A stretch of DNA of 64,000 nt from Guillardia theta CCMP2712 (GCF_000315625.1 NW_005434464.1:6181-70180), one strand, 5' to 3'. Counted from the stretch's first letter, positions 1 to 64,000 are shown. The notes: generated by a model from the sequence alone, not told the origin. Numbers and translations are program-made.

Positions 1-289
1 TTCCTCCTTCAATGCCGTCACGGCTCCCACTATGTTCTTCTTCCGCTTGTTTGTCAGCGATAATTTCCTCATTGCTGTTGCTTGCATGTTGGTTTTTGCT
101 CCCTTGTTTCACCTGAGACTCATGCTCTTGTTGCCCAGATTCCACGGGTAGAAGCAACATGCAATCGGAAGAATGGACTAGCGTTTCTCTCTCGTGTTCA
201 TCTCCTTGCTTTTCTCCTTCTCCATTTCCTTTTCCCCATCCTCCTTCTCCTCCTCCTCCTCCACTACCTCCTCCTCCTCCTCCTCCTCC

Positions 290-326
<37 letters not shown>

Positions 327-1766
327 TCTCCTCTTCCTCTTTGTTCACATCTTGCTCGCGTTTGCGCGACAAAGACTTTTGCATCTTCTTGAATTTCTTC
401 TTTCCAAGGAATTCCACGTCTTCCTCCTCCTCCTCAACATCGTCCTGTCCTTCATCTTCTTTGCCCTCGATATGCTCCGCAGCCTGAGAAGTGTCCTCCT
501 TTGCCTTCTGCCTCCGGCCGCTAGCCTTCTTCTTGCTTCTGAGTGTGACAGGAAACCAACGGCGCTGGTCCATACGGAAGACGAAGATGTCGTTGAAGAA
601 GGTTGAGGTGAGGTCGTGCTTGCTGTACTCGTCGTGCACTCCTCCAAAGACAACCAAGTTTCGTTTCTTATGCACACACGTTGAAAAGCCACAGCGAGGA
701 CTGGGAGGAATCCCTCCTCTCCTCACTTTGGTCCAAACGACTGCCCGAGGGTCAAGACTCCACATGTCAGTATGCACTATGCCGTGGGAGTCGTCGGATG
801 AAGAGAAACTTCTACCATGCTTGGTGTATCCACCATACACAAAGATCATGTCCTCAAACTCCCCTATGCCACAGGCTGAGCGAGGAGAAGGCCAGCTTAC
901 GTTGTCTCCCTTCTTATCTTCCCCAAGCTTCTTCCACTTCATCTCCCCAAACTCAAACAGGTAAGCATCGTTGAAGTAGCGGACGTCATGCCCTGTGTCA
1001 TAGAAACCTCCGAATACAAACATGCTATTCTTCCATAGGATCTGTAGTCTTACAAGTAAGCAACTTCGTCTTCTTTGAAATTCCATACCGCACGATGCCC
1101 ACTCCTCGGTGATGGGCCATTCTTGCTAGTGATCTCTTCCCATTGACAGTTCGCCTGCAATTGTTTTCACTTTCCCACTTTTCACCAGCGACTGCAATGA
1201 CAAAGGCTAACCGCATCCAGCCGCCACATGTCCTTGTGATGGTAGAACTGCATCTGACTCGGAGACGTGAACTCCCCTCCGAAGATATACAAGTGAGTGC
1301 GAGAGGCCACGGCCTGGTGCGATGAGCGCGGCTTTGGAGTGTTGGGACTTGTAACTTGTGACCACGTGAGAACCCCTTTGTTCTCTTTAAGCCGGAAACT
1401 GTCGCAAACAATTCAATCACAAAAATGTTGAAAAAATAACTCACAGATGGTTGTATACAAAAACACGTTCTCCGTTGTAATATTCGCCTCCAAACAGAAA
1501 GAATTCATTTTCTTTTAGTGGATTGCAGGTAAAGCTTGCATGAACCCGTGGAGTTGGTTGTTCACATATTTCTTCTGTTACAACTTTCCTGTCTCGGTCT
1601 TTGGCTGCCAGCTGATTTAGAATCAACTCGATGTCTTCTTCCTCCGGGAGCCCACTTTTTGATCGCTCTTTTGCCTCTCGCTTTGCAGCTTTCTTTGCGG
1701 TTTTTAGTGCAGTCTTTTCTGCTCCTTTGCCCTGTTTCTTTTGTCTTTCTTCTTATCTTTGCCCAT
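1..1766 (-). CDS. KLHDC4: Kelch domain-containing protein 4-like (multi-exon; 3' end runs off the window)
   Basis: ATG GGC AAA GAT AAG AAG at 1766 gives a Lys-rich N-terminus. Kelch motifs PTPRVHASF..FFLFGGEYYNG, FVFGGFYDTGHDVRYFND, PSPRSACG..YGGY, PPSPRCGFS..FGGVHD..FFND, then an acidic D/E tract. Confidence 0.85.
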
Positions 1767-1842
1767 AGTTGCGGTCAAGTTTCGACGAACAACTTCCAGT
1801 CAGATGATCGCTTACTGTTGAGTGGAATTATGTTATCCCTGT

Positions 1843-2030
<188 letters not shown>

Positions 2031-2449
2031 CTTCCTGCTTCGCGGTCGGCTCCTCCTCGTGTTGGCTCCGTTCAGCTTTGGATTCGCTCCTCCATTTCCT
2101 CCATTTCAACCACACGTGCAAATGGTTGCAACCGTTGGCAGCAGTTGCAGAAGTCGGACCACAATGATGGGTGACTTCTGATTTGGGTTCATCCCCGCTC
2201 GTGCCCTAGCAATAGTGAGTGGCGAGAGGAGTGGCGATGAGTGGCGATGCGGGTAGGGTAAGGTGATGGGTGTGAGGAGAGGAGCACAAGGTCAGGAGGG
2301 ATGAAGGAGAAGACAAGAAATGGATCAAGATAATGACAGAAGCGAAATGACGGGATGATTCAGCTGAGGTAGACTGTCAAAGTTACACACCAAGCCAACG
2401 TTGTGGATTCAGAAGCAGCAGCAGTCAGTCACATACATCAGCGCACTTG

Positions 2450-4214
2450 ATGTCTTCTTCAGATTTTCTGCTGAAAGAAAGAACGAGGAAGGTTCGATAT
2501 CGCACAGATGACCCGGTGTCGAAGCTGAAGATCAGAATTATCCTCGAGCAGAAGCAAGGCGACAACGAGGAGGAACCCTGGGTCAGGAAAGAGAGGGTCT
2601 TTGAATGGCAAGAAAAGGTTTTCGGAGCTCAAGATTTTGAGATGTATTGCCAGCTTGCCAAGACAAAAGGCGGCGATGAGAAGCAAGGGGTGGAGGAAGA
2701 GACAAGCGGCGAGTTGAGCCCCTTGCAACTCAAATATGTCCGCGCAGTCTCTCGTGTTGCAAGAGCAGAGACGATCTACTCGTACGTCGACGCGGACGAT
2801 TTCAATGACATTGATCAGAGAGCCCCTCTTCTCAACTCGTTGCAAGGAGATACAGAAACGAACCTCGCAAAGATGAAAGATTTCTCCGAGCTATCTCGAG
2901 GGCGGCCTTCCCGGCATGGAGCAACGTCAGAAGAAAGTCGTCAATTCACGATGATGTACATTGTAGCGGATCTTACCAGTGATCAATCGCAGTCTGAAAG
3001 CGGAGAAAATGTGTTCAGGAAGCAGAAGTTCGTGCTATGCAAGATTAAGGCATACGATGACGGCTCTGTAGACATGACCCCCGGCTTCTCGCCCGAGCCC
3101 TCCATCAAGATCGACATCCTTCAGAACTACAAGTATACGCAAGCTGATCTCGGTATCCCCTATCGTATCCGGACAGAAGGAGGATTCAACTATGACTACT
3201 GGATCATCAATGACACGGAGATGACAGATGAAGCCGCCAAAAATCGAGCAATAGCCAACCAGAAGAAGTACCAAGATCAACTGCTCAGCAAGGCGCAAGA
3301 GCTGCGAAAGAATTACATCGGAACTGAGTTTGACTTATTCAATACAGCCGACAAGGACGACGAGTGCAGGATGTTCATCAATATAGAGATTGTGAGTGCG
3401 ATTGGTTTTGATCGAGATCATCTGTACGTGCAGTACCTTGTCGACATTCCTGAGGGCTGGCAAGTGGTTGAATCTCAAGATCCGGACGACTCTCATCCGG
3501 TGTGGGGCAACACTCTTCTGTCTACAGTCCGGCACAAGAGGAGCGGATACGGCCTCGGATCGCTGCTCGGCCTTGCCGACGGTTTCGAGACTCTCAACCG
3601 AGTGGCGCATTTCGCACATCCCATCCACTTGGAGCTGCAGAAAACGAGAAACGCAAACGGGAAGAAGCCAGTGCTGCTCCTACAGGTCAACTCGTACGAC
3701 CGTTGGGATAGACAGCGCGTGCAGGGCTATGGGCACCTGATCCTTGCAGGCGAGACGAGCTTCTGCGAGCACAAGATCAGCACGTGGACTCCAACTCCCA
3801 GCCAGGTGGGGAGAATGCGGTCCTTCTTTATAGGAGGGTCCCCAGAATTGAAAGACTTCCGCTTTGCTGGCCTTGAGGCAAACAAGGCTGGAAATATCCT
3901 GAGTCGATATGGATTCTCCACAGAAAGCTCAGGTCTGACGTTCTTCAAGTCAACTACTGGTTTGTTATGGTCTTGACCGCAGGAGACGTCATCGTTCGAG
4001 TGAGCACTGTAGTGCAAAGCGCGTTTCTTCAGCGATCGAAAGGCGGTGGATCGTCAAGGACAGATGAACCAGGTACCTCCCTTGTTTCTACCGGCAACCT
4101 GCTCAAGACAATTCCTGCAGGAGTTTCCGGAGTAGATATTGTAAGATAACCAAGTCAAAGCCTGTTTGCTAACTCTCCATGTAGGAAGTGAAAAGACGGA
4201 ACAAGATGAAGTGA
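2450..4214 (+). CDS. MKS1: Meckel syndrome type 1 / B9-C2 domain ciliary transition-zone protein
   Basis: N-terminal YRTDDPVSKLKIRI and FEWQEKVF; B9 domain EIVSAIGFDRDHLYVQYLVDIPEGW...AHFAHP...QVNSYDRWDRQRVQGYG...MRSFFIGGSPEL...LSRYGFSTESSG. Two short 3' introns inferred (about 3934-3982 and 4141-4184). Confidence 0.88.
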
Positions 4215-4325
4215 CAAATCCAGCTTGCGCAATGAACGTATCTGTTACCAAATTGAACAAGAGACGATCATTGGTAGCTGAAAGCATCAGATATAATGTT
4301 TATTCAAGATAAAACGTCAATCGAC

Positions 4326-5955
4326 CTAAAAAGCCGGGGGATAGGTATACATTGAAATATTGCCGTTCATGTTCGGAAAGTTGTTCTGTGGGAGGGGAAC
4401 AGGCTGCGACTGAACTTGAGGTGGGATGGTAGACAGATCACTCTTGCGTTGGCCCTTCTTCTCGGCCTCCTCGTCAAACAAGAAACCAGCTCCATGCTCA
4501 GAAGCATCGAGACCGGCATGTTCGATGTCTTCTGACACCCTCATGCCAATGGTCTTATCGATGGCAAGGAATGTCATTCCAGCAGTGCCCATCACCCAGG
4601 CCGCCACCACCAAACTTCCAACAATCTGCACTCCAAACTGCTCGCCTCTTGCACAAGCGTTGTTCACATTGGGATATCCTGCGTACTGAATGTTCCCGTC
4701 GCTGCAAAAGATTCCGGCAGACCATACTCCCCACATTCCACAGAAGCCGTGTACAATGCAAGCATCACAAGGGTCGTCAATCTTGAGCTTGAGGAGAAGG
4801 TAATGTCCCAGGTAAAGGATCAAGGAAGCAACCAAACCGATGATCAAAGCTGCCCAAGGGTTCACGACAGAGCAGTTGGCAGTGACGCCGACGAGGCCAG
4901 CGAGCAACCCGTTCAAACCCATGGAGATGTCATAGTGCCCTTCGAAGATGAAGGTGATGAAAGTCGCTCCAATGGCTCCGGCGGCAGCGGCAATGGTAGT
5001 GTTAACAGCAACTTTACCAGCGACCTGCCCTAGACCTCCTGAGATCGCCAAAGTTGAACCGCAGTTAAAGCCGTACCAACCAAACCAGAGAATGAAGGCT
5101 CCAAGGGACTGCAATGTCTTGTTTCCAGCATAAAGCTCGTTCACTGTTCCATCAGCATTGAATCTCCCGATCCTGGGCCCAACAACAATTGCACCCATCA
5201 ATCCGGAAAATCCTCCAACCATGTGCACAACTCCAGAGCCAGCGAAATCAATCATGCCATTAGAGTTGGTGTTGCCAGTGAAGAGAGGCCTGGGATTATC
5301 ACCATAAGCACCCCAGGCAGACAACCATCCTGTGCCCCAGACCCAGTGAACGACGACGGGATAGATGAACGCAGTGATAATGATTGAGTAGACAAAGTAA
5401 GCGCCGATCTTTGTTCTCTCACAAACTGAACCAGCAACGATGGTAGCTGCCGCACCAGTGAAGGCCCATTGGAAAAACCAAGACTCCCATCCATCTGGCG
5501 AACAGGACCAAGAACCATCAGAAGCCTTGGTGCAGCCTCCGGCTTTGTTGTAAACCTCGTCCAGAGCAAAGTTTGAGCCTCCGATGAATCCTCCTGAGTC
5601 CTTTCCATAGGCAAAGCCATAACCGATCAGCCAGAAGCCGATGGCAGCGATGGAAGCGTCGATCATGTTTTTGAACAAGATGTTGATGGTGTTCTTTGGA
5701 TGAACAATTCCAGCTTCAAGCATGGCAAACCCTGCCTGCATGAAAAACACGAGAGCGCCTGCATAACTCAAGTTCAGATGTTGTCTGTGCGACAAATGCA
5801 TTTTTACCAGTCAAAACCAACCATGCGCTGTCGGTATCTCTGCTAAGCTCTGCGACTTGCTTCAGAGCCATGTCGTTCATAGTCTGGAGCTCGATGACTG
5901 TCTTGTTCATGGCAACCAAATAGTTGTAATTGTCCGTCGAAGTTATCGTCGACAT
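4326..5955 (-). CDS. AMT: Ammonium transporter (Amt1 family)
   Basis: Motifs LVFFMQAGFAMLEAG, WFFQWAF, YPVVVHWVW, DFAGSGVVHMVGG, LWFGWYGFN, IDDPCDACIVHG. One short intron near 5760-5807. Confidence 0.95.
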
Positions 5956-8900
5956 CCTGCCCAAGTGCTGCCCTCAAAAGTCAATACATGAAGACGATTG
6001 TAGAGCTTAGAGCAGAAAATGTAAATATTGCGCTATGTGTCACTAGCCAGAAGTGAAAGGGGCGAAGAAGAAAGAAAGGCTTGTGAAACATATGGAAAGG
6101 TATCCATCATGCCATGACCAAATACAGCAGGGCGAGGGTTGATGAAGCAATGCACAAAGGTGAGGACGGAAAAGGAACATTCCGAAACATCTGGAAGAAT
6201 GGGCGAGCATAAGGAAAGGAGCAGCAAGACACAAGAATGACCATAATATTGCGTGGTACGGAAGATAGTGGTGAGAGTGATCAATAGCGTGCGCGGGCGC
6301 AGGAAGCGATGGAGGAGGTTTATTTATACACCCTAGGGCCAAAGACGGCGAGAGAGAGGGGTGGGGTGGGGTGGGACTATGTACTGGTCTCCAGCGGAGC
6401 CGTTATTTCAGGTAAGAAGGATGGGTCTCCTCTGGTATGTACAGCATGTCAGGGTAGGGTGGGTGCAGACTGGTAGTACCAGCGACTCGTGCAGCGATTT
6501 CCAGCACCCCCTGGTCACTCACCTACCCTACTTTGCGACCGTATCCGGACCTACCCCCACATCATTTCCCATTGGGTGACTCTGACTGGACATGAGTTGC
6601 ACCCCCTGGTAGTAGTACGGAGTAAAACCACATTCTAGTCGGCCGCGACGGCATTCCTTTTAGGGTACCCCTGGTACTCTCATGAGCATATATTGTAACG
6701 GATCCGACAAGGTGGGTAGGTGGTAAACGACGCGAGGACGTGGCCTTTTGGTGGGACACGACAATCGCCGCAAACTTGAGGCTCTTCATAGGAAAACAAT
6801 AGACTATAACCGTCCTCGTAACTGTACGGCTACGTTCCGATCCGCCTGAGAGCTTGGCAAGTTGGCCTGGTCTGTACTAGGGCGTCTGATTACATAGCTT
6901 AGTAGACCAGTGCGGTACAAACGTGAAACGATCTTGTTTTGCTGGGCCTAGTCAAACTTTCAAGTACCGTGACAGCCTACTGGCCGATGATCTCAAAGCA
7001 CCGTCACTACCGATAGGTGGGCGATCAAAAATGCAGATATGTTCTAAAGAACACTGAAACCTGTAAGTTCAAAAATGTACTACCAAGCCCCCCTTTAACT
7101 TAAAACGGCGCAGCAGTACCGAGGCAACGAGGACCATCATTGCAGGACTAGCCCGGGCCCGGAGCGGCCTCCCGCGCCGAATCCGGATTCCCCAAATTCA
7201 CCGTCGGTAGTCGGCGGCGGGAACCGGAGGCTCCGTGGCGTAACGGTTTTGATAACCGGCAATCACCGTTATGAAAACGGTTATCTCATCTTTCGTCACC
7301 GTTGGAAAACGTTACAGGGACAGCCACGACAGCAAATGCACGGCGGAAGAAAATCAGAGGCGCGAGGAGATAGGAAAGAGCGTTTCAAGTACAAGGAAAA
7401 AGTGCGGGGAGTAGGGAAGAGGAAACAAAAGCGAAGGAGAAAAAGGCTTTGATGATGCAAATAACGGACGAAGAGGCATAGGATGTGAAAAATGTGCGCA
7501 CTTTCATCGTGAACAAGCAGAGGTATTGATGGACAATTCAGATGTGACAGTTTTGTCTTTCAAAATTGAAAGAGCCAGAATTTTGTATCTTACGATCATT
7601 TTCTTCGTCTCTCTGTGCTCTCATGTCATCTGAACAGGAACCGAATTCTTTCAAATCGACGAGATGTCTTCCTTGCTGGGCGAGGTCAAAATCTTCACCC
7701 ACTAAGAGACTTACCACGTTCTGACCTCCCAATGTTTTCGTTGGCTGGCAGGTCGCGTCTGCCGTAACCAAGTCTGTCATGGGAGACGGGAATAATGAGG
7801 CATCAAAAGCGTTTGTAGTTGATGGATGTCGTGACCGTCGACCTGCAGATTGGAAGGACAGAACCTCAGGAGAGTATGCTGAAGCGATCAAACCATCCCA
7901 CTGCTCTTCTCTTCCATGTTGGATTCAAGGCGGCAGCTCTCTTTGTGTGAGTGCCCTCCTATCAAGGGAAGTTGACTGATTCTGTACGCAAGATACATCT
8001 TCGGATCGTTGTTCTCTCGCTCGTTTGTGGTTTCTTTTGTGATAGTAAGAATATTCGCGTCCTTGACTTGCCTGACATGCTTTCAGGTTGTATTATTGTT
8101 AGCTTTCGATTTCTGGACTGTCAAGAATGTTTCTGGAAGGTTGCTTGTGGGGCTCCGATGGTGGAATGAAGTGAAGGCACTTTGACTTCGAGGTCCCAGA
8201 GCTGATGAATAGGGGCAGGTGAGGGAGGACGGAACCAACGAGTGGAGGTTTGAGAGCCGTGAAGACACGTCGAGGATATCCGATGTTGATTCGAGAGTTT
8301 TCTGGGTCAGTCAGGAGGAGAGGAGGATGAGGTGGGGTGGTGGAGGTTGAGGTGGGAGCAAGGTGGAGGAGGTATTGATTGTGGTAGGGGAGGTAGTAGT
8401 GGGAGGAGGTCTCTCAGCCTTTTCTCCTCTCATTCCTCTTCAGGTCACCTTATGGTTGATGCCCATTCTCTGGGGATTCTTCACCATCTCCACTTTCTTC
8501 TCCTTCAACTATGGCTGGATGCTCTGCTGCATCGTACCGTCTCCTCCTCCCTGGTTCGTCTTGACTGAAGGTTTTTAGGTCGCCGTGTGTTTGTCGGGGG
8601 CCAATCTTTACGGATACATCAAATGCAGCAGGTCGGGTTTTCGATTCTCCTCCGTCTCCCCTTATATTTTCTACCTTCTTGCTCTTGCTTTGCTCCTTCA
8701 TCGCGTCACGAATACACAGAGCTGCAAAGGCGAAAGTTGGAAGTCTCGCCTCTTCCGTGGCTTCAGGAGTTTTGCAGCAGGTCAGAGGAGGCGTGATTGA
8801 CATGGGAAGGGAGGGGGTGGGGTTGCGAGTTTGACGCGGGCAAAGGCTGACATTGAGGGCAGCAATTTGTCAGCAGATTCACCGGTGGATCAAGTTCGTC

Positions 8901-9128
8901 AGCAGGAGCCAACAACGTCTAGCGCTATCCCTCGGCTCCTTGTTTCTCATACATTCAAATCATTCAGACCTGATCTCAGCCAAAGTCCATGGCACAAACA
9001 TTGTAACCACTCATTCGTACATAGTCGGATAGCTTCATCTCATGGCTCCTGCTCCTCCTCCTGCTCCTGCATGCCTCCTCAGCTCACGTCCCACGAGTCT
9101 CCTCATCCTGCTCGAGTTCATCTGCTCG

Positions 9129-11228
9129 TCAATCCACCATTACCTGTGTGAGTTTCCGTAGAGTCTCTTGCGCCACATTCCTGACCTCTTCTTCCTCCCC
9201 CTCCGCCCCCCCCAATTCCTTCCAACCTATTGCTGTTCCTGCATTGACCGCCTCCACAGCCTTGATAGTCTCTTCATCGAACTTGCGTGCAACTTTTGCT
9301 GCCGTTCTGATAGCCTGCAGCTGAGCTAAGAGCTCGTCAAAGTCCAGCACCCGCTCACCTCCACCTTCACCGCCAGCACCTCGTCCTGCATGGCTGCGAT
9401 GACGGAGGAAACAATCCTCGTGTTTCCTCGATCAGCTACAAAAGGGAGAAGACAGCAGGCAGCGTAGCGGAGGGTCCATATGTTAGACTGCAGGAGAAGG
9501 ATGAGCCTATCTGTTCGCTCCCTCCTACTGCCTAACTCGACGCTCTCCTGCACAACCTTGCAGAGTTCAGCAACCTTTTCCTCTTCCAGCACGTCGACCA
9601 GCAGACCAGCAAGCAGCTCGTCTGTCTCTCTCAGTTGAAGGGCATGGGCGGTTTCTTCTACTTTCTCAGGAGGTCCCAGGAGGAGAGCAGGGCTGAGGTC
9701 AACGTGCTGCATCTGACTGCTTCGATCCTTGAAAAACTGGGAACGAGGAGGAGGCGAGGATGATTCCAGGTGCCTGACTAGCAGCCTGCGAATCAGAAGC
9801 AGAGAGAGCTGACGATATTGACAGCAAATGCCCTTGAGCAGCAAGTAGGTCAAAGTCCTGACAACTTCATCCTCGTCCTCCAGCAACGAGCTGATCGAAA
9901 TGGCCACATGTTGAGGGAGAGGACGGAGTAGAGCGCCGATCAAGGACAGTGCAGACACTCTCAACTTTCTCCTCCTCTCGCTCGCCACCAGAGGGACCAG
10001 ATGCTCTATCAACTCGCTTGCCTGCACTTTCAGCTCAGCTTCCGAGGCCGCAACACATGCAGCAGGCGAGTCATCAACAGCGACAAGCTTCCTCTGCATC
10101 GTCTCGATCAGCCCCTTGAGCCCCTCAACCTGCCACCATCGCACGAACCACAAGGAGGAGCTCAGGGCAGGCAGCGAGAGTGCCACGAAAACTTCACCCA
10201 AGAGCTCGAAGCCGCTGCACCTCAGCTGGTGATTCCCCGAGCTGTTCCTCCCTGTCATCTTCACTCGGAAGCGCCGAAAGATCTTCTCCTCCCTCCTTCC
10301 CACCCCTTCGCCTTCCCGCACCTTCCCTACCGCCCATACTCTGACCGCAAAGCGCTCGTGCAGAGTCGTGTCCTCCTCGTGCCTTCTCAGCGTCTCCCAC
10401 TCCTCGCCGTCCGCAGAGGCTTCCAGCACCCAGTTGCTCATCGCGTTGGAGGAGGTGTTGTACCCGTGCCGCAGCATGTAGTGCGTCGGCCGAAGCCAAA
10501 TTCCAGCTGGGAGTTCAACTGAGAACCAACTGAGAGGAGCATCGTAGCTCGAGCTCAGCACTGCCGAGTCTGCAAGGATGTTGTCCTCCTCCGTCAGCCA
10601 CCCACTCGTCTGCAGCGTCACCATCCTTGACGCCGACGGATTCTTCCACTCGTGCTCCAATCCTCCCGTCCCGAGAAACTTCAACAGTCCACCAGCCTCT
10701 TGCTCCTGCGAGGTGAAGGGGAAACTATACTTGGGGAACAGCAGGAGGGGCAGGACGATAAGGCGCAAGGAGAAGGAAGACGAGCCGGCGGGAGAGCAGA
10801 GCTTCACGCACACCTCAAGCTGAACTGCCTCCAACGGTACCCCAGAGATTCTCCCCGTCTCCTGATCGAGCACGACTCCAGCTGGAAGTGGAGGCGAGAC
10901 TTCCAGGATGAGCGGCTTCGTGCCCAACATAAGCTGAGGGCTGAGAGAGGGAAGTGAAGTCCCTTGCGTGCCCACCAGGCGAGTGCTGGGATACTCCAGC
11001 TGGGGGCGGTCTCCAATGATTGCCAACGTCTTGACAACCTGGGATGAAGTCTCAACATGAGAGGCATAAAGCTCGACAGCAGCCTTGACTGATCGAGGAG
11101 TTTGAGTGCCCATGATGCGAACAAGCTGCAGGCAATGCTGGAGATGCAGAGAAGTTCCTCGTTGCTCTTGCTCTTGTCCTTGTCCTGCAATACTTGCATC
11201 CGATCCGCTTGCTGCTTTCGCTTCTCCC

Positions 11229-11273
<45 letters not shown>

Positions 11274-13250
11274 GCATCATCCGGTAGCCGTACATGCTCT
11301 TCGGTCGCTTTGAGGATGATGGCTTCGACGACATCCCAGCGCACCACAAGCTTTCCGAACAGTTCGAGCCCCGAGCAGGAGAGCGACCAAGTGCCGCTGC
11401 TGTCCGGCCCATCCATCCTGATCTTGAAAAACCTGAAGCCTCCTGACGCTGCAATGGACGCTTCCAGGTCTTCGTTGGCCGCTTGAATGGCTCGCAGCCT
11501 CTTCAGCTCATCTGCCGTCACCAGCCCGTCCAGTGGCTTTGGTTTCTCAGTTGTCAGCTTAAAGTTCGAAGTGATGAAGGAGGCTCGAGGCGCTCCAGCC
11601 CCTGGCTTGCTCGACTGCGGGAGGCGCTGGAAGCTGCGATCATCATTGTGAGCCTTGAGTAGCAGCCACTCTTGGCCATCGACAGACGCGAGGAAGGACC
11701 AGTGAAGGAGCGACTTGCCAGGCCCAGTGAGCCCATGCCGCAAGGAGTAACCTGACGGGAAGAAGCGAAGGCCCCGAGGAAGCTCTAAGCAGAGCCAGCC
11801 GTTCCTCTCGCTGCCGGAATAGTTGAACGAGCCCTTGGTCTCCAGCACCTGATCGGGGCTCCCGCGAACCCACTTGCTGCTGGTGTGGAGCTGAAGGAAC
11901 CTGCTGTGCTCGAGGTTCGAGTGGTGTTCCCTTCCTCCTGACGTGGAAAGAAAATGGAGGAGGCCTGGCTTCAGTTCATCATCTGAGATGCACCTCAGAT
12001 CTGCTTGCTCGCTGTCAGACATGTCAAAGTGAAACTCTTGAACGTCGTGGGGCTGCTGAGGTTTTCCTGCAATTTCTGCTGCAGCTGCCAAGCGACTTGA
12101 TAGAAGTACGTCTGTGGAGTCTTGTCGCATCGAGAAGTCAGTGGCGAGAGGCACGAAGTCGCTGGGACGGGAGGGCGGAAGACTGACTTCTTGTAACCGA
12201 TCGACTTCGTCAAGTTGAGCACGAGAAGCTGGGCGGCGAAGGCTGGGCTGGAACCTGAGCAGGACAGAGGCATTTCGATCTTTCAACATGACATGCCGTC
12301 CATCTTTGAAGGCGTTGTACCACCCATACTTGTTCTTTTCCCGCAGCCACTCAAGTTCCTGCCTGATGCCTCCCAGCAGCAGAGGAGGAGTGTTACTCCG
12401 AGCCATCTCCTGCTCTAGAGCTGCCCGCACCTCCGCGTCCAGCTGCTTTCCGATCGAGTTGTGCGTCGGGATCCCCCAGCAGTCGAACGAGCTGTACAGG
12501 TGAGGCTGAGAAAGAAACAGGGAGGAGGGGAACCAGTGAAACACAAGTACTTCAAGGTCCTGCCCTCCCCAGTTCTTGTCGAAGATGATCTCAAACTCTT
12601 GTTGCACCCTGGCGACGTTGATATGCCTCGTCCCGTCCAAACTCTCGTCTTCTAACATGCGATCTTGCAGGCAGCGAGTTCGAAAGACCTGACCGCACGT
12701 GCGAACCTCACAGAAGACATTCAGAGTTCTCGATGGGTGCGTGTTCTGGTCCTCCACCAGGATCTTGGAGAAGTTTCGAACTTTCTCTATGTAAATCTTT
12801 AAGCTCCAGCTGCCTTGCGGCACAGACATCCTGATTGGCAGCAAGACAGTGACAGTTGTTTTTCCAGCTCAATCGAGCTGTTTCAATCATAACGAGTTGG
12901 GCAAGGTCCGCACCATTCTCTCGTCCACCATGACAGCGATTGCATCCTCGGGCCCTGCCGGCCTCATGGGGCAGCGTCGTTTGAGCTTCTTGCGACCAAA
13001 CACATCAGAACTTCTCCATCTCTTAAGCTCATTGGCACCTTGTCTTGGTGAGGTAGAGATTCTGATACGATCGAGCACTCCTCCTTGGTGTCGTTGGCGA
13101 CCCAGATAGCTCCGCCAACACCTCAACAAACAAGTGAGTTCACTTGCTGCTGACTTTCACCTCACAAGAAAACTGCTCTCAGTATCTTGCCTCACTCTCG
13201 CCATGTCTATCACATTTCTCTGGTCATCGCACTCAGCGCTCATCATCTCT
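9129..13250 (-). CDS. Large multidomain protein: C2-like N-terminus, two HECTD1-type galactose-binding-like domains, putative Ig (He_PIG-like) domain, HEAT-like repeats; may extend 3' to about 7500
   Basis: 1172-aa ORF 9326-12844 with a duplicated module (GLL.FL.T.G....N...W...ELP.....P..Y.LRHG....W...AS.DG.EW..L..H..D), VSPPLPAGVVLDQETGRISGVP between the copies and a helical C-terminus. Ends uncertain. Confidence 0.6.
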
Positions 13251-13539
13251 ACAACTGCTTACTCGCTTGTTGCCTCCTCCTCTCCTCCTCCTACCGGTAA
13301 CGAGGATGGCCGTCGCCACAGCGATCTCCATTCCGAAAAGCCCCTTCCTTTACTTTTTTTTAAGGTTGAGTTAAATCAGAATGAGGCATCCGGACCGTAC
13401 ACCGTGAGAGTCCCCGGCCGCCCGGCTGGAGTCGGATCCGCTCCGACGGTCCCGGGCCCCGGGCCCGGCCGGGCCCGGCGGCCGGCGGCGTCGACGGTTC
13501 ACCGTCACGGCGTGGCAGGCTGAGTCAATCACTGGCTTT

Positions 13540-16500
13540 TTTTAAAAAAACTTTTACTCAAAGTTAAGTTAAAGATCAGTACGAGGACAATCAGGAGAGT
13601 CGAGGAGGCTTGACCCTGACACTGTCGCACAGGCCAAACGGCGAGAAGAGAAAAGACAGCGAGAACCAAACCTAAACCTGCCGACTGCTGTCCCCCAAAC
13701 TTAACTGATACCTTCACTTAACGGCGCGCAGGACAAGTCCCCGCGCGGCCATGCCAGCGATGTCGCGGTGGCCGCCGCCGAAGGAATGAGACGCATACCG
13801 GGATGCACCCGCGATGATGGCAGCGTAGGACAGGGAGGCCTTGAGCTGACGGAAGACCCTGGACCGAATGCGTTTGCAAGTCGGATCACCTGAGACGTCT
13901 TGCGAGGCCGAGAGACCATCCAGCGCTGCCGTTTCCTTGTTCGCCGAGCGATCCGCCAGCCACCACAGAAAGCGCAACGCATCGTCCTGCAAGAGGCCAT
14001 CAGTGCTGGCGATGATGGGAAGAAAGGCCTTTGGCGGGACGTGCTGAGCATATGCATTACGATGCCCTCGGATCTTCCGCTGTGCTGCCGCTTGCAGTTT
14101 GCTCCGAGCGAGGTCCGGTATTCCATCATTGTCAAAAACATGTGACATGCTGAAGTCCAGGATTAACCCATGCCATCCGCCGCCAGTAGCCATCAGTTGT
14201 GGAAGTTCAAAGTCCCCTACATGATGATCTTCAGGGCCATGTTCAAGAAACGTTCTGCCTGGTGCCGGGTACGCCTTGCACGTGGACGCGGCATCTCACT
14301 CCGGAATCTTTGATGAGGGTACTGAGGACGGCATTGCACTTCTCATGCGCATCAGTCCATAACTGGCTGCGGTGCCTGCAGGTTGCCATGTGTGTGGTCC
14401 CCCCAGGATGACGAAGAAGATGATGGCATCGATCGCAGTGCGGCGGGAGGTCAACCGGCAATCCATGAAGAAACTTGTCAGCGGCAGCCACCAAGCTGAT
14501 GGGCTGCTGCTCAAAGATCCCAAGGTTTGTACTTTCCATAGTCGAGTGCCAAATCGTGCGCTGAGGGGTAAACTGAGACAGAAGTTCATCAACCGGGTGG
14601 CCTGGTACTCGAAGGGGAGTAGAGAAGCTGGAGTGGTGTGCCAACAAAGATCTCTGGCGCTCTGAAAGGTGAGCCCGAATACTGCGGAACCGGGGAAACT
14701 CCGAGAGGAACTGAGCCGTGAGCTCCCGCTGGGCGGGCCGATGAAAAGCGCACTGCCCGACGTCCCAAATAATTCAGGCGAGGGGATCCAGCCATTGTCG
14801 CACGCCTGAGGAAGCTCCGCCAAGGAGGTGTACGCCGAGATGCCCTGCTCCATCAAGTGCCTGTGAGTGTCCAAGAAGGCAGCAAGCATGGGGACAACAT
14901 CCCCAGCGTCCGCTTGCTGCGGTTGGCGGATTCGAAGCTCAGTGTCAGAATTGATCCGGTGGAAGAGTGGCGGTGTAGGGAAAGTCCAATGCTGGAAGAT
15001 GGCAATTTCACCCGCCCATTTGAGAAACTTGGCAGTCGCCGACCAGAATGCGGTGTAGGCCACGCCCTCCTGCGGGGTGAACCCATCTCCTCCAGCACTA
15101 TAAGGCAACTGACGTTTGAAGTAGGCGAACTGAAGGTCAGATGGAGGGGTGCCAGGGGCAGGTTGCAGGACAGATGAACCCTCCTGTGCCTGGTTCTGTG
15201 GCCACTGAAACACCTTCGCCAGGAGACGGAGATTCGCGACGTCAAAGCACTTGCACTGGGCAGCGGTCAAGGCCGGGGAGATTCCACGCAAGAAATATTG
15301 GAGGGTGGGAACGTGGGTCGTTTTCAAGAGCTGCTTGAGACCCAACGCAATGGGAAATTGTTCCAACTGGGTCAATTCAGCATTGAGGGCATTCACCTTG
15401 GCAGTGATAAACTCTTGCTGGAAGGACTGAGATCCTATCGGGATACCTCCCAGGATGATCCCCTGGCCGCGGAAGGCAAACTGCTGCAAGCCCGGGTACC
15501 TACTGCAAATATGCTCTTGGATGGCTTGTTGCTGACTAGATTGAAGTTCACACCAGGACGAGGAGAATATCTGCGAATCCCTGGGTTGAATCTCCAATCC
15601 TAGCTCTTGTTTTAAAGTATCAACCAGCGATGCAGTAGCCTGTGCGGCAACTGAGAGCTTTCCAATAACAGCCATGTTATCCGCATAGGCCGGGAAGACA
15701 CAGTCGGGAAAGGTCTCTGCGACTTTGACCAGGGAAGGGAAGGTGGTGTGCGCAAAGAGAGCCATCGCCAAGGGGTCCCCCTGAGAAACTCCCGTGGTGG
15801 CCGAAAAAGCCCGAGTCTCTCGCTGATGTTTCAGAAATAACTTACCTGCCTGGCCATAATATTGATGAACATACGGAAGGACTCCTTGGGAAAAGTTCTC
15901 ACAACGATGCTCGGGAGCAAGGAGGATGTCAAATAGCCGTTGGCGAGAGATCTCATTGAAGGCATTTCTTGCGTCGATCATGATGATTACCGTGGGATCA
16001 AAATTATCAGACTCACCTTCGCCCTGGTCTGTGAATGGGTTGGCAAAAGAATGGGGTCCTAACAGGCATTCGATGGTCTTGCAGAATTTGAGACAACCTT
16101 CCTCCAGACCCACGCAAAATTGCAGGACCCGAGAGTGACTGAGGGTGAAGTGGCTCTCCAAAGATTTTCGGTAGAAACGACAGAAGATGCTAGACACAAT
16201 CCTTCGCTCCAGGTCCCCTATCACAATAGGTCGGATTCCGCTCTTTTCCACTGACTTGGCAGCAGGAATGAATCGCCCCCCTCTGGTGTATTCCTCGAGG
16301 AAAGCGCCCGAAGGGATTCCCAGCGCGATCGGCTTCAATATGAGGTTAATGTATCGCTGTTTGTGATCATCATGCAGTCTGAGAATGTGTCGCAGGTGCT
16401 GGAACGGTCGCCAACCAAATTGATCAGGGGCCGAGGAAGCAGTGAATCGCCGCAGGAATTTCCCTACCTCTCGCTGATCTAAAATCTTGTCAAGCAATGA

Positions 16501-17990
16501 GGCCGGTTCATCGGCGATGGCATCGTCGAGCTGAGCACTTAGCATTTGCCTTGAGGAGCCGACTGCGTCTAGGAGCGTTGGAGGAATGGGTTCCAGTCTC
16601 GTCGGAAATTTCTCACGAGTTTGCTGCCATAGCTGCTCAAATGGATCTGGGGAGAGGCCATGGCCCACAAGCGCCTGTCGAGCTTTCTTCATATCCCGAT
16701 TTTGGTAATGCTCAACAGCCGAGAGGATTTTCTTTTTCTCCAACTGCTCGCTCTCCATCACTGGCTGCTGCACGCCCGCTCTCGCACGGTCAGGTCCTTG
16801 TGGGCGACCTGCATTTTGACGGTTAGGTTGTTGGCGCCTACCTTGCGGTGCCCGCGGTCTCGTGCCTCGTCCCGACCCAGTTAGTCCCGCCGTGGGCTGC
16901 TGCGTGACATCCTGCGGATCTCCACCGCTGCCAACCGCTGGGCCGTCTTGGTCAAAAGAAACACCCTCTTCTAGTTTCAGCAATGTCTCCCAACGCCCTT
17001 GGAGGAAATGGTGGATACGGTAGCTCACATCTCGGTTTTGTCGCGAGATTGCAAGAACTGGATTCACTCTCAGCAGGAGCAGTGGGAGACAATGCCACAA
17101 GCTCCGGATAATCTTAGCTTCCTCGCAATGCAAGTCAGGGTAACCTTGTAGCAGGTCTAACGTAAACTGTAGCGCACTCTTCCATTTATCAATCGTCTGG
17201 CGATTGGGGTGTTTGATGGTTGTAATGGAAGGATTACGAGCCAGGAGTGCCGGAAGCTTATGTGGTCCCTGTTGAGCAAAGAGAGGGAGGGCTCTGTGCC
17301 AATTCGACGTACCACAAGGCATGTCTTGCGGACGCAGATTATGAAAGTAAGCCGCTGCGCTAGATTGCGTGCCAGGGTCTTCTGGGAAAAGATTTGCCGG
17401 TTGAGGAGGGGGCGGTGGGGGTGTAGGATTGACCGTAGGCTGATCGGTGGGTGTCCTCTGGGAGATGGATCGGCGAAATCTTGCCTGCTTCCGAGGTCTT
17501 TGGTTCCCCGAACCTCCTCCAGATCCGGGCAGCGGCGGAGGAGGCAAAGTCATCCTGCGGACTCTCAGTGAGACGCTGCAGAACGAGATTGCCCTTCCAG
17601 CATGTCAGGAGTCCGTAGGGGTTCCTGCTGTGAGCGGGGCTCAGAGTCAGAGGAGCTCTCTTGGGACACAAGGCCTGTATGAGGAAAGTGGGACGACGAG
17701 CCCGGCGTGCCAGTCAGTAGAGGATCAACAACAGAACTGTGATGACGGAGGATGGCAGGCCGCTTGTGCCGCGCCATGATGTCTCACAGTGATGATGGAA
17801 GTGAGAGCGGATCTTCACGCTTCCCTTGTCGCGGTTCCCTCGCTCTCGCCGTCACTGCCCACCGAAATGAAAGTGGCGAGTAGGCGCATTTCCCCTCAGT
17901 ACACGCCATTTCAAAAAGCCACTGGCATGACGGCCGTGACTGCGTCCCATTTGCATGCACTTAATTGTAATGAAACGTGAGGAGACAACT
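13540..17990 (-). mobile_element. Non-LTR retrotransposon of the RLE class, CRE/SLACS-like; near full length but frameshifted
   Basis: RT motifs SAPDQFGW, GIRPIVIGDLERR, IDARNAFNEISRQ, GVSQGDPLAMALF, YADN, ILGGIPIGS. Downstream CCHC knuckle (CDRC..H..TC) and restriction-like endonuclease region (HVGDFE...ILDFSMSH...RK...Y...FLPIIASTDG). 3' end marked by a T7A7 tract near 13537-13550. Boundaries approximate. Confidence 0.85.
13714..17553 (-). pseudogene. RT-zinc knuckle-RLE polyprotein with two compensating frameshifts (about 14730 and about 14245)
   Basis: The family-like sequence QRELTAQF..LSERQRSLL..LHGLPV..CDRC..H..TC lies in the frame of ORF 14243-14647, while the RT (14296-17553) and endonuclease (13714-14193) ORFs share another frame. 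Confidence 0.75.
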
Positions 17991-18050
17991 TTTTGCGAAT
18001 AAATCATAATTTTTATCTGTTTTGCGAATAAATCATTATTTTTATCTGTT
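17991..18050. repeat. About 29-30 bp tandem duplication at the left edge of the AT-rich island
   Basis: TTTGCGAATAAATCATWATTTTTATCTGT occurs twice in tandem. Confidence 0.85.
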
Positions 18051-18684
18051 TTTATAAATCAATTTATAATTTCAATGATTTTTATATTCAATCAAAAAAT
18101 CTGTTCATTGCTCTTTATTTTCCTTACCAAATCCCTATCATATTTTATTCAATTGAAATAATAGCTGCGCATTGGTGCGGATTATCACACAAAATAACCA
18201 AAAACAAACGAGCGCACCCACGGAGTGGGCCAGAGCCAAAACATAATATTAATTAAAATTATGAATCCTTCAAGGATCATATAAGTAATAAAAAAACCAA
18301 TGTGGGGTGAAACCGCAAAATATTAAACACGTTGTTTTTGCGAACCCCCCTAAGTAACAAAATAATCTATCCCCGCCGCCACCCTCCGCCCCCTCCGCCT
18401 CTACCCCCCGCCTATTTCACATAACGGCTTAATTTTTCTTTTCTTTTTTTTTTCCGCTCTATTACATGCTTAATTTATTTGGCGGGGGGGACGGGGGGGA
18501 AAACTCCATTTTTCCATAGCTATATATATATGCCCACATGCCGGATGGTCTAAATATATTTATCCTCAAAATCACGATTTTACCCCCCGCCCCCCCCGCC
18601 TTACGTCTATTTACCCTACGTTTACCATTCTTTCACACTCCACCACATCCAAAACATGGGGGGAGGGACCCACCCGCCTACCTC

Positions 18685-18816
18685 NNNNNNNNNNNNNNNN
18701 NNNNNNNNNNNNNNNNNNNNNNNNNNNNNNNNNNNNNNNNNNNNNNNNNNNNNNNNNNNNNNNNNNNNNNNNNNNNNNNNNNNNNNNNNNNNNNNNNNNN
18801 NNNNNNNNNNNNNNNN
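18685..18816. other. Assembly gap (N run)
   Basis: Run of Ns; the upstream homopolymer-rich sequence looks like a low-quality read end. Confidence 0.99.
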
Positions 18817-18825
18817 TTATTATAA

Positions 18826-21800
18826 ATGTCTTGTGACAATAGATATCAAAATTTATATCAGTATGTCGGCACTACTAATAACACAACTCTCACGCCTATT
18901 TTTAATAAAATAAATTCAAATATCAATGTCTTGTATAGCAATGTAGATATCCTTAATCATCAGACATCCGAACTATTTCAGAAGACTAATGATCTAGAAA
19001 TTATCACCATTGAAACAAGTAATAACTTGATAGAAACTAATGATTTACTACTTATTACTAGTAATAATTTAATTGAAACAAGCAATATATTATTTAACAC
19101 ATCAAATTTTGTTCTAGATCTGCAATCTCTTATCAAATATAATGCTGATACCAATGAAACCATTATAACAAACAACAATAAAAATATATTATATGTCAAA
19201 TATCAGACTAACCCTAATAAATATATCATTAAATTCACACTTGAAAACGGCTCGTTTATTACAATTCAACAGATTAAACAACAATTAGATGATTTAAACA
19301 ACAATGCTGCCGCGCAAGAAACCGCAAATGCTGCCCAATCCTTAGAAGATTTGGACGATACGGCTGAAAATGGTTTTAATTTATTCAATGGGTTGGGCGA
19401 AATTGTTAAGGGGGGTCTTGCAATTGGAACGGGCTTCATTGGGGGATTGATAGCGTCAGGAACAAGCACATCAAAAGCCGACGGTTTATTTATTCTCTCG
19501 TGGATTAATGTTTTAAGATTATCATTAGGTGTTGTTATTTCTGTTCTTGAAGATGAGGTTATAAATACTAAATTACAAGGTAGAGTCATTAAAATATATT
19601 CTAGGAATCTCACAGATGGTCACAAGCTTGATTTAGTCCCTAATCAGGCATTTATATATGACGACACTTATAAAACGCTTGTTATTGATGGACAAGAACA
19701 AACAGTTTTAGACGAAAGAAATATTGTTTTTCAAGGTGAAGAAGTTATAACATTAGGCAATGAATTAACACAAGATGAATTAAATGAATTTGTATTTGGT
19801 AGCAATTATGCACTGCAAACATTAAAGCAATATAAAACAATATTCAAAGGTAAAACTCTTTTTATTGATGATATTGTTGTCCCTAATATCTATGACAAAA
19901 ATGAGATAGATGATATAATTGATAATACATCGAACATATTATATAATCACATATACGATGAGTCAAATGTACTATTTGATCATATATTGACTGAGTCCAA
20001 TATACTATTCAACAAAATATATGAAGAATCAAATGTATTATATAATCACATAAGAACAAAACATACAGCTAGCACACTCATAAACGATATCAGCCCTAAC
20101 TTTATAGGCAATCTTTATTTCAATGACAATCAAGAATGGGAAATATCAAGAGATTTTTACACAAAACAGCAGGGATTAGATACATTTCTATCATATCAAA
20201 ATCTGGCAAGCTCAAACTTCCTAAAAACGGATGTCTATGCAAATTATCTCAATAGCTCTAATTTCCTAAAAACTGATGCCTACACAAATTTTATCAATAG
20301 CTCAAATTATGTCAATCAAACCCAAATGGCAAATCAATTTGCTCTAATTGGCGAATCATTCACAACAAAAAAGCTTACTGTTACGGGTCCTGATAGTCTA
20401 TATATAGCCGATATCTTCCTTAAATTACAGGGAAATCAATTGATACCACCAAATCTTATTAAAAATCAATTGAATGATACATACACAGTCACTTATGATA
20501 ATTGGGACTTTTGGAGTGGTGGTTCTCCCTATGAAACAGTGCCAACATATCCAGCACAAGATAGGGAATGGGTAAGGTATTCTTTCGCTAATAGAACAAC
20601 TGCCATCCCAGACAATTTTTATATCGAATGTTTTGACATTAGTTTTACGAATAAATTCTCTATCTATTTTTATTATCAATTTATACCTAGTACAAATTTT
20701 ATGAACCGCAAATATTACAGCGGCAAATACAATCTTTTCAATTACTATTTAGGTGGTTTAACGACCGAGAATATACCTAATAATAGAGGGTTTATTTGTT
20801 ATCTAGATTATCAAATAACACAAGATGGCTCGCTAAATATTACCAACATATCTCTTGATTTAGTGTTTGAGATATTTTATAAGAATAATAACAACGTTTT
20901 GAGCTATGAGAAGAAGACCATAAATATAAATGATTTTGCTTATGTTTATCAAAATATTGGAGGTCCTGTTTTTAGTGTTCAAAATAGTCGCATCGCTGAA
21001 CTAAATTTTTATTGCTTTGTTCTACGTGAAGATGGAACCATATTTTATACAATACGCAATCAATTTGAATTGAAGATTGAGGGGACAACGCAAATAACAA
21101 ATTTTAAAGAGTTATATAATGTCAATGATAATAATCATTTTAGAATAATAGACCACGAGCAAGGGCCAACAGGTCAAGAGGCTATAAATTATTCTAATAA
21201 ACTTGATTTAATAGCAATAAGCAAATCTATATCTTGGACACTTGAGACCATAAATCTATTTTGGACTGAGAACAAGTATTCTGATGCTATCAATCAGATA
21301 TTTAACAACGATTTATCGGCAAAGATTAGCGGTAAATTAGAGGTTGATTTTATAGATATTAAAAGGGGTAATCTTAGCGTTATAGATTTGAGCACGCAAA
21401 CGGTTGTAGCTCAAAACATGTCTGTGCAAAATGTTGATATATCAACAGTTGCCACAAGCCTTATCACAAGTGGTGGAGTTGGTAGGAGGAGTTTATCTCT
21501 AGGAGGAACAACGGCAGTCACAAAGGTGACTGATATATATGATGACCAAAATAGAACCGGAATTGTTAAGATAGCATATGATAATACAACACAACAAAAC
21601 ATATCAACAATAGAAAATTTTCAATTAAACTTTACAAATACAAAAGACGGGAATGTTTCAATTACATTAGATAATTATAATGATGTTAACATTGCCTTGC
21701 CTGATGGTATAGCAGGGCCACAAGGCGCAACAGGACCGCAAGGAGCAACAGGACCGCAACTTGACTGAGGAGCAACAGGACCACAAGGCGCAACAGGACC

Positions 21801-23637
21801 GCAAGGAGCAACAGGACCGCAAGGAGCAACAGGACCACAAGGAGCAACAGGACCACAAGGAGCAACAGGACCACAAGGAGCAACAGGACCACAAGGCGCA
21901 ACAGGACCACAAGGCGCAACAGGGCCCCAAGGCGCAATAGGACCCCAAGGCGCAACAGGAGCACAAGGACCAGCAGGCACAAACTGCCCTGAGATTGTCT
22001 TTTTAGATAGTCAAAATAATGAGCTTTTAAGATTTGGCGATTCAATCGTTTCAACTCAAAGCGTTATATTGCCTAGCACAGGCGTAGAATCATATAACTT
22101 TGACCCTGCGCAATTCATAGTCAATCAAACAAATGATGTGTCAATATATGACCACATTCAAATAGAGACATATAATCAAACAAATACAGCTTTATATTTA
22201 ACGTTATCAAATAGAACTGTATCAATTAATTTCCAAGATAAGTTCTATGATAATGTTATAATAAATACCGATGCTTATAATTTTCAATATTCTAGCAGTG
22301 GTACTAGTTATTTAAACCCTAGTATCGAATATACTGGTCCAATTCCTGATATAGCTTGGTACAAATTTGATGATTCTTTGGCTGATACTTTATCCCTAAA
22401 ACCTGATGTACAAATAGCTTATGGCGGTCATTCATTTGCGTCTCATACAGTAAAAACAAATAAAAAAAGTCTCTCTCTCGATACTATTAATATTGATGGG
22501 TTGGCATATACAAAATGGAATAATGGATATGCTAATTATGGCAATGACCCTATTAATTCTGTTGGTGTAGCGATTAACATTTCTAATTCTTGGAATAATT
22601 CAGAGGACAGATTTGCTGTTGAATATATAGGATATTTTTATACAAATGATTTGTCTGGTGTGTTCACATTTTATACGAACAGTGATGATGAAAGCTATCT
22701 TTGGGTCACTGTAGGAGATACAGAAACATTAGTCGTTAATAATGGTGGAACTCATGGCACACAAGAGCGGTCAGGAACTATCTTTTTAGAAAGAGCATAT
22801 CAATATCATCGAATAAGAATAAGATTCAGTGAAAACACTGGAGGGAGTTCATTGACTGTGTCTTTCTCACATCCATTCAAGACAAAGACAACTGTAGGTT
22901 TAGGTTTTTATTACAATGTTTTAAATACAATTGTAAAATTGCCATCAATAGATTATAATGGTTTTTTTACGTGTTCTTTTTGGTTGTATATCAAAAGCTA
23001 TGATGCTTATAACGGTAATACTATCATCGATTTAAACAGTGGTATAAATATAAATAGTGGTGGGGCTTATGGTATCAGAATATATATAATTTCAGGACAA
23101 ATAGCCGTAGAAGTTAATTATTCGACATCTGCTGTATCATATTTTTACTATAATTTAAATAGGTGGGACCATTACACAATAACAATTGGAGGCGCTGGTA
23201 TCATTTTATATCAAAATGGAATTCCTTTTCAAACAAATATACCAACATCATATTTACAAAGTATGACTTGGTATAAATCTTTACTTGGAAACATCTATCC
23301 ATCAAAGGGTAATTTTCAAAGTTTGCAATCGTACTATCAAGATTTAAGATTTTTTAATAGAGAATTGACTCAGAATGAAGTAAGAGATATAATTGGATAT
23401 AATGGTGTTGGTTCATTGAGCGTTAAAGAGACAATTCTTCCATATACTAATGCCGAGATTGAAAATAAGATTGATAACAAGATAGATAATATTGTTATTC
23501 CAACAGGTTATTCAGATATAAACACAGCAGCCTACCTTGATTCTATAAACAATGCTTTGATAAGTGACATTCCGACATCATTTGATTATGATACTCAAAT
23601 AACTGGAAAGCCTGATTTATTTGTCGGAAGATACTGA
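18826..23637 (+). pseudogene. Virus-like fibre/adhesin protein, about 1600 codons (TSN repeats, collagen GXY, LamG, PA14), interrupted by one in-frame TGA at 21766-21768 and probably 3'-truncated
   Basis: ORFs 18826-21768 and 22069-23637 are in the same frame and the interval reads open as (GATGPQ)n then [14 protein letters not shown]14: [36 protein letters not shown]. LamG: [41 protein letters not shown]. Confidence 0.75.
21706..21978 (+). repeat. Collagen-coding 18-bp minisatellite (GGA/C GCA ACA GGA CCA/G CAA)
   Basis: Tandem GATGPQ units seen directly. Confidence 0.92.
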
Positions 23638-23672
23638 CATTCAATACTATTGAATGTCAGTATCTTCCGACA
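23622..23672. repeat. Perfect palindrome, 25-bp arms with a 1-nt centre
   Basis: TGTCGGAAGATACTGACATTCAATA-C-TATTGAATGTCAGTATCTTCCGACA. Confidence 0.97.
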
Positions 23673-23942
23673 CTGTGCAACTTCCATGTTGGCAGTGACA
23701 CTCGGACGGCGCCGCGGGCGTGACTCATGATCGGACGCCGCCGGCGCCGGGCCTCGGAAGGGTGGCCTGAGCCACCAGATACCGTACGCCGATATCGCTC
23801 ATCATCTCACCCCATCCTCGTCCTGGCACGTCTCCGTTGACTGACGCTTTTGTAACGGGGTAGTCAGTTGATACCTTTGCTCTGTCTCTTGCGCATCATT
23901 TTTTTGCGGACAGTCCTTTTGAGAGACTCCCGAAACAACTTT

Positions 23943-25450
23943 TTACAAGAGTTTTTCTTGCTTTGTTTGCGTGCGCATGTTTTGTTTGTTTTGCTGCACT
24001 GGGCCGTGCCAGACGCGGGAGGAAAGTGGGGTATGAGGGCATTCCGAGAGATTCGGATTTAAACAATCATTCGTAGCAGTGCCACGAAGAACTGAAAGCT
24101 CTTCTAGCAGATACCTTTCACAATCCTGTCTCAAGCAGCACCTCTGCTTAGTTTGCCGCAGCCTTGTCTCGTCGCGTTTGACCTTCCTGGCAGTTTCAAC
24201 AGATGTTCCGAGTTCTCAGTACGGGCTTGAAGGATCACAGAGACCTGCCGAGCGTGACAGAGAATAAAACTCATCATTCGGAGTCATCTTTCCATGTAGT
24301 GACTTCAGCAGCCGTGCGGTATTCTCAAGCCCAAATATCGAGCAGGTTCGCAAACACTGTAGCGACCAGACCTGAAGCAGTGGTCGTAGTGCGTACGTGG
24401 AGGTTTTCTTCTTCGAGTCAGCAGCTTTGCCAGTATATCCCCTTCTCCGCCGAGCCACCTGAGACAGCAAGAAGTTGACTGCTTCCGAATCCTCACTTGA
24501 AACCTCCAAGTCGTGAAGCTGCAGTGACACCCCGTCAGCTCATTGTATAGCCGTGCTACTCGTCCGTGGTCGCTTTCACATCGGGTCTTTCAGCTTTGAT
24601 TGCATCCTTTCGACGCACTCGGCTGGCATGCTGACTAAGACGAAGAGCGTTCGCTAATCTGCCATCAGCGTAAGAGACGAGGAGGAATCGGACGATTTCA
24701 TACTCAGCTTTCTGTATCGCTCTCTCCGCTTTATCCATAATCTGATTGCTGTAACTTGTATCAGCAATGTCTTATCAGATCCATTTCACTCCCACACTCA
24801 CGGAGTCTCTTTTGCTGTGTGCTGCCGCATAGCTCGGATCCACATGTTTGCATCCCCACTGCTCTTTGCCTGCTATGCAGTCATTGGTCTACCTTCACAT
24901 CCTTCGAGAATGACCTGCATGATATAATGCCGTCCAGAAGCTGTTCGCACTTGGAAAGAACTACAACAAGTATCATGAGCAGTGCAGGACAACAGGGAGC
25001 ATGTGGTTGTTACTTCGATTGTTCTGTGTTCCTCCATCTCGCACCATCCGACACCACCTGCGAGCAACGTCATCTGCAGCCTCGCGAGCGCCACCATACA
25101 GCTTCCTCCAGGTGGATCGACTGGCCGGGCTTGGGGGAATCAGGGGACTCAAAGAGCCACAATCTGTCCTCCTTCAGGACGCACCATCTCCTCATGCCGG
25201 ACCCGTCAGGCATCTCCCGCACAAGCAAGTATCCTCGAGACTGTCCAAGACCGACCTGAAGACACCACGGCATGTCAGGAGAGATCAGGTCCTTCCTTTA
25301 TGCTTCCATGCTGCTCAACTCGGACAAAAGCTCGTCAGTACCTGAGTCAGAGTGAGCGCCGGACCAGCATCATTGTGATGCCGCTTCAGAAGCTCTCTGG
25401 ACTCTCCTCCCGATCCGAAGAGTTGCATGCTTGCCAGAACTACAGCGGGA
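23943..25450 (-). CDS. PH-domain-containing protein (multi-exon, structure unresolved)
   Basis: Exon RGYLLVREMPDGSGMRRWCVLKEDRLWLFESPDSPKPGQSIHL matches PH beta1-beta4 pattern; helical coding-like fragments downstream. Confidence 0.45.
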
Positions 25451-25876
25451 CCTTGAGACCTGTGTGGACTAGGAGTGACCATGACGCAGGGACGCAAGTG
25501 TAAATGCAAAGGAATAGAATCTCCAACCAAAGAGAAGAACAAGGAAGAGAACAGATGCGAAGCCATCAATGAATCCGCTTGTTACTGGTAGCCTCGTTTT
25601 CCTCCCTCCCCCTACCCCCCCTCCCTCGCCCTCGCCCTCGCCTTCCCTTCCTCTCAATGCATGATGTGCTTTGTTCGCTAGAAACAGATTTAAATGTATT
25701 TAGAATTAAAACTACTTGTAGCTATGAGGTACACCATATCCTCAGATTTGGTACTATAATATAACTATATACAACTGAGCTCTCTAATGCTAAAATGTCG
25801 GTTCAATTTTAAATCATAGTATGAGTACCGGCTCTCCTCTAGTCCCCAAGTGGAGGATCTGCATGGCGCCCAATCA

Positions 25877-27390
25877 ATGCGCGTGCGTGAGGTCCTGACA
25901 CTGTCGCTGTGCTGCTGGACTTGTCTTGATCTAGCTTCCTCCTTCTCCCCTGTCATGTCTGTGCAGCCAGACTTTCCCTCTCCTTCCTCGTCTCAGAAGG
26001 TCGTCATATGCGGAGCCGGTGTCGTCGGCTCCTCCGTCGCCTACTTTCTTTCCAAACGAGGTGTCCCTGCCGCCATTGTCGACCGAGCTGGGCATGCATC
26101 GACTTGATGTCTTGGCGAACTGACTTGCAAGCAGGGTTGCGCCGGCAGCAAGTGGCAAGGCCGGAGGCTTTCTTGCAAAGGATTGGAACGATGGGACTCC
26201 AATCGGTCCCCTTGCTTCTTTGAGCTTCAGCTTGCACGAAGAGCTTGCGCAGACGCTTGGGCTGGACAGCTACCGACGTCTCAGCTGCCATCAAGTGGCT
26301 GTGAGTGGACCATCTGGCTCAGAGCCCAAGAGAGTGGACGGCGTTGAATGGGTCGATATTGGAGTGCAGGGGCATGCAGTGATGGGGACGGAGAAGACCA
26401 TCGCGCAAGTTCACCCGAAGCAGCTGACAGAGGCTTTGATGAAGTCGGCTCTGGATCATGGGTGCTCGTTTCACGTTGGAGTTGTACAAGAGATCAAGAC
26501 GGAACTCCGCGGTGACTCGAAACATGTTGCAGGAGTCATTGTCGACTCTCAGTTTGTCCCTTGCGAGAAAGTTGTTATTGCGATGGGGCCCTGGAGCTCG
26601 CAGTGCACGCAGGGATTGAAGTTACCGCCTATGCTTGGCCAGAAATATCACAGCGTATTGATGCAGGTCCTTGAGCTCGACTCGTACAGCCGCCTGTTGA
26701 CTGCTTCCCACCAGAATGAACGAGAGCTTTCGCAAGCGATTTTTTTTCATGGTCTTGGTGACCCTGAAGTGTACCCGAGGCCCAAGGGGGAGGTGGGATG
26801 CTTTTGAATGGTCAGCTTGATGGGTCTAAAGTCTTCCCTCAAGGTCTATGTCACTGGGTTCCCAGATACTCCAGTGGCTGTCGAGGACCTTCCTGGGCAG
26901 GAAGTGGTACGCCCGGACGTTGTAAACAGACTGACAGAGACGATGAAACTTGTGCACAAATAGAACTGATGATTACTCAGGAGTTACATGCTTTCAGGTC
27001 TCGACCGAACTCGGCCGGGCTGAAGTGACGAGGTATCAAGCTTGCTATCTCCCGGTTACTTGGCTTGTCCGATCATGGTTGCATCTGATCTTGGCCTTGC
27101 GATCAGATATCAGTTGACGGTTTGCCACTGATCGGAAAGCTTGAAGAGGTGGAGGGAGTTTACATAGCAACAGGGCACGGGTGGGTGGTGCAAGTTTGTT
27201 GGGTGACTATGGGGTTGACATAGTGCACAGGTGCTGGGGGATCCTCAACGGCCCAGCTACAGGCCTTGTGATGAGCGAGCTGATCGTCGACGGCGTAGCC
27301 AAGTCCGTTGACATCAGCCCATTCGACCCCAACCGCTTCAAAGTCTTCGATGACATGCATAGAGTTGGTTCGTCGGCTGATAGCTGTTAA
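25877..27390 (+). CDS. FAD-dependent oxidoreductase, DAO/glycine-oxidase family, with N-terminal signal-like leader
   Basis: Rossmann motif VVICGAGVVG, ASGKAGGFLA, AQVHPKQLT, VVIAMGPWS, PEVYPRP, ATGHGCWGILNGPATG across several short introns. Confidence 0.85.
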
Positions 27391-27641
27391 GACCCTGTAC
27401 ACGTTCTAGAGGGCAACAAAGAGGTACCGCTGCCTTGTATCATGACAGATAGAATCAAATTGTGTTGAGAGTGAGCACTGCGCATTACCGCTGTGTAGGA
27501 TGTTCATTATCAATTTGTATGTTCATTTTCAGGATGATAACGATCATTTTCAGGACTAGAACCTTACTTCGTTCAGAAAAGATATTTTGGAATACCCCCT
27601 ATGCATATCTCCTTTGTCGCAATAAAAAGAGATCTCAATAA

Positions 27642-28235
27642 TCAAGCTAACACAGCTTTTCCTCCAGCATCCCCGATTTGTTTGATGAATTTTTCTCCAT
27701 CAGCCTTGGTGACCTTGGCCAAAAGAACTGAAGGAACCTTCTCGACCATGTCTTTGCTTTCCTTAAGCCCCAGTCCTGTGATGGCACGGATCTCCTTAAT
27801 CACCTTCAGCTTATCCGCAGCATTGAAAGATTCAAGTTTGAGCTCGAAATCAGTCTTTTCCTGCGCTGGAGCCGCTGCTGCTGCTGGGGCAGCTGCAGGT
27901 GCAGGTGCAGCTGCTGGAGCTGCACCCATTGGGTAGCCAGCGCCAGGCATACCCATGCCCATCATGCCATCTGGAACTCCAAGCTCCTTCTTCAAAATAT
28001 CCATGAGATCCTTGCTTTCAAGCATGTTGAGAGAGAGGATTTGCTTTGCCAAGTCCACAATCTGAAGGATACATTTAGACGAACCAAACTAGCAACAGAT
28101 AAATCACCTTCTGTGGAGGTTCCTTGTCGAGGGTAGCCATCAGATCGGGCATCTTCTTCTCAGAATCATCGAAAGAGGGCCTAGTACTGTGGATGGAGCG
28201 CCTGGTGGCAGAAGAAAAAGCAGCTCTGGTGCAAG
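27642..28235 (-). CDS. rplL: Organellar (probably mitochondrial) ribosomal protein L7/L12; 5' exon(s) not resolved
   Basis: LSLNMLE..DL, Ala-rich hinge, EKTDFELKLESF..KLKVIKEIRAITGLGLKESKDMVEKVP. Confidence 0.9.
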
Positions 28236-29897
28236 AAAGCGTCGTCAACAAGGAGACCACAAAGATTCCCCAAAAAACACCAACCTTCTTTCTACATGCG
28301 ACAAGCAGGCAGAAGCGCCGCGCAAGAGATGCCTTGCTCGTCCACCAAACATACTATTAATTTCCTGCGCAGGATATGTTAGAAGAGCCTTCACTGATTA
28401 AAGACAGCAGGTATTGGAAGTGTATGCAACGACAACGTTATAAAGATCAGTTCACACTCTATTACGAGATGATAGACATATCTTGCTTGCAAGCATCAAA
28501 CCGGGAGAGATTCTTTGGCTGAACGAAATAGTACTGTCTTAACTTTGTCGTCTACTATTTTCAGAAGACAAGAGAAAGTGAGCAAGCCAGAAGGGATCAC
28601 AATCAACAGAGTGAACCTCAGAAACCATATCAAAATAATCAAGATCCTAGCAGGGGTACTTCAGGGAGCATCAGCATGCTCACAATGATACTGTTTCAGG
28701 ACATGCGCACGAGAGTTGCGGATATTCAACTTGAGAAATCGAATAGTCAAGAAAGCAGTGGACAAGCACGGGAAACAGAGACAAGAAGAAAACTGAGCGT
28801 TATCTTCATGACGTCACTGGGGGCCATGCTCGCATAATCTAGGAGGAGAACGAGGAGAGTGGAAAAATCGTGCATGCCTGCAGCCGACGAGGACGCAGCG
28901 GCAGGCGCGTGAGGGCAACAGGTGAATGCCCTCGGCGGAAAACGTCATTGAATATATATTTTTCAATACTTGATGCAAATCTTTGGATAGTATTTGAAAT
29001 TTAAAAACAAATAAATAGAAAACTGCCAAATATATTCAGAGCCATAGATCTTGCGAACTTTGTGGATTTCGGGGTACCTCTCCCCTCGAACACTCTTCTG
29101 AAACAGTATTGAATATAGAGAAGGTATTATGTTAATCTATATATCATGGTACAGTTTCATGGGTGTCTTATCACCCCCGTAGAACGTAAGCCGACAACCC
29201 ACCCCACCTTTTTGAGCGCATGCTCACGTCACCCACCGGTACTAACATCAGGATATCGTGCAGGTCAGGTGGGTGGGTGCTCAACCCCTATCTTGTATAA
29301 CCCCGAATGGAAAAGGTATTTAGACCGGTACAGCATAGATCCAGATTCGTCCCATCTAATTTTCAAATTTGGTCATAATTTTTGAATGTCTCTCTATCAA
29401 ATTTACGGCTTGAGATCTGTTTTGAAAAATCCCCGTCATAACCGTCACCGTTACGGGAGAAGGGGCGCAAGAGTCATTGTAACGGTTGAAATAAAAACAT
29501 GTCTCAAACCTTCGAGCCTGCCTCGGGGCTTCCCCGAGTTCACTGAAGATCTGAGGCGAACCCGGAGGATCTTTCCACGACACCAATCGCCCCATGGCAG
29601 GAGGAGCCGCGCATTGCTTTGCAGATAGAGAGAATGAGAAGAGGGTGGAAGAAGGTAGGAGGGTGAAGCAATGATTTTATACAAAGATGAGGACAAGGAC
29701 AAGAGCATGATGAGGGAGAAGGTCACAGTACTATCAGTACCATCAAGGATAGGACATTCGAGTCTCCGTGCTACAAATGATGTAGAAAGATATGATCCCC
29801 ATGTTTTTTTCATCTACGATGCCTGCGATCGGAAGATATTTTTCTGCAAATTTTTTTACCTTTCATGTTTTCTGACTGGTATTGTTGCAGAGATAAG

Positions 29898-31907
29898 ATG
29901 AAGGAGGAGGGGAGGGAGGAGGGAGGTACAAAGGAGCTGGTCGTCAATGTCAGCTCCTGTCAATATCAAATTATCAGAACGTGTGCAGAGAAGATGGGTT
30001 GGCGACATATAGAAGATTCACTTTATACATCTGATGATCGCGCACATTATCAACTGTATTGGTCTGATCGATCTATAACGAGAACACGGATGAAAAAGCT
30101 TGCATGTGAACAAACAGCGAACCATTTCCCCGGCATGGTTTGTCTGACATCCAAAAGCCAACTCGCAGCAAACCTTGCAAAGATGCAGAGAGTTTGCCCT
30201 GAGGAATATGATTTCGTTCCGAGGACCTGGGTGCTCCCTGACGAGTACGCAGCCTTCCGACAAGATTTCAAGAAGATGAGAAGCCAAGAGAACGACGAGA
30301 TGATGTTCATCGTGAAACCAGAGAGAGGATGCCAGGGCAAGGACATCTTTCTGACCAAAACTGCGGACGAAGAAGCCATCGAAAGTGCTTTCTGGAACCT
30401 TGGAGACGCGCTCGTTGTGCAAGAGTACATTCAAGATCCTCTCCTCGCAGACGGCCACAAGTTCGACCTCCGACTGTACGTGCTGGTCACATGCTGTGAT
30501 CCCCTTAGAATCTACCTCTACAAGGATGGCCTTGTACGATTCTGTACTGAGCCGTATGAGATAGCGAACCAAGCGAACAAGGATTGGCACTACATGCATC
30601 TGACTAACTACTCTCTGAACAAGAACAACACCCTCCGATTCCTAGAGAGCAAAGACCCGCAGGACGCGAAGCAGGGATCGAAGCGAAGGCTCTCTATCTT
30701 CTTCGAGCATCTTAGGGAAGGCGGTCACGACGTTGATGCCTTATGGCTCCGGCTAGAGGAGCTCACAGTGAAGGCGCTGATAGCCGTTCAGCCACTTCTC
30801 GCTCACTTCCATCAGATGTGCAGACCCTCCGACAAGTTTGGGGACAGAAGCTTCGAGCTACTTGGCATGGACGTTCTGGTGGACAGAAACTTGAAGCCAT
30901 GGCTGCTCGAGTTTAACCACTCTCCCTCCTTTCACTGTGAGCACGTGGTAGACCAGCTCGTCAAGGAGCCGCTGGTCTCCGACACGTTTCGCATTCTCAA
31001 CGCAAAGCTGGAATATAGGAAGAGGATGAAAATGAGACGCGAGGATGTTTCGGATGAAGAGATGAGTGGAGATGACTACCAAATCCTTCATAAGATGCAG
31101 CGAGCGATGGGTGGACACGAGGAGTCGTCCGACTTGATTCGAGCGAGTGTGAAGGAGTTCGATATGGACCGCCCACGCTTCGAACCCCCTTTCACCGAGA
31201 GGTACATGTGGGTGGGCAGGAGCGAGGAAGAGACGAAGGACTGGCAGCAAGCGGAGGAGGAAAATGACCTGCGGAACAGCGGCAACTTTGTCAGATGCTT
31301 CCCTCCTGCCAGGGAAGGCAATGAGACGCTGGAACTCAAATTTGAGCAGCTGTCCAAGGTAGCGCATCAGTGCCACCAAAAGCTGCTGGCAAGAGAACAA
31401 GAGAATCTTTCCGACATCGACGAGAATGAGATGTTTCTGAGTGACTCTTCTGACTGCGATTCTGTTGCTGCCCTTCATCCCTTGCAAGAGGATGTAAAGG
31501 AGGACGACACCAGCGAAGGGAGGAACAGGAAGGAAGATGCTTCTGCAGACGCTCTACAGGGCTGGAAATTGTTCTTCATGAGGAACGTGTCCTTCTTCTT
31601 CACCATTGGGATTCCGTTCCCTCCTTTGATGATCCTTTTCTTTCTCGTGGTTAGAAATCTCAAGCTCGTGGACCAAGAAGCCGTCCTTTGGTGCGGAGTC
31701 AGCAAGGTGGTGCTCTGGTTTCAGATCCCGCTGGCAGCGCTCGTTCTATTCGCGTACTTGTACATGGAGTACCTAACGGCAGAGATCATGAGCGGAAAGA
31801 ACAGCATTCCCTTCGATGAGTACATCGAGAAGCTGCGCAGAGAGGAGGGGGCGAAAGCCCAACAGCCTCCTCCAACCTCCCATTACTGCGGGGGCAAATT
31901 TTCATGA
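29898..31907 (+). CDS. Tubulin-tyrosine ligase-like polyglutamylase (TTLL6/7/13-like), intronless, with hydrophobic C-terminus
   Basis: NHFPGM, FVPRTWVLP, IVKPERGCQGKDIFL, VVQEYI..P.L.DGHKFDLRLYVLVT, GLVRFCT, MHLTNYSLNK, FELLGMD...PWLLEFNHSPSF. Confidence 0.92.
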   Translation: MKEEGREEGGTKELVVNVSSCQYQIIRTCAEKMGWRHIEDSLYTSDDRAHYQLYWSDRSITRTRMKKLACEQTANHFPGMVCLTSKSQLAANLAKMQRVCPEEYDFVPRTWVLPDEYAAFRQDFKKMRSQENDEMMFIVKPERGCQGKDIFLTKTADEEAIESAFWNLGDALVVQEYIQDPLLADGHKFDLRLYVLVTCCDPLRIYLYKDGLVRFCTEPYEIANQANKDWHYMHLTNYSLNKNNTLRFLESKDPQDAKQGSKRRLSIFFEHLREGGHDVDALWLRLEELTVKALIAVQPLLAHFHQMCRPSDKFGDRSFELLGMDVLVDRNLKPWLLEFNHSPSFHCEHVVDQLVKEPLVSDTFRILNAKLEYRKRMKMRREDVSDEEMSGDDYQILHKMQRAMGGHEESSDLIRASVKEFDMDRPRFEPPFTERYMWVGRSEEETKDWQQAEEENDLRNSGNFVRCFPPAREGNETLELKFEQLSKVAHQCHQKLLAREQENLSDIDENEMFLSDSSDCDSVAALHPLQEDVKEDDTSEGRNRKEDASADALQGWKLFFMRNVSFFFTIGIPFPPLMILFFLVVRNLKLVDQEAVLWCGVSKVVLWFQIPLAALVLFAYLYMEYLTAEIMSGKNSIPFDEYIEKLRREEGAKAQQPPPTSHYCGGKFS

Positions 31908-31948
31908 TGTAAAGATTGTATAATCAGGAAGGACTTGAAATTGTACGG

Positions 31949-32020
31949 GTCTAGGAATGAGTATCGATGTACGAGTCTAGGAATGGGTATCTATATACGA
32001 GTCTAGGAATGGGTATCTAT
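31949..32020. repeat. 26-bp tandem repeat, about 2.8 copies
   Basis: GTCTAGGAATGRGTATCKATRTACGA units head to tail. Confidence 0.85.
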
Positions 32021-32800
32021 GTGGTCTGTTTGTGCTTCATCTGGCGAACCTGCGGGCGCTTGTGAGTACGATGGAAGAGGATGAGGGGGAGCAAGGAGGG
32101 GGGAGAGAGAACCTTGGCTTCGATGTCCCTCACGAGCTCGAACTTGGAGAATGAAACGAGCGCATTGATTGCCGCTCTTCTCACCTTTTCATCTGTCTCG
32201 TTTCCTGCGATGTCAGCTATGCAGATGGTGGTGCGAAGGTCATTCTCCTCAGCTATGGCTGCCAGTGCTTGAATACCCGCGATCCGCAGCTCGGGCGAGT
32301 GCTTGAAGCTCGGCTCAACAGGGCGCATGGATCGGTAGTGGAGGCCATGCACCTTCGGGTGAGGGTAGGAAGCGTCTCCTGGGTTCGTCGGATCCTTTCT
32401 GCAGTGTCCATTAAGTTGAGCGACGATTGCTTGGATGACAGTCCTGTCTCCCCTGCGAGCCACGTGGACGAGGAGGTCCAGAGCGGCAAGTCGGACGTGC
32501 AAGTCGCTGTCTTGCAGGTGGATAATCGCCTTCGACACCACCATTGGCTGCCCAATGGGCGCGCGTGCCTTGAGATCCTGCATGGCTCTCACCCGCCTAG
32601 CTGGTTCGGGATCTTCTGTGGTTGTAAGACCCTTGAGGAGGCTGCCTGAAATGTCTGGCCGGCCTTCACAGATTCCTTCAACTTCCCTTCTCATCCAGTC
32701 CTCTTGCCTTCTCGTCTCTTCATGTTTCCTCTCTCGCCCTTCCTGACTCTCTCCTCCTCTCCCCCCTCCCTCCTCTCCTCTCCCTCGACTTCTCCTGCTC
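32017..32800 (-). CDS. HEAT-repeat protein (ends uncertain)
   Basis: LQDSDLHVRLAALDLL, PELRIAGIQAL, DEKVRRAAINAL. Confidence 0.55.
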
Positions 32801-33379
32801 TCTCCAGCTACCCCTGCTCTAATCGCTGTCTTGTGCATCATGTCCGTTGAACTCCGTTTTCCCTTCTTTCTTTCTTTTTTTCTTTTACGCATTCTTTTTT
32901 TCCGAAAGGGCATCATGATCTCTCCGCCGCTCTTCGCGCTCTTCTCGGTAGGTCTGAGGGAGGGAGGAAGAGAGTATGCGAGGATGGCGCGAAAAATTCC
33001 TCCTCTCGCTCCTCTCGCTACAGTCATGCTCCTCCCACAACGACGCTCCTTCTCCTCCTTCCAACCCCAACACCTCGTTACTTCTTCACTGACTTTACTT
33101 CCTCCTCCTCACTTCCTTTCTTCTCTTGTCTATTCATCTCTGGTGTGCCCTCTCTTCTATATTTTCCCACTGGTGTCTGCACGTTTCTTATCACCATATC
33201 TCACCATATCTCATCCTACCATATGTTATGATCGTGTCTCACTCAATTACTCGCACGAGCACTTGTCAAGATCCTTTATCGTGTTTCATCACGATCAAGG
33301 GAGTGCTTCATCGTTCTTTTTGATTGTTTGCATGTCAATCCACTGCATTCAAAACCTCGTTGTGCTGACTGTCTCCCCA

Positions 33380-33720
33380 GTTCACTCAGCAGCGTGACGC
33401 CGTCTATCCCAATGTGCCGGGAGCTTACTACTGGACTGAGGTCTACTCTCTACCCCCTGCCCCTGCCCCTGCCCTTGCTCCCTTTCATCCTAGGGCTCAT
33501 CGTTCTCATCTTCCTGACCTTGGAGCTGCAGGACAACTTCTACAACGGTCCCATGAGAGGATGGGGCAGAGATACACAGCACGAGGCAGGCATCCCTATC
33601 GATGCAAAGGCCGTCCAGCCAAACTCTGTGTACAACGACTACGGCGTGCCAATGATTGGAGCCTTTGCTCCTGTCAACACCTACGTCTACGAGCCGAACT
33701 GGCACCCTGACGCTATCTGA
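33380..33720 (+). CDS. Small hypothetical protein (spliced; last exon DNFYNGPMRGW...NWHPDAI)
   Basis: Coding-like codon usage with GT..AG intron at about 33441-33530; no family recognised; start not located. Confidence 0.35.
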
Positions 33721-35186
33721 GGATTCTTGCTCCAGCAAGCAGAGGAATGAAGTTGCTACGTGTGAACACTCTTAGACACAAGGCGGCCTCGACTCGATGG
33801 TCTTTAACGACAAGCACCCAAACATGCTCCGCTGCCATGGCACTTAAAGATGCCTGCTCTCAATCCGATGCTTCACCACAGCCCGACCTTCACTATGCTC
33901 CATTGCCTTCCAACCATCCTTCACATGACCTAGCTTCATTGGCCACGAAGTGCATGAGCGATAACGTGGCAGAGAGCTCCAAACACAACATTTCTATTTA
34001 CATCTACACACACACATTCTCATTTCTGAGGACACCCATACAACGTGGACTGAGTGTACGAAGGTACTCCGAGCTGCAAGATGATGTTTTGAAGAGTCCT
34101 GAAAGAAAGTCAAACTTATGTCTCGTCCGTCGCACATCTTCCTCCTCTCAACCTCCTTCTCCTCTTCAGTCCTCTCCTGCCAAATACTTGCTCCCTCTGC
34201 CCTCTCCATCACTCACTGATAGTTGGAGCCACCGTCGCAGGTGCTCAGGATGAAGGGGCTGATGATGAAGGCTTTCAAAGTAGTCTCATTCTTGGAGGAG
34301 GAGAAGATGGCAAAGTTCAGCTTGTCTGTGTATTTGACCATCCTGCTTCCCGCTGGTCGGTGTTCACCCTGCACAAGCACGCATGGTAGTGTTCCAGCAG
34401 CGCTCGGGCCTAAGAGAGCAGCTGCGCTACAGGAGTAGAAAGAGGAGGAGAAAGATCCCTCGAGCAGGTCAGGCGGAGAGATGCTGACGAGAGAAAACCT
34501 TCCGTCGTATCCTCCACTGCTGGACGCATTGAACACACGTGTTTTGAGGGCGTTGAGGGTAACTGACGCTGCAATGGCTGTCTATCCATCACTATCACAA
34601 CCATCAAGTGAGATCGACTTACGAATCGTCCACTGCAAGGCACAGCAAGGCTGACCTGCCATGGTGATCATGAGCTGATATGAGACAGGAATGTCGCCTC
34701 CTACCGCAGCTTCCACAATCTTCTCTGCACGACATGTCTTGGTAGAAAGTTCCACAACCAGCAGTGCCAACTGCCCCTGCTCCACTGACGAGCATCAACA
34801 ACACTGCAGCTAGTTTATCCAATTTTTCAGTCGTCTTCATCTTCATCTTCATCTTCATCTTCATCTTCATCGTCATCTTCATCTTCTTTGCTCCCTCCCT
34901 CCCTTCGCACGTCCTTACACACAATTCCCGACAGCCATCGTCGTCAGGCCAACCCCACCCCCATGTATGTTCATTCAATTGAACACTACCCTCTCTTAGA
35001 TCACTACCCCAGAGGCACAAGACTACCCCTGACATTCAAGTTTGAACCCCCGTTCATAGGGTAATTGATCTTAGGGGAACCCCGTGTAATCAGTACCCTA
35101 CCCCGCATTTTCCATTTTCGTTGGCCACGTTCATTCCCACCCCCCTATCGGTCCTCACCTACCCCCATATCCAGCCTGACAACAGC

Positions 35187-36310
35187 ATGGCGTCCAAGGG
35201 AGGAGCGGCGGCGGCGGCGGCGGGTCCTCGGGTAGTGACTGGCATGATCCGGCTGACAGTCCCAGCGGGAAAGGCAACTCCTTCTCCTCCCATCGGTCCA
35301 GCTCTAGGTTCGTTCTCCTCCTCTATCTCCTCCTCCTCCCTCTTCCCCCATCCTCGTCTCCCCCATTTCTTTCCGCCCCTTGCTCTGTTTCCACATTCTC
35401 CTGCCTTCCAGGCTACTGTACTGCATCTCCCCTTTGCTCAGCTCTCTCATATTCTTGATGCCTGCCGATTGCATCACCTTGCACATCAGCCATTCACATC
35501 CTTTCCATCCCCATCCCCATCCTCGTGCCAGGCCCCCATCGCATTCCCCACCAGATCTTTCAACTGAACACTTTCTCTGCTGCTTCTCTCTCTCACCTTC
35601 CTCCTCTCTGACGCCATCTCCTTCTCCATTGTTATTCGGTTCATCTGCCCTCAAACTTAAAACGACATCCTCCTCTTCCTCAGGATCTACTGCTTCTGTC
35701 CTCCTACCTTTCTCTCTCCTTCTCCCTTCTTCCGTCTTCAACCTCCATTACCCTCCCTTGCTGTCTAGTGCGCTTGCTCAAACTCTCCTGCTGCTGCTCA
35801 CTGCGCTCTCTCCTCAATTCTCTGCTTACAACCTAAACATCCTCGTCCCGTCCGGTCTCTCCTCCATGAAACGATGCTTCCATCCCGCCTATCAGCTGCC
35901 GTGCATGTTCAAGTGTCTGCTCCTCTTGTCTTGCAGTCCTTCGCGACGTCACGTTGAGGTTGGCAGGTCAGAAGGGTCTCAACCTGATGGAGTTCTGCAA
36001 GTCTTTCAACGAGAAGACCAAAGGCATCATCGACAATACTCCCGTCCCCGTTGAGATCACTGCCTACAGCGACCGCACCTTCGAATACTTCATCAAGACC
36101 CCGCAAACTAGCTACTTCCTCAAGAAGGCTGCTGGTATAGCCAAGGGCGCCGACCAGGCCGGCCGCTCCTTCGTGGGCGAGATCTCGGTCAAGAAGATCT
36201 ATGAGATTGCCAAGATCAAGCAGCAAGACAAGCAGTTCATCTCCCTCGAGCACTGGTGCTCGCAGATCATGGCGAGTGCCAAGAGCATGGGTTTGAAGGT
36301 CGTGAGGTAA
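35187..36310 (+). CDS. rplK: Mitochondrial-type ribosomal protein L11; exons 35187-35307 and 35967-36310
   Basis: IRLTVPAGKATPSPPIGPALG|QKGLNLMEFCKSFNEKT...YSDRTFEYFIKTP...AKSMGLKVV; the splice keeps frame. Confidence 0.95.
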
Positions 36311-36399
36311 ATCACGGTAAACAGATTTCATGAGCAAAGACCCTTCTCTCCTCCTCCTCCTCCTCCTCCTCCTTCATTCATGCCCGAAGCTCAAGCTCT

Positions 36400-36979
36400 G
36401 AGCTAGTTGCACGATCTGCATTTTCAGCTGCAAACCACGTCAGAGGAACTTCAACCGAAGCAAGGCGGCACCTCCTGATTTCCCGTCTTTGCGGCAGCTC
36501 CAGCCAGATGCTTTCCGATCGTCTGCCGCTGCTCCGTCTGTGCGTTGGCTCCGAGCTCATAGATGAGGTCGACCATCACCTGCCCGCTCTCAGCTGCATC
36601 CTCCCACCCTCCTCCAACCTCCATTCTTGCTCCCCCTCCACCTCCCCTGGCCCATATTCTCTGCCTCCCACGCCCATCCTCTCCCCGCTCGGGAGACCAT
36701 ATCTCGTCCTCACCTCTGAGTCGGTGATCATCTGCGACGGGAGGGAGATGCTCTTGTCTTGAGTGGCTGCGAGGAAGAGCGCGTCCATCCCACCTGCCGG
36801 CGGGTCAGGAGGAGCGAGAGAACTTTCTGCCTGTACCAAGCAGTCGATCGATGAGGATCTTGCAGAGATTCGCCCACACAACGAGGCTCTGATTGGTCCC
36901 TGCGTTATCCTCCTTCACATACTCGTCGTGTCCTCGGCGTAATAGAGCTGGAAGCAATCATGAGTAGTGGCAGAGGCGA

Positions 36980-37013
<34 letters not shown>

Positions 37014-39847
37014 TCAAAGTCGAACGATGCTGAGGGATGGATGGAGGAAAACTGCAACCTGCTAGTGCCAGAGCTCCGAGCTTGGTACACATCATGAGAT
37101 GCAGCCCTCCGTCAGTGTAGGAGTTCATCATCTCCTGCAGAGGCGTCAAAGAACAAGGCAGAGACTTTGTGATGACCTGCAGAACTTGCGAGAGTGTCAA
37201 AATATTCAGCGAGTAGACGAGCTTGACCATGAGCTGCACCACTAGCTCGATTCCTGAACAAGAGAAAATGTCAGTGACGAGAGAAAGACGCGAGTGATCA
37301 TGACAATGACAATGACAACGACAATGACAACGACAATGACAAAAATAGTGATAATGGCAATGACAACAAAGTCTTCTTGGAGAAATCTGATTTAAGACGC
37401 ATGCACCTGTCGCTTGCTTGCTGATCGCCATTCCAAAGGCTGTTGGAAGAATGCATCGCAATAGATGATCGAGAATTTCCTTAATCTAGTGAGAGAAGGT
37501 GGTGAATAAACATTCTGCAACGCATTACAGAGCTGACCTGCTGTGGTGTGAGGAGGTGAAGTCCTCTTAGAATAAGTTTGCATCCTTTCGGAATCAAAAT
37601 CTGCGAGCAGGTCAAAGTGGAATAAGAAGGAAAAGTGAACAAAGAAGAACAAAGCACCAAACACCATAGTTGAGAAAAAAAAGGTGTTGAGGGAGTCAAT
37701 ATAGCAGCAGCAGATGTAGGGTGCAACGCTGAGACGATGAGGGAGAGAGAGGAGAAATCACCAGCTGCTGAAAGAAGTTGTCGGTGTCGAGCTTGCACTC
37801 ATGCAGAGACAACTGATCTGCTCCGATCCTGTTCTCTTTGGGGATCTTTTGAGTCCCGTTAACTTGCAATAACTGAAAGTAGTTCGCGACGAGAGCTCCT
37901 CGTTGCTATTGAACTTGTCATCTCACTACAACATTGACACGTTCCTCTCACATTCACGACTTCGGGGGCAGAAATGATTCCTCTGTCAATGTCTTGAATG
38001 GCCAGCAGCTGGGCAACGAGCAGACGTCACACGAAGAGGAAGAAGAAGCCTGCTGATTCTCACCTTGAGCATGGCGTCCTCGACGCTCCTCCTGACTGCT
38101 CGAGGAAGGGCTGAGATCTTTGACGGAACGTTCATCTTCTCTTCTTCCTCCTGATTCAAAGATTACCGAAAAGTGGCAAGTAAACGCACAGATGCTTACA
38201 TTCACTTTGACCTCGGGGAGATCTTGCTGGAGGACTCGTCCGATCACTTCGCTTCCTTCCTCTGGTGAATTCTCGTGTGCTGATGAATCGCTGCTCGACT
38301 CGATCTTAACGAGCTGTCAAGCTGTTGTCAGCAAGCGGACTTCTTCCCTGATTCGAAACCTGTCTCGGCCTCCTCAAGTCACGCGGAGGCGGACGACCAA
38401 GGGCTCCTGAGGAAAACAAGGTTTGAGAAACGAGGATCGGGGATCATCGAACCAAGACATGGAAGACTTCAAAGCGCACCTTCAAGTGCAACATTTAATC
38501 TTGACACACGGTTTCCGATCAAGGGTCCTGCAGCATGACTTAGACAAGGGTCTCTCTCAGAATACTGGCTCCTACCAGAGAAGTTTGCCCGTTCTCCCTG
38601 CTTTGCCAGGAGCATACTGCAATGCCGTCAGAATCAGACGATTTGGCAAAACATAATAATCACGAGGCATAAACATCTGTGGCAGCAGCATCTCTCAACA
38701 TGGCCTGATTCTAAGTGAAAGATATCAGCCGGCTTGAAAGAACTCATGTTTGTCGACACCAACCTGCCTCAAGATGAAGTTAACTTCACTCATCTTCATC
38801 CTGGTCTGAGTTGTTGCCGTCAGTGAAATATTTCATAGCAAGAAGTCACTGTTCTACCCACGACCGACGGAAGAGGGCGTAAGCTCCTTCGTTCGCCATG
38901 GCTGCATCGTGATTCTGAGGGATGGGCATTCTTCCATACGGATCATCCTGTGCTCGCAAGTCGTGCATGGGCATTCCATGATGAGCTTGAGGCTGCCAAT
39001 AGACGTCAGGGCGGGGCGCAACTGAAATTCTTCTAAGACCTGCACGTTGCCAGGAAAGGGATGAGGAAACCCTTTCTGCATCTGACTGGAGGCCAACATC
39101 TGCGCCTCAATCTCCATGAGGGACTTCATAGCCGGAGGGACTCCCATGCCGCCCTGTATGTTGCCATGCGCAGCTCCTCCGTGCATGCCAGCTGGTACCG
39201 GACGGCCCATGTGGCCCATAGGGATATCGCGAGGAGCAAGCCCAGGATGAGGGACACCAGGCTGCTGGAAAAACTTTTGCTGGTCCATGGAAGGAGGAAC
39301 TTGAAATCCAGGCATGGGAGGTGCGTGAAAGGGATGCGAATGCTCCGGTCTCCCCGGCTCATTGCGCACCCCGCTGCCGATAGCAGAGAAAGCATGGTGA
39401 GCAGCGAGATTATCAAGCGGCAGGTCCCTCGAAGCAGAGGAGAAGAATCTCTCCTTATCATGCAGATCAGACATGCTCTCCTGCAACATCTGCGGCGTCA
39501 TCAGCCGCGGCTTGCCAGACTCCCCTAGCAACGGCGGGGCCGTGGGAAGCGACGGGAAAGCAAAATTCTCATCGCGCTGCACAGGAGCAGAGCCGCCATT
39601 CGGCGGCTTGACTCCCCTTGCCGCTTCCTGCAAGATATCAACCTTGGTGAAGGTCATGGCTGAGAGATCCGAGATATCAGCAGGGGCGCCCTGGCAATGA
39701 AAGGTCAGCAAGGGTCATTCAAGGGCAGATCAATGAAAATACAGGATCGTCCCATCCATCATCGCCAAATGTCTCGTCGTTGTAGGCATCGGCATCGTCT
39801 GCATCGAGTACATCGTTGCGATTCATCCAAGTTTGTGGAATGTCCAT
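36400..39847 (-). CDS. PAT1-like mRNA decapping/P-body factor (multi-exon; 3' end uncertain)
   Basis: N-terminal DAYNDETFGDD motif typical of Pat1, a Pro/Gln/Met-rich region with SLMEIEAQM, then MKMSEVNFILRQ and a DYY-like segment, then helical exons. Confidence 0.55.
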
Positions 39848-40662
39848 GGTTGTAACAGGAAGAATGAACAGTAGCCAAGAGGGGGGTGCACACTCTGGTA
39901 AACTGGAAGACAGCTGACCGCTACAATATGGCGCTAGTCAGATCAATAAAGCGTGAGTTCCAAGAAAACTTCAATCCACAACTCAGTAATGAGCGACAAG
40001 AGTATTCCACGGTATTTGCTCCCAACGGCTTGCAATCCAGATGACTGACGCACAGGACGGAAGCACACGGGCGAGGTAGAAGGAGGTTGGACTGCAGGCA
40101 ACAGGTCCTTCCCTAGGAGGTCATGGCCTGTCTTGGTTCTTAAGCCTCCTCCTCTTATGTTTCCTCCTCCTCCTCCTCCTCCTGCTCGTCTCAGCTCTAG
40201 CTTCTCCCTCCCTCCGCTGCCGCCATCCCCGCGTGCCCAGCCCTGACACCGACCACCCCTACCCTGCTAGACAACCTGCAATCACCCCCACCTCCCAAAA
40301 GGTCTGAACAAAAATACCCACCCCTGGTCAATTGACCTGAGGCGATCCCCATCTCCATTTTGGCTATATGTGTGCAACCTTGATGCATTTTTACTATCAT
40401 CATACCCGATAAATATCTGTACTATGATTTCCTCCTCTACCTCTGTTTCCCCTGCGATTCTACTACCCGACATTCACAGGCCTGCCCTACCAGACCCACC
40501 CACCCCTAACAAATCAAACAGCCTCCTCTCAAGCACCGGCTTCCTCGCTTGCCCTCCTCCCCACTATCGCCCAGGTCATCTGGGGGCTCCGGGCCGCCGA
40601 GCGACCCGGCAAATTCCAAAGTTTGACTGAAAATTTCGAAAATGGCAGGGAGAAGTTGAGGG

Positions 40663-42262
40663 ATGATGGCGGCTGGACGGCAGCAGCTGATGGTGCTAAT
40701 GCTGTGGAGCTCGCTCATGGGAGTTCCTCTGTGCTGTGAAAACAAGGGAAATGCTGAAACGTTTCAAAGACAGTTGAAAACATGGCTGATCAACGTTGCG
40801 GCCACTGCCCAGCCCTCGATGCTGAGGATCAAGGGAGGTTTAGACAGGGATTCTCTAACAAATAAAATACCTCAGATCAGAGAAGACGATTGTACCCAGA
40901 AGGGCTCTGCTTCAGGTAATCGGGATGTGGACTTGGATGAACTGCTTCAAATGAAGCTATCATCCATTCGTAAGCAAGGCCACCATGTATCACGAGTTTT
41001 CAACCAGCATAGGGAGTCGGTAGAACGCCAAGTCCAACAGTATGGCACAGACACGGAATGCATCAAGGATCTTGACTCTTCGAATGCGACTTTGTCGAGA
41101 ATTTTGCAGATCCCATGCTTCACGAGTGACGAGAAATTGTTGCAAAAGTTGGAAAGTTTCAAGAGCACCCTAGAATCACTGAACAGTCTGGCGAAAAATC
41201 GTGATGAAGGCGCTCATCAGGATGGAGAGAAAGGCAATCAAGGAATGTTAGACTTGTTGGCTGACTTGAAATCTGACAACCTTATGGAAGACGAAAACCC
41301 TGAAGATGTCCGGGCGGAGTTGAACAGAATCCTTGATGCTTTCGAGTTTGGAAAGGAATACAATGAGAAAGTGAACCAGATCAGGCCATCCTCCGACCAG
41401 GTCTTGTTTTGGCGGTCTGTCTTTGATTCCGATACTCCAAAAATCATATCTCTGCTGAGATCCAGAAAGATCGATGTCAATTTGCCCGACCCTTCCAACC
41501 TTCTGCACTCTTGTGCCTTTCATGTGGCAGTAACTTTCAACGACACTTTGACGGTGGAAATTCTCCTAAATCATGGAGCGAGCCCCCATGTTCTCGACAG
41601 AAATCTCGAAACTCCATTGCATTATGCCTCCCGATATTGCTACCCGGAAATTGCAAAGATGCTCATGCAGAAGTACTCTATGAATCCATCGGTAGTCAAC
41701 CAGTATGGGCAGAACAGTCTTCATCTTCTTTTGGATTGGACAGAGGCGGCAAAAGATGAGAAGGCGCTGGAGAGGAACATCAGTCAGCTCGAACTGACGT
41801 TGCACTACCTCAGCGCTGGCGTCGACCCCAACGCTGTAGATTACAGGGGGTGGACTCCGCTGCATTATGCTGGTCAGTCATTGGCGGTTTGCGATGTGGC
41901 CTATATTTAACAACAGTCGTTAGCCAGGTGGGACCGACGAGAAGTTATCATCCTCCTTCTACAAGCCGGCGCCTCCGTCAACACATTGACCGGCGACGGG
42001 CATACACCTCTCGACTGGGCGTACGAGGCATGGTCGAGACGGTCTGTCGGGGTGCTTGAAGAGGCCGGAGCGATCCGAAGCCTCCAAGGCTCCCGATCTG
42101 TTTGGGAAAAGCATGGTGTTCCTCATTTCGTGAAAGAATTCGGGACTCCAGAAGCGGTACACGCGTTTGCTGATTCTGCGAATGTTTACTGGATTCAATT
42201 AACCCCTTCTTTGTAGGTAAAGCAAAATCCCTTGGTAAAAATGTCAAATGAAGTGCGATTGG

Positions 42263-42332
<70 letters not shown>

Positions 42333-42447
42333 AAACGTTACGCCTGATCTCGACGACGACTTTCTGGAAGAGTTGAGCTTGAGCGAATTGAAAAGCAATT
42401 TGTCATCATTGGATGAAAGCCAGGAATGGAGCTCGGAGTCGCAGTAA
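40663..42447 (+). CDS. Ankyrin-repeat protein with signal-peptide-like leader
   Basis: ETPLHYA, GQNSLHL, GWTPLHYA, GHTPLDWA; hydrophobic N-terminus LMVLMLWSSLMGVPLCC. Intron near 41873-41927; 3' end approximate. Confidence 0.8.
42262..42331. repeat. (GAGCAG)n microsatellite, about 11 units
   Basis: Seen directly; reverse complement of the 1843-2030 array unit. Confidence 0.95.
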
Positions 42448-42685
42448 CGAGACTCAGACATAGGCTCGGCGAGTCGGGCATGGCCTGAGATAAAGCGAAC
42501 TTCGGACTCGCCGCCGAAGTAAGCGTCGTCAAGAGCCCCCGCCGCCGGCGGTCGCGGCGGCCCCGGCTCAGTGCCGGGCCGCGCTAGACTCCGGGGCCCC
42601 GGCACGGCGGCTGACAGTGAGTGGCAGCCCGGCGGTGTCCGGCGGTGCTCAGCCCGGCCTGGCGGGACTCTCACTGACTGAGCCT

Positions 42686-43236
42686 TTACTCAAAGTTAAG
42701 TTAACTTGAAATGTGACAGCCTGGTGAGCTATTGTCACTGGCACAGCACGGTGACTCAGAGTCTGACGGTCGCAAGTTGCTTCGGATGAATCTCTAATGT
42801 TGAACTTAAACTCCGTATGTTAACTTGATCATGGCCGGGCGGGCCCCACCGTCACTGTGACGGTGGTAGTCCGACGGCAGTGCGGCAGCAAGCCCCGGGG
42901 CCGGGCCGCGGCCCGAGACTCAGGCTTCAGTCTACCGGCGGAGTCACGGCGGCACGGTAACTCCGAGCCTGGCGGCCGCGGCCGCCGCTAAGTCGAGTCC
43001 GATCACCGGGCCGGCAGGGAGTCCGGCGGCCGCCCGGCCCGGGTCGGACTCCGCCTCAGCCTGTGCCCGCTTACTCAAAGTTAAGTTAAAAATCAGTACG
43101 AGGACAATCTTGTTTTATTAGAGGCATCAAAATCATCTTCTTTACTCAAAGTTAAGTTAAAAATAATCAGTACCATCTTATTATTCATCAGTGTGGGTTC
43201 GCCCTTCACTCAAAGTTAAGTTAAAACAAATCAGTA
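42686..43236 (-). repeat. Cluster of four short copies of the retroelement 3' terminus (TTACTCAAAGTTAAGTTAA core)
   Basis: Copies at 42686-42704, 43071-43109 (38/39 identical to 13554-13592), 43142-43173 and 43208-43236. Confidence 0.85.
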
Positions 43237-43789
43237 ATAACAATGTCATGGGGGTGGGGGTAGATACCCCTACCCCTCGGCCTCTGGGGGCCCTGCAGAC
43301 CTACTCCGACAAGCTTCATGGGCGGACGTATGTCAGGGGTGGGTCATAAGTGAAATGATGGCGATAAACCAATACCAATAACATTCATTTGTATAGTGGG
43401 GTGGTAAATCATGGGGGTAGGGTGGTGGAGTCAGGAGGAATAAACTTTGCACTCGGGAATCAGATGGGGTACTGTTTTGAGTAAAGACGAAAGTAAGGGT
43501 AGGGGTACTACAAATCGGGGATCATACCCGTATGTTGGATATTAATAATTATTCATTTGACGGGTGGGTGTTGTCCACAAGGGGTACTGACGTTTGTCAT
43601 GACAATCATATGGTAGAGGGTGGGGGTGGGGTCATCGCAATCTTGGTAGGCGGAAGGAAAAATGTCGAAGGGAGATATGCTGGGGCTTGAAACAGGTGAG
43701 ATTGCGACGAAGATGAGCAAGAGCAGGGCTGTCTTTTGAAGATGAATGCAATGTTGCTAGCTTGCATGCTTGTGCCTCTGCTGTTCATA

Positions 43790-45132
43790 CACCATGATGT
43801 TTGTTCTGATCATATCTAGAGGCATCCACTATGCCTATGCCTCCTCTATGCCTGCCGAGCTTCCGTTTCCTAGATAACGACAACTTTACCGCAGGGTATC
43901 TGGGAAGACTCACGGCGTCTGAGGAAGCTGCTTTACATAAGATGAGAGAATTGTTTCCAACCGAACGTAAGCAATGATTTCTGAAGTTGTTTTCGATCTT
44001 TTGAGTTTATTTGATTTGCAAAGGATCTACCCAGCACATTCCGTTGACAGATGCTGACTTGCTCCGATTTTTGCGCGCCCGTGAGTTCAATTGCGACAAG
44101 GCTGCTACTATGCTCAAGAACACCATGTGAGCTCATGGAGTGGCGACTCATCTCTCGGGCTTGTTTTTACGTTGAGGTCTTCAGAGAGTGGAGGAACAAA
44201 ATAAAACCATGGGAAGTCACGCTCGAGGCAAGCCTGGTTTCATCCCAATAGCCGTGGATTAATTCGTTTTTGTAGAGTGTACGATATGTCTATGATATGA
44301 ATGCTGCACACTTCCATGGCCGCGATTCTCAGGGCAGGTGATTGCAAAAGGTCTATTTTTTTCATCCTGATTGCGTTGTAAGGCCTGTTTTGTGGTTTCA
44401 CTCGAAACACCATGACCCAGATTTCTGTGAGATTGCAATCAAGAATTGTTACTACATGATCGAGAAAGCAATCTCTGGTGAAGCTTGTGGTTCATGCCTT
44501 GTTGATGACGATCGCCTCAGAATTGAAAGAGGGGCAAGAGGCTGTCTCTGTGGTCTTTGACCTGAACGGTTATAGCAAAGTAAGAGTGTTGTCACCATTG
44601 ACTCAATTCTGACGTGTCCTGCTCGAATGATTTGGCGTGTCTGCTTGCGTTTGATTTTCAACTCTTGGTCTCAAAGAGAAACCGAGATGCTAAGTTTGCA
44701 TGGAACGCGATATCAGCACTTCAGAACTATTATCCAGAGAGGATGGGGCTTTGCCTTGTTTTGAATCCTCCCTCTTTCTTTTGGTTGATGTGGCGTGTGA
44801 TCAAACCATGGCTTGCTCCTCGCACAGTGAATGTAAAAGCTCCTCTGCTTTACCCTACCTCGTTGCTGAAGTTATCACAGAAAATCGTCTTTGTTGGAGA
44901 CGATTACGCTGAGAAGATAAGACAGTACTTTTCAGATGACACGATCCCCAAGGTGAGCGATGCATGATTCACGTTCGCAATGACGACAATGCTCAGTGTC
45001 TTGGAGGAAAGTATGACTTGGAGCCAGAAGATTGGATCAAACAAATTTATGGCCCCGCGCCTCCAATGCCGAAAAAGAACGGAAAGGGATGGTTCTCGTG
45101 GTTTAAATCACATGTATTTTTCGAATCTCTAG
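43790..45132 (+). CDS. CRAL-TRIO (Sec14-like) lipid-binding protein, multi-exon
   Basis: DADLLRFLRAREF, HFHGRDSQGRPV, VVFDLNG, LQNYYPERMG..LVLNPP..F..MWRVIKPWLAPRT..KIVFV, IPKCLGG. Start approximate. Confidence 0.85.
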
Positions 45133-47281
45133 AGTGCGGCTGATCTGACTCTTAAAATGCAGGGGAACAAGGGGGGACAGGAGATGATCAGATCGGACTC
45201 GGTCTCGCTGGACGAGGCGCCCTCAGACGGTTCGTCTCCTTTCCGTCCCTGCATCTGTATGCTCACTTGGCCCCACAGCTGTGCAAGGATTCGAGGCGGA
45301 CTAGGCAAACTCACACGGGGCACTCTGATTGCCAACTACTGCTGCTTCTGAGAGCCAAGCGGCATGACTGTCGGGCTTCTTGTGTAAATATGATGTTTGA
45401 CGCTGACCCGACGCTCTCCGCTCAGCGAATACATCTGTCATGCTCTATAAGATATCGAATAGATGACAAACGATCCAACACACCGTTTCTCTAAGACGTA
45501 GTTAGTTTCCTTCCCTACGATAAAATCTTGTCGCCACACCAGGAGGGAGGGCAGATGTTCATTGGGCACCTGTCAAGCATGACATGACAAGATGCTACGT
45601 CAAGCGGCAAGCCTGGCAGCACCAGTTTGGAGGACAGCAGCATGGAGCCTCAAGGTACGGCGCTCCTGCGCGACCATTAACTCAAAGTCCGGGCCGTGAC
45701 ACATAAGGGGGAAAGGAGAAAGAGAAGTGAACGCGAGCGGACAAGGATTGAGCCAATGCCTGTCATGTCAACCCGGAGGTCCTGCGAACGGGTCACGCTG
45801 GCAGCATCGCCCTCATCATCCGCCTGTGCGAGCTCCTGAGGGGTAGATGCGGCGTCTGTCTGGCGGTAGAGGGCATCGAGGTCTTTCATCTCTTGTCGAT
45901 CCAGCTCCCACTGGTTCACACACTGCACAGACGAGTTTGAGTCCACCTGCTCAGCCGTCACATTGCAGAGGAGTAGCCGTAAATGCCCCCACCCTCCTTG
46001 GCCTGTGTGCTCGCTGCTCTGAGAGCTTTGCAAGTCGCCATCTGATCTCGCTCCTCTTGTGCTTCATCTCCTCAGCGCCATTGTCGTATGTCTCCATCTA
46101 TCGCGACAGCGTCAAGCGTCACCTTACTTGCAGCAGCATGGCCAGTCACCTGCCCGACGGGGCTTTCGCTGTAGGTGGGGTATGACCAGCCGACCTGAGC
46201 AGCAAGAAACAACTTGTCAGGACCATAGATGGAGACAGGTGTGAGCTGCGGTGATGAAATCGTACGTGGCAGGAGAAGAGCATCAGGAGCGAGGCAAGCA
46301 CGAGAATCTGACGTGCGCTGGTGGTAGATGTAACCGCGACACTCCTGCATGCAGTGTATTCTTCATCTGCACTATAGCGGCAACATCATCTTCTTACGTC
46401 CCATCGAAGCTTGTGGGAAGCTTTATGAGCATCATGACACCTGATGCACTAAGAAAACGACCTGTGTATGAATGAACTTCCAGGCTGCTGATTTGTAGAG
46501 TTTGCACAATCACCGACTCCTCGGACGACTCAGTTCAAAGTCAGTGCTATCCTTCAAGAAAGACTGCTCCCAGCAGATTCCCGGTTCAACATTAGGCTGA
46601 CCGTTGCAGCCTGATAAAGATCGTCCACCCGGCTACTAGTTCAGCACCGTGACACTGATAGGACAATCATCAGACCGTGGGACCATGATCCATCATGACA
46701 CACGTGACAGGCTGGCAGTCACTGGTGACTTGGGACTAGTACAGCAGGTACAGCCACTGTAGCCTGATAGCGGGCCGAACTTCGGAAGCCGCCATGATGC
46801 AGCCAGTGGTGACTGCGGCAGTGCAGCAGGATGATGAAAATCGTTGCTTGATGAAAAAACAATTGACTCTTTTTTAAGGCGCATGTTTGCCGGGTGACAG
46901 GTTCAAGTTGACCGTAACCGTGGCAGTGCGACTCGAGTCTCAGTCCCGGTCCGTCGGACCACCGCGCTAGCCTCACACGGCGGCAGTGACTCAGGCCCAG
47001 CCCGGCCGCCCCCGGCCGCCCGGTGCCCGGCGATGATCATCGGGCGCAGCCGGCGGCTCGGAGCCCGTTACTAGCCTACGACTCCGACGATCAGTGATTC
47101 CGAGTCGGACTCCGAGTCAAAGTAACTGTAACCCTGCCGGGCCGCCGGGACCGTGTCCGATACCGGCGGTATCGGACACGGAGAAGGTTACAGGGATGCC
47201 ACCCCTGACAAGGTTCAGTCTCTGCTCAGTTCAAGTTCAATCACGGTCTACTGTCAACGGCTCCGACTCACTGACTCAGCG

Positions 47282-50209
47282 CATGTCGCAGAAGATGCTG
47301 GAAATTCAGACTCGATGGGCACTGAGTAGTCTGGAGAAGACTTGAAGCAGGTTCAGACTTGCGCACACGGCAAGAGGCAGCAGGGCAATGACGTGGGGGC
47401 TCGAGACCAACTCTCCTCCTTCTCGCAGGCACAGGGGCCTCCAGGGGTCGTGAACCTCAAGGAAGTTATGAAGGCGATGAGCAACGACAGGAACGACGTG
47501 ACGGCATGTCAGGATGCGTTACATGAGCTCTGCAGACTAGCAAAGATGCCGATCAACGTGAAGGCGATCCGAAGCGAGGGAGGGACCCACGCAGTGCTGG
47601 AGGTGACGCTTGCGCATGATGACTCGGAGATACTAGGAGGAGGGCTCGCGCTTCTCAACACCATCGGGTGGGACAAGCAGCAGCGAGCAACAGACAAGGT
47701 CAAGGCAGTGCTGGGTGCCATGCAGAAGCACAGGAATGATGTGAAGATACAGAGAGCAGGCCTCGAGGCCTTGTGGCAGTTGCTGGGGCCGTCGGAGAGG
47801 AATGTACGTAAAGAGCAGAGATTGCACTGGAGACTCGAGACATGGCTGGATCATGTATTGCACCATACAGGGTCGTGGAGATTGCGGAGAGCAGAAGCAG
47901 AGCTGCTTGAAAAGATCGTGAGAGATGACGAGATACGGAAGGAGATTGGTGCTACAGCAGGGGCAAAGACTGTAGTCGAGGCCATGATGGAACACAAGAA
48001 CGATGCAATCGTGCAGCGATGTGGGACAGAGGTTCTGGGAAGGATCTCACAAGAGGATCAAGGGTGGAAGCTCTACTGAGCTCTACTGAGCTGCCTCGCG
48101 ACGAAGGCGAGAAACCGAGCAGAGGGAGGAGTAGAGGCGTTGTTTGGAGCCATGCGCGAGTATATAGGAGAGGTGAAGGTGCAGAAAGCCGCGTTGACGT
48201 TGTTTGAACGGCTTTCACTCGACGAATCCGGATTGTTTGGGCGTACGATAAGACTAGCAGGCGAAGTTGAAGCAACTCTTGAAGCCATGAAGGAACACGT
48301 GGATTCACTAGATGTACAGCAAAGTGGACTGAAGATACTCGAATGTTTCTCTAAGGATGAGGACGGGCTGAGAGAAATCTTGAGCGCGGGAGGCGCCAAG
48401 ATCTTGACCTCGTCCTTGCAAGCGATGGAAAAGGACGATGAGTGGATGCGGGCAACAAGAGTGAAGCTGCTCGACACCTTGTCGCTGCATGAGGAGGGGC
48501 TAAGACAGATGCGGGCAAACGAGCTGATAAAGGTGGTTGAAAGCCGTAACTGCCATTTGAAAGGTGATTCGTATGAGCAAATATTCTTGATTCTTTGCCG
48601 TCTTGCTTCATACAAGTCACTCTCGACAGGAATTCCAGAGATGATCTTGAAAGCCATGCGGACCCACAAGAACTGCGCAATGGTGCAGCGATTAGGCCTT
48701 GGAATGCTCTATAAAAATTCAGCATCCCTTGAGATGAAGAAGAAAATCTTTGAAGCAGGAGGATTAGAGGTGGTGATGAAAGCCCTTCGAAGGTTCGCTA
48801 CCTTGAATGTGCAATTCATTGGGATTCGTGTGCTCAGTGAAATACTTGAGTTGAAGGAGGCGCAGAACAAGTTCATGGCAGCTGGAGGGATCGAAGCTGT
48901 GCTGAAGTCAGTGAGAGAGAGATGGAACTTATATTATAGTCTTGTCTTACTCTTGAGGCTCGTGCAAGATCAGGAGGGGCGAAGAAAGTTCCACGAAGCA
49001 GGAGGGAGGGAGGTGGTTATATCAAGCATGAGTGACGACGAAGAGCGAAACGCCTTGGTCATCCTTAGCTGCGTGGCGACTCGGAAGAAAAATCGACCTC
49101 AGGGAGCGTGCAAGAAGGTGTGCGAGAGGTTCTTTATGTCGCCTCATAAAACCGACGGGTATACCGGGGCTCAGATTGTTCAAATCGTGCTAGGAGCCAT
49201 GCGAGAGCATCGAAGAAACGGGCGAGTGCAGTTAGCAGGGCTCAGGTTCCTTGGACATGAGCTGCATATTAACAAGAGTTGGGTGGCGGTGATCAGGCAA
49301 GCAAAGCTGAGTGTGATGCGAGTAATGCGAGAGCACAAATGCAATCTTGATGTACAGAAGGAAAGTATGGGCATTCTAGTGAAGCTCTCAGAGGGTGCGA
49401 AGAAAGAGGAGGAGGAGGAGAAGGATGACCACGACGACGACAAGGAGGAGGAGAAGGAGGAGGAGGAGGAGGAGGAGGACTCCAAGAAGGAGGAGGAGGA
49501 GGAGGACAAGGAGGAGGAGGAGGAGGAGGAGGAGGAGGAGGAGGAGGAGGAGGAGGAGGAGGAGGAGGAGGAGGAGGAGGAGGAGGAGGAGGAGGAGGAG
49601 GAGGAGGAGGAGGGGCAGACAAATAATAGGGCACAAGAAGAGATCGAGATGGCTTTGGCGCTATTGAAGACTGAGGACCTGGTGCTGCCGATCCGGGCCT
49701 TTGAGCTCTTGACAAACATTGCAACGGACGAGGAGGGGAGGAGGGAGATCAAGGCGGCTGGCGGAGTCGAGGCGGTGCTGTCAACTCTGACGGCAGGTCC
49801 GACCGTTAAGATTTTAGCGAGTTGTATCCTACTTCTCGCTGCCCTCGCGACAGACGAGAAGAATCGTCCAAGGAAAGGAAGACAAGCACAGCAGCTGATG
49901 AAAGCCGCAGCTGCAGTGATGCTGGAGTATCGAGACGACCCCAATGTGCAGGAGGCAGCGCTAACCCTGATCTACCGAAAATATGGGGATGAAATGTTCG
50001 GCATAGGGATTGAGGCAGACACAATCCCTGCAGTCGTTGCGACTTTGAAGAGGTTCCCCGTAGCTACCGACATGCCCCACCATCCTCTTGAACTCTCCAT
50101 CCCTCGCAAGCAGCTCGCGAGGACTCCCGTACTCGACGACCTGCTGGCACGTTTCAGATTCCCAAGGAATGGGAGAGAAGGAACGGGCCTGCCCCTTGTT
50201 CAGGACTAG
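47282..50209 (+). pseudogene. Armadillo-repeat protein with poly-Glu tract, interrupted by an in-frame TGA at 48077-48079
   Basis: Repeated GG.E.V..AM..H.....VQ..G...L..L units in ORFs 47342-48079 and 48140-50209, which share a frame. Confidence 0.65.
49405..49612. repeat. (GAG)n tract encoding poly-Glu
   Basis: Seen directly. Confidence 0.95.
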
Positions 50210-50234
50210 GATGCAATCCTAACATGAGGAAGTG

Positions 50235-53200
50235 TTAGAAGGAGAGCAATGGCGATAGTTGTCGCACCGCAGACAAGACAGTCTCCAGTCTGTGAGCTAT
50301 CTTGAGGACCGTTCGTCCCTTGGAGGCCTCCTGAAGCGCTGGAATCAAGTTAGAGGAAGCGGGTGGGTGGGAGGGAGCGGCACCTTGTTGAATCAGAAAT
50401 TCACTCTCGTGGTCGAGAGAGCTTGTGGCCTTTGATGATGAGATGAGAAGGAGAAGAGGAGAAGAGGGAGAGGTTGATGGCAGAGGGAGAGGAGGGAAGC
50501 ACAGGAGCAGGTGCAGGAGCAGGAGTAGGGAATATGCGGGAGGGATAGAGGAGGAGGAAGTGGTGGTCGAGAGGTGGAGACGGGAAGGGGAGGACCTCAT
50601 CGAGGATAAGAATCTTCGGATCTTTGATCAGTGCGCGAGCTAGCAACAGAGTCAGACTGCTTTCAAACGTTTCTCTCTATCCTAGATTCTTTTCCTCCAT
50701 TAACTTCTTCGTAAACTTTCTATTTCCTCTACCATACATCCCTTCCTCTCCCCACTGCCTCCCAAACTCACCGATGGCAATTCGTTGCTTCTGCCCTCCA
50801 CTGATTTGAATCCCACGATCCCCGACGAGAGTCTCGTAGCCATGAGGAAAACTATTTGAACCTTCTAAGACCTCGGACGAAACTTTTCCTGTCTCTCACC
50901 GACTGACAAAGTCGTCGACATGCGCAGCTTTTGCGACAGCTACCACCTCCTCGTCCGTTGCCGCCATCTTCCCGTACCTGGCAGATTCTGATCTAAGAAG
51001 GAAGGCAAGCACATGTAGCAGAACTTGATGTTTTCAGCGATGGACCCACTTAGCAGAGCTGCATCCTGTATTGATTGTGAGCTTGCTCGGAAACCGCCAC
51101 ACCCACAGGGAACCTGCGGCACAACTCCAACGATCGTTCGCAAGGCGACAGGAGACATTCTACTGATGTCCATCCCATCGATGAGAATTTTTCCGCTCTG
51201 TCTCGCTCTCTTACACAAACTCGAGACTCTCGCAGCCATACCTGAGGGTCGTACAAGCGAGTCAGGAGGACACCTAAAGTACTCTTGCCGCTTCCCGAGC
51301 TACCGACGACTCCGACGACCTGCCAGTCAGTCACGACAACATGAGAGGGTGTAATGGTGAAGATGGCGAGTTGCCTGGCCGGCCCCGACAGAAAGTGAGA
51401 TGTTGTTCAGTATCTTGACATCGCGGCTGATCACGAAAACTTTCAGTCGTGCAAAGTTCGGGTTTAACGCACGCGTACCTGGGGTAGCTGAAGCTTACAT
51501 TCTGAAACTCAACTTGCCCCCTTATGCTCGATATGTTTACATCTTCCCGATAGAACGTCACAGAAGTTACACATAACACTTGCAAGCAACCATCATGTTT
51601 CGCTGAAGCCGGGGCCTGATTGTCAATGATCTTGCAACATCATCTTTCAAAGAAGAGTTCTTCTAGCAACAGCAACCAATCACCTCAAAGATCCTTTTGG
51701 CTGCCCCATCCGCCCTCATGAAATCTGCATAAACTGTCCCCAACCCTCCGAAATTGAATCCTGTCAAGACGAAGTTTATGAGAAACAACAGCAGATTTGA
51801 GAGCAAACCCGTGAAGATCGAGTATAGCAGGAACGACGTCAAAGCTCCTGCTGTCATGTGGCTGGACAGGACAAGGTGCCCGCCATATCTGTGTGTACAC
51901 TTTCTCATAACAAGAGGGGAAAGCAAAGATTGCTCTTGTCACCCGAGAACTGCTGCCAAAGAAATGTTCGAGGCGATGTGAATCGACGATCCCATGAGCG
52001 AGTTTGCTATTCCTACACTAATCGATTGATCCCTGCAAAAACATTGCTGGAGGTAAATGCAAATCAAAGTTCGAACGGTAAAAGCACCTTGACAAATCGA
52101 CCAACTCCTTGTATTTGTCAGTTTCATAATCCTCTCTAACAAACTGAAAAAACAGGCATCACAATAATCGCATCGCGTGAGGGATACCTAAACCTGCCGT
52201 ACAAGTCTGATATTCGAAAAAACTTCCTCTGCTTTTGCAATCGAAAGTGCCAGCGTGTCTTGAACCTGAGAGATGAACGTGTTCTAAGAGGAAAATTCTA
52301 CATATTTCTGATCACCTCAGATTGTTTCTTCTTCATGAAGCGGCCGATAGCAACAGCAAAGATTGCACCGCAAGGCAGAACCTGATCTGCAAGATGAGAA
52401 CAGCAACAGCCTTGATTATGATGCACCAGTAGTGAAACAAAGGCCAGTTGTGGGGAAGTGTAAATCATCATACCGACTGAACCAATGGCCATTCCTGAGG
52501 ACATTGTTGGAACCACGATACAAGTCAAGAATACTTTGAGCGCAGATAGATAAGGCGTGTTCTTTCACCTCCAGACCGCAAAAGGTTGGTGATGTTGCTG
52601 GTGATTGCTTTCTGGACAATCTGGACATCTCCTGATAGTCTTCAGAGCAAAAACATCCATCAAATCTTCTTGGAATCGTGACAGTGTATTCAGACCTCCC
52701 AATAAGTTCTCCAGTACTTCTGGTATCAAAGAAGGAAGTATCGTGCCGCATCATTGCAGCAAATGTCTCCGTGCGCAATCTGACAAATTCCCGTCTTTGA
52801 CATCTGACGAGGATCACGCAAGAAAAAGTGCAGCTCACCTGGCAGCAAACCTCTCCCCCGATATTGACATCAAACTGTCTCTGATCGACATGAATATTCC
52901 CTGGTTGCAGCACGTCATCTACCAACAGCACTGCATTATGAGCCACCTGGATGAAGAAAAGTCCAAACAATGCTCCCGCAACCAAGAGCGGGCTGACCTG
53001 ATCTCACTATGAGCAACTGGATGACAACGACACAGCATACGGATGAGTTGGCGTTGGTGGAAATGTCAATCAGCTGCGTGGGACGCGAGCGAAAGTAGTG
53101 AAGTTAAGGAAGGATAAGTTGCCAACATTCAGTAGATCTCGTACCTGACCAACTGCAGAGGGAAAGAAGAGAGTGATGGGAGTAGTCAAGAGCAATGTTG

Positions 53201-53717
53201 AGAGCGCGAGCGAAATCGTTTTCATCTCAGGGCCTAGAAACTGTCAGAAAGATCAAAAGAGAAATATGCACAAACCTAAATACTGAGATAGTCGACGCAT
53301 GAAGCCTGACGGTTTTCCAAACCCTGTTGCTATCTTTGGACTGTTTGTTCTCACAGAAGTTATAGAGCTCAATGTAGATCTTAAAGCTTCTTTGATGATT
53401 GATAGAGTGTTTTGGTAGATGTAAGTCAGCTCCTGCTGTTCTCCGTGACGTCGATCTGGACCGACCGATAATTGACGACGGCAATGGAATGTAGAGGCAG
53501 ACTGATGCGGCAGAATGGGGGTTGAATACCTCACCCTGGTTCTAACACAGATACTGAAAGCGCCAATGGAATTGGCAATGAAGGCCTTTGGTGGGTTCCA
53601 GGTCGAGCAAGGGGTCTGTAATGGCATAGCATACAATCGAAATATTGATGGGAAGCGACCTTTTCTAGTGAATGAACCCACTAGAGAGAAAGCACACGGT
53701 TTCATAGCGTTATGCAT
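50235..53717 (-). CDS. ABCB-family half transporter (ABCB10/Mdl1-like), many introns
   Basis: TM-domain [33 protein letters not shown]; [16 protein letters not shown], Walker [10 protein letters not shown], signature [11 protein letters not shown], Walker B ILILDEATSSLD, IAHRL. Ends approximate. Confidence 0.88.
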
Positions 53718-54462
53718 CTGCGATTCAGATTGAAATCCTCAACTTTTCCTCTTCTGTTCCTATCTCCAATGCAAGATGATATGACTGTCTTCGTAGTATC
53801 AAGACTGTTTACAGCACTCCTCCTCCTCCTCCTCCTCCTCCTCCTCCAACTGTTCTCCCTGGGCTCTGCATTGATCCCTCCTCCCCACTCATGGAGGCGC
53901 ACTACCCACCCCTGAATTGTTGCATTTGAATATGATGGAACCAGGGGTACTGGTAGAGATTTCAAGACCTTCATCACCACCTACCCTATACTTACATATT
54001 CCACGAAGGGGTAGGGGTAGTCTAAACAATGGTAGTAATTTTACTTATTGCGGACTGATAACCCCTACCCATCATTTCAATTTGAAGTGGGAGGGTGGGG
54101 TGATCGAGTTGTTTTGGCGGGAGTAGAAGCCACAAACTTTTCGACGCATGGCTTGTGCAGCAGGGCGCGACAAATGGCATGCAAGAGAAGAGGACTGCAA
54201 AGTCACATGCAAGACTGAACAATGCGGGATAGGATTTGTTTGATACAAGAAGCATATTTCTTCTTAATTGTTTTCAGGTAAAAGTATCTGCTCTTTCGAG
54301 ATTTTTTAAGTGTAACAAACAAAAACGTGCGGAGCAAGGAAGACATTCAATGCATGTGCTTGACGCAAGTTGGAATTGCTAGTAAACCAAAGATGTGATG
54401 ATGATCTAGAATGCTTCTAGCTCAGGGTTCTTATACTTGTTTCTTTGGAGCCTGGACAGAAA

Positions 54463-55442
54463 ATGCAATGCAATTATCCCTCCTGCCGTTCGGATATGAC
54501 TGGAACGGAATTCTTGATCACCTCATGCGGTACGAAATTCCAAATGTTCCGATACAAGATCTTGTAATGATTGTGTGTGCGTGGGTTTAGGACATGCTTT
54601 TTGTTCAACATGCTCCGATGCGATATTACGCAATGCAAGATGCACTTTTTGTGAATGTTCCTTATCCAATGAAGACGTATCGACATGCGTTCCAAATATC
54701 CGAGGACAGAACTCTATGGCACTTTGCGGGTGGGAAATGTGTTATATTCTCTTTCAAAGTTGAGAGATGATTTTAGCTATGATCCCTCAACCATTCTTGC
54801 ATTGAGTGCAAGGTTTTGCTTTGTCAAACTTGATTTAAGAGGAATTGAAGTTTATTCAGAGCTCTACAATTTTGGGATGACCAATCTTCATTGCGCATCC
54901 AAGCAGAGCATGAAAAATTTGATGACCTTGGCAAAAAATATCAGAAGCTCAAAGCTACTATGACAGAAATGCATGCAAAACAGGTGACAGTAGATGTACA
55001 AGCAGTACGAGCTCTGCAAACTAACAGTTGATTAAGGTCTCTGCCGTGAATATATTGCAAGCAAAGATCAAAGCTCTGGAAAAGGAACTGGAGGTAGAAA
55101 AGAATTCAAATATCGGACTGCATACGAAGTTGCAACATGAAGCGAGACAAAAGAGAAGGTTAGAAGACGAGTGCGCCCTTCTGGACCAAAGGAGATGGAT
55201 GCGACACAATTTCGTTGGTAAACTCACATCATCCTCATCGTTCTGATCATCACTGTTATCCCTCGTATTCTTGCAATCTTAATCATTGTTGTCAAAGTGA
55301 TCTTTTCAAATGATTTTTTATTTCAGCCACAGCCCTCCGACCAAAGGCAATTGAAGCTGGCAAACCTACAATGATGACCAACAACACCAGTGACAACATG
55401 CAAGGGCAGGGAAACCCCGTTCGATCATTCAGGCCCAACTAG
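54463..55442 (+). CDS. HEI10/CCNB1IP1-like (Zip3 family) RING + coiled-coil protein
   Basis: Spliced N-terminus MQCNYPSCRSDMTGTEFLITSCG|HAFCSTC...CTFCECSLS, then MALCG|YDPSTILALSAR|GI and a coiled coil (LQAKIKALEKELE...RQKRRLE). Intron 54530-54590. Confidence 0.7.
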
Positions 55443-55650
55443 TCACAGGAGCGAACTCAGCAGGAGGAGCAGGAGGAGCAGGAGGAGCAGGAGGATAGCA
55501 TGCTGAGCGTGTTTAGATAACAATCTTCAGTCTGTGTTCTATTCACCAGCCCGATCTGAATTCACCTCCACCCTACCCCCTCAATTGACCCACATGACCC
55601 CACCCTTGCATACGCTCACCTTCTCCCCTCCATTGGCGTCTCCGACGGGC

Positions 55651-57950
55651 ATGCGCAGCTTCAGCAATGCCGAGTACGAGGAGGCGAAGCGGCGGGTGAG
55701 GCGACAAACACAAGGCCCTCCTCCTACCAGCCATGCAGGAGCTCTTGATAGAGCCGGTACCAGCTTCGAGCCTCGCTCCTCTCCTCCTTCCTTGCTGTTC
55801 TCTTTGGTACCACCATCGGTTACGAACACCTCATCTGCCATCCTTTCCTCGTCCTCCTCCTCATCATCTTCTCCGCCCTTGAATGCTTCTTCGCCTTATT
55901 ACCTTTTCTTCTTCTTGACCTTCTCGAATCCTCACGTCGCGGCTGCCTGCCCTTACCTCGCCCTGTCCCAACTTCACTCCCTCGTCTGCTGTCGCAGTTT
56001 CTTCCTCCCGTGGTTCTGCTCTGCCTGAAAAGGTTTCAGGGACGCCCAAGGCAGAGCTGTATGATTTTGTGTTGGTGCTGCAAGCTCAAGTGAAGGTAGA
56101 GAGGAGACTTTGTTCTGACTTCATTCGTAACCATCAACCACAGGAGCTTCATGAAAACATCATGACAAGACTTTCGTCTCATACTCAGACTCAATCCTTG
56201 TTCAATGTATCTTTCTTCTGCACTGCTTCCCCTCACGATAACAAGCTGCTGACAGGCTGACTTCAAAGAGATTCAACTCCACATTGACAGGCTGATCATC
56301 AACCAGCAAACACAGCAGGAGAAGCATGTAGAGATCTCTTGCATGACGAGCTCAACTCATGAGTGTCTGATTTCAGGAGCGGGAGATTTCAAAGTTGGAA
56401 GCAGAAAAGCAGAGCATTCTCGATGGTTTTATCTGAAGAAAGTTCTGCCGCTAGTGTGATGAGCTCTCAGATCTGAAACGTGAACATGTTGAAAACTTGA
56501 AGACTATGCAACTTGGGCACATGAAGCAAGTCCAGGTGCTGAGGGTGTGCGATTTTTTGGTTTCTTTGAGAGAAAAGTGCAGGATATGCTGGAAAAGGAA
56601 GAGGAGGAAAGGAAGCAGTGGGAAGAAAAGCTGCGCGGTGAGAAGGAGTCGTCGCAAGAAAACTTGATCGAGTTAGAGAAGCGGTTGCGAGCGATTCATG
56701 AGAACGAGATGGACGATATGGAGCAGAGGCACGAGCAACGACTGGAAGATGTAGGTGCGTTGTAACATGGCGGTCTGATGACGAGAATGTATCAGTTGAA
56801 GGAAAAGCTGCTGAAGGAGCATGAGGAGGACAAGCAGGTGATGGTTGGTTGCTCAGCCTCCTTGTGCTCATGCCGTCCGTACTAGAATGCTCTGAAAAGA
56901 CTCGAAGTTGAACTTGAACAAGACTTTGAAGCTCGATTGGAAGCAAACAGAAGGTTTGGATGTAGAACTTGATCTCTCACTCTCCAATAGTTCAATCTTC
57001 ATACAATTGCTGCGGCGGATTGTTGCTCTTTGCCTTCAAAGATGCTCATTTTTGACTTGAGCTTCAGCAAACTCGAGGAGGAGCATCAGAAGAAGTTGAT
57101 GCATCTGCGATCAGAACTCAGCCAGGCCATGAAGGAGCTCAACGACGCCAAGTATGCTTCGTGCATGACAAGTGCCGTAATGTGGCATGACCACTGGCTC
57201 AGGTCAAGGCTAACGCAGGAAGTCAACTCAAGAGCCCAACAGATGGCGGAGGATGAAGTTAGGATGGAGAAGCCGCGTTGGTTGCAACCTGATCCTCTCG
57301 CAGATCAACCGGCTCAATGACGAGCACAACTCCTTCCTCGTCTCCCACAGACGGTTCAGCCGCCTTGAGGTCGGCTGCTTGCATGTCAACCCCCCCCCTA
57401 CCCTTCCGTGCTGATGCAACACAACAGAGAAAGGAGATCAAAGAGCTCGTGAACAAAGTGGACGCCCACCAGCTCCAGCTCGACGTCGTGTGCGAGAGAG
57501 TGCGGGTATTCTACTCCATGTCTTCCTCCATTTCCGTCATCCTCACACTCTCAGGATATGGTGGGAAGGCACAGTCAGCAAGTTTCGACCATCAAGGTGA
57601 TGGTGGAACAGTTGAGTGTAGCAGAGAGTGAGGGCGGGAAGCAGGACGAGTCTCGGCGACTGATGGAGGGGGTCAAGCAAGCTTATCTAGAAGAGCTGCG
57701 CATGTTCAACCAACGCATGCGGCAAGTGATGGAGGCCAAGGAGACCAAGGAGGTGAGTGGGAGGAGAAGGGAGGAGAGAAATAGGGGAGCGGAGGGGAGC
57801 GGAGGGGAGCGGAGGGGAGCAGCTGACCTGGAGGTTTAGAAGCGACTGCGAGGGCAGCTCAACGACTACAAGCAGCGGCTGCACGAGACAGAGACGATTC
57901 TAGCGCGGCAATACCGCGAGATGGAGAGTTTCAGTGTCGAATTGCTATGA
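55651..57950 (+). CDS. Coiled-coil protein, multi-exon, unknown family
   Basis: Successive E/K/Q-rich heptad exons separated by short GT-AG introns. Confidence 0.5.
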
Positions 57951-58165
57951 CGCATTCAAACCAGAAATTGATCTTGTACATTAAATCATGTTCTTGTCTT
58001 GTTGTACACACAGTGCGCAAAGGTGAAATGCTCCCAGCATCCACATCATCGGTCTTTTGCATTAAATCATGTTTTTGTATTTTTTTTACAAAATAGAGAG
58101 GAAAAATGTACAGTTTGCAACAGCCACTCATCAAAACTCTGGGCTACAACGTACCGAGCAGATTC

Positions 58166-59210
58166 TTATGTGCTCATGGCCAAGGAGATGCCGAAGTGAC
58201 GGTCATCAACGTTGTTGGTGTCAACCTGGAAGCCAGCGTTGAGCACGCTGCCCTTGTCGACCTCACGCTTGTATCCAAGGTTGAGGATGCCGTCGGAGTT
58301 GATCTTGCCCTTGACTGAGGATCCAGCGTCCACCTTGTACGAGGCACCGAGGGCAAACTTGTTGCCGTTGGTGGAGAAGGTTCCGGCCACATCGAGGTCT
58401 GAGTTGATTGACTGGGTGTAGGTTGCCTGCACATCGTCGCCCTTGAGGCCATTGACAACGGCGCTGGCCTTGAAGTTTCCTCCGTTGTAGGTGGCAGCGA
58501 TGGTGGGATCTCCGAGGGTTCCCGCAGAGGAGTCGTAGGTGGCAAACCCTCCAACCTGGACGTCTCCAGCCTGGAACACGGCACCGGCCTCCAAGTTCTT
58601 GCCCTCTACACGAGCGTTGCAGGTGAGGTCTCCCTTGCTGTACTCAGCAGCGACGCTGGGAGCCGGCATGTCCTTGATAGAAGATCCTCCCTTGAGGGAT
58701 CCTCCCAGGGTGAGTTTCACGCCAGAAACGTCGGCCTTAGCCTCTCCCTTGATAGTGCCAGATCCATCAAGATTTGCCTCGATGTCAACACCCTGGTAGC
58801 TGGTGGTGGCCTTGAAGGTGCTTGAGATCTTGTCAGCAGCGTTCCTGAGGAAGGTAGTCTTGAGGCCGATTCCTCCATTGAGTCCGGACTTGGAAGTGAT
58901 CTCGAGCTTGTTGTCGGTGGAGTAGCCAGAGTCCAAGACGGCTGCGCGTTTTATGTCAGGCAACACGACACACATAGCAAGAGAAAGTGAGAAACATCGC
59001 ATTTCACATGGAGGAGCTGAGGATTTTCGGGGGAGGACATTCAGGACAAACTTCGGAAAGGATCCGCGGACAAAGCTGGGGGACAGATCAAGAGGACCAA
59101 CCTGGAGCCTTGACAAGGTCCTTCCAGACAGGAGGAGCTCCTCCTCGAAGGCGGAGCTGGGATGCGGAGCAAGCGGCGGCGGCGCAGAGGAGGAGGATGG
59201 ATCGGCGCAT
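58166..59210 (-). CDS. VDAC: VDAC-family eukaryotic porin with a 24-aa N-terminal extension; exons 59210-59102 and 58941-58166
   Basis: APPVWKDLVKAP|AVLDSGY matches the VDAC N-terminal helix; beta-strand alternation; C-terminal YKVDAGSSVKGKINSDGILNLGY...HFGISL. Confidence 0.88.
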
Positions 59211-60987
59211 GGCAGTGGGGCGACAGAGGATGCGAGTGAGGGCGGGCGGAAAGAAAAGGGGGGCCGAGGGAGGACCAAAAGGGGGTGGGGTATGACCCAT
59301 GACCCTACTATTTGACAGAGATTCTTTGTGAAAGTACGGGGTATGGATAGGGAGAGGTACAGTGCATGAGACCTTGAGGGGTATTTGGGATCGATTCTTT
59401 CGACGGGTGGGGTGATATGACCCACCTGTGAAATACCGCAATAGGTGACTAGAATGTAGGGGTTCTGAACAGTGTTTCCTCTGCAATTCTTGTTTTTCAG
59501 GGGGTGGGGTGAGCGATTGGGGCTGGAGTGGAAGGAGGTCGAGGATAGGTGGTGAAAAATGAGGGGTAGTGTAAGAGAGTGGTAGGTGGTATAAGCATTG
59601 GTGTGGTGTATTGGTTCTCGGGGTGGGTAATGTATAGAGAAATAACCGGGTAGTCTAATTGAAACTTATAAACTCAGGGGTTCAAAATGATTGGAATTTT
59701 CCTGACCTGGGTGGGTAGTGACTTATACGGTCAATGAATAGGTGGGGTAGTCTGAGGTACAAAGAGGGAGGGGGGCGGATTAAAAAGAAAAGATCCTCAG
59801 GGATTGACAGGGGTGGGTGGGGTGGTGGGATTTCAGTAGGAAAGGGGGTGCTTTTACCGAGGTCTTTTCAGGACGGGCTGTTTTTCCAACAAAATCAAGG
59901 GTAGGGGTAGGTCCTACAGCGGGGGCTCTATTGGTATCCAGGTCCAACTGGAGGGGGTACTAAAATTGACTAAAAAAATATTACAAGGGGTACTGTTGAG
60001 GCAGAGGTATTGGGTGGGTTACAGGTAGGAGTACGGGTACAGAGGAGTGTATATGGAGGGGTGGTGATGCCTTGAAGGGGCCTGTGCTAGTAGAAGTGCC
60101 GTTACCCCTGGCTGTGTTTGGTGCTTATGGAGGGTGGGGTAATAAAGCTAGAAGTGACCTGGGTAGGGTACTTAAATGAGGGGTCATGGGTAGCAATTCG
60201 CTAGCCTGGGGAGAGCAGGTACCATAGAGAGATGATTATCCAATTCACATAATGATAAATATGCCCAGCCTATCTGTGTAATAGCGAATAGCTGAAGGTA
60301 CCATGGGGAGGAGAGATGGAAATAAGGGGTGGGTGATGGATACTGTACGGGTGGTTGGTCGAGATGCGGTGGGCTCTAAAAAAATAATCTTTGACATGGC
60401 CTCAAAAAAGAAAAATAACCCGGTCCACTACCTCTGGATTGCTGTGAAAACCTGGGGTGGATCTGATTAGACACCCGTCAACATTCAATGGACCTCATTG
60501 CCCTTGGATTGATCACCCCTACCTACTGATTGCTAACCCCTTCTACCTCCACTCCATGGGGTAGGTATAAATATAAAATCAATTTTCGCAGAGGTCCTAG
60601 AAGGTGGGTCGCTTCTCTATATCCTCCTAGAAAACACCCGGCAAGATAGCACCTATCCGGACTGCACCCACCCCTCAAGTACCAAGGAGCCGGTTGAATA
60701 CAGGGGGGTGGGGTCCAATTCCTTTGCGGCCGGCCTCGGGGGTAGCAATAGGAGATACTAGAGAGATAGGGGGCCAAGGGACCGAAAAGAAGAGCTTTCC
60801 GATGATAGCTGGTCGTATTTGCACGAAACGACTTGATTTCACATTTTTCTTGTTACGGGTAAGGAATAACAAGTTCGCCTCAAATATATCACAATAAATA
60901 TCAAAGGACAGCAACATTGGTGTGCAGTTCTTTGTTGGGAGGAGCGACCACTTCTCTCAGGCGGGCACTTCAACAAAAGAGTGCGAT

Positions 60988-61145
60988 TCGATCCGGGGAG
61001 TCTATGGACCCCCTCTACTGTCTTAGTGCCCTCGGGTTCTAAAAAAGGTTGGGGTGATATACACCTTGACCAGCCGCCGAGTTACTCGTTCAAGACCCCT
61101 GCTGATATATATACCACTATGCCTCCAATTGTCCTGACCATTTGC
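60988..61145 (+). repeat. Diverged ~158-bp partial copy of the inner end of the long inverted-repeat arm
   Basis: Matches about 63263-63421 directly and about 61829-61987 inverted, with a few substitutions and indels. Confidence 0.9.
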
Positions 61146-61281
61146 TCCTCATCCTGCTCTCTTTCTCCCCTCAACCCGCAACCCCCCCCCGTCTCCCCCT
61201 CTCCTCTCCCCTTCCCGCCTCTCTTCAATAAACAGCAGGTTACCATTTTTATCCCTCGTATTCCACATCTTGCGTGCCTAC

Positions 61282-63968
61282 ATGCATACCCTCTTCACCC
61301 ATGAACCGGCGTTGAATTCGTGTTTCGTCATTGCCTCCCTGCGACTGGAAAGCGGAAGATGTCATGCAGCGAGTAAGGCTGGGCTCAAGATCGCGAGCAC
61401 ATCTCGAGCTTCTATTCGATATCCAATGTTCCAATCATATGCTCACATCGCCTATCAGCATCTTGTGTATCAATTTGATTAGTTGATGACGGTAGAAATT
61501 GTTTCTGCACATTGACCCGGCAATCGGCTTGATGATTACAATCATGTTTGTCAGACAGAATCATGGGTTTGTACCATTTTTGATCAGATACTTTTATCAA
61601 TTTCACTGTTCATGGTGCAAGATACCAACATACTCAGAGCTCGGGAGTCCATAGGTGACAGACTCGTTTGACCCTCCCAATAGCTTCTTGCTCTGGTGGC
61701 GCACATGTAATGATGGATGTCTTGAATCAATACTGAATAGAATGGGCTGGAGCAACAAGAATGAGCGAATGAGCGACTTTGTGGAGGGAAGGGATCGAAA
61801 ACCACAGGGTGCCGTACAAGAGGACAGGGCAAATGGTCAGGACAATTGGAGGCATAGTGGTATATATACCAGCAGGGGGCCTGAACGAGTAACTCGGCGG
61901 CTGGTCAAGGTGTATATCACCCCAACCTTTTTTAGAACCCGAGGGCACTAACAGATTGTAGAGGGGGTCCATAGACTCCCCGGATCGATTCTCATTTATT
62001 TTCCCCCTCTCATGCATGCTGTGCACTGATATGATGTTCAGAACTCTAGAGTGTTGTAGACAGTAGCAGCTTCGCATGCAGCGAGTAGCAATACTCTGTA
62101 ACACGATTGTTCTTGGTCAAGGCATCAACAGAAGGTACGCATTTCATTAAGCATGATCTATGACTCTGCAAATGCGCTGGAAAGTTGCATGCAGATCTAT
62201 TGTGACACGAAGTAAACTCAGCATGATGATGTGACGCAGAAAAGCTCACTCCATACAGGTTGTCAACTCTCACGATGTAAGGATATGAAGTCAAGCTATG
62301 TATGCAACATTGAGATACGTTGCTTCAGATGTGATCCACTGTCATGAATTCATTCAAATCGTCTTTTCTCCACATGTTGAGCACCAACAGCAAGTAGTCG
62401 ATACACTTAGATCATCCCTACATAATTTTCTTTTGTCGTGAAACTTATTCCGCAGTCGATATCGTCACGAGCATGTAATATCTTACATGTGTTCATTGTT
62501 CTGCTAGGAAGGAAGGTGCCAAGCAAAAAAAGTGCTGTGTTGCTTGTTCATGTTGATGCACGAAGCTTACCTGATACACAAACATGAGAAGGTCAATCTT
62601 CACTTGATCTCAGCTCACTGGATCCGTGATGGAACTGTTAGCGGCAATCTGTTTTGAGAAAAAGATTGCCGCTAACAGTTTGCGCATCTTCAAGAATGTT
62701 GTTCAAGCTGGAATTCGGGTTCTAAACAATCTAGACAATATAACGTCTGTCATCAACCTGTATGTGGAGTAGCAATGCCAACCTGAGTGCATCACCACAT
62801 GTAATATGTGCAAGTGCAGCGTTGAAAAGGGCACAGCTTTGGGCATCCTGATCCATGCACGATGACTGCTCGCCGGGAAGCAGGATCTGTCACTAAAGTA
62901 TCCAGTCCCCTTCATCCGAGAAAATTTCAAAAGGCTCGCATTTGCAAGTGATCAACGTGGCACATGACAATTCTTGCTTGGAATCATTTTCTTTTCCTAT
63001 CATGGCAAACTTGATGATCTGTTACACAGCATCATCTACATCATACAGAATCCGACATCAATAACGCGTCCATGATCGGACGGTCGGACGTAGATCGGAC
63101 CGGTAGGCTAATCATAAGTTTAGTAGTATCACGGTCCAGTGTTCACAACGAAAACACAGTGATCAGAACATTGAAAAGTTTGTCTGGAGCGTGCTGTTCT
63201 GCAAGCCTTGCGGCGCAGGGAGTGCGGCAAACATAAATGAGAGGGGGAAAATAAATGAGAATCGATCCGGGGAGTCTATGGACCCCCTCTACAATCTGTT
63301 AGTGCCCTCGGGTTCTAAAAAAGGTTGGGGTGATATACACCTTGACCAGCCGCCGAGTTACTCGTTCAGGCCCCCTGCTGGTATATATACCACTATGCCT
63401 CCAATTGTCCTGACCATTTGCCCTGTCCTCTTGTACGGCACCCTGTGGTTTTCGATCCCTTCCCTCCACAAAGTCGCTCATTCGCTCATTCTTGTTGCTC
63501 CAGCCCATTCTATTCAGTATTGATTCAAGACATCCATCATTACATGTGCGCCACCAGAGCAAGAAGCTATTGGGAGGGTCAAACGAGTCTGTCACCTATG
63601 GACTCCCGAGCTCTGAGTATGTTGGTATCTTGCACCATGAACAGTGAAATTGATAAAAGTATCTGATCAAAAATGGTACAAACCCATGATTCTGTCTGAC
63701 AAACATGATTGTAATCATCAAGCCGATTGCCGGGTCAATGTGCAGAAACAATTTCTACCGTCATCAACTAATCAAATTGATACACAAGATGCTGATAGGC
63801 GATGTGAGCATATGATTGGAACATTGGATATCGAATAGAAGCTCGAGATGTGCTCGCGATCTTGAGCCCAGCCTTACTCGCTGCATGACATCTTCCGCTT
63901 TCCAGTCGCAGGGAGGCAATGACGAAACACGAATTCAACGCCGGTTCATGGGTGAAGAGGGTATGCAT
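61282..63968. mobile_element. Long inverted-repeat structure (732-bp arms 61282-62013 and 63237-63968; 1223-bp spacer); candidate non-autonomous foldback/TIR element
   Basis: Arms are reverse complements and produce mirrored identical ORFs in the ORF track. No transposase recognised. Confidence 0.6.
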
Positions 63969-64000
63969 TCGCTAGCCATTCTAGAAGGAGCGTGCCGTTC

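Follow-up and report, generated by a model that had tools for sequence, protein, structure and literature searches.

The window analysed here, a 64,000-nt stretch of nuclear DNA from the cryptophyte alga Guillardia theta CCMP2712, carries on its minus strand a two-exon gene for a porin with an N-terminal extension. Exon 1 (59210-59102, 109 nt) opens with the start codon ATG at 59210-59208 and covers residues 1-36 plus one nucleotide of codon 37. A phase-1 intron of 160 nt (58942-59101; GT at 59101, AG at 58942) separates it from exon 2 (58941-58166), which closes with the stop codon TAA at 58168-58166. The two exons form one joined ORF of 294 aa, and the encoded protein agrees at every residue (100% identity) with GUITHDRAFT_166637 (P0001) as annotated for G. 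theta. The minus-strand translation of exon 1 (59102-59210), MRRSILLLCAAAACSASQLRLRGGAPPVWKDLVKAP, comprises (i) a signal-peptide-like leader, residues 1-18 (59157-59210), (ii) LRLRGG, identical to the C-terminal hexapeptide of ubiquitin, at residues 19-24 (codons 19-24 of the ORF, 59156-59139), and (iii) the start of the VDAC N-terminal segment (APPVWKDLVKAP; 59102-59138), which is homologous to APPx[YF]xDLGK. This translation reproduced exactly the exon 1 reading, with LRLRGG at 59156-59139, that had been proposed by a model from the DNA alone (the sequence-only reading). The remaining Porin_3 barrel (19 predicted strands) and a beta-signal-like segment, HFGISLAM, were assigned to exon 2 (58166-58941) from the profile and the structural model described below. 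Just downstream of the porin gene, within the neighbouring gene region, GCTCCCCTCC occurs four times on the minus strand (57790-57830).

Elsewhere in the window we noticed a low-GC island (18000-24000; GC 0.31-0.36 versus ~0.51 elsewhere) carrying two long intronless ORFs on the plus strand. The first (18826-21768, 980 aa) is rich in N, I and Y, showed no Pfam hit, and ends in a collagen-like GPQGAT repeat that forms a period-18 tandem array at 21713-21977; the second (22069-23637, 522 aa) bears PA14 and Laminin_G_3/concanavalin-like domains. The island resembles an AT-rich viral or mobile element that has become integrated. It is adjoined by an uninterrupted minus-strand ORF of 1085 aa (14296-17553) with a reverse-transcriptase domain (RVT_1, E = 4.5e-8), which is probably a retroelement. 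Two simple repeats, a (CTGCTC)x33 array and a (GAG)x69 array, lie at 1843-2039 and 49406-49613, respectively, and no tRNA or Rfam match was found anywhere in the 64,000-nt window.

The full-length protein matched the Pfam Porin_3 profile (PF01459) over residues 26-285 with 81.1 bits (E = 1.2e-22; cut-off 28.4), and exon 2 alone scored 75.7 bits. VDAC2 and VDAC1 were the closest solved sequences. An AlphaFold2 model, built from an alignment of 12 orthologues, contained 19 strands and an N-terminal helix (residues 27-33) at a mean pLDDT of 74, residues 1-26 being below 50; its best PDB matches in Foldseek were VDAC1/2 (TM 0.73-0.76), ahead of Tom40. Mitochondrial beta-signals follow the pattern polar-x-G-x-x-hydrophobic-x-hydrophobic, and the C-terminal strand of the porin, HFGISLAM in G. 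theta and RKxG[ILV]SL in its relatives, fits this pattern. The claim that the gene encodes a VDAC-type porin was thus borne out by the Porin_3 profile, the 19-strand model and the fold matches to VDAC1/2.

In a word-index search, orthologues were 51-60% identical to the G. theta porin, and leader-bearing ones could be named from Hemiselmis andersenii, Proteomonas sulcata and Rhodomonas salina. An exhaustive profile search returned 510 hits, only six of which fell below 1e-30. Two further groups show the same leader and motif arrangement at ~40-45% identity to clade A, namely clade B (P0062, ...NNLRLRGGFAGY) and clade C (P0237, ...GLMRLRGGVCPGW), both of which are known from short environmental transcripts or contigs only.

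The porin gene could also be compared with a second Guillardia-like genomic contig, L007. Exon 1 differed from L007 by a single substitution in 109 positions and no indels, and exon 2 by 17 substitutions in 776 positions, again with no indels, whereas the intron, the splice sites of which are kept, showed 14 substitutions in 147 positions and one 13-bp indel, and the region upstream of exon 1 showed 30 in 253 with two gap columns. Furthermore, in-frame stops lie just 5' of the leader ATG in two orthologous transcripts. Given this exon-specific constraint and these upstream stops, we conclude from the comparison that exon 1 is genuine coding sequence under constraint. L007 (ENA ERZ930064, a metagenome contig of 2491 nt) and L008 represent a second Guillardia-like allele or species of the porin gene; the L007-type environmental copy is ~95% identical to the window over the 1.4 kb compared, and the porin gene on the environmental contig had been annotated as a 'prokaryotic' ORF, truncated to 269 aa, with the intron read through.

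The leader (residues 1-18; MRR / SILLLCAAAAC / SASQ) consists of a basic n-region, an uncharged hydrophobic core and a c-region of small residues, and we judged its signal-peptide character heuristically from hydropathy and this layout. The best 9-residue Kyte-Doolittle hydropathy was 2.84 for the G. theta leader and 2.39-3.52 for 17 leader-bearing relatives, versus -0.31 to 1.90 for the N-termini of 105 canonical VDACs, so that on this heuristic the leader is signal-peptide-like, as had been claimed. Across the leader-bearing N-termini the uncharged core is 10-13 residues long. Judged by eye, every sequence has Q, A, S, G, N or T directly after the likely signal-peptidase site (+1), and none has an aromatic residue there, the hallmark of the stromal class; a non-aromatic +1 is consistent with the periplastid class or with plain secretion, but not with import into the stroma. 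The signal peptide and the mature VDAC N-terminus are 7-16 residues apart, and this segment is net positive with no acidic residue. An N-terminus at, or just after, the predicted signal-peptidase site would be, for example, QLRLRGGAPPVWK. In the Rhodomonas-salina-like cluster, two assemblies of one gene (P0060 and P0013) have ...TTPAGSLRLRGG in common and are completely different upstream of it, one starting with a hydrophobic leader and the other with an Arg/Trp-rich, non-hydrophobic stretch, which suggests that an intron within the leader was retained in one assembly or that an alternative 5' exon is used.

In the N-terminal alignment, G24 of the porin shares its column with the initiator Met of canonical VDACs (M-APPx[YF]xDLGK). 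The family rule of an M-A-P-P start with no cleavable presequence does not hold here, as 24 residues precede the canonical Met position. In this register, cutting behind GG would yield a protein that starts APPVWKDL..., in agreement with the canonical APPx[YF]xDLGK, and the alignment thereby confirms that the tail motif abuts the point at which ordinary VDACs begin. In the alignment of 12 orthologues (51-58% identity), L21, R22, G23, G24 and P26 do not vary, in contrast to the leader. We collected 25 distinct N-termini from clades A, B and C, which share only 40-60% identity, and L-R-G-G is retained in 24 of them, the exception being one environmental read with LRRG; the consensus across relatives is [LM]-[RG]-L-R-G-G. 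Counted back from the GG, P1 is G in all 25 and P2 in 24 (R in the remaining one), P3 is R, P4 is L, P5 is R in 23 and G in two, and P6 is L in 17 and M in eight, with Leu in G. theta; directly after the motif (P1'), G, A, F and V are seen, but no Pro. The residues shortly before the motif in these N-termini include no Lys, Asp or Glu. Neither the length nor the sequence of the linker that joins leader and motif is constant, whereas the motif always stands at the same distance from the VDAC helix. Five species encode the motif with synonymously different codons, indicating that selection acts on the peptide, and LRGG is present in none of the 105 canonical VDACs. Judging from these alignments, the conservation of the motif is not due to chance. 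Loss of the motif from orthologues, which the sequence-only reading had named as evidence against itself, was looked for, and the orthologues retain LRGG. Met at P6 (MRLRGG) is seen in P0005, P0008, P0010, P0030, P0237 and others, eight of the 25 altogether. Internal initiation at this Met would yield a leaderless protein bearing the six-residue tail only, and dual targeting might come about in this way.

Leaderless VDACs of ordinary length were found in Chroomonas CCMP1168 (P0068 and P0254), Hemiselmis (P0257 and P0076), Baffinella frigidus (P0259) and the plastid-lacking Goniomonas avonlea (P0205). Within Hemiselmis, the leader-bearing type comes from H. andersenii and the canonical type from H. 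virescens and another Hemiselmis. As cryptophytes possess such leaderless paralogues, the leader-bearing porin appears to be an extra, differently addressed copy. For G. theta itself, no leaderless VDAC was returned by a word-index search with a Chroomonas VDAC as the query, which does not imply absence, or by a profile of 11 cryptophyte and Goniomonas VDACs run against the best 8000 candidates by shared words. The sequence-only reading had suggested looking for a second, leaderless VDAC in the genome; leaderless VDACs exist in Chroomonas, Hemiselmis, Baffinella and Goniomonas, and the word-index searches gave none from Guillardia.

In the maximum-likelihood tree, clade A was monophyletic (97/83), as were clades A, B and C together (100/98), and a quick tree agreed with this result. 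All leader-bearing porins were on the same side of an unstarred branch (94/68), and the leader-bearing porins plus the cryptophyte canonical VDACs were split from 50 other VDACs by a starred branch (95/84). The Goniomonas VDAC fell elsewhere, outside this group. The tree topology leads us to favour a duplication inside the cryptophyte lineage. Since Goniomonas does not join the group and the tree holds no labelled red-algal sequences, this origin is proposed tentatively, and so is any choice between a red-algal and a host source. A second, more divergent Porin_3 family with signal-peptide-like leaders, clade D, comprises P0077 (Baffinella frigidus KAJ1480892.1) and the environmental sequences P0116 and P0240. 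Its members carry a longer, proline-rich presequence without RLRGG, P0077 and P0116 score above the Porin_3 threshold, and the family is most closely related to the RLRGG porins (~30% identity). Several porins may therefore be routed via the ER in cryptophytes, and clade D indicates that a porin does not need the motif to be routed in this way.

At the sequence level, the porin thus consists of a signal-peptide-like leader, a variable linker, the invariant [LM]RLRGG, and a normal VDAC N-terminal helix and barrel, in this order. As the layout of leader and LRLRGG is conserved across cryptophytes, the pore has probably been re-routed to the four-membrane plastid, and the motif would serve as a maturation or sorting signal. 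Retargeting to the ER, towards the complex plastid, is plausible, and cleavage at the GG by a protease that recognises a ubiquitin tail is attractive; a location at the periplastid compartment or plastid envelope, with DUB-like cleavage after GG, is what we infer from the layout. The reading we prefer, which we hold tentatively and somewhat short of an even chance, is that a mitochondrial-type VDAC paralogue specific to cryptophytes was given an ER-type address, travels via SELMA to the plastid outer envelope, and is trimmed after GG. The signal peptide would direct co-translational entry of the precursor into the chloroplast ER lumen. The remnant left after signal-peptide removal, being positive and having no aromatic first residue, would behave as a periplastid-class targeting peptide and cross the periplastid membrane via the ubiquitin-dependent SELMA. 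In the periplastid compartment, a protease acting on ubiquitin or ubiquitin-like tails would cut after GG to release APPVWKDL..., equivalent to the canonical VDAC N-terminus after Met removal. With an N-terminus of the canonical type the helix could dock in the pore, and Omp85-family machinery would place the barrel in the third membrane, which is the outer envelope of the plastid, to act there as a general solute pore.

The preferred reading has to be set against several observations. Transit-peptide-like regions are usually at least 20 residues long, net positive, poor in acidic residues and normally highly variable, and the transit-like stretch of the porin, at 7-16 residues, is far below such lengths. 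Most deubiquitinases need the ubiquitin fold, and no such fold precedes the tail here: we found no ubiquitin-like peptide in any frame of the window and no ubiquitin Pfam hit in the protein. The window thus holds no ubiquitin-like coding sequence, and the porin is not a mis-spliced ubiquitin fusion. In addition, clade D porins carry signal-peptide-like leaders without RLRGG, and a canonical VDAC of G. theta was not found in the word-index searches. As for the machinery, SELMA is ubiquitin-dependent (PMC5756292), and the PPC of G. theta contains a 26S proteasome (PMC6559170). ptDUP, a diatom enzyme and the only characterised PPC deubiquitinase, is reported to be absent from Cryptophyta, which also counts against the preferred reading, and an alternative enzyme has been postulated (PMC12412216). 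Cryptophytes do conserve a nucleomorph-encoded putative deubiquitinating enzyme, the role of which is unknown according to its authors (PMC6559170). It is possible, if rather doubtful, that the bare ubiquitin tail works as a stand-alone maturation signal, with trimming at RLRGG by a periplastid protease specific for ubiquitin or a Ubl, after ubiquitin-dependent import across the periplastid membrane, freeing an outer-envelope pore of the VDAC type. If that is the case, the candidate for the trimming enzyme is this nucleomorph-encoded protein (Gt2_270 in PMC6559170), which has zinc-finger and Ufm1-peptidase domains and is present in all cryptophytes.

Alternatively, the porin may reach the complex plastid via the ER with RLRGG as a minimal transit-peptide-like core, which is not cleaved and is kept in the mature protein. 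Proteins need positive charge and N-terminal lysines to be imported across the periplastid membrane. The two Arg could supply the charge for SELMA import, or else a SELMA factor or a ubiquitin-binding factor could read the motif as a tail mimic; the segment behind the leader is net positive and devoid of acidic residues, and K30 and K34 follow closely behind the motif. The lack of a ubiquitin fold to recruit an ordinary DUB, together with the lack of ptDUP in cryptophytes (PMC12412216), agrees with this idea as well. Nevertheless, a need for charge leaves unexplained the Leu at P4, the G-G pair (24 of 25 at P2, 25 of 25 at P1) and the restriction of P6 to L or M, and likewise the exclusion of Pro from P1' and the exact register with canonical VDACs, and the invariance of the motif contrasts with the high variability that is normal for transit-peptide-like sequences. 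We consider retention of an uncleaved RLRGG unlikely.

A porin of the secretory or endomembrane system (ER, plasma membrane or a cryptophyte-specific organelle), unrelated to the plastid and with RLRGG processed or read in the lumen, would account for the plain-looking signal peptide and for the mature protein following almost directly after it. However, we know of no machinery that inserts beta-barrels from the ER lumen, and the beta-signal-like C-terminal segment points to insertion of the Omp85/Sam50 type. All named carrier species, moreover, are plastid-bearing cryptophytes, and the plastid-lacking Goniomonas gave a canonical VDAC only, which does not prove that the leader-bearing type is absent there. 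An endomembrane porin, for which mouse pl-VDAC-1 offers a precedent (PMC2234005), is in our judgement quite improbable.

Less probable again is a mitochondrial or dually targeted VDAC, in which chains that escape SRP, or that are initiated at the P6 Met, would be trimmed after GG by cytosolic deubiquitinases. A cut at GG would indeed regenerate the canonical VDAC N-terminus, Met occupies P6 in eight of the 25 N-termini, and the beta-signal-like segment is intact; that no separate canonical VDAC of G. theta turned up in the word-index searches gives a mitochondrial or dual role some scope. On the other hand, P6 is Leu in the remaining 17 N-termini, that of G. theta among them, a strongly hydrophobic N-terminal leader normally commits the chain to the ER, and other cryptophytes possess ordinary leaderless VDACs, so that such a route is not needed. 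An artefact, be it a mis-annotated first exon or a chance hexapeptide, can be dismissed as barely credible: a single LRGG per 64-kb six-frame translation is expected by chance (the window has four, with a mean of 3.65 in shuffles), but the motif is kept across 25 N-termini and three clades, complete transcripts have upstream stops, and the constraint on exon 1 is exon-specific.

Several other candidates were rejected. A hidden upstream ubiquitin exon, which would make the gene a true ubiquitin-VDAC fusion, is contradicted by the lack of any ubiquitin-like peptide in the window and by orthologous transcripts that begin with the hydrophobic leader. Bacterial double-glycine leaders, the substrates of C39 peptidases, have GG at -2/-1, hydrophobic residues at -4, -7, -12 and -15, and an acidic residue near -8. 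The porin has the GG and L at -4, but P or N at -7, A, N or G at -8 and no acidic residue, and its leader is a hydrophobic signal peptide rather than an amphipathic one. Inspection by eye also disfavoured twin-arginine, furin/Kex2 and RxLR/PEXEL signals, since the motif stands after the hydrophobic core, has no dibasic pair and matches neither RxLR nor RxLxE.

In the openly searchable literature, we found no description of the GUITHDRAFT_166637 protein or its locus tag, earlier mention elsewhere being possible, and no report that cryptophytes direct a VDAC or porin to the plastid or that algae with complex plastids use an LRGG-type signal. The combination of leader, ubiquitin tail and porin is real and conserved, and apparently undescribed. 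Metabolite passage across the outer membranes of four-membrane plastids is largely unexplained. The outer-envelope channels of land plants, OEP21, OEP24, OEP37 and OEP40, have no sequence homologues outside the green lineage, the red lineage included (bioRxiv 10.1101/2025.06.18.660430). A conserved VDAC paralogue with an ER-type address is a concrete candidate for an outer-envelope pore and, if trimming at the bare tail does free it for that membrane, the first molecular candidate for the outer-envelope pore of a red-lineage complex plastid. The position of the invariant tail, exactly at the mature N-terminus, suggests that ubiquitin-based SELMA import and precursor maturation are linked, and the motif, if portable, would make a compact processing tag.

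Comparisons with known systems place the porin as follows. It belongs to the same family (PF01459) as canonical mitochondrial VDACs by profile, shares with them the modelled 19-strand barrel and N-terminal helix, and retains in G. theta both the APPx[WYF]xxL N-terminal segment and the C-terminal beta-signal-like segment. Unlike canonical VDACs, which start with Met-Ala-Pro and have no presequence, it bears a 24-residue extension made of leader and RLRGG, and the leader-bearing porins form a separate, cryptophyte-restricted clade beside the ordinary cryptophyte VDACs. As in the bipartite signals of red complex plastids, a signal peptide is followed by a positive, acid-free segment with a non-aromatic first residue; in those signals, however, the transit-peptide-like part is long and poorly conserved, whereas here it is extremely short and includes an invariant motif. 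Efficient cleavage by deubiquitinases needs a residue other than Pro after GG. In the porin, as in ubiquitin-fusion precursors (polyubiquitin, Ub-L40 and Ub-S27a), LRLRGG stands directly before the functional protein and is never followed by Pro, but in place of the 70-residue beta-grasp body of those fusions there is a signal peptide, and only the six-residue tail is present.

Plant Toc75 has a bipartite transit peptide with a polyglycine stretch, which acts in envelope sorting and is cut by type I signal peptidase. The cryptophyte porin would resemble it as a beta-barrel of the plastid outer membrane with a glycine-based N-terminal sorting element removed outside the stroma, features that are inferred for the porin. 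The element of Toc75 is a run of many glycines without an LRLR context, and Toc75 belongs to the Omp85 family, in contrast to the VDAC-family porin described here. In mouse, the hydrophobic leader of the proposed plasmalemmal pl-VDAC-1 comes from a separate first exon, and the protein goes to the ER, the Golgi and possibly the plasma membrane (PMC2234005). The cryptophyte porin likewise has a hydrophobic N-terminal leader from a separate 5' exon, which in the mouse protein diverts a VDAC into the secretory pathway (PMC2234005) and may do so here. Nevertheless, pl-VDAC-1 arises from an alternative first exon of a mitochondrial gene in one mammal, and has been questioned, whereas the cryptophyte porin is a dedicated paralogue found across an algal phylum and carries a ubiquitin-tail motif, which is not reported for pl-VDAC-1. 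None of the systems compared here joins a signal peptide to a bare ubiquitin tail.
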